Source of the DNA: an uncultured candidatus Porisulfidus sp.
Lineage (GTDB): Bacteria; Pseudomonadota; Gammaproteobacteria; Poriferisulfidales; Poriferisulfidaceae
NCBI GenBank assembly: GCA_965116025.1
Contig: OZ220480.1
Location: forward strand, 1,408,001 to 1,472,000
Length of the DNA stretch: 64,000 nt
Direction of reading: 5' to 3'
Shown: piece by piece, positions 1 to 64,000 of the stretch
How the letters are laid out: each line of letters starts with the position of its first letter
How positions within the stretch are numbered: position 1 is the first letter of the stretch
The notes under the pieces: generated by a model
Database searches by the model: none
The model's input: only the letters and a program-made list of their open reading frames with translations
Told to the model about the DNA's origin: nothing
Translations under genes and position numbers: made by a program

Positions 1-1553
1 TCAAGACGATCATCCCGATCATGATCGACGTTTCAGGCGGGATGATCACGGCGGACGGGCATGGCGTGTACGCGGAGACCGCCACCACCTACGACGATGC
101 CACTGAAGCCGGGAGGATTGAGGTCACGGTAGGGGAGATGGCGACGATCCGGGCCAAGAAGGACGGGGTGCACGTCAAGGGCATGCGGACCTTCGCGTCC
201 GACCACGCCCGGAAGGAGCAATACGACCAGACGGTCACCATCAACGGCAAGGTGATGGGCGGCGGCGGAGACCACGCTGGCGTTCGGATGGTGAACGGCG
301 GGACGCTGGTGATCGGGCCGAAGGCGGAAGTTGAGGCGGAGTCGGGGACTTCGGTGAGGGCGGACGGGGCGCTACATGTCACCCTGAAGGAGAACGAGCA
401 TGGGCAGATCGCTTTCGTCATGGGGAAATTCCTGAATAGTGGAAAGGACGCGCCGAACGTCTTCCAGCGGGAGTTGATGGCCGGCGCGAAGAAGACGATA
501 GCCGTGGGGGACGCGGTGAAGGCGACGTCGGGGAAGACGGGGACGCATGGGGTGTATGACGCGGTGTTCGAGCGGATGGTCACGCTGAAGTCGATCACGG
601 GAGGGGACCAGTTCCAGGTGGACTCCGAGAAGGAGATCAGCCGGACGTACCACGCCCGGGCTCGGGTGTACGAGGCGCTGCCGTCGGTGCTGCTGGAGAT
701 GAGCGCGCCGGGCGGTCGTCAGGCGCGCTTGTCGGCGACGCGGGACGGCGGTGGCGCGTGGGCGCGGGTCTTGGCGAGCGACGGCGAGCGGGAGGCGGAT
801 ATGTCCACGACCGAGATGGACGATGCGGGTCGCGCGCTGTCTTGGGACTTCGAGCGCTGGGGCGTGGAGACGGGCTTCGCCGTTCCCACGGACCTGCCGG
901 GCGTGACGCTGGGGGTGAGCGCGCATTATCGGGACGGCGAGGCGGATGTCGAGCGCGGCGGGAAGATCGAGGTCTCGGGCGTGGGCGTCGGGGTCTCGGC
1001 GACCTGGCGGGGTGAGGACGGCTGGTACGCGGACGGGGAGTTCTCGTACACGCGTTTCGAGGACGTCGACTTGAGCTCGGAGACTCGGGGGATGGTGGCG
1101 TCCGGGTTGGATGGAGAGGGTCACGCGGTCGGCGTGGAGGTCGGCAGGCGCATGGAGATGGACGGCTTCGCGCTGGTTCCGCGCGGAGGATTGACGTGGA
1201 CATGGGTGGACATCGACGGCTTCGACGACGTTTCGGGCGTTGCTGGGAGCGGTCGGGTGTCGTTTCGCTCGGAGGACAGCGCGCGGGCGCGTATCGGGGT
1301 ATTGTTGGAGAACGGCGAGACGTACGCCTCATTGGACGTGGAGCGCGAGCTGTCGGAGAGCCGGGAGGTGATGGCGTCGGGGTCGCGCCTGCGCTCGGAG
1401 GTGGAGTCCACGTGGGCGCGGATTGGCGTTGGAGGCGTGATGGCGCTGGACGCGCAGGGGGAGTCGACGCTATCGGCGGACGCGCGCTACGCGGCGTCGG
1501 ACGGCGACAATCACGATTACGGCGCGAGCGTTCTGCTGAAGGTTCGCTTCTAA
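1..1553 (+). CDS. Autotransporter (type Va) outer membrane protein, 5'-truncated by window edge
   Basis: Passenger-like G/V/T-rich segment, YEALP linker, GAWARV start of barrel, C-terminal ..LLKVRF; paralog of 54313-57796. Confidence 0.9.
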   Translation, partial: KTIIPIMIDVSGGMITADGHGVYAETATTYDDATEAGRIEVTVGEMATIRAKKDGVHVKGMRTFASDHARKEQYDQTVTINGKVMGGGGDHAGVRMVNGGTLVIGPKAEVEAESGTSVRADGALHVTLKENEHGQIAFVMGKFLNSGKDAPNVFQRELMAGAKKTIAVGDAVKATSGKTGTHGVYDAVFERMVTLKSITGGDQFQVDSEKEISRTYHARARVYEALPSVLLEMSAPGGRQARLSATRDGGGAWARVLASDGEREADMSTTEMDDAGRALSWDFERWGVETGFAVPTDLPGVTLGVSAHYRDGEADVERGGKIEVSGVGVGVSATWRGEDGWYADGEFSYTRFEDVDLSSETRGMVASGLDGEGHAVGVEVGRRMEMDGFALVPRGGLTWTWVDIDGFDDVSGVAGSGRVSFRSEDSARARIGVLLENGETYASLDVERELSESREVMASGSRLRSEVESTWARIGVGGVMALDAQGESTLSADARYAASDGDNHDYGASVLLKVRF

Positions 1554-1565
1554 TCGGCTTCTGAT

Positions 1566-1594
1566 CGCGGCCCCGGCGGCGAGCCGGGGCCGCG
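1566..1594 (+). terminator. GC-rich hairpin after autotransporter
   Basis: Perfect 12-bp stem cgcggccccggc/gccggggccgcg; no U-tract; near-identical hairpin at 57810-57840. Confidence 0.6.
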
Positions 1595-1731
1595 GCGAGT
1601 CAGAATTGACGGCTCAGGCTTTCCTATTTCGCGATCCGTCTCCAAAGGCCGAGAGTTCGGTAAAAAAGCCTTGACTCCGAGATTGAGGGATTATATTCAG
1701 TACCGGTCCAGTAGGGTCAGAACATCTCGGA

Positions 1732-2151
1732 TCATGTCAATTGATTCGCTGGAAGCAGACGGTTCGATGATGTTGCGGAGCCACATAATGCGTTCATTAC
1801 TTCCGTCGAGTCCAATTCCGTGAGCAACCCCTGCACGATCCGGCGCAGCTCTGGCAAACTGTTCTGGATATAATCCCAGACGAGACCCGAATCCACACAA
1901 TCATAGCCATGGATCAGCAGGTTTCGGAAGTCGATTATCCGGCGCGTTCGTGGGATTCGCTTCGCGAGTTTCGGATAATTCTTATGCAGCCGGGTTAACG
2001 CCTCGCCTATGATCTCGAACTTGCGCTCAACCGCAGCTCGCATCATCGCGTCCGCGACGTATGCGTTTCTATCGGCGCCATCCGTGAATTGATTGATATC
2101 CGCCCCTGCCTGATCGATATCCGTCAGCGGGACGCGAGGGTCAGAGCGCAT
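1732..2151 (-). CDS. HEPN/DUF86 ribonuclease toxin (HepT-like)
   Basis: AAVERKFEIIGEAL and RNLLIHGY (R-X4-H); start set at ATG 2151 overlapping the MNT gene, matching paralog 31126-31485. Confidence 0.88.
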   Translation of the reverse strand: MRSDPRVPLTDIDQAGADINQFTDGADRNAYVADAMMRAAVERKFEIIGEALTRLHKNYPKLAKRIPRTRRIIDFRNLLIHGYDCVDSGLVWDYIQNSLPELRRIVQGLLTELDSTEVMNALCGSATSSNRLLPANQLT

Positions 2152-2452
2152 AGACGAGCTCGCGCGACTTATTGATAGAGGCGCGCAGATATGGATTGCG
2201 GATCGCGCGTGCCTCAACGAGGTCTACAGGGCGTCCCAAGGTTTCGCGTAGCGCCTCAATGAGGTCGAAATACCGATCAAAAGGCGCCAGCGCGCTATTT
2301 GGATCAAATTCGACTAGGAAGTCGGCGTCGCTTGTCTCCAGATCGAAATCCGTGCCGCGCGCCGCGGATCCGAACACTTCAAGCCGCGCCACCCCGTAGC
2401 GTCGGCAAAGATCCGCCAGCTCTTCTCGCTTGTTAGCGATAATCGCGTGCAT
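2141..2452 (-). CDS. Minimal nucleotidyltransferase antitoxin (MntA-like)
   Basis: FGSAARG..SDADFLVEF..GRPVDLV motifs; 103 aa, directly upstream of HEPN. Confidence 0.9.
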   Translation of the reverse strand: MHAIIANKREELADLCRRYGVARLEVFGSAARGTDFDLETSDADFLVEFDPNSALAPFDRYFDLIEALRETLGRPVDLVEARAIRNPYLRASINKSRELVYAL

Positions 2453-2969
2453 GGCTAATTTCTCTATCCGGTGGCGACCGACGTTCAGCGGTGGTTCCTA
2501 AAGAGAGGCGCTTTCGTCAAGATTTCTGGTCGTCGCGTGGCAACGCGTCCGTCTCGCCATATCTGGCATCAAGGACGACATTCAAGCGGGAATCCATTAT
2601 ACGTCGAATTCTTCCTTCTTCTGGGCCGCGCCATGGCTCAATACTTGGCGGACGCACGGCGGCGGAAGGCGATCCCCGGTGTATACTTTGAAGAGCTTCC
2701 ATGAACGCCTTCACGATGTCCGATCACTGCCTGAAGGCATTCCGCGCGGCGGCTTCGCTACCGAGTCTCCCCAAGGTCGCTAAAGTCGTGCGCCCGACCC
2801 AGTCCTTGGCGATTTATCAGATTCGGTGGTTGAGGTACCGCTGCGAGACGCGCCCGCTCGACCGAGCGCGTCTCGCTGGCTTGCCGGTCGCTCCGTATCA
2901 GGCGCAGATCGAAGAGGCGTCGCGCGACCACGCTGTGGATTTTCACGCCACGATATATGAGGAGACGAC

Positions 2970-4034
2970 GTGATCAAGTTGCTCCGGGAATGGTATGGGC
3001 GGAATTTCACGGACCCGCAGCAAGCCATTCTTCTGTTGCTGATCGCGCTGGGATTAGGGCTGGCTCTGCTCGTTGGCGATATCTTGGCGCCGCTACTGGT
3101 CAGCGTGTTGCTGGCCTACATCCTGGAAGGATTGATCCGCGCCCTGCAGGGCATCAGATTCCCGCGACTGGTCGCGTTCCTGCTGGTCTACGTCTTGTTC
3201 GTCGCTGGTCTGTTGCTGGCGTTGTTGCGTTTGGTGCCGATGCTGTCGGAGCAGGTGGTGGATCTCGCGTCGCGGCTACCGAGCATGTTGGCGACCGGGC
3301 AACGCTGGGTCGAGGCGCTTCCAGAGCGCTATCCGGAACTGGTCAACCCGACCCAGGTGGAGCAGATCCTGACGGCGGTCCGCGCGGAAGCGCTGGCGTT
3401 TGGCGACGAGATCATCCGCTTCTCGCTGGACACGGTGGTGGACGTGCTGTCGGTGGTGGTGTACGCGATCGTGGTGCCGATTCTGGTGTTTTTCCTGCTC
3501 AAGGACAAGCGGCGCATCCTGGATTGGGCGAAGACCTATTTGCCGGCCCCTCAGTCGCTTTCCTCCCGGGTGTGGAGCGAGATGGACCTGAAGGTGTCCC
3601 AGTACCTTCGTGGAAAACTGGTCGAGATCGGGGTTGTCTGGGCCGTGACGTTCCTCGCGTTCGCGTTGCTTGGCCTGCAGTACGCGCTGCTCTTGTCGTT
3701 CTTGGTTGGGCTGTCGGTGATCATTCCGTACGTGGGCGCGGTGGTGGTGACGGTGCCAGTGCTGCTGGTCGGCGCCTTCCAGTGGGGGTTGAGCCCGGAT
3801 CTCGCCTACCTGACGCTAGTCTACCTAGCGATCCAGTTCCTTGATGGAAACCTGCTGGTGCCGTTGCTGTTCTCCGAAGCGGTGAATCTCCATCCAGCCG
3901 CTATCCTGACAGCGATCCTGGTTTTCGGAGGACTGTGGGGAGTGTGGGGCGTGTTGCTCGCGATCCCTTTGGCGTCGCTGATCGACGTGGTGTCGCGTAG
4001 CTGGTCGCGCGCCGACGCGAGTCAGGGAGGTTAG
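2970..4034 (+). CDS. perM: AI-2E family transporter (PerM-like)
   Basis: 354 aa, multiple TM segments, IPYVGA and QFLDGNLLVP..LHP motifs; convergent with bcp. Confidence 0.85.
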   Translation: MIKLLREWYGRNFTDPQQAILLLLIALGLGLALLVGDILAPLLVSVLLAYILEGLIRALQGIRFPRLVAFLLVYVLFVAGLLLALLRLVPMLSEQVVDLASRLPSMLATGQRWVEALPERYPELVNPTQVEQILTAVRAEALAFGDEIIRFSLDTVVDVLSVVVYAIVVPILVFFLLKDKRRILDWAKTYLPAPQSLSSRVWSEMDLKVSQYLRGKLVEIGVVWAVTFLAFALLGLQYALLLSFLVGLSVIIPYVGAVVVTVPVLLVGAFQWGLSPDLAYLTLVYLAIQFLDGNLLVPLLFSEAVNLHPAAILTAILVFGGLWGVWGVLLAIPLASLIDVVSRSWSRADASQGG

Positions 4035-4513
4035 GCTTGCACGATCTCGTCGACCGCCGCCAGGACCTCCGCGGCGTGGCCGGGCACCCGGACCTTCCGC
4101 CAAACGCGGCGCGCTATGCCTTCCGGGTCGATCAGGAACGTGCTGCGCTCGATGCCACGAACTTTTCGCCCGTACATGTTCTTCATCTTGATGACATCGT
4201 ATTTTTCGCAGGCGATCTCGTCGGGATCGGAAAGGAGTCGGAATGGAAATCCATGTTTGGCTTTGAAGTTCTCATGGGTCTTGAGCGAGTCGCGAGAGAC
4301 CCCGAGGATAATGGTCCGGCGGTGGCGAAAACGCGGGTGCAGATCCCGGAAGTCCTGTCCTTCCGTGGTGCATCCAGGCGTGTGGTCCTTGGGGTAGAAG
4401 TACAGGACCACGGGGTGGCCCCGGAATTCGGACAAGCGCGCGAGCTCGCCTCCCGTGGAAAGCAACTCGAAATCTGGAGCTCGGCTCCCTTCCACGACCG
4501 GTTTGGTTGCCAT
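4031..4513 (-). CDS. bcp: Peroxiredoxin Bcp/PrxQ
   Basis: LYFYPKDHTPGCTTE motif, RSTFLID. Confidence 0.93.
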   Translation of the reverse strand: MATKPVVEGSRAPDFELLSTGGELARLSEFRGHPVVLYFYPKDHTPGCTTEGQDFRDLHPRFRHRRTIILGVSRDSLKTHENFKAKHGFPFRLLSDPDEIACEKYDVIKMKNMYGRKVRGIERSTFLIDPEGIARRVWRKVRVPGHAAEVLAAVDEIVQA

Positions 4514-4599
4514 CTTCCGCGCATGACCTCAGAAAAAAGGGCCGAAAGCATATCATATCCGGTGAACGTTCCGGCGGTTGATGAGCGTTCCGACTTGAC

Positions 4600-4635
4600 C
4601 GTGGAGCCGCGCTTCAGTCTCACGCCTCGCTGGAA
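4600..4635 (+). repeat. 36-bp imperfect direct repeat, copy 1
   Basis: cgtggagccgcgcttcagtctcacgcctcgctggaa; 30/36 identical to 5556-5591. Confidence 0.7.
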
Positions 4636-4841
4636 TATCAGCGCTCCCGGTCCAGCGCTCCGCCTTCCGAATGGCTCTGGACTCGCGAGACGTGCCGAGC
4701 GCCGAGACGGTCAGAGGCTCTTTCGCCATATCGCGTGGCCAGCCGCCGCATCGCCCTACCGGATGGCTGGAGGCTGAGCCTCGCGACCGGATAATTGCCC
4801 ATCGCTTTACAATGCGTAAGGTGGATGTCTGATTTTGACGC

Positions 4842-5353
4842 ATGCCGACACCAGGATCCCGTGAAGAGCTTCTTGATGCGATCAACACGAGCTTTGATCG
4901 TCTTGATAAGGATCTGAGGATGGTGCCCGTGGCGAAAAGCGATGAAGCGACCCTTGAGGGGCATGTCAAGGGCACGGCAATGAGCGTCCACGATCTGGCA
5001 AGCTATCTCTTGGTTGGAATATGCTGGTGCTGAAGTGGATTGAACAGGACGCGGGAGGCGAGCCGATTGATTTTCCTGAGACCGGTTTCAGATGGAATCA
5101 GCTCGGCGCGCTCGCGCGAAAGTTTTACGCGGATTTCGACACCGTTCCTCTTGGTCGGCTTTTGGAGGCTCTCGAAGTCACAAAACAGGAAATCGTCACG
5201 TTCATTTCCGGCCAGACCAACGAACGCCTGTACGGTGGGCCATGGTGCGGGAAGCACACCATGGGCCGAATGATCCAACTCAATACGTCCTCGCCGTACG
5301 CTAATGCCCGCGCGCGTTTGCGGAAATGGAAGCGGCGACATGGCATCGCATGA
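4842..5353 (+). pseudogene. ClbS/DfsB (DUF1706) four-helix bundle protein, frameshifted near 5010
   Basis: ORF 4842-5033 (..EGHVKGTAMSVHDLASYL) and ORF 5021-5353 (LVLKW..DFPETGFRWNQLG..NTSSPYANAR) join into one family protein if one base is restored at tatctcttggttggaat (YLxGWN). Confidence 0.75.
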
Positions 5354-5555
5354 TGGAGACTGACGGCGAAGGGTTCTCGCTTGGATGTTCAGGCTTTTGT
5401 CGTTGGAAAACGTCTCTTTCGATCATTGGCGAACTTCAGCATGCCGCTGATTACAATGGGTTTTCGGAAAAATTCATCGAGGGCCGCGGTGTTGACGGTG
5501 AGGCCCTGCCGCGGCGTGGGCGACCGGTCGCCTTCAGGGCCCCGCCGTCCGGGAA

Positions 5556-5591
5556 CGTGAAACCGCGCTTCAGTCCCACGCCTCGTCAGAA
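5556..5591 (+). repeat. 36-bp imperfect direct repeat, copy 2
   Basis: cgtgaaaccgcgcttcagtcccacgcctcgtcagaa. Confidence 0.7.
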
Positions 5592-5616
5592 GACTCCGTT
5601 TTCCCGGTCTGGGCGA

Positions 5617-6264
5617 CATATATGGTTCGCCCCCTCCCTGCAAGTCGGAAGCTTGAGGCGACGGTCGATCGGCCGCGCACATATATCCGGCCTCTCGGTG
5701 GGAGGACGTCGCCTCCCGGGCCCCGATGGGTTCCGCACGCTCCGGCCTTATCATTTGTACGGCCTCGAAGGCCTATGTCAACACCAGGCTCTCGGAGCGT
5801 CGGTCCGACCTGTTCCGCCATCCTTTCGCTTCTTCCCCGCAACCGATCGGCGGGCGAAGCCCGCCGGGATCCGGAGGGAAGCCTCACGTCATGCAGGCTT
5901 CCTCCCGATAGGTTCCGCCACGCCGGAGCAGCGCCCAGGCGATGCGGACGTTCTTGTTCGCCAACGCGACCGCCGCCACGTTGTCGTGGTGGCGCTCGCG
6001 CAGGCCGCGAAGCCAAGCGCCGAGCGCGTCCTCGCGCTGGTCGGAGACCCGCAACACCGCTTTCGCGCCCAAGATCAGCAGGCCGCGCAAGGCGCGGTCC
6101 CCCCGCTTGCTGATCCCTCCGAGCTTCGGCTTTCCGCCGGTGGAGTATTGCCGCGGCACCAGGCCGAGGTAGGCGGCCGCCTCCCGCCCGTCGCGGAACT
6201 CGCCGCCGTCGCCCAGCTTCGCGACCAGGGCGCTGGCCGACAGCGCGCCTATGCCCGGGATCGT
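5617..6264 (-). mobile_element. Partial tandem duplicate (648 bp) of the IS110 right end, non-coding region and 3' part of transposase
   Basis: Repeats 6265-6912 with period 648; shadow ORFs 5622/6270, 5726/6374 and 5942/6590 are identical. Confidence 0.92.
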
Positions 6265-6289
6265 CATATATGGTTCGCCCCCTCCCTGC

Positions 6290-6531
6290 AAGTCGGAAGC
6301 TTGAGGCGACGGTCGATCGGCCGCGCACATATATCCGGCCTCTCGGTGGGAGGACGTCGCCTCCCGGGCCCCGATGGGTTCCGCACGCTCCGGCCTTATC
6401 ATTTGTACGGCCTCGAAGGCCTATGTCAACACCAGGCTCTCGGAGCGTCGGTCCGACCTGTTCCGCCATCCTTTCGCTTCTTCCCCGCAACCGATCGGCG
6501 GGCGAAGCCCGCCGGGATCCGGAGGGAAGCC
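6290..6531 (-). ncRNA. Putative IS1111 bridge/seek RNA (second copy at about 5642-5883); boundaries approximate
   Basis: Two hairpin-split loops carrying matches to the target flanks (6400-6406, 6423-6427) and to the donor junction (6328-6334, 6373-6378). Confidence 0.7.
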
Positions 6532-7578
6532 TCACGTCATGCAGGCTTCCTCCCGATAGGTTCCGCCACGCCGGAGCAGCGCCCAGGCGATGCGGACGTT
6601 CTTGTTCGCCAACGCGACCGCCGCCACGTTGTCGTGGTGGCGCTCGCGCAGGCCGCGAAGCCAAGCGCCGAGCGCGTCCTCGCGCTGGTCGGAGACCCGC
6701 AACACCGCTTTCGCGCCCAAGATCAGCAGGCCGCGCAAGGCGCGGTCCCCCCGCTTGCTGATCCCTCCGAGCTTCGGCTTTCCGCCGGTGGAGTATTGCC
6801 GCGGCACCAGGCCGAGGTAGGCGGCCGCCTCCCGCCCGTCGCGGAACTCGCCGCCGTCGCCCAGCTTCGCGACCAGGGCGCTGGCCGACAGCGCGCCTAT
6901 GCCCGGGATCGTCATCAGCCGCCGGCAGCCCGGGTCGGCCTCGGCATGCGCCTGGATCCGCGCCCGGCAACGCCCCTCCCGCCGGTCCAGCTCCCGCACC
7001 TCCTCGTAACCTTCCGCCAGCGCCTCGCGGACTTCCGGAAGCAAGCCGTTCTCGCCGTCCTCCAGGATCTCCGGCAGCCGCGCCCGAAAGACCCCGATCC
7101 CTTTCGGCATGACGATCCCGTACTCCTGCAGGAACGCGCGCGACTGATTGACCAGCCGGGTGCGGCTCCGCACCAGCCGCGCCCGCGTCCGATGGCATTG
7201 CTGGATCGCTTGCTCGGCTTCCGTCCGCGCCGGCACGAAGCGCATGCTCGGACGGCTCCGCGCCTCGCAGATGGCCTCCGCGTCGCGCGCGTCGTTCTTG
7301 TTCGACTTCACGAACGGCTTCACGAAGGACGGCGCCATCAGCCGCGCGTCATGCCCATGACGACGGAACAGCCGCGCCCAGTGATGCGCGCCGCCGCAGG
7401 CCTCCAGCCCGACCCGGCATGGCGGCAGCTCCTCCGCGAAGCGTTCCAGCTGAGCCCGCGTGAAGCGCCTCTCCAGCACGATCTTGCCGGCGCGCGTCAT
7501 GCCGCAAGCGTGAAACGCCTGCTTGCCCAGGTCCACGCCCAGATGGGCGATGGCCAGTTGATGTAGAGTCCGCTTCAT
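6532..7578 (-). CDS. IS110 family DEDD transposase/recombinase
   Basis: GVDLGK, GLEACG, KNDARDA (DEDD); TIPGIG; LGLVPRQYSTGGK serine loop; start taken at ATG 7578. Confidence 0.95.
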   Translation of the reverse strand: MKRTLHQLAIAHLGVDLGKQAFHACGMTRAGKIVLERRFTRAQLERFAEELPPCRVGLEACGGAHHWARLFRRHGHDARLMAPSFVKPFVKSNKNDARDAEAICEARSRPSMRFVPARTEAEQAIQQCHRTRARLVRSRTRLVNQSRAFLQEYGIVMPKGIGVFRARLPEILEDGENGLLPEVREALAEGYEEVRELDRREGRCRARIQAHAEADPGCRRLMTIPGIGALSASALVAKLGDGGEFRDGREAAAYLGLVPRQYSTGGKPKLGGISKRGDRALRGLLILGAKAVLRVSDQREDALGAWLRGLRERHHDNVAAVALANKNVRIAWALLRRGGTYREEACMT

Positions 7579-7670
7579 AAGGGTCGTCCCGCTTTCGCGA
7601 TGGGTTGGTTGTACTCTCATTGTGCCCGCTCAAGGCCAAGCAGGGAAGCGGGGCGAACCATCCCATCATT

Positions 7671-7679
7671 TGTTAAAAT
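7671..7679 (+). promoter_or_regulatory. Extended -10 element for dapA
   Basis: TGtTAAAAT 28 nt before dapA ATG, abutting the IS end. Confidence 0.45.
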
Positions 7680-7707
7680 GCGGACGGGCTGACCCACAAA
7701 CTCTCGC

Positions 7708-8592
7708 ATGATTCGTCTTCAAGGTAGCATGGTCGCCATGGTCACCCCCATGCGCGCGTCCGGCGACATCGACTACGCGGCGCTGGCCGACGTGGTGGAC
7801 TTTCATCTGGAGCGGGGCACTGACGCGCTGGTTCCGGTGGGCACGACCGGGGAATCGGCGACCTTAAGCGTATCGGAGCACCATGAGGTCATTCGCCGCG
7901 TGGTGGAGCGAGTGGATGGGCGAATTCCGGTGATCGCGGGCACTGGCGCCAACGCCACCGCTGAAGCCATCGAGCTGACTCGTTACGCGCATGAGGCGGG
8001 AGCCGACGCTTGCTTGCTGGTGACGCCGTATTACAACAAGCCGACCCAAGAGGGTTTGTACCAACACTATCGGGCGGTCGCCGAGGCCGTGCCGATCCCG
8101 CAGATCCTGTATAACGTTCCGGGTCGGACGGCCTGCGACATGTTGCCGGAGACGGTGACGCGGCTGGCTGGGCTGGAATGGATCGTTGGCATCAAGGAGG
8201 CGACTGGCGACCTGCACCGGATTCGCCGCCTGCGCGAGTCGTGCGGCGACGAGTTCATCATTATCAGCGGAGACGACGAGACATCCATGGATACGCTACT
8301 TAACGGAGGGCAGGGAGTGATCACGGTGACGGGCAACGTGGCGCCCGAGCTGATGCACGAGATGTGCATGGCCGGGCTGGAGGGAGATGCCGAGGCGGCG
8401 CGCGCCCATGATCGGAAGCTGGAGCTGCTCCATCGCGATCTGTTCGTCGAGTCCAGCCCGATTCCAGTGAAGTGGTGCTTGCACCGCATGGGATTGATCC
8501 CGGAGGGCATCCGCCTGCCGCTGACTCCGCTCTCGGAAGGGTTGCGCGGGACTTTGGAGGCCGCCATGCGCGCGGCGGGGGCGCTGGCGTGA
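7708..8592 (+). CDS. dapA: 4-hydroxy-tetrahydrodipicolinate synthase
   Basis: GTTGES, TPYYNKP, LYNVPGRT, GIKEATG. Confidence 0.97.
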   Translation: MIRLQGSMVAMVTPMRASGDIDYAALADVVDFHLERGTDALVPVGTTGESATLSVSEHHEVIRRVVERVDGRIPVIAGTGANATAEAIELTRYAHEAGADACLLVTPYYNKPTQEGLYQHYRAVAEAVPIPQILYNVPGRTACDMLPETVTRLAGLEWIVGIKEATGDLHRIRRLRESCGDEFIIISGDDETSMDTLLNGGQGVITVTGNVAPELMHEMCMAGLEGDAEAARAHDRKLELLHRDLFVESSPIPVKWCLHRMGLIPEGIRLPLTPLSEGLRGTLEAAMRAAGALA

Positions 8593-9686
8593 GGCGCTGG
8601 GCATGGGCAGGCGGTCTGGCCGCGTTGCTCGCGGGTTGTGGGGACGAGCCGCTGACCATTGAGGAATTGGTTGGGGAGGCGGCCGATGTGTTCGAGAGCG
8701 ATTGGTGGGGAGGTGAGGAGGAATATGGCTCTAGCCAGTCGACCGAGGCGCTTCGAGTGCCGCCGAAACTCAGCTTGCCGGATACCAGCGCGCAGTTAGC
8801 GATCCCGGAACTTGGCGGAGTCAGCGCGAAGAAGACGGGCCGGGGGGCGGCCTCAGTGTTGCCGGGCTTCATGGAAATGAAAGTGCGGCGGGAAGGAAGC
8901 GCGCGATGGCTGGAGGTGGGGGCGGACCCGGTCACCCTGTGGCCGCATCTTCGCTCTTTCTGGGAAGACCAGGGATTCGAGCTGGTCCAAGAGGCGCCAT
9001 TGCTTGGCATCCTGGAGACGAAGTGGCGCGAGAAGGCGGATGACATCCGGGGACTGGACACGGAATCCGGAGGCCTGTACTACACGGCTTCACGGGAGAA
9101 GTTCCGCTTGCGTATGGAACGCGAGCCTAACGCGTACGCCAACGTGTTCATCACGCGACAAAAACTTGAGGTGGCGGGCTTGGACGCCAACGACACGGTG
9201 ATCTGGAAAGCCGGGCGCCCGGACCCGGAGCGCGAGGCTGAGATGCTGGTCCGCTTGATGGAGCATTTGGGCTCCACTCGGATGGAAAGCGTGGCCACCT
9301 TGGAGGAAGAGGTGGTGGAGGCCACCGTCGGCCTGGACCTGAAGTATATAGGGGGCACCCCGGTGCTGATGGTCGGCGATCAGTACAGTAGCGTGTGGCG
9401 CCAGGTTGGCATCGCCTTGGAGCGGACCGGGCTGTACGTGGTCGATCTTGACCGCGACCAGGGAACCTACGTCTTCCGCTATCGAACGCGAGGCCCCGAT
9501 GGCGGGCCAGCCGATACTCTCCTGGAGGTCCATCTGCTTTCCCGCGAGGAGGATCTGACTCTGCTGACGGTGCATCGGCACAAATCGGACCAGCCAGTGG
9601 ACAAGGACCTGAATCGCGCCGTGTTGCGCGCGATCTTGGCGGGATACTCGCTCACGCCTCGGGAACTCACGGCCGAAGCGGAATAA
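8589..9686 (+). CDS. bamC: Outer membrane assembly lipoprotein BamC/NlpB
   Basis: GTG start overlapping dapA stop, lipobox LAGC, LRVPPKL, GILETKW; conserved dapA-bamC order. Confidence 0.85.
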   Translation: MRRWAWAGGLAALLAGCGDEPLTIEELVGEAADVFESDWWGGEEEYGSSQSTEALRVPPKLSLPDTSAQLAIPELGGVSAKKTGRGAASVLPGFMEMKVRREGSARWLEVGADPVTLWPHLRSFWEDQGFELVQEAPLLGILETKWREKADDIRGLDTESGGLYYTASREKFRLRMEREPNAYANVFITRQKLEVAGLDANDTVIWKAGRPDPEREAEMLVRLMEHLGSTRMESVATLEEEVVEATVGLDLKYIGGTPVLMVGDQYSSVWRQVGIALERTGLYVVDLDRDQGTYVFRYRTRGPDGGPADTLLEVHLLSREEDLTLLTVHRHKSDQPVDKDLNRAVLRAILAGYSLTPRELTAEAE

Positions 9687-9728
9687 CTCGAGAAAGGGAA
9701 CGCGCCGGGCTGCCGGCGCGGAGCGGCA

Positions 9729-10625
9729 TCAGTCGCCTTGGTCTTGTGGCGTGATGCCCGACTGCGCGCGGGACATGGCGAGGTAGGTGATGTTGCCGCG
9801 CCGCGAGACGATGTCCCGAGACTTGTCCTTCTCGACGCATGCGTAGGCCGAGTGGTTGTGGATGGACTCGAAGTTTTCCGATTCCACCTTGTAGGCCCGA
9901 ACCCGGTCGTCCTCGTTGAGTCGCAGGGCCAAATCGCGAACCATATCCTCCACGAACTTGGGGTTGTCGTAGGCGCGTTCGGTGACGAACTTCTCGTCTG
10001 GACGCTTCAGCAGTCCGTACAGTTCGCAGGACGCTTCGCTTTCGGCCATCTCGATCAACTCCTCGATCCACAGCGGGCGGGCCAAGGTCACGGTGAGCGT
10101 GATTCTCGAGCGCTGGTTGTGCGCGCCGTATTCCGAGATGTTCTTGGAGCAGGGGCACAGGCTGGTGACCGGGATCTCGACGGACGCGATCAGCCGCGTG
10201 TCGCCGCGATTGAAATTTCCGCGCAGGCGGACCCGGTAATCCAGATAGCTGCGAACGCCGGATACGGGCGCGGCCTTGTTCATGAAGAAGGGAAAGGCCA
10301 TCTCGATGTGCCCCTCCTCCGCGTCGAGCCGCGTCGCCATGCCGTGCAGCAATTCGCCGAAGTTTTCCAGAGAGATCGCTTGTCGGTGGTCCTGCAGGAC
10401 ATGCACGAAGCGCGACATGTGGGTGCCCTTGACCTCGGGCGGTAGGTTGACCGTCATGGTTAGGCGCGCGACCGTGGGTTGCGGCGCACCACCGCGGTCC
10501 ACGAACTCGATCGGATGCAGGATGTCCTTGATGCCGACCCGGTTGATCGGGATCGCGCGCGTGTCCGAAAGGCTCTGCTCATCGTGCAGGGATTCGTCGC
10601 TTTGGATAGGGTCTGGGTGGGCCAT
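9729..10625 (-). CDS. folE2: GTP cyclohydrolase I type 2
   Basis: [39 protein letters not shown]. Confidence 0.95.
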
Positions 10626-11005
10626 GGAGTCCGCTCTTTGAATATTCAGGCTCGCCCATATTACTCTGGAAGAGGCATCGGAGCAAACGTCGGATTTCCA
10701 GGCCGAGGCGTCGCTCCCGAATGAGCTCCAAGGTGTCACGGCAACTCGTCGAGACCTTGAGGTATGGCTGTTACTATGGAATTCGATGGGGCTGGGAGTC
10801 AGGCGTCGAGGCTCGTAGGGCCGCGCTCCCGCGCCTGCTGACGATATCGAGTTGCTCGTCTCGCGCGTGGCGGTGCCGGACATGTTCGGGTCATGTTAGA
10901 CTGTCGCCACACGCCCTCGACAAACGGATTTGACCAAGGGGGCATTCCGAATTAACCGACGGTTGGAATTTTAAGGCGGTCCGGCCAAGAACAAGGGATG
11001 AAATC

Positions 11006-11326
11006 ATGATCGAGACGATCGTTCAACTCGGCACCGCGGCGGCCATTCTGGCATTTCTTTGGAGTCTGCACCGGGATTCCGGCAAGTTGCACCGGGACAT
11101 GACCGAGCTTCACAAGGACATGGCCGCCCACCGCAAGGAGACGAGCCGAGACATTGCCAGCCTCCGCGAGGACATGGCCATCCACCGCAAGGAAACGAGT
11201 CGGGATATCGCTGATCATCGCAAGGAGACGAGTCAGGATATCGCCGCCCTTGGCCAGCGGATGGCGCGGGTGGAGGGCTTGCTGGAAGGCCTCGCCGCGC
11301 GCCGACCGCAAGATTTTCAAGACTGA
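11006..11326 (+). CDS. Small N-terminal membrane-anchored coiled-coil protein, copy 1 (106 aa)
   Basis: Hydrophobic N-terminus IVQLGTAAAILAFLWSL, 7- and 11-residue repeats (RKETSRDIA), C-terminal RMARVEGLLEGL; SD-like aaggga. Confidence 0.8.
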   Translation: MIETIVQLGTAAAILAFLWSLHRDSGKLHRDMTELHKDMAAHRKETSRDIASLREDMAIHRKETSRDIADHRKETSQDIAALGQRMARVEGLLEGLAARRPQDFQD

Positions 11327-11515
11327 CGAGCCGCGCGTTCGGGCGCGCCTTGCGATACTGGGGTTGCTCGTCCCGCGTGGCGGTGCTGGGCATGTTCGGG
11401 TCATGTTAGACTGTCGCCACACGCCCTCGACAAACGGATTTGATCAAGGGGGCATTCCGAATTAACCGACGGTTGGAATTTTAAGGCGGTCCGGCCAAGA
11501 ACAAGGGATGAAATC

Positions 11516-11869
11516 ATGATCGAGACGATCGTTCAGCTCGGCACCGCGGCGGCCATTCTGGCATTTCTTTGGAGTCTGCACCGGGATTCCGGCAAGTTGC
11601 ACCGGGACATGACCGAGCTTCACAAGGACATGGCCGCCCACCGCAAGGAGACGAGCCGAGACATTGCCAGCCTCCGCGAGGACATGGCCATCCACCGCAA
11701 GGAAACGAGTCGGGATATCGCCAGCCTCCGCGAGGAGACGAGCCGGGATATCGCTGATCATCGCAAGGAGACGAGTCAGGATATCGCCGCCCTTGGCCAG
11801 CGGATGGCGCGGGTGGAGGGTTTGCTGGAAGGCCTCGCCGCGCGCCGACCGCAAGATTTTCAAGACTGA
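11516..11869 (+). CDS. Small membrane-anchored coiled-coil protein, copy 2 (117 aa)
   Basis: Same as copy 1 plus one 33-nt repeat. Confidence 0.8.
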   Translation: MIETIVQLGTAAAILAFLWSLHRDSGKLHRDMTELHKDMAAHRKETSRDIASLREDMAIHRKETSRDIASLREETSRDIADHRKETSQDIAALGQRMARVEGLLEGLAARRPQDFQD

Positions 11870-12058
11870 CGAGCCGCGCGTTCGGGCGCGCCTTGCGATA
11901 CTGGGGTTGCTCGTCCCGCGTGGCGGTGCTGGGCATGTTCGGGTCATGTTAGACTGTCGCCACACGCCCTTGACAAACGGATTTGATCAAGGGGGCATTC
12001 CGAATTAACCGATGGTTGGAATTTTAAGGCGGTCCGGCCAAGAACAAGGGATGAAATC

Positions 12059-12433
12059 ATGATCGAGACGATCGTTCAGCTCGGCACCGCGGCGGCCATT
12101 CTGGCATTTCTTTGGAGTCTGCACCGGGATTCCGGCAAGTTGCACCGGGACATGACCGAGCTTCACAAGGACATGGCCGCCCACCGCAAGGAGACGAGCC
12201 GAGACATTGCCAACCTCCGCGAGGACATGGCCAGCCTCCGCGAGGAGACGAGCCAAGATATCGCCGGTCTCCGTGAGGACATGGCTATCCATCGCAAGGA
12301 AACGAGCCAGGATATCGCTGATCATCGCAAGGAGACGAGTCAGGATATCGCCGCCCTTGGTCAGCGTATGGCGCGGGTGGAGGGTTTGCTGGAAGGCCTC
12401 GCCGCGCGCCGATCGCGAGAGTCGAAAGCTTAA
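12059..12433 (+). CDS. Small membrane-anchored coiled-coil protein, copy 3 (124 aa)
   Basis: Same as copy 1 plus an 18-aa (7+11) module and a different C-terminal tail. Confidence 0.8.
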   Translation: MIETIVQLGTAAAILAFLWSLHRDSGKLHRDMTELHKDMAAHRKETSRDIANLREDMASLREETSQDIAGLREDMAIHRKETSQDIADHRKETSQDIAALGQRMARVEGLLEGLAARRSRESKA

Positions 12434-12647
12434 CGGGGTCGCGCGCGGTCCCGAAACCGTTCCCAGACGTTGTTTCGCGCGGCTCTGGACGTGTTTTAGC
12501 TAGGGCGATGGCGATCAAGGAGAAGAATTTGGCGGATGGGTTTTTCTGGCCAGTCGCTCGCTTGGCCCGTTTCGGCGAAATCGGAGCCAGTCGCTCGCCT
12601 TTCCGCTCCGCCTCGATGCGGGGACGGGCGTTTCGTGGACTAGCCCC

Positions 12648-15317
12648 ATGACGTCGCCGCGCGCCGAGCGGCAGGATGTCGATCCTCTAGAAACCCAAGA
12701 GTGGCTGGAGGCCCTGGATTCGGTTTTCAAAGAGGAAGGCCCGGCGCGCGCCCATTATTTGATCGAGCGTCTGCTGGACCGCGCGCGGCGCTCCGGCCTG
12801 ACCATTCCGTACAGCGCGACGACGGCCTACCTCAACACCATTCCCGCGGCGCGGGAGGAGAATTGCCCGGGAGACGCCGCCTTGGAGTGGCGCATCCGCT
12901 CGCTGATCCGGTGGAACGCCATGGCGATGGTGGTGCGGGCGAACCAAGAGCATCCTGGCTTGGGCGGGCACGTGGCCACGTTCGCGTCGGTGGCCACCCT
13001 GTACGACGTCGGCTTCAATTACTTCTGGCGCGCGCCAGGCGAGGACCACGGCGGGGACCTGGTGTTCTTCCAGGGGCATTCGGCTCCGGGCGTTTACGCT
13101 CGCGCTTACCTAGAAGGCCGACTCGACAAAGAGCGCTTGCACCGCTTTCGCCGAGAGAGCGAGGGCGGCGGCCTGTCCTCGTACCCTCACCCGTACCTGA
13201 TGCCGGATTTTTGGCAGTTCCCGACCGTGTCCATGGGGCTGGGCCCGATCCAGGGAATCTATCAGGCGCGCTTCATGAAGTATCTCGACCACCGCGGCTT
13301 GCTGGACGCGGGCGACCGCAAGGTTTGGGTGTTCGTCGGGGACGGTGAGATGGACGAGCCGGAGTCGGTCGGCGCTCTTTCAGTGGCTGGGCGAGAGCGG
13401 CTCGACAACCTGATTTTCGTGGTCAACTGCAACCTGCAGCGCCTGGATGGCCCGGTGCGGGGCAACGGCAAGATCATCCAGGAGCTTGAAGGCGTGTTCC
13501 GTGGCGCTGGCTGGAACGTCATCAAGTTGATCTGGGGTTCCTACTGGGATCCGTTGCTGGCTCGGGATGTCCAGGGCGTTCTGCTCAAGCGGATGGAGGA
13601 GTGCGTCGACGGGGACTACCAGACCTACAGCGCGCGCGATGGCGCGTACGTCCGCGAGCATTTTTTCGGCAAGTATCCGGAGCTCGCGGAGATGGTCGCC
13701 AACCTGGCCGACCGGGACCTGTGGCGTCTGAACCGCGGCGGCCACGATCCGCACAAGGTGTACACCGCCTACCGCGCCGCCGTCGCTCACCGAGATCAGC
13801 CGACGGTCATTCTGGCCAAGACCGTCAAGGGCTATGGAATGGGAACGGCCGGAGAGGGGCTCAACATCACGCATCAGCAGAAGAAGTTGAGCGCGGATGA
13901 TTTGAAGGCGTTCCGTGATCGCTTCAAGATTCCGATCAGCGACGACGAGATTGAGGATCGGATTCCGTTTTATCGTCCGAGCGACGACAGCCCGGAGATC
14001 CGCTACCTGAAGGCTCGGCGCGCGGCTTTGGGCGGATATCTGCCGGCGCGCCGCCGGTCCGCCGCGCCGTTGCGCGTTCCGGACGGGATCCTTGACAAGA
14101 TGCTCGCTGGCACGGACGGACGCGAGATTTCCACCACCATGGCGTTGGTGCGAACGCTGTCCTGCTTGTTGCGCGACCCGGAGCTGGGCCCGCGGGTGGT
14201 GCCGATCGTGCCGGACGAATCCCGGACTTTCGGTATGGAAGGCATGTTCCGCCAGTTAGGAATCTACGCGCCGTTCGGGCAGTTGTATGAGCCGGAGGAC
14301 GCGGGCCAGCTGGCCTATTACCGAGAGGAGAGGACCGGGCAGGTTCTGGAGGAGGGCATCAACGAGGCGGGCGCGATGAGCTCGTTCCTGGCGGCCGGGA
14401 CTTCCTACAGCGCGCACGGCATGCAGATGGTTCCGTTTTACATCTTCTATTCGATGTTCGGCTTCCAGCGCGTGGGCGACCTGATCTGGTCGGCGGGCGA
14501 CCTGCAGGCGCGCGGCTTCCTGATCGGCGGCACCGCCGGGCGCACCACGTTGCCCGGAGAGGGGTTGCAGCACCAGGACGGGCACAGCCATCTCGCGGCT
14601 TCCGGAGTGCCGAATTGCTATCCGTACGACGCCGCCTACGCTTATGAGGTGGCGGTGATCGTCGAGGATGGCTTGCGGCGCATGTGCGAGTTGCAGCAGA
14701 ATCGCTTCTACTACCTAACGGTCGAGAACGAGAGCTACGCGCATCCCCCCATGCCCGAATCCGCGCGGGAGGGAATCCTGGCGGGACTGCATCCGGTCGC
14801 GCGGGCGCGGGATCCAGACGCGGTCCGCGTGCAATTGCTGGGCTCTGGAGCCATTCTGCGCGAGACTCTGGAGGCCGCCGAGAGATTGCGCGCCCACGGG
14901 GTGGAGTCGGACGTGTGGAGCGTCACCAGCTTCGCGTTGCTGGCGCGCGATGGCGCTCGGGTGGCGCGGCATAATCGCCTGCATCCCGAAAGTCCGCGGG
15001 TTTCTTGGGTTGAGCGTTGCTTGGCCGACCATCCTGGGCCGATCATCGCGGCCAGCGACTACGTTCGCATGCACGCGGAGCAGATTCGCTTTTGCCTGCC
15101 CGCTGGGCGCGACTATCGGACGCTTGGCACCGACGGTTTCGGACGAAGCGACACGCGGGAGAAGTTGCGCGAGTTTTTCGAGGTCAACGCTGATCACATC
15201 CTGCATGCCGCGGCGCGGGCGCTTGAGGATTCGGGGCGGATCGGCGCGGCGGCGGCGCGAAAGATCGTGGCCGAATGCGCGGTGGATCCGAACCGCCCGG
15301 ATCCGCTCGCCTCATGA
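12648..15317 (+). CDS. aceE: Pyruvate dehydrogenase E1, homodimeric type
   Basis: DPLETQEWL, FPTVSMGLGP, GDGEMDEPES, LQHQDGH. Confidence 0.97.
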   Translation: MTSPRAERQDVDPLETQEWLEALDSVFKEEGPARAHYLIERLLDRARRSGLTIPYSATTAYLNTIPAAREENCPGDAALEWRIRSLIRWNAMAMVVRANQEHPGLGGHVATFASVATLYDVGFNYFWRAPGEDHGGDLVFFQGHSAPGVYARAYLEGRLDKERLHRFRRESEGGGLSSYPHPYLMPDFWQFPTVSMGLGPIQGIYQARFMKYLDHRGLLDAGDRKVWVFVGDGEMDEPESVGALSVAGRERLDNLIFVVNCNLQRLDGPVRGNGKIIQELEGVFRGAGWNVIKLIWGSYWDPLLARDVQGVLLKRMEECVDGDYQTYSARDGAYVREHFFGKYPELAEMVANLADRDLWRLNRGGHDPHKVYTAYRAAVAHRDQPTVILAKTVKGYGMGTAGEGLNITHQQKKLSADDLKAFRDRFKIPISDDEIEDRIPFYRPSDDSPEIRYLKARRAALGGYLPARRRSAAPLRVPDGILDKMLAGTDGREISTTMALVRTLSCLLRDPELGPRVVPIVPDESRTFGMEGMFRQLGIYAPFGQLYEPEDAGQLAYYREERTGQVLEEGINEAGAMSSFLAAGTSYSAHGMQMVPFYIFYSMFGFQRVGDLIWSAGDLQARGFLIGGTAGRTTLPGEGLQHQDGHSHLAASGVPNCYPYDAAYAYEVAVIVEDGLRRMCELQQNRFYYLTVENESYAHPPMPESAREGILAGLHPVARARDPDAVRVQLLGSGAILRETLEAAERLRAHGVESDVWSVTSFALLARDGARVARHNRLHPESPRVSWVERCLADHPGPIIAASDYVRMHAEQIRFCLPAGRDYRTLGTDGFGRSDTREKLREFFEVNADHILHAAARALEDSGRIGAAAARKIVAECAVDPNRPDPLAS

Positions 15318-16597
15318 GCCAGGAAATTCGGGTTCCCGACATGGGGGACATCGAGGACGCGGAGGTGATCGAGGTCTTCGCGCGGGCTGGGCAGTCCATC
15401 ACCCAGGACGAGCCGCTGATCACCTTGGAATCGGACAAGGCCGCCATGGATTTGCCGGCTCCGTTCGGTGGAGTGGTAGAGGCCATGCACGTGAAGGTCG
15501 GGGATCGGGTGGCGGCGGACGCGCTGGTCGCGACCCTGACCGACCGGCCGGAAGCTACGGCGCCGGAACCCGGTTCTGCCGAGGGTGAGCCTGCCCCGCG
15601 TCCCGAGCCCGTTCCCGCTCCTCCGGTTGTTGAATCCGCCGTCAGTCCAGTTTCGCCGCCAGCGGTTCCAGAGTCTCCCCGCCTCGGCGCGGCGCCCCAT
15701 GCTGGGCCTGCCGTGCGCCGGTTCGCGCGCGAGTTGGGCGTGGATCTGGAGCGGGTCTCCGGTAGCGGGCGCAAGGGTCGGATTACCCGGGAGGACATCC
15801 AGCATTACGTGAAGGCGATCCTGACCCGGCGGCAGGAGTCGACGGTCGCCGTCCGTCCGTCCGGTCCGCCGGTGGACGCTGATCGGTTCGGACCGACCCG
15901 AATCGAGCCGCTGACGAGGATTCGGAGACGTTCCGGCGCGAACCTGCAGCGCAACTGGCAAGTGGCCCCGCACGTCACCCAGCATCATAGGGCCGACATC
16001 ACCGAATTGGATCGTGTCCAGCGGGGTCTGCGCGAGAGGAAAGGCTTCGAGGCGCTGACCATCACGGCCTGCGCGCTGCGGGCTTGCGCGCAAACGCTGA
16101 GACGCTTTCCTCGAATTAATGCGTCGCTGAGCGAAGATGGGCGGGATCTGGTGATTCGCGAGTACATCCATATCGGGTTCGCGGCGAACACCGATCAGGG
16201 ATTGGTCGTCCCGGTCGTTCGCGACGCCGATCAGAAGCCGGTTCCCGTTCTCGCTGAGGAGATCGCCGCTTTGGCCGAACAGGCGCGGACCCAGCGATTG
16301 TCGGCCGATGACATGCGGGGCGGCGGCTTCACCCTGTCCAACCTCGGCGGCGTCGGAGGCGGGCATTTCACTCCCGTCATCAACCTTCCTCAGGTCGCGG
16401 TGCTAGGCGTCTCGCGCGCCGTGCGCGAGCCGGTCTGCGTCGAAGACCGGATCGAATCGAGATTGATGATGCCGTTCTCGCTATCTTACGATCATCGCGT
16501 CATCGATGGCGTGGAGGGGGCCCGGTTCGTGATGGAATTGGCTTCGTTGCTGGAGCGGCCCGATCAGTTGGACTGGGGAGAGGAGGGAATTCCGTGA
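15314..16597 (+). CDS. aceF: Dihydrolipoamide acetyltransferase E2 (one lipoyl domain)
   Basis: ESDKA lipoyl motif, GSGRKGRI, SYDHRVIDG. Confidence 0.95.
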   Translation: MSQEIRVPDMGDIEDAEVIEVFARAGQSITQDEPLITLESDKAAMDLPAPFGGVVEAMHVKVGDRVAADALVATLTDRPEATAPEPGSAEGEPAPRPEPVPAPPVVESAVSPVSPPAVPESPRLGAAPHAGPAVRRFARELGVDLERVSGSGRKGRITREDIQHYVKAILTRRQESTVAVRPSGPPVDADRFGPTRIEPLTRIRRRSGANLQRNWQVAPHVTQHHRADITELDRVQRGLRERKGFEALTITACALRACAQTLRRFPRINASLSEDGRDLVIREYIHIGFAANTDQGLVVPVVRDADQKPVPVLAEEIAALAEQARTQRLSADDMRGGGFTLSNLGGVGGGHFTPVINLPQVAVLGVSRAVREPVCVEDRIESRLMMPFSLSYDHRVIDGVEGARFVMELASLLERPDQLDWGEEGIP

Positions 16598-17997
16598 AAT
16601 CGATCGATCTGGTGGTGATCGGGGGCGGCCCCGGGGGCTACAGCGCCGCGTTCCGGGCATCGGACCTGGGCATGAAGGTGGCGCTGGTGGAATCGCGCCC
16701 GCGTCTAGGCGGCGTGTGCTTGAACGTCGGTTGCATTCCGTCCAAGACGCTTCTGCATGCGGCCAGCCTGATAGAGGACGCGGCGGAATGGCGGGAGCGG
16801 GGCGTGGCGTTCGACCCGCCGCGAATCGATCTGGAGGCGTTGCGCGACTGGAAGGAGAGAAGCGTCGCGCGATTGGCCGACGGTCTCGGCGCGCTGGCCA
16901 AGCGTCGCGGGGTCGAGGTGGCGGTCGGCAGAGGAGAATTCGCGTCCGCGCATACGCTCGTGGTCGAGACCGCGCGGGGAAAAGAAGAGACGCGCTTCGG
17001 ACAGGCCATCATCGCGACGGGATCCCGGCCGATCAAGTTGGAGGCGTTTCCGGATGATTCCCGGATCCTGGATTCCTCGTCCGCGCTCGATCTGTCAGAG
17101 ATTCCAGGGCGGTTGCTGGTCGTGGGGGGCGGCGTCTTGGGTCTGGAGCTCGCCACGGTGTTCCGCGCCTTGGGATCGCGGGTCACCGTGGTGGAGGCGC
17201 GGGAGCAGGTGATGGGGGAGGCCGACAAGGACGTGGCGCGCGCCTATCTCAAGCGCAACGCGAAGCGATTCGCCGCATTGCGCACGAGCGCCCGGATAGA
17301 GAAGGTGGAAGCGAAAGAGGGTGAAGTCGCGGCGCGAATCAGGGGCGCGGAACGCCAATGGGAAGAGGCGTTCGACGCGGCGCTGGTGGCGGTCGGACGA
17401 GTGGCGAACAGCCAGGGTCTGGGTCTGGAGAGCGCCGGGGTCGAGTTGGAAGAATCTGGCGTGATTCCCGTCAATCACCAGCAACGCACGAATATTCCTC
17501 ACATCTTCGCCGTCGGCGACGTGACGGGCGCGCCGATGCTGGCGCATCGGGCTTCTTACCAAGGCCGGCTGGCGGCGGAAGTCGCGGCGGGCATGAGGTC
17601 CGCGTATGAGGCGAGAGTCGTTCCCTCGGTGGCTTACACTGATCCGGAGGTCGCGTGGGCGGGGCTGACCGAGCGCGAGTGCAAGGCTCGCGGGATCGCG
17701 TATGAGCGGGGCGTTTTCCCGTGGGCGGCGAGCGGCCGGGCGGTCGGGATCGGCCGCGTCGAGGGCATGACCAAGTTGCTGTTCGATTCGGAGACGAAGC
17801 GTCTGGTCGGAGCGGCCGTGGTCGGCGTCCATGCCGGAGAGTTGATCGCGGAGGCCGCGTTGGCCATCGAGACCGGCTGCGAGGCGGGAGACATCGCCGG
17901 CACGATCCATCCGCACCCGACGTTCTCGGAGACCTTGGCGCAAGCCAGCGAGGTGGCTCAGGGGACGGCGACGGAGATTCTGACTACGAGGGAGTGA
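16594..17997 (+). CDS. lpdA: Dihydrolipoamide dehydrogenase
   Basis: GGGPGGY, GGVCLNVGCIPSK, HPHPTFSE. Confidence 0.96.
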   Translation: MKSIDLVVIGGGPGGYSAAFRASDLGMKVALVESRPRLGGVCLNVGCIPSKTLLHAASLIEDAAEWRERGVAFDPPRIDLEALRDWKERSVARLADGLGALAKRRGVEVAVGRGEFASAHTLVVETARGKEETRFGQAIIATGSRPIKLEAFPDDSRILDSSSALDLSEIPGRLLVVGGGVLGLELATVFRALGSRVTVVEAREQVMGEADKDVARAYLKRNAKRFAALRTSARIEKVEAKEGEVAARIRGAERQWEEAFDAALVAVGRVANSQGLGLESAGVELEESGVIPVNHQQRTNIPHIFAVGDVTGAPMLAHRASYQGRLAAEVAAGMRSAYEARVVPSVAYTDPEVAWAGLTERECKARGIAYERGVFPWAASGRAVGIGRVEGMTKLLFDSETKRLVGAAVVGVHAGELIAEAALAIETGCEAGDIAGTIHPHPTFSETLAQASEVAQGTATEILTTRE

Positions 17998-18028
17998 CCC
18001 GGAAAAGCGGGATTCATTGACGATGCCA

Positions 18029-18871
18029 TTAGAGCGTCGCGAGGCAGATCCGCGGCAAGCCCGCGAGATCGGTCAACGTCTTCGGTCGGCCCCATCCCGC
18101 TCGCGCGACGATTTTCCGGCAAGTCGCGCCTTGGTCCGCGCCGTGCTCCAGCAGCAACCGGGCGCGCCGCCGCGCCCGACTCCGCGCCCGTTCGGCCAAG
18201 ACCCGGAGCGCTTGGGTCCCCGAGGCGGGGGCGACCAGAGCGTGGCGAGGCTCCCGGCGCACGCCGGGAGACCGCAGACACGGATCGTGCGGGGCGACGT
18301 ACGGCGGGTTGCCGAGAATCAGGTCGAAGGTCGCGTCGGGCCATGGGCCGCGCCAGTCGCCGCGGGCGAAGCGGACGTTCTCGAGTCGCAGACGCGAGGC
18401 GTTGCCTCGCGCTAGCCGGACCGCGGCGCGCGACAGATCCAGAGCCAGAACTCGGCAGTCCGGCCGGGCGCGGGCCAGAGCTAGGGCGAGCGCGCCGCTG
18501 CCTGTTCCCCATTCGAGGACGCGCGCGCGCGGTGGGAGGTCAAGCGTGGCGCGTTCCGCCAGCAACTCCGTCTCCGGGCGAGGGGCCAGCGTCTGGAGCG
18601 TCAGCCGGATCGAGAAGTCCAGAAAATCGGATTCGCCCAGCAAATGGTCGATCGAACGCCCTTCCCGTCGGCGCCGGATCAGGGATTCGCCCCGCGCTTG
18701 TTGCGCGGGCGTCAGTGGAAGTTCCGGGCGCGCCAGGAGCCAGGCTCGGGAATGGCGCAGGGCGTGGCTCCACAGCCATTCGGCGTCGCTGGCCGGACTG
18801 TCGCTGCAGGAGCTCAGTCGGGTTCGGGATTCCAGCAGCGCCTGGCGGAGCGCGCGCGGCTTATCCGTCAC
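18029..18871 (-). CDS. prmC: Release factor glutamine methyltransferase
   Basis: PRPETE, GTGSGA, NPPY; follows prfA; GTG start inferred. Confidence 0.92.
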
Positions 18872-19946
18872 CGGCTCGCTCGGCCCGCATGGCGTGACGC
18901 TCTCGGCGAAGAGGGTCGAGGACCGGATCGAGATCCCCCTCGAGCATCTCGTGCAGAGCATGCACGGTCAGCCCGATGCGGTGGTCCGTGACGCGACTCT
19001 GCGGGAAGTTGTACGTGCGGATCCGTTCCGAGCGGTCCCCGCTGCCGATCAGGTCGCGGCGGAGGCTGGCCTCCTCCTCGGCGCGGCGGCGACGTTCCCG
19101 ATCTAGCAATCGCGCGCGCAGCAGAGACATGGCCTGCTCGCGATTGCGGTGTTGCGAGCGCTCGTCCTGGCATTCGACCACGATCCCGGTGGGCAGGTGC
19201 GTCACGCGCACCGCGGAGTCGGTTTTGTTGAGGTGCTGCCCCCCGGCTCCGGAAGCCCGGAACCGGTCGACGCGCACGTCTTCCGGCGCGACCTCGATCT
19301 CGCCGATCTCGTCGGTTTCCGGGAACACCGCGACGGTGGCGGCCGAGGTGTGAACGCGCCCCTGGGATTCCGTTTGGGGAACGCGCTGCACCCGGTGCGC
19401 GCCGCACTCGAACCGGAGCCGGGCGTAGACGTCCCGACCGCGGATCCGCGCCACGATCTCACGAAAACCTCCTCGCTCTCCCTCGTTGCAGCTGACGCGC
19501 TCCACGCGCCAGCCGTTGCGCTCGGCGTAACGGCTGTACATCCGGAACAGGTCGCCCGCGAACAAGGCCGCCTCGTCGCCCCCGGCGCCCGCGCGGATTT
19601 CCAGAAACGCGTCGCGCCGGTCGTGCGGGTCGTCCGGGATCAGCGCGTTCTCGATCCGTTTCTCGATTTCTTCCATCCGTTGCCGCAGAAGCGCGAGCTC
19701 CTCGTCGGCGAGGGCGCGCAACGCGGCATCCGGATCGTCTCGCATCCCGGCGATCGAGTCCCGTTCCCGCTGGCAAGCCTGATATTCTTGGTATCGCTCC
19801 ACCAGCGGAGCGAGTCGCGCGAATTCGCTGGACAGTTCGCGATGCCGCGCGCGGTCGGACAGGACCTCCGGGTCCGCGAGTTGCGGCTGAATCCGGGCAT
19901 GGCGCTCGACCGAGCGGTCGAGCCGCGCCCGAAGCGACTCCCTCAT
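18861..19946 (-). CDS. prfA: Peptide chain release factor 1
   Basis: [37 protein letters not shown]; ATG at 19946. Confidence 0.96.
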
Positions 19947-21208
19947 GAGTCTGGCGGGCGGATCCGAAGCAGGGCGCGCGCCGAGTCGAGCAGGGAAAGG
20001 TCGTTGTCTTTGCCGGCCTCGTTCAGGGCCTGGGTCGGGTCGTGCGTCAGCCGGTTGCATAGCGTGTTGGCGAGCCATTCCAGGGTCTCGTCGGCCCCGC
20101 GTCCGCGGCGCAACCGCCGCCGCGCCTGCTCCAGCGTCTCGTTCCGCAACCGTCGCGTTTGGTCGCGGTAGTCCCGGATCAGGGCGAACGCGGATTCGCT
20201 TCGCGCGCGCCGCGCGAACTCTTCCACTTGCTGATCGATGATGGCGCTCGCTTCTTGGCGCGCGCTTTCGCGGGACCGCAGATTCTTCTCGACGACCTGG
20301 CGCAGGTCTTCCTGGGTGTACAGGTAGATGTCGGAGAGATGCGCGACGCGCGGCTCGATGTCGCGCGGCACCGCCAGATCCACCATGTAGATCGGCCGAT
20401 GCCGGCGCCGCTGGATAGCGTCCTCGACGGTCCCTTTGCCGAGCACGGGCACCGGGCTGCCCGTGCTGCTGATGACGATGTCCGCGTCTTCCAGCGCGTG
20501 GCCGATGTGGGAGATTGGGATCGCGTGGGCCAGCAGGTCGCGGGCCAGTTGCCGCGCGCGGTCCAGATTCCGATTGGCGATCGTGAGGTGGCCGACTCCC
20601 GCGTCGTGCAGGTAGCGCGCCACCAGCCGCGCGGCCTCGCCGGCGCCGATCACCAGCGCCCGGCGCTCCTGCAGTTGATCGAAGAACTGCCGGGTGAGCG
20701 AGACCGCGACATGAGCGATGGAGACCGGGTTGCGGCTGATCTCGGTCCTCGTGCGCACTTTTTTCGCCGCCGAGAAAGTATGCTGGATCAAGTGGCGGAG
20801 CTCTCCGCCTAATGTGCCGGCCCGTTCCGCGTCGCGCGACGCTTGCTTGAACTGCCCGAAGATCTCCGGCTCGCCGGGCACCATGGAGTCCAGCCCGCTG
20901 GCGACCTCTATGGCATGCCGCACCGCGGCCTCTCCGGCGTGCCAGTACAGCGCGTCCTTCAGGTCTCCGCGCTCCACCTGATGCCAGTGGCAAAGCCAGT
21001 CGCGGACGCGCTCGATACCGTCCGCGCCATCATGGCTGAGATACAATTCGGTACGGTTGCAGGTGGAGAGAATGACCGCCTCGCTGACGCTCGACAGCGC
21101 CGCCAGCTCCCGGAGGGCGGCGTTCACCGAATCTTGGGTGAACGAGACTCTCTCGCGCAGATCGAGATCGGCGGTCCGGTGATTGATGCCAAGGGCGGCC
21201 AATGCCAT
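19943..21208 (-). CDS. hemA: Glutamyl-tRNA reductase
   Basis: [33 protein letters not shown]. Confidence 0.96.
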
Positions 21209-21354
21209 AATATCGGGCTCCCGCGTGGTGTCCGCGACTGCTCTCGACAATTTTACGCCAACGATCCCACGCCGCGCGGCCGCGCGGGGTCGCTCGGCGC
21301 GATCAGGCCGGAAGCCCGACGCCACGACATCAGCGAAATCCAGGAGGTTGGAGC

Positions 21355-21582
21355 ATGAGAACTTTCGGAATCGTAACCGCCGTCTTGGGCGCCATTCTGG
21401 GATTTCTCATCGGGCCGTTCGGGTGGTTCCTGCTGATCGTCGGGCTGCTCCTGATGATCGCCGCTTCCGCCGGGAAAGAGAAATCGCCAAAACCGGCCAG
21501 CGGCCAATCGACGGGCGGATACGCGGGGCTCGCGAAAAATAAGAAGCCTGGGCGCCGCGGCCCGGATTCCTTGGGCAAGTGA
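21355..21582 (+). CDS. Small hypothetical membrane protein
   Basis: SD-like ggag before ATG; hydrophobic N-terminal hairpin and basic tail; stop overlaps next gene. Confidence 0.6.
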   Translation: MRTFGIVTAVLGAILGFLIGPFGWFLLIVGLLLMIAASAGKEKSPKPASGQSTGGYAGLAKNKKPGRRGPDSLGK

Positions 21583-23399
21583 GCCGCTCCGCCGCGCGAG
21601 AAAGGATCATGGCGACGGCGTTCGGCGGCGCTCCAGCTTTTCCACGGAGAGCGAGAATCGAGCGCCGCCTCCCGCTCGGATTCGTCGCGCTCGCGTTTTC
21701 GCTCGGGCTGGCGTCGGGTTGCCAGTCCGCGCGCGAGCAGGTCGAGCCTGTGGCGGAGACTCCCGTCGCGGACCTGATGTACGAGCTGCTGCAGGGCGAG
21801 ATGAGCGGGTTCCGTGGAGATCTGCCAGTCGCGTTCGATCACTACTACCGGGCGTCCCTGCTGACGGATGATCCCAAGGTCGCCTCGCGGGCCACCGAGA
21901 TCGCTCTGTGGATGCGGGACTACGAACGCGCGTCGATGGCCGCCGCGCGCTGGCGAGAGCTGGTTCCGGAAAACCCGCATCCGTTGCGCGTGCTCGGCGC
22001 CACCCACGCGATTTCCGGGGATATTCCGGCCGCGCGCGCGGCATACGAGGAGTCCATCGACGCGTCTCCGCTCAGTCTGGAGATGGACCTGCTCGCGGTG
22101 ACGAACTCGCTCTCCATCGAGGCGGCGCGGCCCGCGCGACTCGCCGTCCTCAAGGCTTTGGCGGGCAGCTATCCGAGCAGCGCTCACGCCCATTTGCATG
22201 TGGCGGGCATCGCGCGGGCGGAAGGAAAGACGGAGGAGGCCCTGGCGGCGGCGCGGCGCGCTTCCGAGCGACTTCCCCGATGGCCCGAGGCGATCGCCCT
22301 GCGCGCCGATATCCTGCGCGAGACGGGGCGCTCCGAAGAGGCGGTCGCGCTACTGCGCGAGACCCTGGAGATGCCGATCCAGAACGCGTCGCGCCTGCGC
22401 CAGATGCTGGCGGATATCCTGAACGGCCTGGGGAAGAAAGCTGAGGCGCGAGCGGAATTCTCCGCGTTGCTCGACTCCGACCCGAACAACCCGCATTTGC
22501 AAATGACGCTCGGCTCCCTAGCGCTCATGGCGGGCGACTGGAAGGAATCCGAGCGCCACTTTCTCGCGCTCCGGGCCAACTCCCGCCCGCTGGTGGCCGA
22601 TCAGGAGCCGACCCTGAACCGCTCGGTCGGAGCGTATTTCCTCGGTCTGGCGGCCGAGGAGTCCGGGGACGTGGCGAAGGCCATGGACTACTACTACCAG
22701 GTCGATGAGCGGGACTATTTCGGGGTCGACGAGTACTATCAGAAAGCGCGGGCCCGAATCGGGCGTCTGCTGCTGGATTCGGGGTATCTGGATCGGGCGC
22801 GCATGCATTTCCAAGTGTCGCGCGGGCGTAGCCAGCGCGAGGGAAGCGTGGTGCAGCTATACGTCGCGGAGAGCGACATGCTATACGGATTGCGGCGATA
22901 CGATGCCGGGTTCTCCTTGCTGAGCGAGGCATTGCAGAAATATCCGGGTCATGCCGCCCTGCTGTACAGCCGCGCCTTGCAGGCCGAGCGGCTCGGGCGG
23001 GTCGACTGGCTCGAGCGTGACCTGAGGGCGGTGCTCGCGGAGGATCCGGATAATCCGCAGGCCCTGAACGCGCTGGGCTACACCTGGGCGGACCACAACC
23101 AGAATCTCGACCTCGCGCTGGACTACATCGAGCGCGCGCACGCCCAGCTGCCGAATGACGCGGCGGTCACCGACAGTTTGGGATGGGTGCATTACCGGCT
23201 CGGCAATCTCGAGCGCGCGGAGACCTTGCTGCGACGGGCGTTCACGATCCAGCCCGAAGGAGAGATCGTGGCCCATCTGGTCGAGGTGCTCTGGACCTTG
23301 GGGCGGCGCGAGGAAGCCCGAAAAATCTACCGCGAGGCGGTGGACCGCCTTCCGGACGACGAATTCCTGGGACGAATCGGACGGCGCTTCTCCCTATGA
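21579..23399 (+). CDS. TPR-repeat lipoprotein upstream of lolB
   Basis: Lipobox-like ASGC; ALNALGYTWAD and DSLGWVHYRLG TPR motifs; conserved hemA/TPR/lolB position; start uncertain (21579 or 21609). Confidence 0.88.
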   Translation: MSRSAARERIMATAFGGAPAFPRRARIERRLPLGFVALAFSLGLASGCQSAREQVEPVAETPVADLMYELLQGEMSGFRGDLPVAFDHYYRASLLTDDPKVASRATEIALWMRDYERASMAAARWRELVPENPHPLRVLGATHAISGDIPAARAAYEESIDASPLSLEMDLLAVTNSLSIEAARPARLAVLKALAGSYPSSAHAHLHVAGIARAEGKTEEALAAARRASERLPRWPEAIALRADILRETGRSEEAVALLRETLEMPIQNASRLRQMLADILNGLGKKAEARAEFSALLDSDPNNPHLQMTLGSLALMAGDWKESERHFLALRANSRPLVADQEPTLNRSVGAYFLGLAAEESGDVAKAMDYYYQVDERDYFGVDEYYQKARARIGRLLLDSGYLDRARMHFQVSRGRSQREGSVVQLYVAESDMLYGLRRYDAGFSLLSEALQKYPGHAALLYSRALQAERLGRVDWLERDLRAVLAEDPDNPQALNALGYTWADHNQNLDLALDYIERAHAQLPNDAAVTDSLGWVHYRLGNLERAETLLRRAFTIQPEGEIVAHLVEVLWTLGRREEARKIYREAVDRLPDDEFLGRIGRRFSL

Positions 23400-24004
23400 A
23401 GAGAATGGGACTCGTTCCAGTGGCGGCTCTTCTGCTGTCGGCCGGTTGCGCGCCGCTGGAGCCGCCGCCCGAGACGGACGCGGACGACTTGGAACGGGCC
23501 CGACTCTGGGAGACGCACCGTCGCAGCGTGGCGGATCTCGACGAGTGGGGTTTTCGAGGGCGATTCGGCTTGCGATGGGAAGGCGGCCAGGTTCAGGGCC
23601 GTCTCCAGTGGCGGCAGATGGGCGCCGGCTTCCAACTTCGACTGAGCGGGCCGTTTGGGCTCAATCCCGTGCGGATCGCCGGCGACCTGCGAACCGGCGA
23701 GGCGGTCCTGGACGATGGAGAGAAGGTCGCGCGGGGAATGATCGAAGAGGTGATGCGCGCGCGTCTGGGCTTCGCGTTGCCGCTGGCGGAACTGGCGGAT
23801 CTCGCGCGCGGCATCCCATCTTCCGATTCCGGCGAGGTCACGCTCGACGGACAGGCCCGGGCCCTGCGGATCCTTCAGGGAGGATGGGAGATCGATTATC
23901 GCGACTACAGCTGTTGCGAGGAGCCGGCTCTGCCCGGGCGAGTGCGTTTCGCCCAAGAGTCGATGCGCGGCGCGCTGGTGGTCCGCGAATGGAGCCGGAA
24001 CTGA
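23396..24004 (+). CDS. lolB: Outer membrane lipoprotein LolB
   Basis: Lipobox SAGC, WGFRGRFG, LSGPFG, LGFALP; between TPR gene and ispE. Confidence 0.85.
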   Translation: MKRMGLVPVAALLLSAGCAPLEPPPETDADDLERARLWETHRRSVADLDEWGFRGRFGLRWEGGQVQGRLQWRQMGAGFQLRLSGPFGLNPVRIAGDLRTGEAVLDDGEKVARGMIEEVMRARLGFALPLAELADLARGIPSSDSGEVTLDGQARALRILQGGWEIDYRDYSCCEEPALPGRVRFAQESMRGALVVREWSRN

Positions 24005-24007
24005 CCG

Positions 24008-24838
24008 ATGCGCCTGCGTGCGCCCGCCAAGCTCAACTTGTTTCTCCATGTGACCGGTCGGCGCGCGGACGGCTACCACGAGTTGCAGACCCTGTTCCAG
24101 TTGATCGACTACGCGGACCGCCTCACGATCAAGCCGCGAGAGGATGATCGCTTCGAGTACGCGGACGACTCGGGCAGGGATTTCGGGATGTCCAATCTGT
24201 GCCTGCGGGCCGCCGAGCTGGCGCGCGCGCGATACCCTGAAGGCTGTGGGGCCTCGATGTTCCTGAACAAGCGCATCGCGGTCGGCGCGGGGCTGGGCGG
24301 CGGCAGCTCCGACGCGGCCGCCGTGCTGCACGGACTCAATCGGTTGTGGGGCCGGCCATGGACCATCAGGGAGCTGGCCGCGATGGGGCGGGAACTGGGG
24401 GCGGACGTGCCGCTGTTCGTGCGCGGGCGCACCGCCTGGGCGGAAGGCGTGGGCGAGAGGCTGACGCCGGTGGACCGTCCGGAAGGGTTCGCGCTGGTGC
24501 TGCCGACCCCGTCGGAAGTGAGCACGGCCGAGGCGTACCGGTCCCTGGAATTGACACAATGGAGCGCTCCTATCAAAATGGAGGAGGTGGACGCTTACTG
24601 GGGAAGCAACGTCTTCGAGAAATCGCTTCGGGCCCGCCTGCCGGAAGTGGGCGCGCGTCTGGATTGGTTGCGCCGCCGCGCGCGCGCGGCCGTCACCGGC
24701 TCAGGTGGCTCGGTCTTCGCGTGGTTCGACGATCGCGGCGCGGCCGAGGCGGCGCTGGCGCTCTGCCCGCCGGAGTGGAACGGGAGGGTCGCCGCGAGTC
24801 TCGCGCGCTCTCCAGTGCTGGAGCGAGAGGACGCATGA
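24008..24838 (+). CDS. ispE: 4-diphosphocytidyl-2-C-methyl-D-erythritol kinase
   Basis: APAKLNLFL, GLGGGSSDAA, LGADVP. Confidence 0.95.
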   Translation: MRLRAPAKLNLFLHVTGRRADGYHELQTLFQLIDYADRLTIKPREDDRFEYADDSGRDFGMSNLCLRAAELARARYPEGCGASMFLNKRIAVGAGLGGGSSDAAAVLHGLNRLWGRPWTIRELAAMGRELGADVPLFVRGRTAWAEGVGERLTPVDRPEGFALVLPTPSEVSTAEAYRSLELTQWSAPIKMEEVDAYWGSNVFEKSLRARLPEVGARLDWLRRRARAAVTGSGGSVFAWFDDRGAAEAALALCPPEWNGRVAASLARSPVLEREDA

Positions 24839-24845
24839 AGGATGT

Positions 24846-24923
24846 TGGGCCGTCGCCAAGTCAGGTTAAGGCACGGGGTTTTGATCCCCGCATTCGCAGG
24901 TTCGAATCCTGCCGGCCCAGCCA
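24846..24923 (+). tRNA. tRNA-Gln (TTG)
   Basis: Acceptor TGGGCCG/CGGCCCA, anticodon arm cgggg-ttTTGat-ccccg, GGTTCGAATCC, 3' CCA. Confidence 0.96.
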
Positions 24924-24954
24924 CCGTTTCGTTTTCCCGGAGGGAGCCTAGAGC

Positions 24955-25911
24955 ATGAGCGACTACGACGACCTGATGGTGTTCGGCGGAAACGCCCATC
25001 CAGATCTCGCGCGGAAGATCGTCCAGCATCTCAGCATCCCGCTGGGCAAGGCCGACATCGGACGTTTCAGCGATGGCGAGGTGCGCGTCGAGATCAACGA
25101 GAACGTCCGCGGCAAGGACGTGTTCATCGTGCAGCCGACGTGCAGCCCGACCAACGAGAACCTGATGGAGCTGGTGATCATCGTCGACGCGCTGCGCCGC
25201 TCGTCGGCGCACCGCATCACGGCGGTGGTGTCGTACTTCGGTTATTCGAGGCAGGATCGCCGCGCCCGCTCGGGCCGCGTGCCGATCTCGGCCAAGCTGG
25301 CGGCGAACATCATCACCGCGGCCGGGGTCGATCGGGTTCTGACCATCGACCTGCATGCCGATCAGGAGCAGGGCTTCTTCGACATCCCGGTCGACAACAT
25401 CTACGCCTCCCCGATCCTGATCAAGGACATCTGGCATCAGGGCGGGGATGGTCGCCTGGTGACGGTGTCGCCGGATATCGGCGGGGTGGTGCGCGCTCGC
25501 GCGTTCGCCAAGCAACTCGGCAGCGAGCTCGCGATCATCGACAAGCGCCGGCCGAGCCCCAACGAGTCCGAGGTCATGAGCGTCATCGGCGAGGTCGAGG
25601 GCATGGCCTGCGTGATGGTCGACGACATGGTGGACACGGCGGGCACCCTGTGCCACGCCGCCGCCGCCCTGAAGGAACGCGGAGCCACTCGGGTCGTCGC
25701 CTATGCCACGCATCCGGTGCTGTCGGGGCGGGCCATCGAGAATCTGGCGGACTCGGCGCTCGACGAGCTCGTCGTGACGGACACCATTCCGTTGCGCGAG
25801 GAGGCCCGGAGCTGCGACCGGATTCGGGCGCTTAGCGTGTCCGAACTGCTGGCGGAATCCATCTCCCGCATTCACCGGAACGAGTCGATCAGCACGCTGT
25901 TCATCGAGTGA
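24955..25911 (+). CDS. prs: Ribose-phosphate pyrophosphokinase
   Basis: [22 protein letters not shown]. Confidence 0.97.
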
Positions 25912-26001
25912 GGACCGCCGCCGCTCGCGGATGGGACGCTGGCCGTCCCTGATCCAGAGAGATTCAGGCCCGGAGTCGGTCGCGACGCGAAAAGCCGTTT
26001 T

Positions 26002-26009
26002 GTTATAAT
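26002..26009 (+). promoter_or_regulatory. Extended -10 promoter of aprMBA
   Basis: ttgtTATAAT about 40 nt before aprM ATG. Confidence 0.5.
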
Positions 26010-26050
26010 GCGGCGACCGGACATCGAAAAACTTTTGGAAGCCAGAGAAT

Positions 26051-26815
26051 ATGTTCACCAGCGATCCCTTTGCTGATCTTTCGGCATACATCCCCGGCGC
26101 CGTGGCGCAGGGTTTCGTCATCGTCATGTTCGCCCTCGTCGTGGCGGGCACGCTGTTCGACGTCGTGCACAAGAAAAGCGCCAAGTACTTCTTCAAGGAC
26201 TGGCAGAAGTCGAAAGACAAGGGAACCCGGCAGGTCGGGAGCGGCGAGATCGCGTCCATGGCGGCGCGGACCTTGGCGAGCGAGGTGCTGACCTCATCGG
26301 AGTTCTGCTCCGCGCGAAGGAGAATCGCGCACCTGCTCACCATGTACGGCTTCATCGGGCATGTCGTCGCGACCGCCGTCTTGGTGTTCGGGATCTCCGG
26401 CGCTACCGCTTGGTCCGTGGCGTGGCACGTCGGGGCCCTGATGGTCTGCGTGGGCGGCTACTGGTTCTGGTTCTTTATCCGGGCGGACGTGTCCGCCGAG
26501 GGCCATTCCCCGTTTCGAATCATCCGCGCTGACCTGTTCGTTCTGTCGTTGCTCGCGAGCGCGACGTTCGCTCTGCTCTGGTCTGGACTGCAGGGATCGC
26601 TAGCGGGATGGATCTTCTTTGGACTGTACGCGTTCGCGACCACGATGCTGTTCGGATCCGTGCCCTGGTCCAAGTTCGCGCACATGTTCTTCAAGCCCTC
26701 GGCCGCCCTGCAGAAAAGGGTGGCGGAAGCGGCTGGGTCGAGAAGCAATTTGCCAGCCCCGGCGGACAAGCCGGAGGCCTTCGGCAACGCGCGCGGCCTG
26801 CCGACGAATTATTGA
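26051..26815 (+). CDS. aprM: Adenylylsulfate reductase membrane anchor
   Basis: DVVHKKSAKYF, RRIAHLLTMYG, PWSKFAHMFFKP; directly upstream of aprBA. Confidence 0.92.
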   Translation: MFTSDPFADLSAYIPGAVAQGFVIVMFALVVAGTLFDVVHKKSAKYFFKDWQKSKDKGTRQVGSGEIASMAARTLASEVLTSSEFCSARRRIAHLLTMYGFIGHVVATAVLVFGISGATAWSVAWHVGALMVCVGGYWFWFFIRADVSAEGHSPFRIIRADLFVLSLLASATFALLWSGLQGSLAGWIFFGLYAFATTMLFGSVPWSKFAHMFFKPSAALQKRVAEAAGSRSNLPAPADKPEAFGNARGLPTNY

Positions 26816-26884
26816 TCGGGCTATCCCCGACTCCAAGAACTTTCAAGGACTCTTCACCTCAACTACGGAAAAGGATAGGAAAGC

Positions 26885-27328
26885 ATGCCAACTTTCGTTT
26901 ATATGACTCGCTGCGATGGTTGCGGCCACTGCGTGGATATCTGCCCCTCGGACATCATGCACATCGATAAGACTTATCGGCGCGCCTACAACATCGAGCC
27001 CAACATGTGCTGGGAATGCTACTCCTGCGTGAAGGCTTGCCCGCAAAACGCGATCGACGCGCGCGGATACGCCGATTTCGCGCCTCTGGGCCATAGCGTC
27101 CGAGCGTTGCGCGAAGAGGAGAAGGGAACGATTTCCTGGAAAGTCATGTTCCGCGATGGTCGGGAGAAGAACTTCGTCTCGCCGATCCGGACTACCGATT
27201 GGGGGACGATCCCGTCTCCCGCCGACCTGGCGGAGCCTAGCGCGGAAGACTTTCGCACCGAGGAGCTCGCGCACGAGCCGGACGCGCTCAACATCGATGG
27301 CGGATTGCCCACGTTGAAAACAGCCTGA
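26885..27328 (+). CDS. aprB: Adenylylsulfate reductase beta subunit
   Basis: MPTFVYMTRCDGCG, CWECYSCVKACP. Confidence 0.97.
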   Translation: MPTFVYMTRCDGCGHCVDICPSDIMHIDKTYRRAYNIEPNMCWECYSCVKACPQNAIDARGYADFAPLGHSVRALREEEKGTISWKVMFRDGREKNFVSPIRTTDWGTIPSPADLAEPSAEDFRTEELAHEPDALNIDGGLPTLKTA

Positions 27329-27368
27329 AAAGCTTTAACACCCCTGAAACTCAAGGAGCGACCTAATA

Positions 27369-29213
27369 ATGGGATGGTTTGATCGAAGAAAAACGGTTTT
27401 CGTGGATTCCGACATTCTCGTCGTCGGCGGAGGCATGGCCGGTTGCGGCGCCACGTACGAATCCAAATACTGGGGGCGGGACCTGAAAGTAGTGTGCGTC
27501 GAGAAGGCGAACATCGAGCGCAGCGGGGCGGTCGCCCAAGGCCTGTACGCGATCAACTGCTACATGGGCATGCAGTGGGGCGAGAACCAGCCGGAAGACC
27601 ACGTCCGCTACGCGCGCAGCGACCTGATGGGACTCGTGCGGGAGGATCTCGGCTACGACATCGCCCGGCATGTCGATGCCACGGTGCACAAGTTCGAGGA
27701 ATGGGGGCTTCCCATCATGCGGGACCCGGAGACGGGTCGCTACCAGCGCGAGGGGAAATGGCAGATCATGATTCACGGCGAGAGCTACAAGCCGATCGTC
27801 GCCGAGGCCGCCCGCAAGGCCGCCAACGAGGTCTACAACCGAATCATGGTGACCCACCTGCTGATGGATGAGACGAAGCCCAACCGGGTGGCTGGGGCCG
27901 TTGGCTTCAACGTCCGCACCGGGGACTACTACGTGTTCCGCGCCAAGGCCGTGATCGTCTGCGCTGGCGGAGCCTCGCACATTTACAAGCCCCGCTCCGT
28001 GGGAGAGGGCATGGGTCGCACTTGGTACGCGCCATGGAGCAGCGCGTCCGCCTACGCTCTGCCGATCCTGGCCGGCGCCAAGATGACGCAGATGGAGAAC
28101 CGGATCGTTCTCGCTCGCTTCAAGGACGGCTACGGACCGGTCGGCGCCTACTTCCTGCATCTCAAGACCTACACGCAGAACGGCCTTGGCGAGGAATACG
28201 AGTCCAAGTGGTACGACCAGACCAAGGAGCTCGTCGGCGACTACATCGACCAGCATCCGACCCCGACTTGCTTGCGCAACCACGCTTTTCTCGAGGAGGT
28301 GAAGGCGGGCAGAGGTCCCATCCGCATGGTCACCAAGGAGGCGTTCCAGGACCCGCACAAGGAAACCGTGGGCTGGGAAAACTTCCTTGGCATGACGATC
28401 GGGCAGGCGGTGGTCTGGGCGTCCCAGAACATCGATCCCAAGGAGATCAACCCGGAACTAACGACGTCCGAGCCCTACGTCATGGGGTCGCACGCGACCT
28501 GCTCGGGCGCTTGGGCGAGCGGTCCCTCGGATTTCGCGCCCTCCGACTATCAGTGGGGCTACAACCGGATGATGACCGTCGACGGTCTGTTCGGGGCCGG
28601 CGACACGATCGGCGGAAGCGCGCACAAGTTCTCGTCCGGGTCCTATACGGAAGGACGCATCGCGGCCAAGGCGGCGGTGAATTACGTCAATGACCTCAAG
28701 AACGAGAAGCTCAAGGTTGGCGAGAAACAGTATCAGGACCTGAAGAAGGTCATCTACAAGCCCTTGGAGAACTACGAGATCGGCCGCAACGAGATCGTGG
28801 CGGGCACCGTATCGCCTAGTTACATCCTGCCGATCCATGGCCTCCAGCGTCTCGAGAAGATCATGGACGAGTACGTCGGGGGGATCGGCACCAACTACAT
28901 GACCAACGGACCGTTGCTCACGCGCGGGCTGGAGTTGCTGGACATGCTGAAGGAGGATATCGAGAACATTGGAGCCGAGGATCTGCACCAGCTGCAGAGA
29001 GCTTGGGAGCTCCAGCACCGTTTCCTGGCCTCGCAGTCCGTGGCCCACCACACGATGTTCCGCAAGGAAACGCGCTGGCCGGGATATTACTATCGTGGCG
29101 ACTTCCCGAAGCTGGACGACGAGAACTGGCACTGTTTCACCCTGTCGCGCTACGACCGCGATTCCGACAGTTGGGAAGTGGAGAAGGCTCCGGTCCACCA
29201 TATCATCGACTAG
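27369..29213 (+). CDS. aprA: Adenylylsulfate reductase alpha subunit
   Basis: RSGAVAQGL, WQIMIHGESYK, HKFSSGS, RKETRWPGYYYR. Confidence 0.97.
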   Translation: MGWFDRRKTVFVDSDILVVGGGMAGCGATYESKYWGRDLKVVCVEKANIERSGAVAQGLYAINCYMGMQWGENQPEDHVRYARSDLMGLVREDLGYDIARHVDATVHKFEEWGLPIMRDPETGRYQREGKWQIMIHGESYKPIVAEAARKAANEVYNRIMVTHLLMDETKPNRVAGAVGFNVRTGDYYVFRAKAVIVCAGGASHIYKPRSVGEGMGRTWYAPWSSASAYALPILAGAKMTQMENRIVLARFKDGYGPVGAYFLHLKTYTQNGLGEEYESKWYDQTKELVGDYIDQHPTPTCLRNHAFLEEVKAGRGPIRMVTKEAFQDPHKETVGWENFLGMTIGQAVVWASQNIDPKEINPELTTSEPYVMGSHATCSGAWASGPSDFAPSDYQWGYNRMMTVDGLFGAGDTIGGSAHKFSSGSYTEGRIAAKAAVNYVNDLKNEKLKVGEKQYQDLKKVIYKPLENYEIGRNEIVAGTVSPSYILPIHGLQRLEKIMDEYVGGIGTNYMTNGPLLTRGLELLDMLKEDIENIGAEDLHQLQRAWELQHRFLASQSVAHHTMFRKETRWPGYYYRGDFPKLDDENWHCFTLSRYDRDSDSWEVEKAPVHHIID

Positions 29214-29371
29214 ACGAATCGACGATCAGGAAAATCGTTATCGGAACGAGCGGACACGCGGCGCCTCCGCCAGCATTTAGAAATTTCAGGTGGACGGCTG
29301 GTCCGCGTGCCGCTCGCTTCCTTTCTCGGTCGGTCAGTGATAACCAGCGAAAAGGAAGAGTCGAAGCTTCG

Positions 29372-31129
29372 TTACGCGCCAGTCTCAGCAGATCTGGATC
29401 CTGTCTTTGTGCCCTTTTTGAATGCTCGCGAGGGCTCGTCGTTCGTCTCCAAAACGTTCCAAAGAAGCGAATCAAGCGCCTGTTGGCGGGTGGCGTTCGC
29501 GGTTTCCAAGTTGGTTTCCAACCGGTCACAAAGCCCCATGAGTTCATCGACTTTGGCGACAATGCGACGTTGCTCATCGAGAGGAGGAAGTGGAAATGGC
29601 GAGTTTGCGAAATACTCTTTTGGCACACGCTTTTGACCAGCTGTTCCAGTCATTTTGAGGATCCCAGGTTCTATGTATAGAGGGGATTTTAGAAATAGCA
29701 CTATGTAGCGTGCGTTTACAAGAACTGGACGAACGACATGAAGTTCTGTTGTTCCACTTCCGATGCCGCCAGTCAGATTTTGAAACACTACAGATTTACC
29801 ATTCTCGAAGCAAGGTGTGATCTTTGCTACACCAACATCACCTTCCGCAAAATGAGTGTAGCCTTTCTTGATCTCGCCCCAGAGATGTTTCATATGGCCA
29901 TTTTTTAGGCCCCATTCTGCTGGAATCAAGGGCATTGGAACAAAGGAGGCGACATGATCGTCGCCAATATCGTTTCGTGGGCTGAGTACGCCAATATTTG
30001 CTATCCTCGTCCAAATCCATGTATCTGGTAGAAGGAACGGATGGCCGTTTACGCTGAGCGGCTTTAGGATCTTTAGGCTTCTCATTTTAGGACGATGCGC
30101 CAAGAGTGCTTTCTTCTCCGTAATCCTCTTGAGCAATTCAAATGCTGGTTCATCCGCCGGGTTCTGTGCGATCAATTTCCCCTGAACCGCGAGGTTCAGT
30201 ATGGTCTGCCGGAGTTGTTTAATCTGATCGACACGAATTGTCAGAGAGGGAAGGGTATTGATTGCAAAACGCGCATGCGAGAGAAATGCCACATTGCTCG
30301 TATCTTGTATGGCCAGCCGGCTAAAACTGGCTTTGGCCAGACGACTTCGAATCTTTTCTCGCATTATCCATTTTGTGGCAAGCTGGTCGCAGAGCTCCAT
30401 AAGCTCAGCGACCTTAGCGACGATGCGGCGTTGTTCGGCGAGAGGTGGGAGAGGAAATGGAGCGGTGATAGCGTCTCTAGTTCTCAATCTTGGCATCTTT
30501 GTTCCTTGCCCAAGTTGTGTCACATAATCCACAAAATCGGATCGTCGTAGGGCTAGCGCACAATATTCTGGGCAAATAGGGATGCATGTGCGTAGTGCTA
30601 CGATTTCAGTCGTCGAATATCCTGGCTTGTCGGCGACTAGGACCTTGTTGAGATACGGTCGTAATTTTCCATAGAGAATATCGTGTGCTCGAAATTCTGA
30701 TTTCGTACTTTTGGGTTTTCGTTCAGTAGTAGCAATTCGGCGAAGTAATCTCCCTGTCTCTTTTTCAATATCTTCCAGTTCAAGTAACCACGATTTCGGC
30801 TTCAGGGTACCAGGCTTTCGTTTGGTGCCAGCGTCATATAAAAAGATGTTGCCGAGTGCTATCCACCGCCATGAATCCGGTAGACTAAAAGGTGCTTCGG
30901 TCATTTTCACCCAACTGGCTTGATTTTTCTTCACCACTCCGGCTTTTGCTAACCGTTTTTTCTCTTGTATCACCCGTTTCAGCAATTCAGACGCTGGCTC
31001 ATCTGCCGGATTTTGTTTGGCCAATTTCCCTCGGACTGCGAGATTTAGTACGAAGCGACGTATACTTGGAATAGCATCTGGATCTTTGTCAGCGTAATCA
31101 AAGAGCGCGAGCAGGCGTTCGATATTCAT
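29372..31129 (-). CDS. hsdS: Type I R-M specificity subunit
   Basis: Two TRDs each followed by PFPLPPLxEQRRIVAKV; repeated LNLAVxGKLxxQNPADEPA; ATG 31129 overlaps HEPN stop (ATGA). Confidence 0.93.
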   Translation of the reverse strand: MNIERLLALFDYADKDPDAIPSIRRFVLNLAVRGKLAKQNPADEPASELLKRVIQEKKRLAKAGVVKKNQASWVKMTEAPFSLPDSWRWIALGNIFLYDAGTKRKPGTLKPKSWLLELEDIEKETGRLLRRIATTERKPKSTKSEFRAHDILYGKLRPYLNKVLVADKPGYSTTEIVALRTCIPICPEYCALALRRSDFVDYVTQLGQGTKMPRLRTRDAITAPFPLPPLAEQRRIVAKVAELMELCDQLATKWIMREKIRSRLAKASFSRLAIQDTSNVAFLSHARFAINTLPSLTIRVDQIKQLRQTILNLAVQGKLIAQNPADEPAFELLKRITEKKALLAHRPKMRSLKILKPLSVNGHPFLLPDTWIWTRIANIGVLSPRNDIGDDHVASFVPMPLIPAEWGLKNGHMKHLWGEIKKGYTHFAEGDVGVAKITPCFENGKSVVFQNLTGGIGSGTTELHVVRPVLVNARYIVLFLKSPLYIEPGILKMTGTAGQKRVPKEYFANSPFPLPPLDEQRRIVAKVDELMGLCDRLETNLETANATRQQALDSLLWNVLETNDEPSRAFKKGTKTGSRSAETGA

Positions 31130-31485
31130 GTTTCCCGGGATGTCCCCAATTCGGCAAGCAATACCTGAACGACCCGATGAAGTTCTGGTAGGTCGGTTTC
31201 GGCATAATTCCAAACGCGATCCGGGATTACGATCGTATAGCCATGAATTAACAGATTTCTAAAATCAATGATAGCGCGTAGAGAAGGAATTCTTTTGGCG
31301 ACATCTGGGCAAGCATCATTTAGTTTGTTTAATGCCTCTCCTATAATCTCAAATTTTCGCTCGACTGCAGCTTGTGTTCGAGTGTCGTTCATGTAGGCCG
31401 TGAGGTCCATGCCATCCATGAAACGCTCAATGTCTAAAGTTGCCCGTTCGACATCTTTCAACAGGACTCGAGGATCAGGAGACAT
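31126..31485 (-). CDS. HEPN/DUF86 ribonuclease toxin inside R-M operon
   Basis: AAVERKFEIIGEAL, RNLLIHGY. Confidence 0.9.
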   Translation of the reverse strand: MSPDPRVLLKDVERATLDIERFMDGMDLTAYMNDTRTQAAVERKFEIIGEALNKLNDACPDVAKRIPSLRAIIDFRNLLIHGYTIVIPDRVWNYAETDLPELHRVVQVLLAELGTSRET

Positions 31486-31786
31486 AGATCGATTCGCGCG
31501 ACTTATTTATAGATTCGCGAAGATATGGATTTTGGATCGCGCCAGATTCGATTAGATCAACTGGACGTCCCAATATCTGGCGCAATGCTTCTGCGAAGCC
31601 GAAATATTGTTGAAAAGGTTCTTTGGTGCTGATAAATTTGAACTCTACCAAAAAATCTGCATCGCTGGTTTGCGGATCGAAATCCGTTCCACGTGCTGCT
31701 GACCCGAACACATCAAGCCATGCTACATCATAACGCTGGCAGAGTTCTACTAGCTCATCTCTTTTCTCGGCTATAGCGGCATGCAT
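31475..31786 (-). CDS. Minimal nucleotidyltransferase antitoxin inside R-M operon
   Basis: FGSAARG..SDADFLVEF..RPVDLI. Confidence 0.9.
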   Translation of the reverse strand: MHAAIAEKRDELVELCQRYDVAWLDVFGSAARGTDFDPQTSDADFLVEFKFISTKEPFQQYFGFAEALRQILGRPVDLIESGAIQNPYLRESINKSRESIYVS

Positions 31787-31827
31787 GGTTTATCTTTCCG
31801 GGTTGATAGCAGTCTAATATGTATTGC

Positions 31828-33279
31828 TTATCGTAAAAGTGTCTCTGCTAGGGACCGTTTCAATTGGTCCCGCAGAGATATAACCTCGGCCTCCGCGACT
31901 TTAAGTTCCGCAAGTAGATCTTCTGGATCCCCTTGAGATTCTTTTTCAGTATAGGGATTCTTGATATCGAGGTTGTAGCCGTGCGCTTTGATTTCTTCAG
32001 TATGTATTTTCCATGCACGGGGGCTTTCTACTCGGTCCACCCGTTTTCTTCCTCCCCACCAAGCGGCACAGTTGGCCAAGTGCTCTCGGAGGATGGGCTT
32101 ATTTTTCGAGTATGCTTTTTGCCCTTCGGGGACGAGGTGTTCCCAGAACCAGATATCTTTCGTCGATGTTCCTTTTTCGAAGAATAGCAGATTGGTTCCG
32201 ATTGATGCGTAAGGGCGGAATACTGAATTTGGTAGGCGCACAATCGTGTGGAGATTGCACTTCTTCATTAGATGTTCCTTGAGCCGGGTTTTGACACCTT
32301 CGCCAAAGAGCGAGCCATCGGGTAGAACCACTGCGGCCCGGCCACCAGGCTTGAGGATGCGCATGATCAGGGCGAGAAACAAATCCGCCGTCTCGCTTGT
32401 TCGGAAGTGTTTCGGGAAGTTGGAATCGATGCCCGGTTCTTCCTTACCGCCGAATGGCGGGTTGGTTAGTACGATATCTACTTTTTCATTCCGTCCCCAA
32501 GAAACATAGGAGCGGGCTAGCGTATTGTCATGGCGAAGGAAGGATGGATCTTCAATGTTGTGCAGAAGCATATTGGTCACCGCGAGCATATGCGGAAGCG
32601 GCTTCTTCTCAAATGCGCGAAGAGAAGACTGAATTTTGGCTTCGTCTTCTGGCAGTTTCACGTAACGCTCACGCATATGCCGGATGGCGCAGGTGAGAAA
32701 GCCGCCTGTGCCACAGGCAGGGTCGAATAACGTCTCGCCTGGCTTCGGGTCGACCATCTCGACCATAAAGGACGTGATAGCGCGCGGCGTATAGTATTCG
32801 CCTGCGTTGCCTGCTGACTGCAGGTTATTCAAGATCTGCTCATAAATATCGCCGAAATGTTCTCGCTCGGCTAGCTCATTAAAGTTAATCTTATTAATCT
32901 TATTAATGACCTGTCGAATTAACTGTCCAGATTTCATGTAATTGTGTGCGTCTTCAAAGACACTTCGGACAACTGTGGCGCGTGGATCATTACTGGATGG
33001 TAACTCTTTCAGAGTAGGAAAGAGGTCTTCATCTAAAAAAGAAATTATTTCCTTCCCAGTTTTTCCTTCTGGGTCGCCAGCCCAGTTGCGCCACTGCAAT
33101 CTGGCGGGAACAGGAGAGCAGTAGTTGTCCTTGATTTCTTCAAGCTCTTGATCTTGGTCATCAATTATCTTGAGAAAAAACATCCAACACAGTTGGCTGA
33201 TGCGTTGCGCTGCCCCATCAACGCCTACATCTTGACGCATGACATCCTGAATAGATTTGATTATCGTATTGATAGACAT
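31828..33279 (-). CDS. hsdM: Type I R-M N6-adenine methyltransferase
   Basis: GEYYTPR, DPACGTGGFL, NPPFGG. Confidence 0.96.
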   Translation of the reverse strand: MSINTIIKSIQDVMRQDVGVDGAAQRISQLCWMFFLKIIDDQDQELEEIKDNYCSPVPARLQWRNWAGDPEGKTGKEIISFLDEDLFPTLKELPSSNDPRATVVRSVFEDAHNYMKSGQLIRQVINKINKINFNELAEREHFGDIYEQILNNLQSAGNAGEYYTPRAITSFMVEMVDPKPGETLFDPACGTGGFLTCAIRHMRERYVKLPEDEAKIQSSLRAFEKKPLPHMLAVTNMLLHNIEDPSFLRHDNTLARSYVSWGRNEKVDIVLTNPPFGGKEEPGIDSNFPKHFRTSETADLFLALIMRILKPGGRAAVVLPDGSLFGEGVKTRLKEHLMKKCNLHTIVRLPNSVFRPYASIGTNLLFFEKGTSTKDIWFWEHLVPEGQKAYSKNKPILREHLANCAAWWGGRKRVDRVESPRAWKIHTEEIKAHGYNLDIKNPYTEKESQGDPEDLLAELKVAEAEVISLRDQLKRSLAETLLR

Positions 33280-33281
33280 AT

Positions 33282-35681
33282 TTAGGCGGCTTCCTTGTAG
33301 AGAGCGGTTTGGAGATCTCGTACCGCCCGCTTGAAGCCTCGTTTGTTGCCGAAACGGCGGATTAACTGGAGTGGAGTTCCAATCATATTAAACGGAGGGG
33401 TTCTGAGTACATTGGCATTGTCTAGATCAAGTACACCATCATCGGCATATTTGTCGAGCAGTTTGTCAAGCACGTTGCGACATTGTCGTCCATATTTAGT
33501 GAATACGTCGAGTTTTTTTACGTTTTCGGCTCGCTCGCGGCGAGTTAGAGGCTTGGAATCAAAAGCGATATAGCAAATAAGGTCGAAGGGGTCTAACTTC
33601 TCCATACCTAGTTCTTCCGCGATTACAGACAGTACTAACCCCTCGGCCTGCATGCCGTCAATCATTGCCTGTTTGCGTTCGGCACCGCTCCACCGCATCA
33701 GGAAATCATCCAAACTAGAGAAGCGCTTTCGCAGTTTCTTTTTCGTGAAGCCTCGTAAAGTTTCAGTTCTGGGCCTGCCATTCTTGTCTACATAAACAAC
33801 TCGTTCGGCGATGATGTGTGCATGAATGCCATCAATATAGATTTTTTTTCCGCCCCTTGGAGGTAAGGGATCTTGGCTGACTTCAATTTTGCTACCATCA
33901 AAAAGATCGGTAGGTTGGATGGAGTCGCCATTGAGTGGAGGGGCTATAGGTTCATCCTCCTTGGGTGTATATATCTGCACCGGGTCACCATCGAATTCAG
34001 GATCCGCGAAATGGTTGGTTGCGCCGCGAAAGTCAAGAAGAGTGAAGTAGTGCTTATGCGTATCTTCGTGCACCCTGGTGCCACGCCCGACGATTTGCTT
34101 GAACTCGGTCATTGATCCGATATTGCGGTCGAGCACGATTAACCGACAGGTTTGCACGTCAACGCCAGTGGAGAGCAGTCGTGAAGTTGTGACCAGAACG
34201 GGATATCTAGATTCTGGATCAATGAAATTGTCCAGCTCGTTCTGTCCATCTTGATCATCACCAGTGATGCGCATGACGTAGCGCACGTCTTCGCCGACAA
34301 GATCAGCGTTCTCGTTAATCAATGCCTGACGCATTCGTGCGGCATGTTCTTGGTCGACACAAAAGATAATAGACTTCTGGAAGCGGTCGCTACTCTCTTT
34401 CAAAAAGGCCGTTATTTTTTGCGCCACCAGTTTTGTGCGTCCGTCTATGACTAGTGTGCGGTCAAAGTCTCTGATACCGAAAATCCGATCATCAACTTTC
34501 ACGCCGTCGCGGTCAAGTTGGTCTTTTTTCGGGCGATAGCCATCGATATCAAGATCTATATGGACCTTTATCACTTTGTAGGGGGCAAGGAAACCGTCGT
34601 GGATGCCTTGTTTCAACGAATAGGAAAATATTGGATCTCCGAAGTAGGCAATATTGGAGATGTATTTGGTTTCCTTTGGCGTGGCGGTAAGACCTATTTG
34701 GGTCGCTGATGAGAAGTATTCAAGGATTTCGCGCCAAACCGAGTCCTCGTCCGCGCTACCCCGGTGACATTCATCTATCACGATCAAATCGAAAAAACTT
34801 GGCGAGAACTTTCGATATATCTTTTTGTGATCTTCCGGGCCTGTTATCGATTGATACAAAGCGAGATAGACTTCATAGGCGTGATCAACGCTCACGTTTT
34901 CGCCATCACGTGTTATTGTTCCCGTTTGCGTGGACAGTTTTGCCATCGCCTTTCCAAACGGGCTGAAATCATTCACTCTCGCTTGGTCGACCAAAACCTT
35001 ACGATCAGCGAGAAACAGGATCCGCTTCTTGCGTCCCGCCTTCCACAGTCGCCAGATGATCTGAAAAGCGGTATAGGTTTTTCCTGTTCCCGTGGCCATA
35101 ACGAGCAGAATTCGGTCCCGCCCTTTGGCGATAGCCTCGGTCACCGCGTTGATAGCATTTACTTGGTAGTAGCGTGGGGTTTTGCCTCCGGCATCCTCAT
35201 GGTAATCCTGAAGCACGATCTCTTCGGCTTCAGGATTCAAGCCTTTCCAAGCGCGATAGCGTACCCACAGGTTATCAGGCGAGGGAAATGCGTCCATGGC
35301 GAGGTTTCCTTCCATCCGCTCACTCGAGCCGGTACGGTCGTGACACACGAATCCGTTTCCATTGGATGAGAACGCGAAAGGAACCTCCAATGCTTCAGCA
35401 TAGGCGAGTGCTTGTTGCATACCATCGCCAACAGCATAGGAGTTTTTCTTCGCCTCAATTACCGCGATGGGCAGACGGGGTTTGTAGAAGAGGACGTAGT
35501 CGGCGCGCTTGCGCTGTTCGCGTGTTGCTAACTTGCCGCGCACAACGATACGGCCAGCAGTGAAGCTATACTCTTCGAAGATTTGTTGCATATCCCACCC
35601 CGCTTTATACAAAGCGGGAGTAATGAATTTGGTGCAGATATCGCGTTCTGACAAATTTTGCGGGTTCACCCTAGTATTCAA
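33282..35681 (-). CDS. hsdR: Type I R-M restriction subunit (EcoAI/EcoEI-like)
   Basis: LSERDICTKFITPAL, ADY..IEAK nuclease motif, MATGTGKT, DECHRG, LTATP, QIVGRGTR. Confidence 0.96.
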   Translation of the reverse strand: MNTRVNPQNLSERDICTKFITPALYKAGWDMQQIFEEYSFTAGRIVVRGKLATREQRKRADYVLFYKPRLPIAVIEAKKNSYAVGDGMQQALAYAEALEVPFAFSSNGNGFVCHDRTGSSERMEGNLAMDAFPSPDNLWVRYRAWKGLNPEAEEIVLQDYHEDAGGKTPRYYQVNAINAVTEAIAKGRDRILLVMATGTGKTYTAFQIIWRLWKAGRKKRILFLADRKVLVDQARVNDFSPFGKAMAKLSTQTGTITRDGENVSVDHAYEVYLALYQSITGPEDHKKIYRKFSPSFFDLIVIDECHRGSADEDSVWREILEYFSSATQIGLTATPKETKYISNIAYFGDPIFSYSLKQGIHDGFLAPYKVIKVHIDLDIDGYRPKKDQLDRDGVKVDDRIFGIRDFDRTLVIDGRTKLVAQKITAFLKESSDRFQKSIIFCVDQEHAARMRQALINENADLVGEDVRYVMRITGDDQDGQNELDNFIDPESRYPVLVTTSRLLSTGVDVQTCRLIVLDRNIGSMTEFKQIVGRGTRVHEDTHKHYFTLLDFRGATNHFADPEFDGDPVQIYTPKEDEPIAPPLNGDSIQPTDLFDGSKIEVSQDPLPPRGGKKIYIDGIHAHIIAERVVYVDKNGRPRTETLRGFTKKKLRKRFSSLDDFLMRWSGAERKQAMIDGMQAEGLVLSVIAEELGMEKLDPFDLICYIAFDSKPLTRRERAENVKKLDVFTKYGRQCRNVLDKLLDKYADDGVLDLDNANVLRTPPFNMIGTPLQLIRRFGNKRGFKRAVRDLQTALYKEAA

Positions 35682-35862
35682 GCCTCGGCTTCAGTTTTGA
35701 TGAATGAGATAGATTGTAAATCATGAAGGCGGAGATATCATTTCGGAGGGAATTATAGCGATTGTTTGACAAGGTGAGGATCAAGGCCCCATATTAAAAC
35801 CATTGTTTGACATTATTTCCTTTATATTCAATACTATTCTGCATAGTGACGGTGCAACATAA

Positions 35863-36798
35863 TTGGAGACTCACATGAAAAGAACCGCCAACACCTTGAG
35901 CCTGTTCGACCTGATGCGGATGTATCCGGCCGAAGAGGACGCGATCCGATACCTGGAGCGTATCCGTTGGGGATCCACCCCCCGTTGCGCCCGTTGCGGC
36001 TCCCCCGACAAAATCAGCCCGAACAAAAAGCGGTTCGGCGATTACTGGTGCGGATATTGCCGCCAGTACTTCAATGCCAAGACGGGCACCCCGCTGGAGC
36101 ACAATCGCATCCGTGACCAGAGGAAATGGATTTTCGCGTCCTACCTCCTGATGACGGCTCGCAAGGGCATCAGCGCGATGCAATTGCACAAGGAGCTGGA
36201 CATCAGTTACAAGGCGTCTTGGTATCTGCTTCACCGCTTGCGCCTCGCGTGCGGCTCCAAGATGGAAGCCCTGCGCGGCATCGTAGAGGTCGATGAGGTT
36301 TATCTCGGGGGCGAAGAGGAAAACAAGCATGAGAGCAAGCGACTGAAAGTAGGGGGCGGAGCTGGTGGCAAACAGGCCGTCATCGGAATGCGCGAGCGCG
36401 GCGGTCGCGTCCAGGCGATGCCGATCGAAAAGACCGACAAAGAAACCTTGCGAGGCGTCGTGCGCGGCCATGTGAGGTCAGGCTCGACCATCTGCACCGA
36501 TGACAGCCCTTCCTACCGTGGCGTAGCCAACCGGCATCGCACCGTGAACCATAGCGCGAAGGAATATGTGAATGGCATGGCTCATGTCAACGGGATCGAA
36601 TCGGTCTGGGCAGTCCTCAAGCGCGGATTCAACGGCACCTATCACAACTGGAGCAAGAAACATTGTCGCCACTATGTGAACGAATTCGCGTTTCGGTTGA
36701 ATGAGGGAAATTGCGAGAGGGACACGCAGGACAGGTTGGATGACCTGTTTCGCGCCATGACGGGCAAGACCATCACCTACGAGGAGCTTACGGCATGA
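35863..36798 (+). CDS. IS1595 transposase
   Basis: Zn ribbon CARC..CGYC, HTH, VEVDEVYLGG, CTDD, NGIESVW, YVNEFAFRLN. Confidence 0.95.
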   Translation: METHMKRTANTLSLFDLMRMYPAEEDAIRYLERIRWGSTPRCARCGSPDKISPNKKRFGDYWCGYCRQYFNAKTGTPLEHNRIRDQRKWIFASYLLMTARKGISAMQLHKELDISYKASWYLLHRLRLACGSKMEALRGIVEVDEVYLGGEEENKHESKRLKVGGGAGGKQAVIGMRERGGRVQAMPIEKTDKETLRGVVRGHVRSGSTICTDDSPSYRGVANRHRTVNHSAKEYVNGMAHVNGIESVWAVLKRGFNGTYHNWSKKHCRHYVNEFAFRLNEGNCERDTQDRLDDLFRAMTGKTITYEELTA

Positions 36799-36816
36799 GC
36801 GGGCTATACTGGGGGA

Positions 36817-36984
36817 ATGATGGACGAGAAGACGCGGAAGAAGCTGGACAAGGCGATGCGGGCGTTGCTCGGCATGGGCGAGGTTCCGCTGCACGAAGAA
36901 CCGAAATTCACGAAATCGGATTTGAGAAGGAAGTTCCGCTTGCGCGTGAATCGCAAGGGCGACGGACGAATCGAGGAAGTTTGA
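36817..36984 (+). CDS. 55-aa basic passenger ORF inside IS1595
   Basis: Read by hand: MMDEKTRKKLDKAMRALLGMGEVPLHEEPKFTKSDLRRKFRLRVNRKGDGRIEEV*, G-rich SD, stop abuts right IR. Confidence 0.55.
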   Translation: MMDEKTRKKLDKAMRALLGMGEVPLHEEPKFTKSDLRRKFRLRVNRKGDGRIEEV

Positions 36985-37007
36985 ATCCTCACTTTGTCAA
37001 ACAATCG

Positions 37008-39149
37008 CTATAATTCCCATTTCGGAGGTGCTGCACGGATCAAGTCGAGGACATCCCGCGCGAGTTTGGTTTCCGGGTCTAGGGCGAGCGCGCGCTCAAG
37101 GCTCTCGCGCGCCTCGTCGACGCGGCCCATCTGGTACAGCACCAGCCCAATGTTGCCGCGCGTGATCGCGTGGTCGGGCTCGAGCGCGGCGTACTTCCGG
37201 TAAAGCCCCAACGCCTCCGCGAGGCGGTTCTGCTTGTAGCGCGTCATGGCGAGTCGGTCGAGCGCGCCGACGTGGTTTGGCTGATCCTGCAGGGTTAGTT
37301 CATAGTAGCCCGCGGCCTGTTCCATGCGGCCCAGCGCCAAAGCCGCGTTTCCCATGATCACGTGCAGGTTTGGCACGGCCGGAAGGTTGGGATCAAGGGT
37401 GATCGCTCGCCCCATGGCTTCGATCGCCTCCTCGTGGCGCTCCAGTTCATGCAGGACGGCTCCCTTCCCGCCATAGGCCGCCGCGCTGTCGGGATTACGC
37501 CGTATGACCTTTTCGTATTGTCGCAACGCCTCCTCGTGCCGCCCCTGTAGCCGGATCGACTCGGCCAAATTCTGCATCAAGGAAGCGTCGCGTGGCTTGA
37601 TCCTCAAGCCATCTCGGAAGATGGCCTCCGCCTCGGCATGCTCGCCTTGGTTGTGGAGTAGCAGACCGAGACCGTTGTAGGGATGCGGAAAGTCCGGCTT
37701 CTTGGCCATGGCGGCGCGCGCCATGGCGAGCGCCTCGTCCCTGCGTCCAGCTTTCTCCAGAGCTTCGGAGAGATTGTGGTGCGCGGTTCGGGCCTTTGGA
37801 TTATGTTCAATAATATAGCTGAAGAAGGTGATCTCGTCGCGGTACAGTCGCGATTGCTGCCAAGACAGCGTCGCCAGCGCGCCCACCCCGATCAGGGCTA
37901 TGCCCAAGACGCCTCTTCGCCCGATCGGTGGCAGCCGAGAGGCCCAGCTCGTCCCGGCGCCGATGAGCGCGGCCATCACGCCGATGCCCGCTAGATACTG
38001 ATAACGATCAGCGACGAAGGAGAACTTCATGTATCCGTAGTCGACGAAGCCGAGCACCGGCGACAGCGTCACCACGAAGAACGCCGCCGCGGCCATCGGC
38101 CCGCGTCCGATCCGTCCGCGCGCGAGCCACAGCGTCGTCGCCAAGGCGAGGGCCGCCGCCACGTAGCCCCAGGCCATCCAGCTCTTGGCGCCGATTTCCC
38201 AGAACGGGTAGATCACCACCAGATCGACCGGCCACAGTAACTTGCTCAAGTAGAACCACAGGGCGCCCGCCGCGATCTGGGCTCGCTCGATGAGCGAGTA
38301 GTCGAAATCCAACGGCTCCCGATGGGATATGTACAAAAAATCGCCTAGAGTTATGACGAATCCCACCGCGAAGAGCGGTAGCAGCGGCTTGATGTCCGCC
38401 CAGGCGATGCGCCCATGTTTCCACCAGCACAGTATTGGCAACGCCGCTAACAGGGTGATCGTGACGGTCTTGCTCAGCAAACTCATGGCGAACAGGCCTA
38501 TCGCCAGGAAATAGGGTCGCCAGCTCCGCGTCTCCAAAAAGCGTAGCCAGAGCAATGCGGCGCCAAGATAAAGCGTCCCCGAAAGCAGGCCCTTGCGCTC
38601 GATGATCCAGGCCACCGATTCGACGTGCAGCGGATGAACGGCGAACGTGGCGGCGATCAGCCATGCGCCGGGCACGGAAAGGCGTAGCATCAGCCGCCAC
38701 ACCAGCAGAGTGTTGAGCGCCTGGAGCGCGGTGTTGACCACGCGATAGCCAACGGGCTCGAGTCCCCATATCTTGTGCTCCAGCCAGAAGCTCGTGTAGA
38801 GGACTGGCCAGTAGTGTCCTTCCATGGCGATTGATTTCGGGTGGAACCAGATATCCCAAAGGCCGCTCCATTCCCGGACCGGGGTCGCGGACGTGAAAAT
38901 AACATCGTCCCAGATGAACGTGCCCATGAGGGCCGGGTAGTAGCTGATGATTACCAGCGCGATTAGCAACAGGACGCCGAGCCTCGCGTGGCCGGGAAAG
39001 TCGCTCGGCGGGCCGTTTGGCGTGAAGAACGAGGTCAGGCTCCATGACGCGCGCACTATGGGCGCGGGATGTTCCTCGCGGCTCCCGGTTCGCGTCTTGA
39101 CCGTTTTCTGGCCCCTACGCTCGACTTTGCTTCGTCTCGCCTTGCCCAT
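37008..39149 (-). CDS. TMTC-like multi-TM protein with C-terminal TPRs (putative O-mannosyltransferase)
   Basis: FIWDD, FAVHPLHVESVAWI, ADRYQYLA motifs, then TPR repeats. Confidence 0.8.
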   Translation of the reverse strand: MGKARRSKVERRGQKTVKTRTGSREEHPAPIVRASWSLTSFFTPNGPPSDFPGHARLGVLLLIALVIISYYPALMGTFIWDDVIFTSATPVREWSGLWDIWFHPKSIAMEGHYWPVLYTSFWLEHKIWGLEPVGYRVVNTALQALNTLLVWRLMLRLSVPGAWLIAATFAVHPLHVESVAWIIERKGLLSGTLYLGAALLWLRFLETRSWRPYFLAIGLFAMSLLSKTVTITLLAALPILCWWKHGRIAWADIKPLLPLFAVGFVITLGDFLYISHREPLDFDYSLIERAQIAAGALWFYLSKLLWPVDLVVIYPFWEIGAKSWMAWGYVAAALALATTLWLARGRIGRGPMAAAAFFVVTLSPVLGFVDYGYMKFSFVADRYQYLAGIGVMAALIGAGTSWASRLPPIGRRGVLGIALIGVGALATLSWQQSRLYRDEITFFSYIIEHNPKARTAHHNLSEALEKAGRRDEALAMARAAMAKKPDFPHPYNGLGLLLHNQGEHAEAEAIFRDGLRIKPRDASLMQNLAESIRLQGRHEEALRQYEKVIRRNPDSAAAYGGKGAVLHELERHEEAIEAMGRAITLDPNLPAVPNLHVIMGNAALALGRMEQAAGYYELTLQDQPNHVGALDRLAMTRYKQNRLAEALGLYRKYAALEPDHAITRGNIGLVLYQMGRVDEARESLERALALDPETKLARDVLDLIRAAPPKWEL

Positions 39150-39415
39150 TAAATTCTCAACGCTCGCCAGCGGGTGGAGCGCCAGCCGGATGCCGTGCCG
39201 ATTCTACAATCTGTCGCGTATGGATGCTGGTCGACAGGGTCGCCAGGCGCGTCTATTCTGCCAGTTTGGCGATGATAGCGATCTCTGCCAGCAGAAAGCT
39301 GGTCGCGACGACGGGGGCTCGGCTGAAAAGAATTCCCGGTCTCGCCGTTTATTGAAAGCGAAACGCATACGCTATACTTTCGCCGCGCCTTCATTAGACG
39401 TGATTTTCCCCTTCA

Positions 39416-41341
39416 GTGCCTGACATAACGCTTCCCGACGGTTCCGTCCGTGGGTTCGAACGCCCGGTCACGGTGATGCGAATCGCCGAGGATATCGGGC
39501 CCGGACTGGCCAAAGCGACGCTGGCCGGGCGAGTCAATGGAAAACTGGTGGACGCCTGCGTCGAGGTGGCGGAGGATGCCGAGGTGTCCATCGTCACCAG
39601 CCGCGACGAGGAAGGAATCGAGATTCTGCGGCACTCGCTAGCGCACATGCTCGGACAGGCGGTCAAGCAGTTGTATCCGGACGCGCGCATGGCGGTCGGT
39701 CCAGTCATCAAGGATGGGTTCTATTACGACATCGCTCACGAGGAGCCTTTCACCGAGGCGGACCTCGAGAAGATCGAGGCCAGAGTGCGGGAGCTGGTCG
39801 CGCGGGACTACGACGTGCTACGGGAAGTGGTGTCGCGCGAGCGGGCCCGCGAGGTGTTCGAGGAGCGCGGGGAGACCTACAAGGCGCGGATCGTCGACGA
39901 GATCCCGGAAGGCGAGGAGATCGCGCTGTACCACCACCAGGAATACGTCGACATGTGCCGCGGCCCGCATGTACCGAACACGCGTCACCTGCGGGCTTTC
40001 AAGCTCACCAAGCTGGCAGGGGCTTACTGGCGGGGCGACTCCCGCAACGAGATGCTACAGCGAATCTACGGCACCGCCTGGGCGAATGAGAAACAGTTGC
40101 GCGCGTATCTGCGTCGGCTGGAAGAAGCGCGGAAGCGCGACCATCGCAAGCTCGCCCGCGCGATGGATCTGTGCCACTTCCAGGAGGAGGCGCCGGGCAT
40201 GGTGTTCTGGCATGCCAACGGCTGGATCCTGTACCGCCAGTTGGAGGCGTATATTCGAGAGCGTTTGGACCAAGCGGGCTATCAGGAGGTGCACACGCCG
40301 CAGATTCTCGACCGTTCCCTGTGGGAGCGGTCTGGACACTGGGACAAGTTCGGCGAGATGATTTTCACCACCGAATCCGAAAGCCGGGAATACGCGGTCA
40401 AGCCGATGAACTGTCCGGGGCATGTGCAGCTGTTCAACCAGGGTCTCAAGAGCTACCGGGATCTCCCGTTGCGAATGGCCGAGTTCGGCACCGTGCACCG
40501 CAATGAGCCGTCGGGCACCTTGCACGGGTTGATGCGGGCGCGCCGGTTCGTGCAGGACGACGCGCATATCTTCTGCGCTCCGGAGCAGATGCAAGACGAA
40601 ATCGCCGACTTGATCGACCTGACGCGGACGACGTATCGGGACTTCGGGTTCGAGGATGTCATCCTGGGGCTTTCGACCAGGCCCGACCGGAGAATCGGGG
40701 CGGACGACCTATGGGATCGGGCTGAGGAGGCGCTGGACGAGGCGCTGGCGGCCACCGGGCTGGAGTACGTCACGCATCCGGGCGAGGGCGCGTTCTATGG
40801 TCCGAAGATCGAGTTCACCTTGACCGACTGCATCGGGCGCGAGTGGCAGTGCGGCACGATCCAGCTGGACTTCTCGATGCCGGATCGATTGGGGGCGCGT
40901 TACGTGAACGAGAGCAGCGAGAAGGCGGTTCCGGTCATGATCCACCGCGCCATCTTCGGTTCATTGGAGCGATTCATCGGCATCCTGATCGAGCACTACG
41001 CCGGTGACCTGCCGCTGTGGCTGGCGCCGCGCCAAGCGATGGTCCTGAACATCACCGATGCCCAGGCCGAGTACGCTTCCGAGGTGACGGCGCGACTGCG
41101 GGGAGTCGGCGCGCGAGTCGGAAGCGACCTGAGAAACGAGAAGATATCCTTCAAGATACGGGAGCACACGCTCGCGCATGTCCCGTACCTGCTGGTGGTG
41201 GGCGACCGGGAGCGCGAGAGCGGGACGGTCGCGGTGCGCGCTCGTGGCGGAGCGGACCTGGGTCCGGTACCGTTGGAGGAGCTGGCCGAGCGGTTTGCTG
41301 GTACAATTCGCGCTCGCAGATCAAATCTGATGGAGGATTGA
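39416..41341 (+). CDS. thrS: Threonyl-tRNA synthetase
   Basis: [33 protein letters not shown]. Confidence 0.97.
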
Positions 41342-41343
41342 GT

Positions 41344-41862
41344 ATCAGCGCAGAGAAAGAGATTCGCCTCAATGAGGATATCAGCGTGCCGCGCGTGCGG
41401 CTGATCGATCAGGGCGGCGTCAACCGGGGCATACTGAGTCTAAGCGAGGCCCAGCGTCTCGCGACTGATGCCGAGATGGATCTGGTCGAGATTTCCCCCA
41501 ACACCAGGCCCCCAGTGTGCAAGGTCATGGACTACGGGAAGTTCCGCTTCGAGCGAAAGAAGAAGGCGCAACAAGCCCGGAAGAAGCAGAAGCAGATCCA
41601 GATCAAGGAGGTCAAGTTCCGACCCGGCACCGAGGAGGGCGACTATCAGGTCAAGCTTCGCAACTTGATTCGGTTCCTGAGCGACGGGGACAAGACCAAG
41701 GTGACGATTCGCTTTCGGGGAAGGGAGTTGCATCACCGAGAGCTGGGGGAGCGCAAGCTGAGTCGAATCGAGGAGGATCTCAAGGAGTACGGCGAGGTCG
41801 AGCAATTTCCGAAGATGGAAGGTCGCCAGATGATCATGGTGATCGCGCCGCGCCGCCGTTGA
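41344..41862 (+). CDS. infC: Translation initiation factor IF-3 (probable ATC start)
   Basis: [22 protein letters not shown]; GGAGG 7 nt before in-frame ATC. Confidence 0.93.
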
Positions 41863-41888
41863 CCCCGCGCTGAACGCACCGAAGAGCC

Positions 41889-42086
41889 ATGCCGAAACTT
41901 AAGACTAACCGGGGCGCGGCCAAGCGGTTCCGCAAGACCGCCAGCGGCAAGTTCAAGCGCCGCCAGTCGTACCGCAACCACATCCTCACCAAGAAGAGTT
42001 CCAAGCGCAAGCGCGGCTTGCGCTCGCCGGACCAGCTGGACTCCGCCGACGCCGCCTCGGCGCGGCGGTTGTTGCCCTACGCCTGA
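41889..42086 (+). CDS. rpmI: 50S ribosomal protein L35
   Basis: [20 protein letters not shown]. Confidence 0.97.
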
Positions 42087-42092
42087 CCGATC

Positions 42093-42458
42093 ATGCCCCG
42101 AGTGAAACGAGGCGTCACGACGCACGCTCGCCACCGCGAGACGCGGCGAAACGCGCGCGGCTATTACGGCGCGCGTTCGCGAACCTTTCGCTCCGCCAAT
42201 CAGGCGGTGATCCGCGCCGGACAGTACGCTTACCGGGACCGCCGGACGCGCAAGCGGGATTTCCGCCGGTTGTGGATCGTCCGCATCAACGCGGCCGCCC
42301 GGCTGTGCGGTCTGTCGTACAGCCGCTTAATGCATGGTCTGGCTCAGGCGCGAATCGAGATCGACCGCAAGATGCTGGCGGACATCGCGGTGAACGAGTT
42401 CGACACGTTCTCGCGGCTGGCGGATCAGGCCAAGGCCCGGTTGTCCGCGGATTCCTGA
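42093..42458 (+). CDS. rplT: 50S ribosomal protein L20
   Basis: [26 protein letters not shown]. Confidence 0.97.
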
Positions 42459-42481
42459 GCGCGGGCGGGCCGGCTCGCGCC

Positions 42482-43477
42482 ATGCCGCAACTCGATTCTC
42501 TGCGTCAGGACGCCGACGTCGCGATCCGCGCGGCACCCGACACTTCCGAACTGGAGCGCCTGAGGGTTTTCTATCTGGGCCGTAAGGGGCGAGTCACTCT
42601 GGCCTTGCGCGGGCTTGGCGATCTCCCTGCCGAGCGTCGCCCGGCGGCCGGCGCCGAGATCCAGGCGGTCCGCGCTCACATCGAGCGCGCGCTCGCCGCT
42701 CAGGGCGAGGTCTTGGCGGAGGCCGAGACGCGAGCCCGGATCGCGTCCGAGACGCTTGACGTCACCTTGGCCGGCCGCGCGTTGCCGCCCGGCGCTCGCC
42801 ATCCCACTCTGCTGACTCTGCGGCGAATCCGCGATTGGTTCTCGCGCTTCGGCTACGAGGTCGAGCGCGGTCCGGAGATTGAGGACGACCACCATAATTT
42901 CGAGGTCCTCAATATGCCTCCCGCGCACCCGGCCCGCGCCATGCACGACACCTTCTATCTTGGGGATGGCCGCCTGTTGCGCACGCACACCTCGCCGGTG
43001 CAGGCGCGCGCCATGAGCCGGCGTGGTCCGCCGATCCGGATGATCGCGCCCGGACGCGTGTACCGCCGCGACTCGGATCCGACCCACAGTCCCATGTTCC
43101 ACCAGATCGAGGGGTTGCGCGTCGAGGAGAACGTCAGCATGGCTGATCTGAAAGGGACGCTGACGGCGTTCCTTCAATACTTCTTCGAGGACGGCGAGAT
43201 CGAGACGCGCTTCCGCGCCTCGTACTTTCCGTTCACCGAGCCGTCGGCGGAGGTGGACGTCCGCCGCGCCGGCGGCGACTGGCTGGAAGTGCTCGGTTGC
43301 GGGATGGTGCATCCGGCGGTGCTGGAGAAGGGCGGAATCGACCCAGAGTTGCACGCCGGTTTCGCGTTCGGCATGGGCGTGGAGCGCTTGGCGATGCTGT
43401 ACTACGGGATTGACGACCTGCGAGTGCTGTTCGCCAACGATTTGCGTCTCTTGAGCCAGTTCGAGGGAGTGGCCTGA
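42482..43477 (+). CDS. pheS: Phenylalanyl-tRNA synthetase alpha subunit
   Basis: [34 protein letters not shown]. Confidence 0.96.
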
Positions 43478-45498
43478 TGCGGTGCGATCTGTCTTGGCTG
43501 TCGCGCTGGGTGGAGAGGTTGCCGAGCGACGACGATCTGGCGCGGCGAATGACCTTGGCTGGATTGGAGGCGGACGAGCCGCGAGATTCGATTTTGGAAC
43601 TGGAGTTGACGCCGAATCGCGGAGACTGCCTGAGCGTGCGTGGCTTGGCCCGCGAGGTGTCGACGCTAACCGGCGCGGCCTTGCGGGAGCCACTCGACCC
43701 GGAAGATATCCCGGTCGAGTCGAAGAGCGCGCCGCGTCTCGGCGAGGTTGACGCCGATGCCTGTCCCTATTATGGGCTTCGCCTGATCGAGGATATCGAG
43801 CCGCGAGCGGAAACCCCGGAATGGATGCGAGATCGACTGGAGCGCTCCGGCGTTCGGGCGCGCCAACTGCTGGTGGACATCACCAACTACGTTATGCTGG
43901 AACTGGGTCAGCCGCTGCATGCTTTCGACGCGGACGCGGTGGCCGGAGAGGTCTCGGTGCGCTGGGCGCGAGAGCGGGAAATGATCCAGACGCTGGACGA
44001 CGAGAATCGGACGCTGGACCCGGACATGCTGGTGATCGCGACGGGCGAGCAGCCGCTTGCCGTGGCCGGGATCCTCGGTGGAGGATCCTCCGCGGTGCGC
44101 GAGGGAACCACTAGGGTTTTGCTGGAATCCGCGCATTTCGCGCCAGCGGCGATCTCTGGCCGCGCTCGGAGAATGAAGCTGCATACGGAATCCTCGCGTC
44201 GTTTCGAGCGCGGCGTGGATCCACGCCTTCCAGAGCGCGCCATGCGGCGGGCCACCGAGCTCATTCTCAAGCACGCCGGTGGGCGGGCATCCAAGGTGGA
44301 GAGCGCGGGACGACTGGCTCCAGAGTTTCGGCCCGAGCGAATTCGCCTGCGCGCGGCGCGACTGGAGAGGTGTCTGGCGCTCGCGGTGGAGCCGGAAGAG
44401 GTGGTCCGGATCCTGCGCGCGCTTGGTTGCCAAGTACGGGAGGGATCTAGGCAGTGGGACGTGAGAGCGCCGAGCTGGCGCTTCGACTTGGCGATTGAGG
44501 AGGACCTGATCGAGGAGGTCGCGCGGGTGGTCGGGTACGACCGGATCGAGCTGGCTTCGCCACCGCCGCCCGGGAGCTGGGAAGTTTCTTCCCGGCCGCG
44601 GACGGCGCGGGTTGAGCGTTGCGAGTCGCGGTTGGCGGCGTGCGGCTATTCGGAGGCCGTGACCTACAGTTTCACCGAGGAGAGTCTGGAGCGGGTCTTC
44701 GCTCCTGGGTCCCGCCCGTGGCGCCTGCGCAACCCCATCTCCGAGGGACAGGCGGTCCTGCGCTCGACGTTGGTGCCGAGCCTGTTGCGGGCGGCCCAGC
44801 GCAATTTGAACCGGCAGCGCGCCAGCGTTCGGCTGTTCGAGACGGCCCGCGTGTTTTCCCGGGACGGCGAGGAGACGCGCGAGTCTTGGACACTGGGCGG
44901 CGTGGCCTGCGGTCTGGCGCATCCGCCGCAGTGGGGAGCGCTGCCGCGCGAGGTGGACTTTTACGATGTCAAGGGTGACTTGCAGAACCTGTTTCAAGGC
45001 CAGCCCGATTCGCTGGAGTTCGAGCCGGGAGAGCACCCGGCGCTGCACCCGGGGCAGACCGCCCGCGCGCGACTGGGCGGGACGGAGATCGGGATCCTAG
45101 GCGCGCTGCACCCACGGCTGCATGCCAAGTTCGATCTGGGGAGCCCGGCGTTCGTGTTCGAGTTGGATCTAGACGCTTGGGACGACCCTCCGCCGCCGCG
45201 TTTCGCGCCTTGGCCAGAATATCCGTTCGTGTCGCGCGACTTGAACGTGATCGTGGACGAGAGCGCACCCGCGGCGGCGGTGGTGGATCGCGTTCGCGCG
45301 GTCGGAATCGAGTCGCTGCGAGAGGTGACCGTGTTCGACGTGTATCGGGGAAAGGGGCTGGAGCCGGGGCGCAAAAGTCTCGCGTTGCGTTTGATATTTC
45401 AAAGCTTTTCGGGTACATTAAAAGATCAGGACATTGACGGGAGCCTTGATCTGGTGATCGCGAATCTGAAAGAATTTCTGGGGGCGGAGACTCGGTGA
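43477..45498 (+). CDS. pheT: Phenylalanyl-tRNA synthetase beta subunit (short form)
   Basis: TPNRGDCLS, VDITNYV, RFERGVD, EEDLIEEVAR, FDVYRG..KSLA. Confidence 0.95.
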   Translation: MRCDLSWLSRWVERLPSDDDLARRMTLAGLEADEPRDSILELELTPNRGDCLSVRGLAREVSTLTGAALREPLDPEDIPVESKSAPRLGEVDADACPYYGLRLIEDIEPRAETPEWMRDRLERSGVRARQLLVDITNYVMLELGQPLHAFDADAVAGEVSVRWAREREMIQTLDDENRTLDPDMLVIATGEQPLAVAGILGGGSSAVREGTTRVLLESAHFAPAAISGRARRMKLHTESSRRFERGVDPRLPERAMRRATELILKHAGGRASKVESAGRLAPEFRPERIRLRAARLERCLALAVEPEEVVRILRALGCQVREGSRQWDVRAPSWRFDLAIEEDLIEEVARVVGYDRIELASPPPPGSWEVSSRPRTARVERCESRLAACGYSEAVTYSFTEESLERVFAPGSRPWRLRNPISEGQAVLRSTLVPSLLRAAQRNLNRQRASVRLFETARVFSRDGEETRESWTLGGVACGLAHPPQWGALPREVDFYDVKGDLQNLFQGQPDSLEFEPGEHPALHPGQTARARLGGTEIGILGALHPRLHAKFDLGSPAFVFELDLDAWDDPPPPRFAPWPEYPFVSRDLNVIVDESAPAAAVVDRVRAVGIESLREVTVFDVYRGKGLEPGRKSLALRLIFQSFSGTLKDQDIDGSLDLVIANLKEFLGAETR

Positions 45499-45791
45499 TG
45501 GCCAAAACTCTGACGAGGATCGATTTGGCGACCCGCCTGGTCTATCAGGTTGGCCTCAACCGGAGAGAGGCCCGTGCGCTGGTGAACGTTCTTCTGGACG
45601 AGATGTCGGAGGCGTTGGTTGCCGGGGAGGATCTCCACGTGTGGAGCTTCGGCAACTTCATCCTGCGCGACAAGGCGGCCCGCCCCGGACGCAATCCGCG
45701 CAGCGGTCGGGAGGCGATCATCTCCCCTCGGCGCGTGGTGACGTTCCGACCCGGGCAGAAACTGCGCAAGCAAGTGGAAGGTTATGAGTGA
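45495..45791 (+). CDS. ihfA: Integration host factor alpha subunit
   Basis: FGNFILRDK..RPGRNP..RRVVTFRPGQKL; follows pheT. Confidence 0.92.
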   Translation: MMAKTLTRIDLATRLVYQVGLNRREARALVNVLLDEMSEALVAGEDLHVWSFGNFILRDKAARPGRNPRSGREAIISPRRVVTFRPGQKLRKQVEGYE

Positions 45792-46134
45792 GAGCGGCCA
45801 GGACGCCCCATTGATCCTGCCGAACAAGCGATACTTTAGAATCCAAGAAGTCAGTGAGCTGTGCCAGGTCAAGGACCACACCCTGCGCTATTGGGAGAAG
45901 AATATCCCAGAGTTGAAGCCTCGCCGCCGCCGCGGAAACCATCGTCGCTACCAGCGCGAGGATATCCATCTGATACGGAAGATCAAGGCACTGACGGAGG
46001 AAGGATATACGTTGGAAGGAGTGAGGGAGAAGCTTCAGGATCGCTCGCCGACTCCATGGGATACCGAGCGAGCTCAGGCGATCCAGCAGGCGATCACGGA
46101 GCTCGAGCGGATCGCCGGACTGCTCAGGGAGTAA
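45784..46134 (+). CDS. MerR family regulator
   Basis: PNKRYFRIQEV..HTLRYWE..RRYQ; conserved ihfA-merR-tRNA-Pro order. Confidence 0.9.
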   Translation: MSESGQDAPLILPNKRYFRIQEVSELCQVKDHTLRYWEKNIPELKPRRRRGNHRRYQREDIHLIRKIKALTEEGYTLEGVREKLQDRSPTPWDTERAQAIQQAITELERIAGLLRE

Positions 46135-46191
46135 GATATGGACGGTGGAGAGCGCGCGCGGGGAAGAACCCCCCGGGCGGTCCGGCATGGG

Positions 46192-46268
<77 letters not shown>

Positions 46269-46301
46269 GTTCCGCCGCGACGGCCCGACGCGTTCCTGAT
46301 C

Positions 46302-47093
46302 ATGTCTTGGGACCTGGAGCTCATTCTGCTGGTGGCCACCGTCGCTACCGGCCTCGTCCACTACGCGTATCTCCTTTGGCACCGAAGGCGCCGCCAGGCG
46401 CCGCCGGCGCGCCGACCTTGGATCGTAGAGTGGTCGCGCGCGCTGTTTCCGGTATTGGCGCTGGTGCTGACGTTGCGCGCCTTCGTGGTGGAGCCGTTCC
46501 GGATTCCGTCCGGCTCCATGATGCCGACGTTGCTGATCGGAGACTTGATTCTGGTCAACAAGTACAGTTATGGCGTTCGGCTTCCAGTGTGGCACACCAG
46601 AATTCTGGAGTTCGGCCAGCCCGAGCGGGGCGACGTGGCGGTGTTTCGGTTTCCAGGGAACCCCTCCCTGGATTACATCAAGCGAGTGGTCGCCTTGCCG
46701 GAGGACGAGGTGGTCTATGCCGGAAAGCGGCTGTGGGTGAACGGGGAGGCCTATCCCCAGGAGAATCCGCGCCCATTCCTTGAGGAGCTCACTGGCCTGC
46801 CACGTCCGCATCACACTCGATACACCGAGCGAATCCAAGGCCGCGCGCACGACATTCTCCGCGATTCCCTGCACGAGGACGTCCCGCGCTCCTTCACGGT
46901 GCCGCCGGGCCACTACTTGGTGATGGGCGACAACCGCGACCACAGCAGCGACAGTCGGGTCTGGGGCTTCGTTCCAGAGAACCATCTCGTGGGGCGGGCG
47001 TTCCTGGTCTGGATGAATCTGGATTTCCTTTTGGAGTCGCTGACTCGCCCGGATCCCTCTCTGCTCCTCTCCCGTCTCGGACGGATTCGGTAA
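46302..47093 (+). CDS. lepB: Signal peptidase I
   Basis: IPSGSMMPTL, DYIKRV, MGDNRDHSSDSR. Confidence 0.95.
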   Translation: MSWDLELILLVATVATGLVHYAYLLWHRRRRQAPPARRPWIVEWSRALFPVLALVLTLRAFVVEPFRIPSGSMMPTLLIGDLILVNKYSYGVRLPVWHTRILEFGQPERGDVAVFRFPGNPSLDYIKRVVALPEDEVVYAGKRLWVNGEAYPQENPRPFLEELTGLPRPHHTRYTERIQGRAHDILRDSLHEDVPRSFTVPPGHYLVMGDNRDHSSDSRVWGFVPENHLVGRAFLVWMNLDFLLESLTRPDPSLLLSRLGRIR

Positions 47094-47101
47094 CCGACGG
47101 A

Positions 47102-47767
47102 ATGGCGCGGATTGAGGACTGGTTGCCGGAGGGGACGCGCGACAGTCCCGAGTATCGGATAGCCCGGACGCACCGCAGCGCTGGCGCGCCGCACAACGAG
47201 CGGCTGGAGTTCTTGGGAGACGCACTGCTCGGCCTGGTGGTCTCGGAAATCTTGTACCGGCGCTTCCCAGACCTTTCGGAAGGGGATCTCACCCGCCTGC
47301 GCGCGCACCTCGTCTGCCGTTCCATGCTGGCCCAGGTGGCGGAGGATGCTCAACTGGATCAGGCGCTGATCGCGGGGGATCTGTCATCGTCGCGCGCCCG
47401 GCGCGCGGCGGCAGGGAACGCGCTGGAGGCAGTGGTCGCGTCAGTCTACGTGACGCGTGGCCTGGAGGAGGCGCGCGTCTTCATTGAGCGGCTGTACGGC
47501 CGGCTCCTGGAGGATCTTCCGTCGCCGGATTCTCTGCGTGGCGCCAAAAATTCCCTGCAGGAGCACCTGCAGGCGCGGGGGCGGACGGCGCATGCCCGGT
47601 ACACGCTGCTACGGGAGCGTCCGCGGGGCGAGTCTCCGCGCTTCGAGGTGCTGTGCGAGGTGGAAGATCCCGCGGTGCGGGCCCGGGGGATGGGCGAGCG
47701 CGTTCGTGAGGCGGAGCAGGACGCGGCGGCGGCCGCGCTCGCCCAGGTCCGGCGGCGGCTTCCTTGA
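47102..47767 (+). CDS. rnc: Ribonuclease III
   Basis: NERLEFLGDALL, C-terminal dsRBD. Confidence 0.93.
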   Translation: MARIEDWLPEGTRDSPEYRIARTHRSAGAPHNERLEFLGDALLGLVVSEILYRRFPDLSEGDLTRLRAHLVCRSMLAQVAEDAQLDQALIAGDLSSSRARRAAAGNALEAVVASVYVTRGLEEARVFIERLYGRLLEDLPSPDSLRGAKNSLQEHLQARGRTAHARYTLLRERPRGESPRFEVLCEVEDPAVRARGMGERVREAEQDAAAAALAQVRRRLP

Positions 47768-48657
47768 TGGACGCGTCTTCCCGTTGCGGTTTCGTGGCGC
47801 TGTGCGGCAAGCCTAACGTAGGCAAGTCCACGCTGTTCAACCGTCTGCTGCGGCGGACGCTGGCCGCCGCTACCGGGAAGCCGCAGACCACCCGGCACAA
47901 CATCCGGGGCGTGCTGACTGAGGGGCGCGACCAGCTCGTGCTCGTGGACACGCCCGGCATCAACTCCGGGCGGACCCGGGCGTTGTCGCGCCTGCTCAAC
48001 GCCAACGCCCGCGACGCGATGAGCCAGGTGGACGTGGCCGCGCTGGTGGTGGAGGCCGGGGTCTGGAACGCTCGCGACGAGAAGGTACTCGACTCGCTGC
48101 GCGAGGCGAAGATCCCGATCTTGCTGTGCGCCAACAAGGTTGATCGTCTGTCCGACCCGGCACTGATCCTGCCGTATTTCGCGAAATTGGCCGAGCTTGA
48201 CTTCCGAGAATACTTTCCCGTCAGCGCGCGGACCGGGGAGGGCCGTGAGGACCTCATCAAGGTTTTGGCGCGGCATGTCCCGGAGCGACCGCATCTGTTC
48301 GAGGCGGATGTCATGAGCGACCGCCATGAGCGATTTTTCGCGGAGGAGCTGATTCGCGAGCAGTTGCTGGTCCAGCTGGACAAGGAGTTGCCATACGCCG
48401 CGCATGTCCACGTGACCGCCTTTCGTCTTCAGGGAGAGCGCGCGCACGTCTCCGCCCGGATCCTGGTGGAGCGCGAATCGCAACGCAAGATCCTGCTGGG
48501 GCGCGCTGGCGAGCGCATTGGCTCCATCGGGCGCGCCGCTCGGCTGCGCATGGGCGAGCTGCTGGATCGACCGGTAGTCTTGAAACTGCGCGTCGTGGTG
48601 CGGCGGGACTGGCAACGTGACGAGAGGATTCTCGCTAGCTACCGCGGGGACGCGTGA
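47764..48657 (+). CDS. era: GTPase Era
   Basis: GKPNVGKST, QTTR, DTPG, NKVD, ELPY. Confidence 0.95.
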   Translation: MMDASSRCGFVALCGKPNVGKSTLFNRLLRRTLAAATGKPQTTRHNIRGVLTEGRDQLVLVDTPGINSGRTRALSRLLNANARDAMSQVDVAALVVEAGVWNARDEKVLDSLREAKIPILLCANKVDRLSDPALILPYFAKLAELDFREYFPVSARTGEGREDLIKVLARHVPERPHLFEADVMSDRHERFFAEELIREQLLVQLDKELPYAAHVHVTAFRLQGERAHVSARILVERESQRKILLGRAGERIGSIGRAARLRMGELLDRPVVLKLRVVVRRDWQRDERILASYRGDA

Positions 48658-49358
48658 TGCGACAGGACGATCTGGCCCCGGCCTACGTGCTTCAGGCGCG
48701 TCCTTGGCGCGAGACCAGCTTGCTGTACAAGATGGTCGCGCATCCGCGCGGGCGGGTCAGCCTGATCCACCGCGGGGCACGGCGCGGGGGCCGCGACCGG
48801 CCATTGCCGACGCTGACCCCGGTGCGCGTATCCTGGAGCGGGCGCGGTGGCTTGCATACCCTCCGTCAGGCCGAGGTGGGAGGTTCGGTGGCGATCCGGG
48901 ATCCCGCACGGCAGGTTTGCGCCTTGTACGTCAACGAGATCGTCAGCTATCTGCTTCCGGATGATCGCGTCTCGGACGAGATATATCCGCTGTATGAAGA
49001 CGCTCTGGCCCGATTGGCGGCCGCTTCAGACCTTGAGGGCGCGTTGCGTGGCATCGAGCTGGACCTGCTGCAGCTGGCTGGGCATCCGTTGCAGTTGGAT
49101 CATACTGAGCGGGAGAAGGTTGAGCCGGAGCGGCGCTATCGCTACCGACCAGGCCTCGGGCCGGAGACCCTGTCGGAGTTGGAGAGCGACTCGCTCGAGG
49201 GAGTCAGTGGGCGCACTCTGCTGGGCTTGCAGGCGCGCGCGGAGCTGGACGCGCGCGCGCGACGAGAGGCGCGGCGCCTGATGCGCCAGGTTCTGGACTA
49301 CTACGTCGCGCCGCGCGTGATCCGCTCGCGCGGCATCATGCGGGCGCTGGCGGGCTGA
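48654..49358 (+). CDS. recO: DNA repair protein RecO
   Basis: AYVLQARPWRETSL, LYVNE; rnc-era-recO-pdxJ order. Confidence 0.88.
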   Translation: MMRQDDLAPAYVLQARPWRETSLLYKMVAHPRGRVSLIHRGARRGGRDRPLPTLTPVRVSWSGRGGLHTLRQAEVGGSVAIRDPARQVCALYVNEIVSYLLPDDRVSDEIYPLYEDALARLAAASDLEGALRGIELDLLQLAGHPLQLDHTEREKVEPERRYRYRPGLGPETLSELESDSLEGVSGRTLLGLQARAELDARARREARRLMRQVLDYYVAPRVIRSRGIMRALAG

Positions 49359-49459
49359 TGGCGCCATCCTCCCGCGAGCTCCCGGATTCCGGCGTGGTCT
49401 CGCTTCCGAAGGCGGATTACGTGGTAGAGTGTCCATAGCGAGCACAACCGTGAAATCTA

Positions 49460-50182
49460 GTGGCGAACGTACGACTGGGAGTCAATATCGATCATGTGGC
49501 GACTCTGCGTCAGCAGCGTCACACAGCCTACCCGGATCTTGGCGAGGCGATCCGTCTGGTGGAGGCGGCGGGCGCGGACGGCATCACCATGCATTTGCGC
49601 GAGGATCGGCGTCACATCCAACTGGAGGACGTGGAACGGGCTCGTGAACAGGTGCGCGGCACTCTGAATCTGGAGATGGCCGTGACCGGGGAGATGCTAA
49701 AGATCGCGGAACGAATCCGTCCAGATTACTGCTGCTTGGTGCCCGAGCGACGCGAGGAGCTCACCACTGAGGGAGGGTTGGACGTGGTGGGGGGGGCTGA
49801 TCGGATTCGGGAGGCTTGCGCTCGATTGAAGGCGGCGGGGATCCAGGCGTCGCTGTTCGTCGAGCCGACGTCCGAGGCGCTTAGCGCGGCGCTTGATCTG
49901 GGCGCGCCTATCGTGGAGTTGCACACCGGTCCGTACGCCAACACGGAGAATCCACAGGCGCGCGCGCGGGAGCTTGATCGCCTCGTCTCCGCCGCTCGGT
50001 CCGCGCGCGGGCGGCTGACGGTCAACGCCGGACATGGCCTGCATCGCGAGAACGTGGGTCCGGTCGCCGCGATCCCGGAGATGAACGAGCTCAACATCGG
50101 CCATGCCATCGTGTGCCGGGCGGTCATGGTGGGACTGGAGGCCGCCGTGCGCGAGACGCGAGCGGCCATGGAGGCGGCGTGA
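49460..50182 (+). CDS. pdxJ: Pyridoxine 5'-phosphate synthase
   Basis: LGVNIDHVATLR, HLREDRRHI, NAGHGL, NIGH. Confidence 0.96.
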   Translation: MANVRLGVNIDHVATLRQQRHTAYPDLGEAIRLVEAAGADGITMHLREDRRHIQLEDVERAREQVRGTLNLEMAVTGEMLKIAERIRPDYCCLVPERREELTTEGGLDVVGGADRIREACARLKAAGIQASLFVEPTSEALSAALDLGAPIVELHTGPYANTENPQARARELDRLVSAARSARGRLTVNAGHGLHRENVGPVAAIPEMNELNIGHAIVCRAVMVGLEAAVRETRAAMEAA

Positions 50183-51072
50183 GAGAGTACCCGACCATCG
50201 AGTCCCGCATCGGCGACACTTCGCTGGTGCGCTTGCAGCGCATGGCGCCGAAGGGCGTGACGGTGCTGGCCAAGCTAGAGGGCGACAACCCGGCCGGCTC
50301 GGTCAAAGACCGGCCCGCCATGCACATGATCAACGCTGCCGAGCGGCGCGGGGAGATCCGCCCGGGCGACGCGCTGGTCGAGGCGACTAGCGGAAACACC
50401 GGAATCGCTTTGGCGTTGGCGGCGGCGATCCGCGGCTACCGGATGATCCTGATCATGCCGGAGAACATGAGTTTGGAGCGGCGCCAGACGATGGCGGCGT
50501 ACGGGGCCGAGCTGATTTTGGTCACCGAGGCCGAAGGCATGGAAGGCGCGCGCGACCGGGCGCTGGCGATGAACCGCGCGGGCGAGGCCCATATCCTGAA
50601 CCAGTTCGACAACCCGGACAACTCGGAATCGCACTACCAAGGCACGGGTCCGGAGTTGTGGCGGGATACTGGTGGCGAGCTGACGCATTTCGTCTCGTCC
50701 ATGGGCACCACCGGAACTATCAGCGGGGCCGGACGCTACCTGAAGGAACGCGATCCTGAGGTCGAGGTCATCGGCGTGCAGCCGGCGGATGGTTCCGCGA
50801 TTCCGGGCATACGCCGTTGGCCCGACGCTTACGTCCCGAAGATCCTGGAACGGGACGTGATTGATCGGGAGATCGATGTCACGCGCGCGCAGGCGGAGGA
50901 GACCATGCGAGAGATGGCCCGACGGGAAGGCATTTTCGCCGGAATCTCCTCGGGCGGCTGCATGCGCGCGGGCCTCCAGGTCGCGGAACGGGCCGCGCCG
51001 GGCTCGACCATCGCCGTCATCGTTTGCGACCGCGGCGACCGCTATCTCTCCTCGGGGGTCTATCCGTCATGA
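50179..51072 (+). CDS. cysM: Cysteine synthase B
   Basis: KLEGDNPAGSVKDR, ATSGNTG, IPGIRRWP, DRGDRYLS. Confidence 0.94.
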   Translation: MREYPTIESRIGDTSLVRLQRMAPKGVTVLAKLEGDNPAGSVKDRPAMHMINAAERRGEIRPGDALVEATSGNTGIALALAAAIRGYRMILIMPENMSLERRQTMAAYGAELILVTEAEGMEGARDRALAMNRAGEAHILNQFDNPDNSESHYQGTGPELWRDTGGELTHFVSSMGTTGTISGAGRYLKERDPEVEVIGVQPADGSAIPGIRRWPDAYVPKILERDVIDREIDVTRAQAEETMREMARREGIFAGISSGGCMRAGLQVAERAAPGSTIAVIVCDRGDRYLSSGVYPS

Positions 51073-51872
51073 TCGGCGAGGTGTTGGCCTTCGACATTGA
51101 GACCGTTCCAGACGTGGAAGCGGGGCGGAGGATCCATGGCTTGGGCGAAGAGATTCCCGACGAGGACGTGGCGCGCGCCATGGAGCAGTTGCGCATGCAG
51201 AAGACGGGCGGGCACCCGTTTCAGCCGCTGCACCTGCAGAAAGTGGTTTGCATCTCGGTGGTGTACCACGCGGATTCGGTGTTGCTCGCGAAATCTCTGG
51301 AGAGTCCCGAAGCCCAGGAGGACGCGATCATTCGCAGCTTTTTCGACGGCATCGACCGGGCGGCGCCGCGGCTAGTGAGCTGGAACGGGGGTGGCTTCGA
51401 CCTCGCGGTGCTGAACTATCGAGCCTTGCGCCACGGGATTCGGGCCCGGATCTTCTGGGAAATGGGGGAAAGCGCTCGGGAATTCCGCTACAACAATTAC
51501 ATCAGCCGTTACCACGAGCGGCATCTGGACCTGATGGACATGCTGTCGCGCTACAATCTGCGCGCCGCGGCCGGGCTGGACGAGGTCGCCACGATGCTGG
51601 GCTTCCCCGGGAAGCCGGAAGGGATGTCGGGCTCCGAGGTGTGGCCCGCGTACCGGGACGGTCGCCTCGGCGATATTCGCGCGTATTGCGAGACTGACGC
51701 GCTCACCGTCTATCTGGTGTTTCTTCGCTTCGAGCACATGCGCGGCAAACTATCCCGCGCCAGCTACGTCGAGCTGTGCGATCAGCTGCAGTCCTATCTG
51801 GAGGAGGAGGGCAAGCCCCACTTTCGCGATTTCCTGTCGCGCTGGGACCGCGCGCGCGACCCGGTCGGATAG
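51069..51872 (+). CDS. PolB-like 3'-5' exonuclease
   Basis: FDIET, WNGGGFDL, HLDL, YCETD (DEDD motifs). Confidence 0.88.
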   Translation: MIGEVLAFDIETVPDVEAGRRIHGLGEEIPDEDVARAMEQLRMQKTGGHPFQPLHLQKVVCISVVYHADSVLLAKSLESPEAQEDAIIRSFFDGIDRAAPRLVSWNGGGFDLAVLNYRALRHGIRARIFWEMGESAREFRYNNYISRYHERHLDLMDMLSRYNLRAAAGLDEVATMLGFPGKPEGMSGSEVWPAYRDGRLGDIRAYCETDALTVYLVFLRFEHMRGKLSRASYVELCDQLQSYLEEEGKPHFRDFLSRWDRARDPVG

Positions 51873-51875
51873 GCG

Positions 51876-53003
51876 TCAGTCCAGCAGTTTCTCGATGATG
51901 GCGAGGTATGTCTCGGCCAGCCGGTCGAGGTCCTCGACCGCCACATGCTCGTCAATCTTGTGGATGCTACGGTTGACGGGGCCGAACTCGACCACCTCGG
52001 CGCCGGTCGGTCGGATGAAGCGTCCGTCCGACGTGCCGCCCTCGGTGCTTAGCTCCGCGTCCGTCCCAAGCGTGGACGATACCGCGTCATGGCAGGCCCG
52101 GGTCAGATCGCCGGGTGGCGTGTGGTAGGGGAGGCTCGCCCTCTGCCACTCGATTCTGAAGTCCAGGTTCGCGTGGGCGAGAATGCCCTCGATTCGCTCG
52201 CGCAGATCGTCGGCTGTGACCGCCGGCGAATAGCGCAGGTTGAAGTCCGCGATCAGCTCGCCCGGGATGACGTTGGACGCGCCGCAACCGCTGTTGAGAT
52301 TGGAGATTTGGAATTGGGTGGGCGGAAAACCCTCGCCGCCCTCGTCCCAGACGGTTCGGGTGAGTTCCACTAGGGCGGGGGCGAAGCGATGGATCGGGTT
52401 GTCGCATAGGGTCGGATAGGCGATGTGGCCCTGCGTGCCTAGCACCGTCAGCCGTCCAGACAGCGAACCGCGGCGGCCGTTCTTGATGACATCGCCGAGT
52501 CGCTCGCGGCAACTTGGCTCACCGACCACGCACCAGACCGGGACTTCCCCACGCTCGCGTAGCCGCTCGATTGCGATCCGGGTGCCGTGCTCGGCGACTC
52601 CTTCCTCGTCGCTGGTCAATAGAAGTCCGAGGGAACCCCCGTGGTCGGGTTTTCGCTCGACGTAGCGAGCGCAAGCGACGGTCATCGCGGCGATGCCGCT
52701 CTTCATGTCCGCCGCGCCGCGACCGTATAGAAGTCCGTCGCGGATGGTTGGGCGGAAGGGGTCGCTGCGCCACGACTCGGGCGGGCCGGTCGGGACGACG
52801 TCGGTGTGTCCGGCGAACATCAGTAGTGGGCCGTTTTCGCCGTGGCGCAACCAAAGATTCTGGACATCTTCGCAGGGCATGGATTCGGCGGCGAATCCAT
52901 GCGGCGCTAGATATTCGGCGACGAGCGCTTGGCATCCCGCGTCTTCTGGCGTGATGGATGGCCGCTTGATCAGAGCGCTGGTGAGGTCTAGGATGTCTGT
53001 CAC
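51876..53003 (-). CDS. dapE: Succinyl-diaminopimelate desuccinylase
   Basis: FAGHTDVVP, GAADMK, SDEEG, GRRGS, GGTSDGRF. Confidence 0.95.
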   Translation of the reverse strand: MTDILDLTSALIKRPSITPEDAGCQALVAEYLAPHGFAAESMPCEDVQNLWLRHGENGPLLMFAGHTDVVPTGPPESWRSDPFRPTIRDGLLYGRGAADMKSGIAAMTVACARYVERKPDHGGSLGLLLTSDEEGVAEHGTRIAIERLRERGEVPVWCVVGEPSCRERLGDVIKNGRRGSLSGRLTVLGTQGHIAYPTLCDNPIHRFAPALVELTRTVWDEGGEGFPPTQFQISNLNSGCGASNVIPGELIADFNLRYSPAVTADDLRERIEGILAHANLDFRIEWQRASLPYHTPPGDLTRACHDAVSSTLGTDAELSTEGGTSDGRFIRPTGAEVVEFGPVNRSIHKIDEHVAVEDLDRLAETYLAIIEKLLD

Positions 53004-53004
53004 G

Positions 53005-53361
53005 CTATCGTTCCAGCGTTCGGGCCCACTCGGCTTCGTCGAAACCCACGCGCAACGCGCCATCGGTTTCCAGCAACGGGCGCTTCAGCAGGGTTGGATG
53101 CTCCAGTAGCAACTCGACGGCGGTCATGTTGGTCATGTCTACGCGGGCGCGCTCCGACAATCTCCTCCAGGTCGCGGAGCGGCGGTTCAGCAACGCGTCT
53201 GAGCCAAGTCGGGCGATCCAGCCTTCCACTAGGGGGCGCGTCAGCCCATCGGCGCGAACGTCGTGGAAGCGATAGTCGATATCGTTTCGGGCGAGCCACC
53301 CTCGCGCCGCCCGGACCCGGTCGCAGTTTGGGATGCCGTAGACGACCGTCGCTTGGCTCAT
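53005..53361 (-). CDS. ArsC/Spx family protein (YffB-like)
   Basis: [15 protein letters not shown]; between dapD and dapE. Confidence 0.9.
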
Positions 53362-54185
53362 CCGTCGACGGCCTCGCGCAGAAGGGCGTTGATACCGACC
53401 TTGCTACGGGTCTTCTCGTCAACTTGCTTGACGATCACCGCGCAGGCCAGGCTGTAGCGGCCATCGGAGGCGGGTAGCGAGCCCGGCACGACCACGGCTC
53501 CCGGGGGAACTCGGCCATAGAGAATCTCGTCGCGCGCGCGGTCGTAGACGCGAGTGCTCTGGCCGATGAACACGCCCATAGAGATGACCGCGCCGCGTCC
53601 GACGATCACGCCCTCCACGATCTCCGAGCGAGCGCCGATGAAGCAGTCGTCCTCGATGATCGTGGGGGCGGCCTGCAGGGGTTCCAGCACGCCGCCGATT
53701 CCAACGCCGCCGGAGAGGTGGACATTCTTGCCGATCTGGGCGCAGGAGCCGACCGTCGCCCAGGTATCGACCATGGTTCCTGAATCGACGTAGGCCCCAA
53801 TGTTCACGAAACTAGGCATCAGCACCACCCCGGGGGCCAGATAGCTGCCGAAGCGCGCCGTCGCCGGGGGCACCACCCGGACTCCGCAACGTTCCAGATC
53901 TTCGCGAGCGCAGGCGGCGAAACGCCCCGGCACTTTGTCGCGATAGCGGGTATGCCCGGCCTCGATGATCTCATTGTCGGCGATGCGGAATGACAGGAGC
54001 ACGGCTTTCTTGAGCCATTCGCGCACCACCCAGCCACCCGCGGCGGGTTCAGCGACCCGCAGGCGGCCGTCGTTAAGTCCTCGCAAGGCTTCCTGGACAG
54101 CATCGCGCACCTCGACGGGCGCGGAGGATGGCGTCAGGCTCGCGCGTTCATCGAACGCCCGCTCAATGGTGGACTGGAGGTTCAT
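53358..54185 (-). CDS. dapD: Tetrahydrodipicolinate N-succinyltransferase
   Basis: [32 protein letters not shown]. Confidence 0.97.
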
Positions 54186-54267
54186 GGCAGGGAGCTGGTC
54201 TATGACTATGGCCGTTGATTTTACAGGAAGACCGCGGAGGCCGCCCTAAAAAAGTTCCGGAGTCTTG

Positions 54268-54273
54268 TATAAT
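54268..54273 (+). promoter_or_regulatory. -10 box of autotransporter gene
   Basis: TATAATccgc 39 nt before ATG 54313; same TATAATccgc context at 63838. Confidence 0.55.
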
Positions 54274-54312
54274 CCGCGCCTGACCGCATCATTGTTGCAG
54301 GGAAATTCCACC

Positions 54313-57300
54313 ATGAGATATTATCTGACCGCTTCCAATGCCGCTCACACCTCGTCGCACGCCGCCTCGTCGTCTTCCGGCGTAGGGGGGGGGGGGGGGG
54401 GGGGGGCATAGCCCTCGTTTCTTGACCGTTCTGGCCGGCTTCACGGCCTTTCTCTCGCTTCCACTGATCCCGTCCTCCGTCGAAGCGGAGGAGTGCGGCG
54501 ATGTCAGCACCACCAAAACGGTCACCTGCGACGCCGCGACCTACGGCGGCACCAGCGCCACCGATGCCAACCCCATCGAGTACACGGGTCAAACGGGCGG
54601 TCTGACGCTGACCGTGAGGCCTTCCGGGGAGATGACGACCATCAAGTCGTTCCTTCCTCCCGAGAATCCCGCCACCTCTCCCGCTGATCTCACCCAAGGC
54701 CGAAATTCCGGGATCATCGTGATCGGTCGCGGGGCGTTGACGGTCAAGCTGGAAGGCAAGGCGAGGATCGTGAACGAGGCGGGGTGGACGAATACGGCGG
54801 GCACGTACTCTTCTGGTAGCCAACAATACAGCGCGACCTTCATCGAACCCCGGTATCGGCGGGGTAGCAGGAACTACGGGATCGTTGTCGAGAATGACGA
54901 AGCCGGCTTGAGCTCAAGGACGGACAAGATCGAGATCGTGATCGGGGCCGAGGCGCGGATCGGCACTGAGGAGATTCCGGTGGGGCGTTATGGGGTGTTC
55001 GCGTATTACAGAAACGCGTCCGCCGAGGGCGACATGTTGATCGTGAACCGGGGCGAGATTTACGGATATTACCGAGGAATCTACGCGCACCACGAAGGGT
55101 CTGGAGATATCACCGTCGAGACGGCGAAGGGTAGCGTGACCAGTAAGGGGATTTTAGTCAATACGTCCAATAGTGGAGAGGGAGGGGACATCCGCGTCAC
55201 GAACCACGGGACGCTCCAGAGTCCGAGGCAACGACCGCTGTACGCGAAAACGCTCTCGGGCGGAGAGGCCACGCTGTATGATGGTGATATTCCGCTCTAC
55301 AATCAAGATGGCATTCAAGTCCAACACAGGGACGAGACCGAGGGCGCCGCCGATAACCCCAGCAGCACGATCACGATCACCTCGAGCGGAGATATTCGGG
55401 CCCGCAGGTATGGCATCAGCATCGTTACGCGAGGGGACGAGGATTCCGTGGTTCCGGTGACGGTGGACGTGACGGGTGGCGTCATCACGGCGGGCGAGGC
55501 GGACAAGCGGAGAGAGGGGGAATTGGGGAACGGAATTTACGTTCATTCCGATTCCCACAGCGGTGGGCTCATCAAGGTGGATCTCGCGGGCGAGATCGCC
55601 TGGACGGGGATTGAGGGAGACGGGATCTACGTCTACCGGACCAACTCGGCTGATTCCGACGACCCGGCCAATCAGGATGTCGAGGTGACGCTGAAGTCTG
55701 GCGCGCGGATTGGCATGAATGGGGACGAGCCGACCGTGGGCAGGCACGGCGTATGGATCGAGCAGTGGGCTCACGGGGGAACGCTCCGGGTGACCATCTC
55801 CGAGGGGGCGAGGATCGGGACCACGGAGACTCCAGTTGGCGTGCATGGGGTGCTCCTCGAGACCGACCACAGGGATGATGAGAACGACATGATGATCTCC
55901 AACAAAGGCTTGGTTCACGCGAGAAGTTCCGGGCTAGTCGGTTGGAACCATGGTTGGGGAAACGTGGTCGTGGAGCACCTGAAAGGCGAGATCATCGCGG
56001 GCGACGCGCCCAACTTGTTCGAGAATCTAGGGGAAGATGACCAAACGCAGCTGGTGCTGAAGCCCCGGACCGCCGGCATCTTCGCTTTCCATGGAGGCTC
56101 GAAGCTCCAGACGCTTCCCGGCGAGACGTTCGAAGACAACGACCCCTCCACCTACACAGCCGAGGTCGGAGAGATCAAGATCACGTCGAAGGCGGACATC
56201 ACGTCGAAGGGCGACGGCGTTCTCGCCTATGTCAAAGACATTGATGTTCCAAACGATATCGTGTTCATCCCGATCATGATCGACGTTGCGGGCGGGACGA
56301 TCACGGCGGACGGGCATGGGGTTTACGCGGAGACGGCCACTACCTACGAGGACGAGGACGCGCCGAAAGCTGGGAGGATAGAGGTCACGGTGGGGGAGAT
56401 GGCGACGATCCGTGCCAAGAAGGACGGGGTGCATGTCAAGGGCATGCGGACCTTCGCGTCCGACCACGCCCGGAAGGGGCAATACGACCAGACGGTCACC
56501 ATCAACGGCAAGGTGATGGGCGGCGGTGGAGACCACGCCGGCGTTCGGGTGGTGAAGGGCGGGACGCTGGTGATCGGGAGCGGCGGGCCGGAGGCGCGGC
56601 TCGGGGCGGCCTCGGGCGTGGCGGTCCACGCGGACGGGGCTCTGACCATCACGATGAGCAAGACCGCCGACGGGCGCATCGGCTGGGTCGTGGGGAAGAT
56701 CCAGAACGGCGACAGTGGTGACACGACCTTCGCGGGCGTGGAAGTGGGGAAGACGTACCTTCTTCAGGATTGGGAGGAGACGAAGGGGATATACGACACG
56801 ACGATCGAGCGGAAGGTGACCTTGAGGGAATACGCGGACGAGGACTATCACGAGTTCGAGCTGGTGTCTCAAGAGGAGATCGTTCGGGAGTACCATGATC
56901 GGGCTCGGGTGTACGAGGCGCTGCCGTCGGTGCTGCTGGAGATGAGCGCGCCGGGCGGTCGTCAGGCGCGGTTGTCGGCGACGCGGGACGGCGGGGGCGC
57001 GTGGGCGCGGGTTTTGGCGAGCGACGGCGAGCGTGAGGCGGAGACGTCCACGACGGCGATGGACACGGCGGGGCATGATCTGTCTTGGGACTTCGAGCGC
57101 TGGGGCGTGGAGACGGGCTTCGCCGTTCCCACGGACCTGCCAGGCGTGACGCTGGGGGTGAGCGCGCATTATCGAGACGGCGAGGCGGACGTCGAGCGCG
57201 GCGGGAAGATCGAGGTCTCGGGCGTGGGCGTTGGGGCTTCGGCGACCTGGCGTGGTGAGGACGGCTGGTACGCGGACGGGGAGCTCTCGTACACGCGTTT

Positions 57301-57796
57301 CGAGGATGTCGATTTGAGTTCGGAGGCGCGCGGGATGGTGGCGTCCGGTCTGGACGGAGACGGCCACGCGATCGGCGTGGAGGTCGGCAGGCGGCTGGAG
57401 ATGGACGGCTTCGCGCTGGTTCCGCGCGGAGGATTGACGTGGACTTGGGTGGACGTCGATGGCTTCGATGACGTGTCGGGCGTTACGGGTAGCGGTCGGG
57501 TGTCGTTCCGCTCGGAAGACAGCGCGCGGGCGCGGGTTGGAATGTTGCTGGAGAATGGCCAGACGTACGCCTCATTGGACGTGGAGCGTGAGCTGTCGGA
57601 GAGCCGGGAGGTGATGGCGTCGGGGTCGCGCTTGCGCTCGGAGGTGGAGTCTACGTGGGCGCGCGTGGGCGTTGGGGGCGTGATGGTCTTGGATGAGAAG
57701 GGAGAGTCGACGCTCTCGGGGGAGGCGCACTACGCGGCGTCGGACGGCGACAATGAGGATTATGGCGCGAGCGTCCTGCTGAAGGTTCGCTTCTGA
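54313..57796 (+). CDS. Phase-variable autotransporter, out of frame as assembled (G22); main ORF 54422-57796
   Basis: ATG 54313 + 24 codons + G22 gives GCA TAG; G21 would join it to the signal peptide (..LTVLAGFTAFLSLPLIPSSVEA), passenger and barrel ending LLKVRF. Confidence 0.88.
54385..54406 (+). repeat. Poly-G tract (22 G)
   Basis: Direct count. Confidence 0.9.
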
Positions 57797-57809
57797 TCAG
57801 ACGTGTGAT

Positions 57810-57840
57810 CGCGGCCCCGGCGCTCAAGCCGGGGCCCGCG
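57810..57840 (+). terminator. GC-rich hairpin between autotransporter and convergent glnD
   Basis: cgcggccccggc..gccggggcccgcg; homologous to 1566-1594. Confidence 0.55.
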
Positions 57841-57947
57841 TGGCGCGGTATCAAAACAGGAAGCATGCGCCGGAAGAATAGAGCGAACGGTGGCGGTTGG
57901 TCAGGAAGCGGCCGATCCGTCCTTGCGGCTCCGCCATGAAGCTCTCC

Positions 57948-60590
57948 TTATTCGCGCGCCGTGGCTCCAAGCCGTTCAATGCGCTCACGCATGGCATTCA
58001 CGATGCGGTGCTGGGCTTTGGGGTCGAGAATAGGGCGGGATTCCATATCGGTGACGGTGAACACATCCCGCGCTTGCGCGCCCAAGGTGGTGATGCGCGC
58101 TCGGGTGATGCGTGCCTGGCACTGGTCCAGGGCTCGGCTGACGGTCCACAGGAGTCCGGGGTGGTCGGAGGCCGAGAGATGGATCCGGGTTTCGGTCGGG
58201 TTCTCGTGGCATGCGAATTCGATCTCGGTTGGGAGATCGAAGTGCCGGGTCCGGCGTTTCGGCCGGCGTAGCACTGGACGGTCGAAGTCTTTCGGCGAGC
58301 GGATCACGCCTCGCAGAGTCTCAAGCAACTCGTCCAGCGCGCGGCGGTTGTGGATCGGCATTCCTTCGGTGTCGGTCACTAGGAAAGTCTGCAAGATGTG
58401 GCGCTCGCGAGTCTCGGTAACGCGCGCGTAGAGCACGTTCAGGCTGAGCCGGGCCAAGGCCGCCGTGATTGAGGCGAACATGGGGGCGTGACTTTCGTCG
58501 TGGATCAGGATCTCCGTGCAGTGGTGCTCGCCCTGGTGGCGCGCGAACGCTTGGGTTGGGATGTCGGGCGCGCGAGTGAGGACGCGCTCGGTCTGCCAGG
58601 CCAAGTCGTCGTCAGTATAGTGCAACAGGTCGCCATCGCGCAGAGAACTCCAGAAGCGAAGGCAGTCGGACTCGGAGCAGACCAAGATCTTTTCCAGTGC
58701 TGAAGTCTTAAGCTCGCGGATTAGCTGGGCCGCGTCGAGCGGCTGGTCAAGGCCTCGCCGCAATTGCCGGTCGGCCGCGTCGTACAGCTGGCGCAGGAGC
58801 GCCTCGCGCCAGGGTGTCCAGAGCGCCGGGTTGGTTCCACGCAAGTCGGCGACGGTCAGCAGGAAAAGGCCGCGCAAACGTATCCCGTTGCCAACCCGTG
58901 CAGCGAACTCGCGCGCTACGTCCGGGTCGCCGATATCGCGCTTTTGCGAGGTCATCGACATCATCAGGTGCCGCTCGACCAGCCAGCGCACCATGCCGGA
59001 GTCGTAGGCGCTCAGGCGGTGTTCGCGGCAGAAATCCTGGGCGAGTGTGCCGCCAATCTCGGAATGGTCTCCACCGCGCCCTTTTCCAATGTCATGAAAC
59101 AGTGCCGCGAGGTACAGCAACTCCGGCTTGGGAAATTGGCGGAACAGTTCATGGTAGAGGGGGTTCTCGCCTTTCCGCGGTGGCTTAGCGAGCCGCCGCA
59201 GCTCGGTCAGCACCTGCAAGGTGTGCTCGTCCACCGGGTGGATGTGGAATAGATCGTATTGCATCATGCCGACTGTCCGTCCGAAATCCGGCCAGTACCG
59301 GGCGAGGACCCCGTAGCGGTGCATGCGCCGAAACTCCCGGGCGATATGCCAGGGTTGGCGCAAGATGTCCAAAAACAGATCCTGGTTGGCGGGGCGGGCG
59401 CGGAAGGCATCGTCGATACGGTGCAGGTTGGCGCGGACCGCTCGAATGACGCGTGCCCGCGCACCTTGGATTTCTGGATGCCGCTGCAGGAGCAGGAACA
59501 GTTCCAGCAACCCTTGAGGGTGGCGCTTGAAGACATCGTCGTCACGGATTTCCAGGTAGCCGTCACGTTCCTGGAAACAGGCGCTCAGGCTTCGTGGCGC
59601 GCGGTGGCTGGGAGGACGCAGGCTTTCGCGGTACTGCTGGATCAGGACCTCGGCGAGACGGTCGACCTCGCTGGTCGAGCGGTAGAAATCCCGCATGAAC
59701 GCCTCGATCATATCGTTGACGGTGTCGCCTCGGTAGCCGAGTCGCTTGGCGACCGTGTGCTGGTAGTCGAATAGCAAACGCTCTTCGGCCTGGCCACTGG
59801 CTTCATGCAGGGCGAAACGCGTCCGCCACAGGAATCGCTTTCCTTCGCGCAACAGATCCAACTCTCGCGGTTCGCAGAATTCCGAGGGACTGGCGATATC
59901 CGGGCGCCGCCGCAAGATCCAGTCGAGGGTCTGGATATCGCGCAATCCACCGGGCCCCTCCTTGATGTTCGGCTCCAACTGGTAGCTGTCGCCGCCAAAT
60001 CGCTGGTGGCGGGTCTTTCGCTCCTCGACCTTGCCTTCGAAGAAGCGCTCCGGAGTCCACAAAGGAGCCTGGAGCAATCCGGTCCGGGGGATCAAGTTGT
60101 CCTCCAGCTCGCGCGCGAGCCGGAGATCCCCGCGCAACGGTCTCACCTCGAGCCAGCTGGTCATCAGCGTGATGTCGGCGCGGGCGTCGTCGCGGCATTG
60201 GCGGACGGTGCGCGCGCTCTGCGAGAGCCTCAGCCCGCTGTCCCACAGAGTCTGGAAGAACGGGCCCAAGGCTCGCGGCGCGGCGCGTCCCCGGTACAGC
60301 GCCAGGATATCAATGTCGGACTGGGGATGCAGCTCACCTCGGCCATAGCCGCCAACCGCGAGCAAGGCGAGGTCGCTTTCCTCGTCCATGCCTCCCGCGC
60401 TCCACAGCGCCCGCAACATCCGGTCGACGAGAGCGGCCCGGGCGCGAACCAGATCGTCGATGTCGCTCTGCAGGAAGCGTCGCGACAGAAATCGCTGGGT
60501 CTTTTCGGACCACCGTTTCCAGCCCGCGGGATTCGCGCCGCGCGGCAAAGGGCATGCGTCAAGGCATGCGCGGATCAGGGAGGAACTCAC
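57948..60590 (-). CDS. glnD: PII uridylyltransferase/uridylyl-removing enzyme
   Basis: AVGGYGRGELHPQSDID, EPNIKEGPGGLRD, LFHDIGKGRGGDHS, two ACT domains. Confidence 0.96.
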   Translation of the reverse strand: MSSSLIRACLDACPLPRGANPAGWKRWSEKTQRFLSRRFLQSDIDDLVRARAALVDRMLRALWSAGGMDEESDLALLAVGGYGRGELHPQSDIDILALYRGRAAPRALGPFFQTLWDSGLRLSQSARTVRQCRDDARADITLMTSWLEVRPLRGDLRLARELEDNLIPRTGLLQAPLWTPERFFEGKVEERKTRHQRFGGDSYQLEPNIKEGPGGLRDIQTLDWILRRRPDIASPSEFCEPRELDLLREGKRFLWRTRFALHEASGQAEERLLFDYQHTVAKRLGYRGDTVNDMIEAFMRDFYRSTSEVDRLAEVLIQQYRESLRPPSHRAPRSLSACFQERDGYLEIRDDDVFKRHPQGLLELFLLLQRHPEIQGARARVIRAVRANLHRIDDAFRARPANQDLFLDILRQPWHIAREFRRMHRYGVLARYWPDFGRTVGMMQYDLFHIHPVDEHTLQVLTELRRLAKPPRKGENPLYHELFRQFPKPELLYLAALFHDIGKGRGGDHSEIGGTLAQDFCREHRLSAYDSGMVRWLVERHLMMSMTSQKRDIGDPDVAREFAARVGNGIRLRGLFLLTVADLRGTNPALWTPWREALLRQLYDAADRQLRRGLDQPLDAAQLIRELKTSALEKILVCSESDCLRFWSSLRDGDLLHYTDDDLAWQTERVLTRAPDIPTQAFARHQGEHHCTEILIHDESHAPMFASITAALARLSLNVLYARVTETRERHILQTFLVTDTEGMPIHNRRALDELLETLRGVIRSPKDFDRPVLRRPKRRTRHFDLPTEIEFACHENPTETRIHLSASDHPGLLWTVSRALDQCQARITRARITTLGAQARDVFTVTDMESRPILDPKAQHRIVNAMRERIERLGATARE

Positions 60591-61357
60591 GAGAATCGTT
60601 CATCGGGACGGGCGGTCAGTACCTCGAAGCCATTCTCGGTGACCAAGACGGTGTGTTCCCACTGGGCCGACAGACTATGGTCGCGGGTCACCACGGTCCA
60701 CCGGTCCGGCAACAGCCTTACTTCCGGTAGTCCGGCGTTGATCATGGGCTCGATAGTGAAGGTCATGCCGGGTTTGAGCATAATTCCAATGCCGGGTTCG
60801 CCGAAGTGCAGCACTTGCGGGTCTTCGTGGAATTCGCGACCGATGCCATGGCCGCAGTACTCGCGCACCACGGAAAGGCCATGACCTTCCGCGAAACTCT
60901 GGATGGCGTGGCCGAGGTCGCCGAGGCGGACGACCGGGCGCACCATGCGGATCGCGCGAAGCATCGCCTCGTAGGTCAAGTCGACCAGCCGCCGCGCCTG
61001 CACCGACGGTTTGCCGAGCAGGAACATGCGGCTGGTGTCTCCATGGTAGCCGTCCTTGATCACGGTAACATCGATATTGAGGATATCGCCGCGCTTGAGC
61101 GCGCGCTCTCCTGGGATGCCGTGGCACACCTGATGGTTGAGCGTGGTGCAGATGGATTTTGGAAAGCCGCGGTAGTTGAGCGGGGCCGGGATCGCGCCTT
61201 GCTTCTCCGTGATGTGGTGGTGGCACAGCTCGTTTAGATGGTCCGTGGTGACTCCGACCTTGACATGCTCGGCGATCATTTCCAGCACTTCCGCGGCGAG
61301 GCGCCCGGCGACCCGCATCTTCTCGATCTCTTCGGGAGTCTTTATGGTGATGGGCAT
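60587..61357 (-). CDS. map: Methionine aminopeptidase type I
   Basis: VCHGIP, GYHGDTS, CGHGIG..FHE, TIEPMIN, AQWEHT. Confidence 0.97.
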   Translation of the reverse strand: MPITIKTPEEIEKMRVAGRLAAEVLEMIAEHVKVGVTTDHLNELCHHHITEKQGAIPAPLNYRGFPKSICTTLNHQVCHGIPGERALKRGDILNIDVTVIKDGYHGDTSRMFLLGKPSVQARRLVDLTYEAMLRAIRMVRPVVRLGDLGHAIQSFAEGHGLSVVREYCGHGIGREFHEDPQVLHFGEPGIGIMLKPGMTFTIEPMINAGLPEVRLLPDRWTVVTRDHSLSAQWEHTVLVTENGFEVLTARPDERFS

Positions 61358-61486
61358 GGGGCGATGGCGTCGGAATGGCTCATTTATGCTTATTATGCGT
61401 CACGCGCTCGCCGATGGCCGAAGTGACCGTCATTTTCGTCATCATTTGGTGCATGATTATGATGTCATCATGAGTGGAGGCCCGTA

Positions 61487-61682
61487 GTGAGAACGATCCT
61501 GAACATTGACGAGACGCTTTTGGCTCAGGCACGGCTTCTGACCGATATCGAATCGAAGTCGAAGCTGGTTCGCGAGGTGCCGGTCGCGCGCTGGTGGAAC
61601 GGGATAGCGCGCGTCATCTCGCGCGTCTCGACGGTAGTCAGCTAAGTCTACAGGACGTTTCGCTCCGGAGCCTAACCGATGA
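61487..61682 (+). pseudogene. VapB-type antitoxin, frameshifted
   Basis: ggagg + GTG; MRTILNIDETLLAQARLLT..LVRE, then in another frame RALVERDSARHLARLDGS. Confidence 0.7.
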
Positions 61683-61930
61683 TTCTGGTTGGCGCGTCCG
61701 TTTAGGTCGAGCGCTTTCGCGGCGGCAACGAGTCTCTGTCGCGCTTGCTTGGCGACGGTCAGGTGGGAATTCATCCTTTCGTGATCGGCGAGATCGCCTG
61801 CGGCGATTTCACGGCGCGTGGGGAGATCCTGTCGATGCTTGAGTGCCTTCCCGCCATGCCCGTGGCGACGCGTTCCGAAGCGTTATTCTTTCTGGAGCGG
61901 AATCATATCGGAGGGAACGGTATCGGCTAC
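61679..61930 (+). pseudogene. VapC PIN-domain toxin, premature stop and 3' truncation
   Basis: MILVGASV* (degenerate MILVDTSVW), HPFVIGEIACG, similarity ends at GIGY. Confidence 0.75.
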
Positions 61931-62025
61931 GCGGAGAAGGGTTTGCTCAACGAGTGTACGCGTGGGAAGACGGTCGCCTTGGATATCCGGCGAATTTCCG
62001 CCCCCTTTCGCTCGTGCCCTTGAAA

Positions 62026-63273
62026 TCAGGAATTAGCGTTCTCCCTTTTGTGGAATACTACTCTCAAATAGTCCTCTGTCGCATCAAATTCCGGTTCCGT
62101 TCCGTTGCATTCCTTCAAGAGAGGAATGATTTTTTTGCGCACTCCCATCCCGCGCGCGTCGACGTATCCATAATCGCGAAGCACCTCTACAATCAGGCGG
62201 TTGCGCGCCGATCTTTGGCCCGCGATCATCTTCTTGACTGTCATGGAATTCTGCAATGCGCCGGGGCTAATAATTTCGAGCCGATTCGCATAGCGCGCAA
62301 CCTCAATCTCTTCGTTCCGGGTCCAATCTCGGTGGGCCACCGCGTTCACGAGAGCCTCCCGAATCGCCTCTATGGGATAGAGCCAGCGACGTTCGCGACG
62401 CATAGAATCTCCGACTTCCGCGATTTCTTCTGATACGAACGGTCGCATCGCATCGATAAGATTCTCAAGAAGACCTTTTTCCACGACTTTCGCGCCGCCG
62501 CCGGGAAATGGATTTCGTAGGCCGACCAGAGGCCCGTCAAGAGTTTGATCATCAAGAGCGCTGTAGCTTTTATCATCGCCGTCGAACGCCATCCATCGGA
62601 TGCCTCCCTGACGTAAGAACCTTCGTGGGGAATGCCCAAAAAGCATGATGCCGGCGATCGTGCATACTGGAGGCTCGCTCCCCAACTGGCTCATGAAACT
62701 CAGTCCGCAAAGCCGTTCGTGCCATTCCGAATCCCTTTTCGGAACCTCCTTGTCCCCCATTATCGTGAACAGATAGTCCTTCAGCCGATCCTGACTGAGA
62801 TGGGCCAGTCCACTGCCCGATACCGGTAACAACTCTGCGTGTAGCATGCCCCCTAAAGCGTGCAGCCGCGCCTGTTGCTCTCGCGTCGCTGGCCGGGACA
62901 CGCTCCCTATACGGATATAGACATCTTCCCGGCCCCTATCACGCACGACATAAGGCTTGGTCGCGCCCTGGCTCACGGTAATCACCGCGACCCAACCCTG
63001 CTTGTCGACTCGAATCTCCTCATAGAATGGGATGATGGTCGGGTGAACATAGCGACCGAAGACCGTGTCCATTACCCAGCGTTCCAAGTCCTCGCGCTGA
63101 ATGCCGCTAATGGTCCCGTCATCGTCCACGCCAAGCAAAATACGCCCACCCTTAAAATTGGCTAAAGCCACGACCTCCTTGGCAAGTTGCTCGGGACGAA
63201 TATCATCTCGCTTAAATTCCACTCCAGAATTCTCGCCATTCGCTATCAATTCCAATAGATCTACTTTGGTCAT
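62026..63273 (-). CDS. AlbA_2/Schlafen-domain protein with HATPase_c_4 (RecG-C-like) domain
   Basis: GENSGVEFK, VALANFKGG..LGVDDDG; AIREALVNAVAHRD, ISPG, RNRLI..RGMG; lower GC. Confidence 0.85.
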   Translation of the reverse strand: MTKVDLLELIANGENSGVEFKRDDIRPEQLAKEVVALANFKGGRILLGVDDDGTISGIQREDLERWVMDTVFGRYVHPTIIPFYEEIRVDKQGWVAVITVSQGATKPYVVRDRGREDVYIRIGSVSRPATREQQARLHALGGMLHAELLPVSGSGLAHLSQDRLKDYLFTIMGDKEVPKRDSEWHERLCGLSFMSQLGSEPPVCTIAGIMLFGHSPRRFLRQGGIRWMAFDGDDKSYSALDDQTLDGPLVGLRNPFPGGGAKVVEKGLLENLIDAMRPFVSEEIAEVGDSMRRERRWLYPIEAIREALVNAVAHRDWTRNEEIEVARYANRLEIISPGALQNSMTVKKMIAGQRSARNRLIVEVLRDYGYVDARGMGVRKKIIPLLKECNGTEPEFDATEDYLRVVFHKRENANS

Positions 63274-63489
63274 TCTTTAAAATGCTGAACGCCGTTTCAA
63301 TTCGTGAGCGTGACGGCATTGTAACCCAGTGAGAGCGGCCAGAACGGTAGGATTGCGAAGAGGATTGGCCGCGTTCCGTCTGAAGAGAGTCAACCTTCCC
63401 CGGACGGAAAATTGCTGCGCCAATGCTTTCCCCCTCGGACTTACAGAAGCCGGGACATCTCTTCCCGCCAGGCGCGAACCATCTCCGAT

Positions 63490-63589
63490 TCCGCTCCGAA
63501 AAAGCCTCGTTCGGCGCGCGCCATCCTAAACAGCACTGAGACTGGTTGCTCAGGCGGTCCTCCACCGCCCGTGCCTCCTCCAGGACCAT
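63490..63589 (-). pseudogene. IS30-family transposase C-terminal remnant
   Basis: EEARAVEDRLSNQSQCCLGWRAPNEAF resembles the IS30 terminal motif LNxRPRKxLGWxTPxE. Confidence 0.55.
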
Positions 63590-63591
63590 GT

Positions 63592-63717
63592 ATGGGATGG
63601 TTCGCGCCGTTTCCCTGCTTGGCCTTGAGCGGGCGCAATGGGAGTACGACCAACCCATAGCGAAAGCGGGACGAACCTATGAAGCGGACTCCATATCAAC
63701 TCGCCATCGCCCATCTG
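63592..63717 (+). mobile_element. Diverged left-end remnant of the same IS1111-type element
   Basis: Aligns with reverse complement of about 7540-7666, including IR atggttcgcgcc and first transposase codons MKRTPYQLAIAHL. Confidence 0.88.
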
Positions 63718-63834
63718 CGAGGCGCGGATCTGTCCGAGCATGCGCGAAATCCCGGGCTGGCCAAACATCGTCAAAATCGATTAGCTCGGAAATCGGGGGA
63801 TTCTGGAAACCGAAGTTTGGTCATCTTCGCGCCT

Positions 63835-63843
63835 TGATATAAT
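63835..63843 (+). promoter_or_regulatory. Extended -10 promoter of third autotransporter
   Basis: TGaTATAAT 34 nt before ATG 63878. Confidence 0.6.
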
Positions 63844-63877
63844 CCGCCTTGATCATTCATCGTCGTGAGAGGCTTTC

Positions 63878-64000
63878 ATGAGAGCTACCCTGCATTTTTC
63901 TGATACCGTCCGCGCCGCGCTTCGCGGGGCTTCGTCGTCTTCCCGCGTAGGGGGGGGGGGGGGGGGGGGGCATAGCCTCCGTTTCCTGACCGTTCTGGCC
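63878..64000 (+). CDS. 5' end of a probable third autotransporter, in frame (G21), truncated by window edge
   Basis: MRATLHFSDTVRAALRGASSSSRV-G7-HSLRFLTVLA; leader homologous to 54313-54436. Confidence 0.75.
   Translation, partial: MRATLHFSDTVRAALRGASSSSRVGGGGGGGHSLRFLTVLA
63950..63970 (+). repeat. Poly-G tract (21 G)
   Basis: Direct count. Confidence 0.9.

Follow-up and report, generated by a model that had tools for sequence, protein, structure and literature searches.

Bridge RNA and seekRNA recombinases are under development as programmable DNA-insertion tools. In the IS110 group, the bridge RNA of IS621 carries a target-binding and a donor-binding loop, each with one arm per strand around a short core, and a promoter forms at the circle joint (Durrant et al. 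2024, PMC11208160; Hiraizumi et al. 2024, PMC11208158; PDB 8wt6). In IS621 the RNA lies at the left end, 5' of the gene, the core is CT and the subterminal repeats measure 2-3 bp. Durrant et al. also extended the two-loop model to the right ends of IS1111 elements, whose subterminal inverted repeats are published as 7-17 bp (PMC11208160). The IS1111 elements ISEc11, ISPa11, ISKpn4 and ISPst6 use seekRNAs (Siddiquee et al. 2024, PMC11187229), and that report describes a DEDD recombinase that measures about 340 aa and bears the motif GL-P----S/TG, for which a TG variant at the nucleophile motif is noted in IS1111 enzymes, subterminal inverted repeats with short extensions, a long 3' non-coding region, a seekRNA in which the top-strand-complementary segment stands 5' of the bottom-strand-complementary one and the two overlap in the target, insertion without target duplication, and natural re-direction between relatives. 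Circle-joint promoters are reported for ISEc11 in the same work (PMC11187229). In Pseudomonas putida, ISPpu9 is present in several copies, with the small-RNA gene Ssr9 3' of the transposase gene and with solo RNA modules; Ssr9 is reported as dispensable for transposition, and the circles are described as lacking a hybrid promoter (PMC12288879).

The window analysed here is a stretch of 64,000 nucleotides (contig OZ220480.1, positions 1,408,001 to 1,472,000) from the genome of an uncultured candidatus Porisulfidus sp., which forms one contig of 2.02 Mb with 62.7% GC. Between a DUF1706 gene (5021-5353) and dapA (7708-8592, plus strand), it carries on its minus strand a 1402-bp IS110-family element of the IS1111 group (6266-7667), and we consider it highly probable that the recombinase of this element is guided by an RNA of about 134 nt derived from the 3' non-coding end. 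The features of the locus, in window coordinates, are the following.

6266-7667, minus strand: full IS copy, GATGGG...CCATATAT on the element strand, with ends common to seven copies
7579-7667, minus strand: left end, 89 nt (sequence)
7662-7667, minus strand: left-end extension GATGGG, 6 nt (sequence)
7650-7661, minus strand: left subterminal inverted repeat ATGGTTCGCCCC, 12 bp, kept in relatives
6532-7578, minus strand (codons 7578-6535): recombinase gene, 348 aa and stop codon (Pfam, open frame)
6321-6454, minus strand: structured bridge RNA core, 134 nt (covariance model R1, 163.6 bits; stem covariation)
6422-6433, minus strand: target loop 5' arm GGUGUUGACAUA, complementary to the top strand of the core and right target (AT|GTC...)
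6409-6421, minus strand: hairpin GGCCUUCGAGGCC between the target arms (helix 3, 93.6% paired, double changes in 5/5 pairs)
6397-6408, minus strand: target loop 3' arm GUACAAAUGAUA, in which ACAAAU is the sense of the left target and would pair with the bottom strand
6371-6381, minus strand: donor loop 5' arm GAACCCAUCGG, in which CCCAU is complementary to left-end positions 2-6 (ATGGG)
6328-6336, minus strand: donor loop 3' arm GGAUAUAUG, in which AUAUAU is the sense of the last 6 nt of the right end
6266-6291, minus strand: right-end tip, with TTGCAG (6286-6291) and the repeat GGGGCGAACCAT (6270-6281)
7668-7679, minus strand: left target flank, ...ATTTTAACAAAT on the element strand, 38 nt upstream of dapA
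5608-5617, minus strand: right target flank, GTCGCCCAGA on the element strand (sequence)
5618-6267, minus strand: partial tandem copy, holding the final 384 nt of the recombinase gene together with all of the non-coding end, with an exact 648-bp period
5673-5806, minus strand: second, identical bridge RNA core (model match at genome 1413673-1413806)

The locus resembles the IS1111 seekRNA elements in its DEDD recombinase and motif, its subterminal repeats with short extensions, its long 3' non-coding region, the order and overlap of the two target-reading segments, the lack of target duplication and the natural re-direction between relatives, whereas its sequence, host and targets differ and it is known from sequence alone. 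Re-direction is seen here among copies 92-98% identical in one genome, compared with transposases 72% identical for ISEc11 and ISXne4 (PMC11187229), and the second, end-matching loop is backed by covariation. With IS621 the element shares the target-binding and donor-binding loops, the arrangement of one arm per strand around a short core and a promoter, in this case predicted, at the circle joint. It differs in carrying its RNA at the right end, with the arms in the opposite order, in having an RT core (donor AT; targets AT or GT) and 12-bp subterminal repeats, and in the Thr that occupies the nucleophile position where IS621 has Ser. Like ISPpu9 with Ssr9, it occurs in several copies per genome, a small-RNA gene follows its transposase gene on the 3' side and solo RNA modules are present elsewhere, but its RNA arms match targets and a promoter is predicted at its joint.

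On the element strand the right end reads GGGGCGAACCAT followed by ATAT, and the terminal extensions beyond the 12-bp repeat ATGGTTCGCCCC/GGGGCGAACCAT measure 6 nt on the left and 4 nt on the right; bases 6266-6267 are common to the full copy and the adjoining partial copy. The non-coding sequence is 266 nt long on the right, 3' of the recombinase gene, against 89 nt on the left. The protein matches DEDD_Tnp_IS110 (PF01548; E 3.2e-20, 72.9 bits with a cut-off of 29) and Transposase_20 (PF02371; E 3.5e-24, 85.4 bits), and the motifs GVDLGK, GLEACGG and NKNDARDAEA of the N-terminal DEDD RuvC-like domain are present in its translation. The Transposase_20 motif GLVPRQYSTGG aligns with GLTPRRYESGS of IS621, and the alignment to the IS621 chain 8wt6_A places Thr (YSTGG) at the nucleophile position; in a phmmer comparison with IS621 the C-terminal domain alone aligned (E 8.8e-07). 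With an open frame and both the DEDD and TG motifs, the recombinase is intact as far as its sequence goes. All the defining features of the IS1111 group that could be assessed in this sequence were found, namely the DEDD domain, the Transposase_20 motif, subterminal repeats, a long 3' non-coding region and the absence of target duplication.

The left end of the element lies 38 nt upstream of the dapA start codon (window 7668-7707) and points away from dapA, so that the native dapA promoter region has been moved about 2 kb away.

In the RNA core the target-binding loop precedes the donor-binding loop. The fold places the target arms in a symmetric internal loop of 12+12 nt, and they overlap at the joint, the complement of the top strand being 5' and that of the bottom strand 3'. 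A scan of 4500-9000 against Rfam 15 with E up to 1 matched no family, which says only that no curated model fits the bridge RNA here, and the RNAalifold consensus of the seven in-genome sequences was uninformative because they are too alike. Between the stop codon and the RNA core (6455-6531, and 5807-5883 in the partial copy) there is an extra GC-rich hairpin (CCCGGCGGGC...GCCCGCCG) with a conserved stretch, both common to the loci L016 and L017; the hairpin region 6455-6531 may be part of a longer precursor RNA.

Relatives were collected by a protein-seeded scan with one genome per species, which gave 80 loci with 46-68% protein identity, and were searched with R1, a covariance model built on eight sequences with a hand-set two-loop structure. 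A full-length match was present at 77/80 loci, on the recombinase strand and about 80-250 nt after the stop codon; it was absent at L031, L047 and L086. In an alignment that was fitted to the model structure and thus favours it, the stem cells of 65 distinct sequences were paired in 90.6% as opposed to 71.1% in shuffles (0/500 reach this value). Changes on both sides occurred in 26/30 pairs, slid-partner controls were 30-38% paired, and the G-U pairs fit the element strand only. The weakest helix was the outer stem of the donor loop, with 67.7% paired.

The loops were compared with the flanks starting from 89 model matches, whose elements were anchored on the subterminal repeat by a CAT/ATG-anchored rule. 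Ten of the 89 were dropped for want of a repeat pair under this rule (the second copy in L001; L012; L013; L024 twice; L095; L053; the minus-strand match of L067; L021; and L062), and two more because the flank was cut or the loop short (L037, L039), leaving 77 records with 73 distinct guide-site pairs in 53 guide classes. The target 3' arm agreed with the 6 nt left of the element in 5.25/6 positions on average (2.26 for non-cognate pairs), and the reverse complement of the 5' arm with the 8 nt to the right in 5.99 (non-cognate 3.03). Combined over the 53 guide classes, which represent fewer than 53 independent events because guide and target are inherited together in related elements, the target arms matched 11.57/14 positions, compared with 5.56 (sd 0.29) when the sites were permuted (0/10000).

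The donor loop follows the element ends in the same manner. In 72/78 records its 3' arm is identical to the final six nucleotides of the right end, and the right-end extensions ACAT, ATAT, ATAA, ACAC, ATAC and GTAC are each mirrored exactly in this arm. The 5' arm tracks left-end positions 2-6 (ATGGG, ATGAG, ATGGA), so that AATGAG occurs with CUCAU and AATGGA with UCCAU; this match spans 5 nt only, and 24/73 records miss one or two of the five. When 18 donor classes were permuted, the donor match of 10.33/11 compared with 8.83 (sd 0.24) and was reached in 0/10000 permutations. A structured RNA, arms that track the target and a second loop that matches the joined ends, as characterize bridge RNA and seekRNA systems, were thus all found, and a curated Rfam match was not.

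The window's own genome contains 10 matches to R1 and holds seven full copies of the element, 92-100% identical, together with end fragments. Judged by tblastn, the recombinase frame is open in five copies (the window copy, c3, c4, c5 and c6), interrupted by one stop codon in c2 and frameshifted in c7. Copies c5 and c6 are identical over 1400 nt and are located at different sites, which points to recent movement. The donor-loop arms are identical across the seven copies and the target-loop arms vary; guide-loop columns are variable at 10/19 positions, compared with 159/1384 elsewhere (Fisher 1.7e-5). The seven copies carry five pairs of target arms, given here as 5' arm / 3' arm.

Window copy and c2: UGUUGACAU / ACAAAU
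c3: AUUUGAUAC / UCUAGU
c4: 5' arm as in c3 (AUUUGAUAC) / UAUUGU
c5 and c6: 5' arm as in c3 (AUUUGAUAC) / UAUCGU
c7: UGUUGAUCU / ACGAAU

The fit between site and guide was scored as left 6 plus right 8. The window copy reaches 6+4, with 6/6 for the 3' arm on the left flank and just 4/8 for the 5' arm; c2 and c5 reach 5+6, c6 4+6, c4 4+7, with its site fitting only with a 1-nt offset on each side, and c3 3+7, the left flank having 3/6 with the 3' arm. With guides taken from the other class, the scores are 1-3 plus 2-4. The flanks of the decayed copy c7 fit its own arms poorly (1+3), and its left flank agrees with the c4 3' arm in 6/6 positions. Class-A guides fit class-A sites and class-B guides class-B sites, and by this comparison of sequences the five arm pairs mostly suit the sites of their own copies. 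At genome 254707(-), a paralogous site that is unoccupied, TATCGT|ATCAAA, matches the c5/c6 guide in 12/12 positions. Since c5 and c6 have flanks that align with the flanks of this site, the ends of the element are set to within 1 nt and there is no target duplication. The class-B junctions have GT on the left and AT on the right, hence the shared core is an RT dinucleotide, and the 3-nt ATG core that had been read from the window in the first-pass annotation was given up.

In c3 the backbone is of class A at 30 of the first 32 informative positions, after which comes a class-B 5' arm as a patch, and the left flanks of c5 and c7 match the 3' arm of c4 exactly. These two observations and the five arm pairs tentatively suggest exchange or mutation of guide arms between resident copies, and copies acting in trans.

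Small paralogous genes starting with MAIVE... (genome 270698, 1108100 and 254707; L006:1190-1549 (-)), whose product is a coiled-coil, membrane-like protein of about 100 aa, have the class-B target about 55 nt upstream; two of these targets carry an insertion (c5, c6) and the third is empty. Solo left-end fragments are present at genome 91277-91607 (+) (L009) and 1239921-1240114 (-) (L010), with left flanks ending in ...GATCGT and ...TATCGTT, near the class-B 3' arm UAUCGU. A solo bridge RNA with a right end occurs at genome 429094-429280 (-) (L012; 106 bits with the model); no recombinase gene was detected beside it, and its target arms (UUGCACAC / UUGAAU) misfit its own flank. At genome 242606-243031 (+) there is a second, different IS110-family recombinase gene (PF01548, 64 bits), which stands outside the element family. 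At window 63592-63744 and past the edge of the window (genome 1471592-1475763; L096:293-4464), a left end of the IS, 87% identical and including about the first 17 recombinase codons, and a diverged module of bridge RNA and right end (76% identical, 51 bits with the model) in the same orientation bracket a 1186-aa ORF with the Pfam Autotransporter beta-domain. The recombinase body is absent from this region, and its flanks misfit the guide arms of its own RNA module. From its sequence, it may be a cargo-carrying derivative or two remnants.

We propose the following mechanism. In the first loop, the 3' arm ACAAAU would carry the sense of the left target half and the 5' arm, with the reverse complement AT|GTCAAC, would pair with the right half, the two arms overlapping at the RT dinucleotide as the point of strand exchange. 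The second loop would read the two ends of the circularised element (CCATATAT|GATGGG) likewise, through AUAUAU and CCCAU. The RNA could in this way bridge the circle joint CCATATAT|GATGGG and the target ACAAAT|GTCAAC, and the recombinase-RNA complex would join the two and insert the element without duplication. The anatomy of the element, the conserved RNA structure and the covariation of both loops with flanks and ends are established by the sequence comparisons above; binding of the RNA by the recombinase and exchange chemistry at the RT core are what these comparisons lead us to expect. Once the ends are joined, TTGCAG stands 17 nt from TAT|GAT, forming a candidate junction promoter, and in most of the 59 distinct joined ends of the relatives TTGCA(N) is likewise followed, after a spacer of 16-18 nt, by a -10-like hexamer that spans the joint. 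This layout agrees with the joint promoters reported for ISEc11 (PMC11187229). A consensus promoter scan of the linear region gave 0 sites, and the candidate promoter exists solely across the joined ends. Transcription from it would cover both the recombinase gene and the RNA, and the RNA is presumably made, probably by co-transcription with the recombinase gene from TTGCAG-17-TAT|GAT. The natural variation of the guides suggests that the recombinase is programmable.

The matches on which this reading was first built are short, 5-7 nt each, and could in principle reflect chance or hitch-hiking similarity in a non-coding end that is no RNA guide. The strings from which two guide loops had been read in the first-pass annotation, GACAU (6423-6427), ACAAAUG (6400-6406), CCCAUC (6373-6378) and AUAUAUG (6328-6334), are indeed present as reverse complements of those positions, as are the hairpins GGCCUUCGAGGCC (6409-6421) and GGGAGG/CCUCCC. 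We shuffled the non-coding end and searched for a 7-nt sense match across the joint and a 5-nt antisense match overlapping or abutting it, with the antisense match 10-45 nt upstream. Under these criteria, which were chosen after the data had been seen, the target arrangement arose in 253/20000 shuffles and the donor arrangement in 49/20000, but both together in 1/20000. The window sequence alone makes a moderate case against chance; the covariation of the stems and that of guides and flanks over 53 guide classes, together with the copies in the genome, are decisive at the level of sequence, and we give the chance explanation practically no credence. The guide-target covariation by which the first reading was to be judged holds both in the seven genomic copies, with their class A and class B, and across the relatives, where target arms follow flanks and donor arms follow element ends. 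The target predicted at that stage, (T/C)GACATTTGT, was right, with GTTGAC|ATTTGT as the guide-ideal site on the plus strand. A different proposal grants a guiding role to the first loop alone, as in a seekRNA, with a second loop that is structural or serves processing or protein binding and with ends recognised by the protein via the subterminal repeats. An 82-nt ISEc11 seekRNA was sufficient for transposition, with a donor that had to be flanked by target sequence (PMC11187229), and the second loop may therefore be non-essential in the IS1111 group; the 5-nt match of the donor 5' arm and the 67.7% pairing of the outer donor stem also agree with this proposal. Nevertheless, we regard it as improbable, since the donor 3' arm mirrors six right-end extensions exactly, the 5' arm follows GGG, GAG or GGA of the left end, none of the 10000 permutations of the 18 donor classes reached the observed match, and for IS1111 elements bridge RNAs that include a donor loop had already been predicted (PMC11208160). 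We thus retain the reading with a donor-reading second loop.

The locus contains an exact tandem repeat of 648 bp (5620-6267 = 6268-6915), and consequently the right end, all of the non-coding end and the final 384 nt of the gene are each present twice and there are two identical RNA genes. The outer right junction is at 5617/5618, with the outer right end at 5618. The empty site gggcga-CAT-ttgtta given by the first-pass annotation rightly combined the outer flanks (left flank 5611-5619, not the sequence beside 6268), but the tandem repeat between them went unmentioned. At the tandem junction the right end is joined to GACGATCC inside the recombinase gene, at a common AT. An ordinary guided insertion at this pseudo-site was considered and is unsupported, because the site fits the guides poorly (3/6 plus 4/8, counted by eye). 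Most economically, the tandem would stem from a single unequal sister-chromosome exchange made by the recombinase between the right junction and the internal gene site; in a two-step alternative, a circle would insert into the resident copy and a homologous deletion would follow. It could also have arisen through slippage at a microhomology, CGNCAT being present on both sides, or through an error in assembly, and we rank these below the exchange and two-step origins. As to whether the recombinase took part in making the junction, we see the chances as about even.

Independent DNA evidence comes from public sequencing runs. In the public run X1 one contig joins 5615 to 7667, skipping 2051 bases, and represents the empty allele in a variant strain about 2% divergent (6 differences in 313 nt of flank); its joint is 1 nt off the prediction, base 5616 being missing, and the right half then fits the guide less well. 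Contigs of run X2 span both outer junctions. Among the contigs listed, none spans the inner 6267/6268 junction and none contains a circle joint. The empty sites and the two identical copies at different sites together establish, from sequence, that the element has moved recently. It could still be that the copy at this locus is rearranged and immobile and that its tandem is an assembly artefact or a slippage unrelated to the recombinase. The inner junction spanned by no listed contig, the CGNCAT shared by the sequence before the repeat unit and the end of the unit, and the poor fit of the pseudo-site are all compatible with this view, which we take seriously and judge unlikely: one boundary of the repeat falls exactly at the right end of the element, with the common AT core, which is rare for random slippage, and the full copy retains an open recombinase frame and both ends. 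We can only tentatively put forward a joint interpretation of the sequences, which we doubt will hold in full, comprising arm-by-arm retargeting within one 2-Mb genome through arms exchanged or mutated between resident copies and copies acting in trans, a 648-bp junction made by the recombinase at a site sharing little beyond the AT core and doubling the RNA gene, and a natural cargo derivative at L096.

The element is, by its sequence, a member of the established bridge RNA and seekRNA kind, and what is noteworthy beyond that are the natural guide variants within one genome and the patchwork of c3. With it comes a further clade, whose enzyme is compact at 348 aa and whose RNA measures 134 nt, and the element's five natural target-arm pairs with their genomic sites are a ready-made data set on specificity. 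The covariation supports a donor-reading loop in the IS1111 group, where the mechanism is less settled than for IS621 and where a short seekRNA sufficed experimentally. For the host, the element accounts for seven insertions and several remnants in the genome, one of them 38 nt upstream of dapA.

Follow-up and report, generated by a model that had tools for sequence, protein, structure and literature searches.

A long G-tract leader cassette predicted to switch a family of autotransporter genes in a sponge symbiont

The window, by which we mean the whole 64,000-nucleotide stretch of DNA analysed here, contains an autotransporter gene in which an uninterrupted run of 22 guanines lies between the apparent start codon and the region coding for the signal peptide. 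The features of this locus are as follows.

54268..54273, plus strand: TATAAT, a -10-like box read from the sequence, 45 nt 5' of the leader ATG
54299..54304, plus strand: AGGGAA, a weak Shine-Dalgarno-like motif, 9 nt 5' of the ATG
54313..54384, plus strand: leader read from the sequence, ATG plus 23 codons (MRYYLTASNAAHTSSHAASSSSGV), an N-terminal extension before the tract
54385..54406, plus strand: G22 homopolymer, a putative slippage-prone switch, coding for Gly7-8 if in frame
54407..54487, plus strand: +1-frame segment coding for the predicted signal peptide (HSPRFLTVLAGFTAFLSLPLIPSSVEA), with n-, h- and c-regions assigned by eye
54409..54411, plus strand: TAG (read as GCA TAG) that closes the leader frame at G22 or any other 3n+1 length
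54423..54425, plus strand: TGA that closes the frame at 3n+2 lengths (G20, G23), overlapping the TTG at 54422-54424
54488..57796, plus strand: mature autotransporter (variable beta-rich passenger, linker helix, C-terminal beta-barrel), from Pfam, AlphaFold2 and Foldseek
57794-57796, plus strand: stop codon of the autotransporter, at the end of its ORF

Directly 3' of G22 (54385-54406) the sequence reads CATAGCCCTCGTTTCTTGACCGTTCTGGCC, and at the present tract length the ORF that opens at ATG 54313 is 32 amino acids long. The long ORF given in the ORF listing (54422-57796, TTG start, 1,124 amino acids) lies in the +1 frame relative to that ATG, so that G21 or G24 would fuse the two. The original prediction had described the ATG at 54313, the 24 codons, the G22 tract, the GCA TAG stop and the TGA in the third frame, and every one of these coordinates is correct; it had also held that a gene caller mis-starts the gene at TTG 54422, and the public gene call is indeed the 1,124-residue product from that codon (P0002). 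As assembled, with G22, the window copy is OFF, although the ON/OFF state of a single copy is unreliable when taken from an assembly. The locus was located in two public short-read runs, both from one study, whose contigs end at the 20th and at the 22nd G, and none bridges the window tract; such ends may reflect branching or poor reads and count neither way. No complete sigma-70 promoter emerged at the window copy from a strict two-hexamer scan, and Rfam returned no family over positions 54150-54600 at E values up to 1.

The product was expected to be an autotransporter, and both its domain content and its fold agree. The window copy matches Pfam PF03797 (E 5.6e-26) over residues 861-1092, which correspond to 57002-57697, and Foldseek aligns the model with probability 1.00 to the barrels of EstA, AIDA-I, BrkA, EspP, Hbp and NalP, the NalP translocator structures 1uyn/1uyo being among the matches. 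The AlphaFold2 model (pLDDT 80) places a helix at 826-848 ahead of the barrel and predicts a passenger that is almost all beta. Each of the 24 copies of the gene family described below has a basic HSxR segment, a hydrophobic FLTVLAGFTA-type stretch and an AxA-type end (VEA/AEA), as judged by eye, and in the window copy cleavage probably follows VEA. By sequence, then, these genes are classical (type Va) autotransporters with a predicted Sec-type signal peptide. The extended signal-peptide domain ESPR (Pfam PF13018) is absent from the first 200 residues of an ON copy at E values up to 10; it resembles the N-terminal extension found here in position and length only.

A second copy with the same design had been predicted at 63878-64000, and its elements could be read from the sequence.

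63838..63843, plus strand: TATAAT box
63867-63872, plus strand: GAGAGG, 5' of the leader
63878..63949, plus strand: leader (MRATLHFSDTVRAALRGASSSSRV) from ATG 63878, 24 codons
63950..63970, plus strand: G21 tract, in frame (ON) in the assembly, followed by CATAGCC
63971..64000, plus strand: first part of the signal-peptide segment, which the window end truncates

This copy is ON, and on the genome the ORF from ATG 63878 continues beyond the window end to a total of 1,186 amino acids.

These two loci belong to the dispersed family with a common leader cassette that the original prediction had proposed: the genome holds 24 copies, each placed before a paralogous autotransporter gene, a library that occupies about 4% of the 2-Mb genome. 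The common module consists of a -10 box, a Shine-Dalgarno motif, an ATG, 20-26 codons, the G run and the signal peptide, and in all 24 copies the tract lies inside the 5' coding region and measures G16-G27, which bears out the further claim of unusually long tracts. A TAnAAT box is found 36-62 nt 5' of the ATG in 23 copies, and purine-rich motifs (GAGG, AGGA or GGGA) precede the aligned ATG in most. That ATG, with a Shine-Dalgarno motif before it and an open frame through to the tract, is retained in 24 of 24. One detail of the proposed design holds for part of the family only: a leader of exactly 24 codons (72 nt from ATG to tract) occurs in 11 copies, and the others depart from it, with 69 nt in 8 and 60, 66, 70, 75 and 78 nt in one each. 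For 20 of the 24 the two off-frames reach a stop after 1 and 6 codons respectively, and for 22 both are closed within at most 9 codons. Leader indels preserve the frame, with the sole exception of copy 1586276, which has one extra A adjoining the tract.

Downstream of the tract, every copy has an intact ORF (890-1,166 amino acids), and the frame is broken at the tract alone. Paralogues share 85-94% identity in the barrel and 41-60% in the passenger. Four of the 24 are in frame (ON), a soft count given that assembly tract lengths (16-27 nt) may be off by one or two bases and one that does not fall significantly under one third (P = 0.059); each OFF copy is a single one-base step from ON. Tract length differs despite near-identical flanks, as in a pair with G17 and G20 at 95% flank identity and another with G23 and G17 in which 100 of 100 downstream bases are identical, these comparisons being between paralogues with 93-95% identical flanks and not between alleles. 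From such differences, together with the conservation of the layout in other genomes, we infer that the tracts are hypermutable. A codon-position test on the last 13 leader codons showed no third-position excess (0.139, 0.124, 0.129), and thus no signal of selection at the amino-acid level for translation of the leader.

The reading that we favour, with a probability of about 0.8, is that the cassette mediates classical slipped-strand translational phase variation, with unusually long tracts, in a sponge symbiont. The G run would lie among the codons of an N-terminal extension that is cleaved off along with the signal peptide, leaving the run free to vary in length while the mature protein stays unchanged. 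Slipped-strand mispairing during replication would add or remove G's. The ATG and the signal peptide share a frame in one length class out of three, 3n for most copies; in the sequences of 20 of the 24 copies either of the other classes meets a stop, after 1 or 6 codons. Each gene would then turn ON and OFF independently of the others, heritably and reversibly, so that the mix of the 24 surface proteins, with their variable passengers, on display in a population would keep shifting.

An alternative that we consider unlikely moves the slippage to the RNA level: polymerase slippage, or ribosome shifts on GGG, would give some in-frame product from every copy and make the tract a dimmer in place of a switch. 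The RNA:DNA hybrid of a transcribing polymerase spans 8-9 bp, and a run of 16-27 nt far exceeds it, which makes realignment physically possible; documented bacterial slippage is mostly on A/T runs, which speaks against this reading. Homopolymer transcriptional slippage is described for endosymbionts in PMC2831843; the abstract of PMC1088944 analyses A and T runs only. The immediate stops in both off-frames of 20 of the 24 copies fit a switch. Slippage on RNA could also run alongside slippage on DNA.

Very improbable, in our assessment, is that the tracts are real, fixed and in frame, and that miscalled homopolymers account for the out-of-frame lengths. Every sequencing platform makes errors on long homopolymers, annotated G-tract lengths were found to deviate from those of the true population in PMC9187656, and the two different end points of the short-read contigs at the window tract can be placed on the same side. 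The spread from 16 to 27 nt among paralogues with near-identical flanks, however, exceeds what miscalls by one base in either direction would produce. Seven homologues from three other assemblies, 3 with the leader and 4 truncated at the N terminus, are as expected of mixed states. Moreover, other glycine codons exist, and a fixed linker of Gly5-9 could be encoded without the pure GGG run that is present in 24 of 24 copies.

We give still less credence to a start 3' of the tract, at TTG 54422 or the equivalent CTG, with the G run as a tuning element of the 5' untranslated region (a Shine-Dalgarno mimic, a G-quadruplex or a spacer). TTG 54422 overlaps the off-frame TGA (TTGA), so termination-reinitiation would be possible at G20 or G23, and two copies (545805 and 756392) have an ATG or TTG directly 3' of the tract. 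The TTG at 54422 is nevertheless unique to the window copy: 23 copies have a match to this stretch, and all the rest of them have CTG at that codon, 15 nt from the tract end, apart from one deletion; no start codon is conserved 3' of the tract. A protein begun at that point would lack the basic n-region (HSxR) of its signal peptide, and the upstream Shine-Dalgarno motif and ATG are present in all 24 copies and in an unrelated family in Paracoccaceae.

There is equally little to commend leader-peptide attenuation, in which an early stop in the leader would let a downstream hairpin terminate transcription, as at the pil1 locus of Streptococcus gallolyticus. Two terminator-like sites, 54402-54416 and 54433-54448, are present where 0.2 are expected; the second is a GGCCG-N6-CGGCC hairpin followed by a T-rich tail, and most copies retain its arms. 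The tail, by contrast, is weak and lacks conservation, other copies reading GCTCTC, ATTCTC and ACTCTC, and the arms encode the conserved LAGxTA, which already explains their conservation. The RNA fold of 54290-54470 is no better than that of shuffled sequence (z = +1.16). A separate attenuator is also unneeded, because the ON leader is fused in frame to the main ORF, and with a fused leader, a weak and unconserved T tail and a fold like that of shuffled sequence we do not assign the locus to the pil1 type. Least credible of all is that the family has over-expanded and its out-of-frame copies are pseudogenes in decay: 20 of the 24 are out of frame, but in every copy the tract is the only lesion before an uninterrupted ORF of 890-1,166 amino acids, barrel identity is 85-94% and a single-base step would restore any OFF copy.

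Phase variation through the tract also accords with what surrounds the cassette in the genome. In the 2.02-Mb sequence 45 G/C runs measure 15-39 nt and the range of 9-14 nt is empty, whereas a model of independent bases (62.7% GC) predicts 0.08 runs of at least 15 and about 56 of exactly 9; this pattern is not due to chance. Outside the autotransporter cassette there are 21 further long G/C runs, located in the poly-C leaders of giant fn3 proteins, in restriction and defence genes and in two promoter spacers, and the cassette thus belongs to a genome-wide set of contingency loci. Type ISP restriction-modification, DNA methylase, GmrSD, DUF499 and RTX protein genes are also among those with tracts, and these other loci represent typical contingency-gene classes. 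The promoter-spacer tracts, TTGACA-(A)G20-TATAAT and TTGACA-G15-TATACT, are two loci with clear -35 and -10 hexamers. A G-quadruplex reading of the 15-nt minimum was considered, and because the tract-length distribution is centred on 22-23 nt, a length of 15 would seem to be the lower tail of that distribution.

We rejected a loss of mismatch repair as the origin of the long tracts, as mutS and mutL are intact here. Both genes exceed the cut-offs in this genome and in 27 of 27 searched genomes of the families f1 and f3, and the genomes without mutS and mutL are tract-free genomes of roughly 1 Mb from the family f2. A run of 70 occurs in the assembly of one relative.

The organism had been predicted to be a sulfur-oxidizing and possibly symbiotic bacterium, in keeping with the presence of aprA and of a ThrS that shares 89% identity with its counterpart from a "Candidatus Porisulfidus" sponge MAG. 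The autotransporter family was not found in the other 52 genomes of the order and is present in an alphaproteobacterial MAG and in other MAGs. A layout of leader, Gly6-8 and signal peptide recurs in P0025, P0030 and P0031, proteins of other assemblies with 47-54% identity. In a Paracoccaceae MAG with about 20 paralogues, a G9-G14 tract is present at 19 of 20 loci, most of which have a Shine-Dalgarno motif, an ATG and a short leader 5' of the tract and a signal peptide 3' of it. Among 145 distant autotransporter representatives, 5 begin with a region that contains at least 5 consecutive Gly or Pro residues, followed in 4 cases by a clear signal-peptide-like segment. At the nucleotide level, a 23-nt post-tract motif had no match in 40 relatives with up to 3 mismatches allowed, exact searches with a 30-nt motif drew a blank in both metagenome_contigs and genome_contigs (from which its own genome was possibly excluded), and P0001 had no match in genome_contigs.

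A broader interpretation, which in all its parts taken jointly we regard as tentative and well short of even odds, is that sponge symbionts of several classes possess a portable "switchable export leader" that gates libraries of surface proteins, while similar runs gate defence genes. The leader would consist of a start codon, a short leader segment, a long G/C run and a signal peptide, and the gated proteins would be adhesin-like and eukaryote-like. With runs kept to a minimum of 15 nt (39 at the longest), those of 9-14 nt purged and mismatch repair intact, the tracts would be maintained by a lineage-specific regime of mutation and selection. The runs may also act on RNA, through polymerase slippage or a G-quadruplex, with expression graded and not binary. 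The patchy distribution of the family would, on this broader interpretation, reflect horizontal movement of a switch-equipped gene within the sponge microbiome, followed by expansion.

Contingency loci are textbook biology in the human pathogens Neisseria, Haemophilus, Campylobacter and Helicobacter. Here, the same type of putative switch is found not only on 24 surface-protein genes but also on genes for fn3-rich giant proteins and for restriction and defence, which suggests that a filter-feeding, phagocytic and phage-filled host selects the same bet-hedging as mucosal life. Our literature search found no paper that describes contingency loci in sponge symbionts. Gene callers mis-start or truncate poly-G-switched genes, and MAGs from short reads break at the tracts, so that the feature becomes visible only in closed long-read genomes.

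Among known systems, the opa genes of Neisseria are a multi-copy outer-membrane family in which each copy has its own slippage-prone repeat in the leader or signal-peptide region, and the copies switch independently to give combinatorial surface variation. The present family is alike in having a repeat per copy in that coding region, yet it uses a homopolymer in place of the CTCTT pentamer, encodes autotransporters in place of small 8-stranded barrels, numbers 24 copies against about a dozen and resides in a sponge symbiont in place of a human pathogen or commensal; the two share no sequence relationship. The poly-G tracts of Neisseria pilC1/pilC2 and the phase-variable autotransporters NalP, AutA and MspA are similar in that translation is turned ON or OFF by a homopolymeric G/C tract placed early in the coding sequence, close to the signal peptide; NalP, in addition, belongs to the type Va autotransporters and shares the barrel fold. 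The Neisseria tracts measure about 8-14 nt and occur in single genes, in contrast to the 16-27 nt and the 24-copy cassette family found here. Homopolymer switches in promoter spacers, as in Bordetella fim and Neisseria porA/opc, have counterparts in the two other loci with spacer tracts in this genome; unlike these, the autotransporter cassette has its tract in the coding region.

Two further parallels come from host-associated bacteria. As described in PMC9187656, a G tract in sortase-pilus genes of Bifidobacterium breve parts the Sec-signal coding region from the rest of the gene, only some tract lengths give the full product and database lengths are unreliable. That system likewise concerns a surface-protein gene of a beneficial host-associated bacterium; it differs in its G10-12 tracts, its two loci, its Gram-positive pilins and its measured tract heterogeneity (PMC9187656). 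In Bartonella badE, mononucleotide repeats early in the adhesin ORF are presented in PMC11466379 as contingency loci in host adaptation. The badE product is trimeric (type Vc), its runs are 7-12 nt and its switching is experimentally demonstrated where ours is predicted, and it shares with the present genes the placement of repeats in the first part of an autotransporter ORF (PMC11466379).

The autotransporter gene in the window is preceded by a leader in which a poly-G tract separates an ATG from the rest of the reading frame. When the sequence was reread, the coordinates of the original prediction, the tract, both off-frame stops, and the 1,124-aa ORF in the +1 frame were all as claimed, and the same design recurs in frame at 63878. 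The features, read from the sequence except for the ORF, which comes from the ORF listing, are as follows.

Features of the window copy and the second copy (window positions)
54268-54273 (+), TATAAT box, window copy
54313 (+), leader ATG, then 24 codons, window copy
54385-54406 (+), G22 tract, then CATAGCCCTCGTTTCTTGACC, window copy
54409-54411 (+), TAG stop in the ATG frame, within GCA TAG after the tract, window copy
54423-54425 (+), TGA stop in the third frame, window copy
54422-57796 (+), autotransporter ORF from TTG, 1,124 aa, window copy
63838-63843 (+), TATAAT box, second copy
63878 (+), leader ATG, then 24 codons, second copy
63950-63970 (+), G21 tract, second copy

Because the window ORF lies in the +1 frame, the ATG would be joined to it at a tract length of G21 or G24. 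The second copy is in frame, and in the genome translation its ORF is 1,186 aa long and extends past the window end. The window autotransporter is flanked by dapD/dapE on one side and glnD/map on the other.

A scan of the single 2,018,984-bp contig (62.7% GC), on which the window occupies positions 1,408,001-1,472,000, revealed a sharply bimodal spectrum of G/C runs, in which 9 runs are 8 nt long, 45 span 15-39 nt, and the classes of 9-14 nt are empty; a model of independent bases predicts about 178 runs of 8 nt, 56 of 9 nt, and 0.08 of at least 15 nt. By the same model, about 80 runs of 9-14 nt would be expected versus the 0 found, and 8-nt runs are about 20-fold depleted. Slippery runs of intermediate length appear to have been purged and those of at least 15 nt kept. 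In the genes of prokaryotes, poly(G) and poly(C) runs that exceed 2 nt are reported to be under-represented in general (PMC2831843).

The dispersed family with one leader cassette that had been proposed was recovered by a tract search with inspection of downstream ORFs: a single cassette accounts for 24 of the 45 long runs, located ahead of ORFs of 890-1,166 aa. Its tracts are indeed unusually long, at 16, 17 (three copies), 19, 20, 21 (two), 22 (four), 23 (eight), 24, 25, 26, and 27 nt. The aligned copies share a purine-rich ribosome-binding motif and an ATG (24/24), with a TAnAAT box 36-62 nt 5' of the ATG in 23 of 24. The predicted 24-codon leader holds for both window copies and not family-wide, where leaders span 60-78 nt (72 nt in 11 copies, 69 nt in 8). 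Leader peptides share the terminal motif RAALRGASSSSR(I/V), the most divergent being that of the window copy, MRYYLTASNAAHTSSHAASSSSGV, and leader indels preserve the frame with the sole exception of copy 1586276 (whole-contig numbering, as for all copies named below), which has an extra A beside the tract. Over the last 13 leader codons, variation is equal across codon positions (0.139, 0.124, and 0.129), so the case for leader translation rests on the conserved Shine-Dalgarno motif and ATG, an uninterrupted frame, and indels that keep it rather than on selection at the amino acid level. After the G run, which encodes Gly5-9 when in frame, the aligned copies share CATAGCC(T/C)CCGTTTCCTGACCGTTCTGGCC, and the post-tract peptide in all copies, HS(L/P)RFLTVLAG(F/L)TA...(A/V)xA, runs from a basic residue through a hydrophobic core to an AxA-type end. 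Judged by eye, this segment is a putative Sec signal peptide, which would place the tract in an N-terminal extension that is cleaved off with it; the extension has no match to the Pfam ESPR motif. The GC skew of the contig puts the origin at about 0.65-0.70 Mb and the terminus at about 1.70 Mb. Replication runs in the same direction as 22-23 of the 24 cassette genes (copy 1239809 is the exception), so their poly-G is on the leading strand; the 21 other runs have no such bias.

The sole Pfam domain in the window protein is the autotransporter beta-domain (PF03797, residues 861-1092, E = 5.6e-26). An AlphaFold2 model built from 33 homologues (mean pLDDT 80.1, pTM 0.70) has a passenger that is almost entirely beta, then a helix at 826-848 and a barrel at the C-terminus, with a Foldseek probability of 1.00 to the EstA, AIDA-I, BrkA, EspP, Hbp, and NalP translocators. 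Mean pairwise identity among the 24 paralogues is 41-60% over most of the passenger versus 85-94% in the barrel, as is usual where a variable part exposed at the surface is carried by a constant anchor.

Tract length differs between paralogues with near-identical flanks (G17 versus G20 at 95% flank identity; G23 versus G19 at 93%), and two paralogues with 100/100 identical downstream bases have G23 and G17. Together with the layout in homologues, these differences indirectly suggest that the tract is both mutable and maintained. The DNA itself shows the reading frames with their stops, the conserved module, and the uninterrupted ORFs, and the slipped-strand phase-variation reading of the cassette is supported. 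Replication slippage would alter the length of the G run, the protein would be exported from only one length class in three, and independent switching of the 24 genes would generate combinatorial surfaces. In the OFF state, translation would also probably stop early, with Rho-dependent polarity as a consequence.

Slippage at the RNA level may make OFF alleles leaky. Re-initiation at TTG 54422 may also occur, in the window copy only, as this codon overlaps the off-frame TGA. The public gene call (P0002, 1,124 aa) starts there and misses the leader, as anticipated; among the 23 copies matching this stretch the others read CTG, and one copy has a deletion there. Being unique to the window copy, the TTG is not the start of the family. 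Copies 545805 (-) and 756392 (+) each lack one base downstream of the tract and have acquired an ATG or TTG immediately next to it (GCA ATG TCC, GCA TTG TCC), and these two might be expressed from the post-tract start whatever the tract length. A hairpin (GGCCG-N6-CGGCC with a T-rich tail) at window 54433-54448, within the stretch that encodes the signal peptide, is preserved in most copies. An attenuator at this site is a weak alternative, as the hairpin arms encode the conserved LAGxTA and any RNA role is inseparable from coding constraint. Of the 24 copies, 20 are out of frame (11 need +1 or -2, 9 need -1 or +2), yet all 24 downstream ORFs are otherwise intact, evidence against gene decay. 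In frame from the aligned ATG are 1062605 (G24), 1471950 (G21, the second window copy), 1498267 (G21), and 1586276 (extra A plus G17), a fraction not significantly below one third (P = 0.059); assembled tracts of 16-27 nt may err by a base or two, so individual ON/OFF states are not trustworthy.

Of the 21 other long runs, 13 were placed in a gene class. Six precede large fn3-rich proteins (1,256-6,364 aa stop-to-stop; the domain scan of the largest covered its first 5,000 aa) and are poly-C (Pro) in the sense strand, C18-C29, between an ATG-led leader and a signal peptide. Locus 1747365, with TATAAT, SD, ATG, 23 codons, C19, LYGGGAEAV, and a signal peptide, has the design of the autotransporter cassette with a different leader. 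The motif LYGGGAEAV after the run is common to several of these loci, and one has an autotransporter barrel.

Other loci with long runs (genome positions)
1747365 (L158:1-6573, -), 385736 (L148), 1154002 (L156), 1839275 (L159), 1986077 (L160), and 137569 (L146), fn3 switchable-leader loci
11481, 605518, 968262, and 1683699 (L145, L150, L154, L157), defence-type loci: one run each inside a Type ISP restriction-modification gene and a DNA methylase (N6/N4) gene, and at the start of a PAPS-reductase-domain (DndC-like) gene and a DUF499 gene
One run at the start of an HlyD-family gene
772596-772615 (L152, -), promoter-spacer run TTGACA-A-G20-TATAAT before a GmrSD-family restriction gene
789208-789222 (L153, -), promoter-spacer run TTGACA-G15-TATACT before an RTX-repeat protein gene

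In this assembly neither promoter spacer has the optimal length of 17 nt. The four defence-type loci are candidates for phase-variable defence systems, among which the methylase may constitute a phasevarion. Known phasomes have such repeats in surface-protein and restriction/defence gene classes.

Long G/C runs characterise the clade, with one or more runs of at least 15 nt in 21 of 41 genomes (11/15 of the same genus, 9/12 of family f3, and 0/12 of family f2, whose genomes are roughly 1 Mb), some at contig ends of fragmented MAGs that may be artefacts. The closed relative G034 has 74 such runs, and in the closed relative G028 one was assembled as C70 (L001:1508-1577). Several runs in closed same-genus genomes, mostly poly-C in the sense strand, again precede signal-peptide-like segments. 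Both mutS and mutL exceed their cut-offs in the window's own genome and in 27/27 searched genomes of families f1 and f3, and are missing by these cut-offs from the tract-free f2 genomes, a distribution that rules out long runs as a by-product of lost mismatch repair.

The autotransporter family itself was found at E <=1e-40 in only this genome among 53 of the order, being absent from the other 52. Genomes of the same genus contain one or two autotransporters, matching only at 32-36% identity and mainly over the C-terminal part. The nearest external homologues (47-54% identity) come from three other long contigs. Those called with a leader have it followed by Gly8, Gly6, or Gly7 and then (H/Y)SPR(L/F)LSVALAGL or NKRRFLTVALAGL. 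The called products of four others lack their N-terminus and begin just past the signal peptide, which is what out-of-frame alleles should give. A Paracoccaceae MAG (OZ220486.1, L163-L184) holds about 20 paralogues, 35-49% identical, with a G9-G14 tract in 19 of 20 fetched loci, most with SD, ATG, and a short leader before the tract and a signal-peptide-like segment after it. One homologue each from a 'Candidatus Poriferihabitaceae' MAG and another gammaproteobacterial MAG had no run of at least 8 nt. Among 145 distant representatives, 5 have a Gly or Pro run of at least 5 within the first 110 residues, clearly followed by a signal-peptide-like segment in 4. The Paracoccaceae paralogues, with the absence from the other 52 genomes, hint that the family has spread horizontally among sponge symbionts. 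Alongside housekeeping genes the window contains aprA, and its ThrS shares 89% identity with the ThrS of a 'Candidatus Porisulfidus sp.' sponge MAG and 88% with the one from another sponge MAG. The aprA gene (27369-29213) adjoins a Type I restriction system, with an EcoAI-family HsdR at 33282-35681 (-) and an HsdS-like ORF at 29372-31213 (-).

Our sequence comparisons support classical slipped-strand translational phase variation, a kind already known, as the reading of the cassette. The literature searched, which lay outside subscription journals, yielded no paper on phase variation in sponge symbionts. In its logic the cassette is like Neisseria opa, an outer-membrane family present in multiple copies that have a repeat in the sequence encoding the leader peptide; in repeat type it is like Neisseria pilC and the phase-variable autotransporters NalP, AutA, and MspA. 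It is also close to the pilus G-tracts of Bifidobacterium breve, where the tract separates the Sec signal from the remainder of the protein (PMC9187656), and to the SSRs of Bartonella badE (PMC11466379). The cassette stands apart in tract length (16-27 nt), copy number, its shared promoter-to-signal-peptide module, and host setting, and is notable for its scale, the length of its tracts, and its ecological setting.
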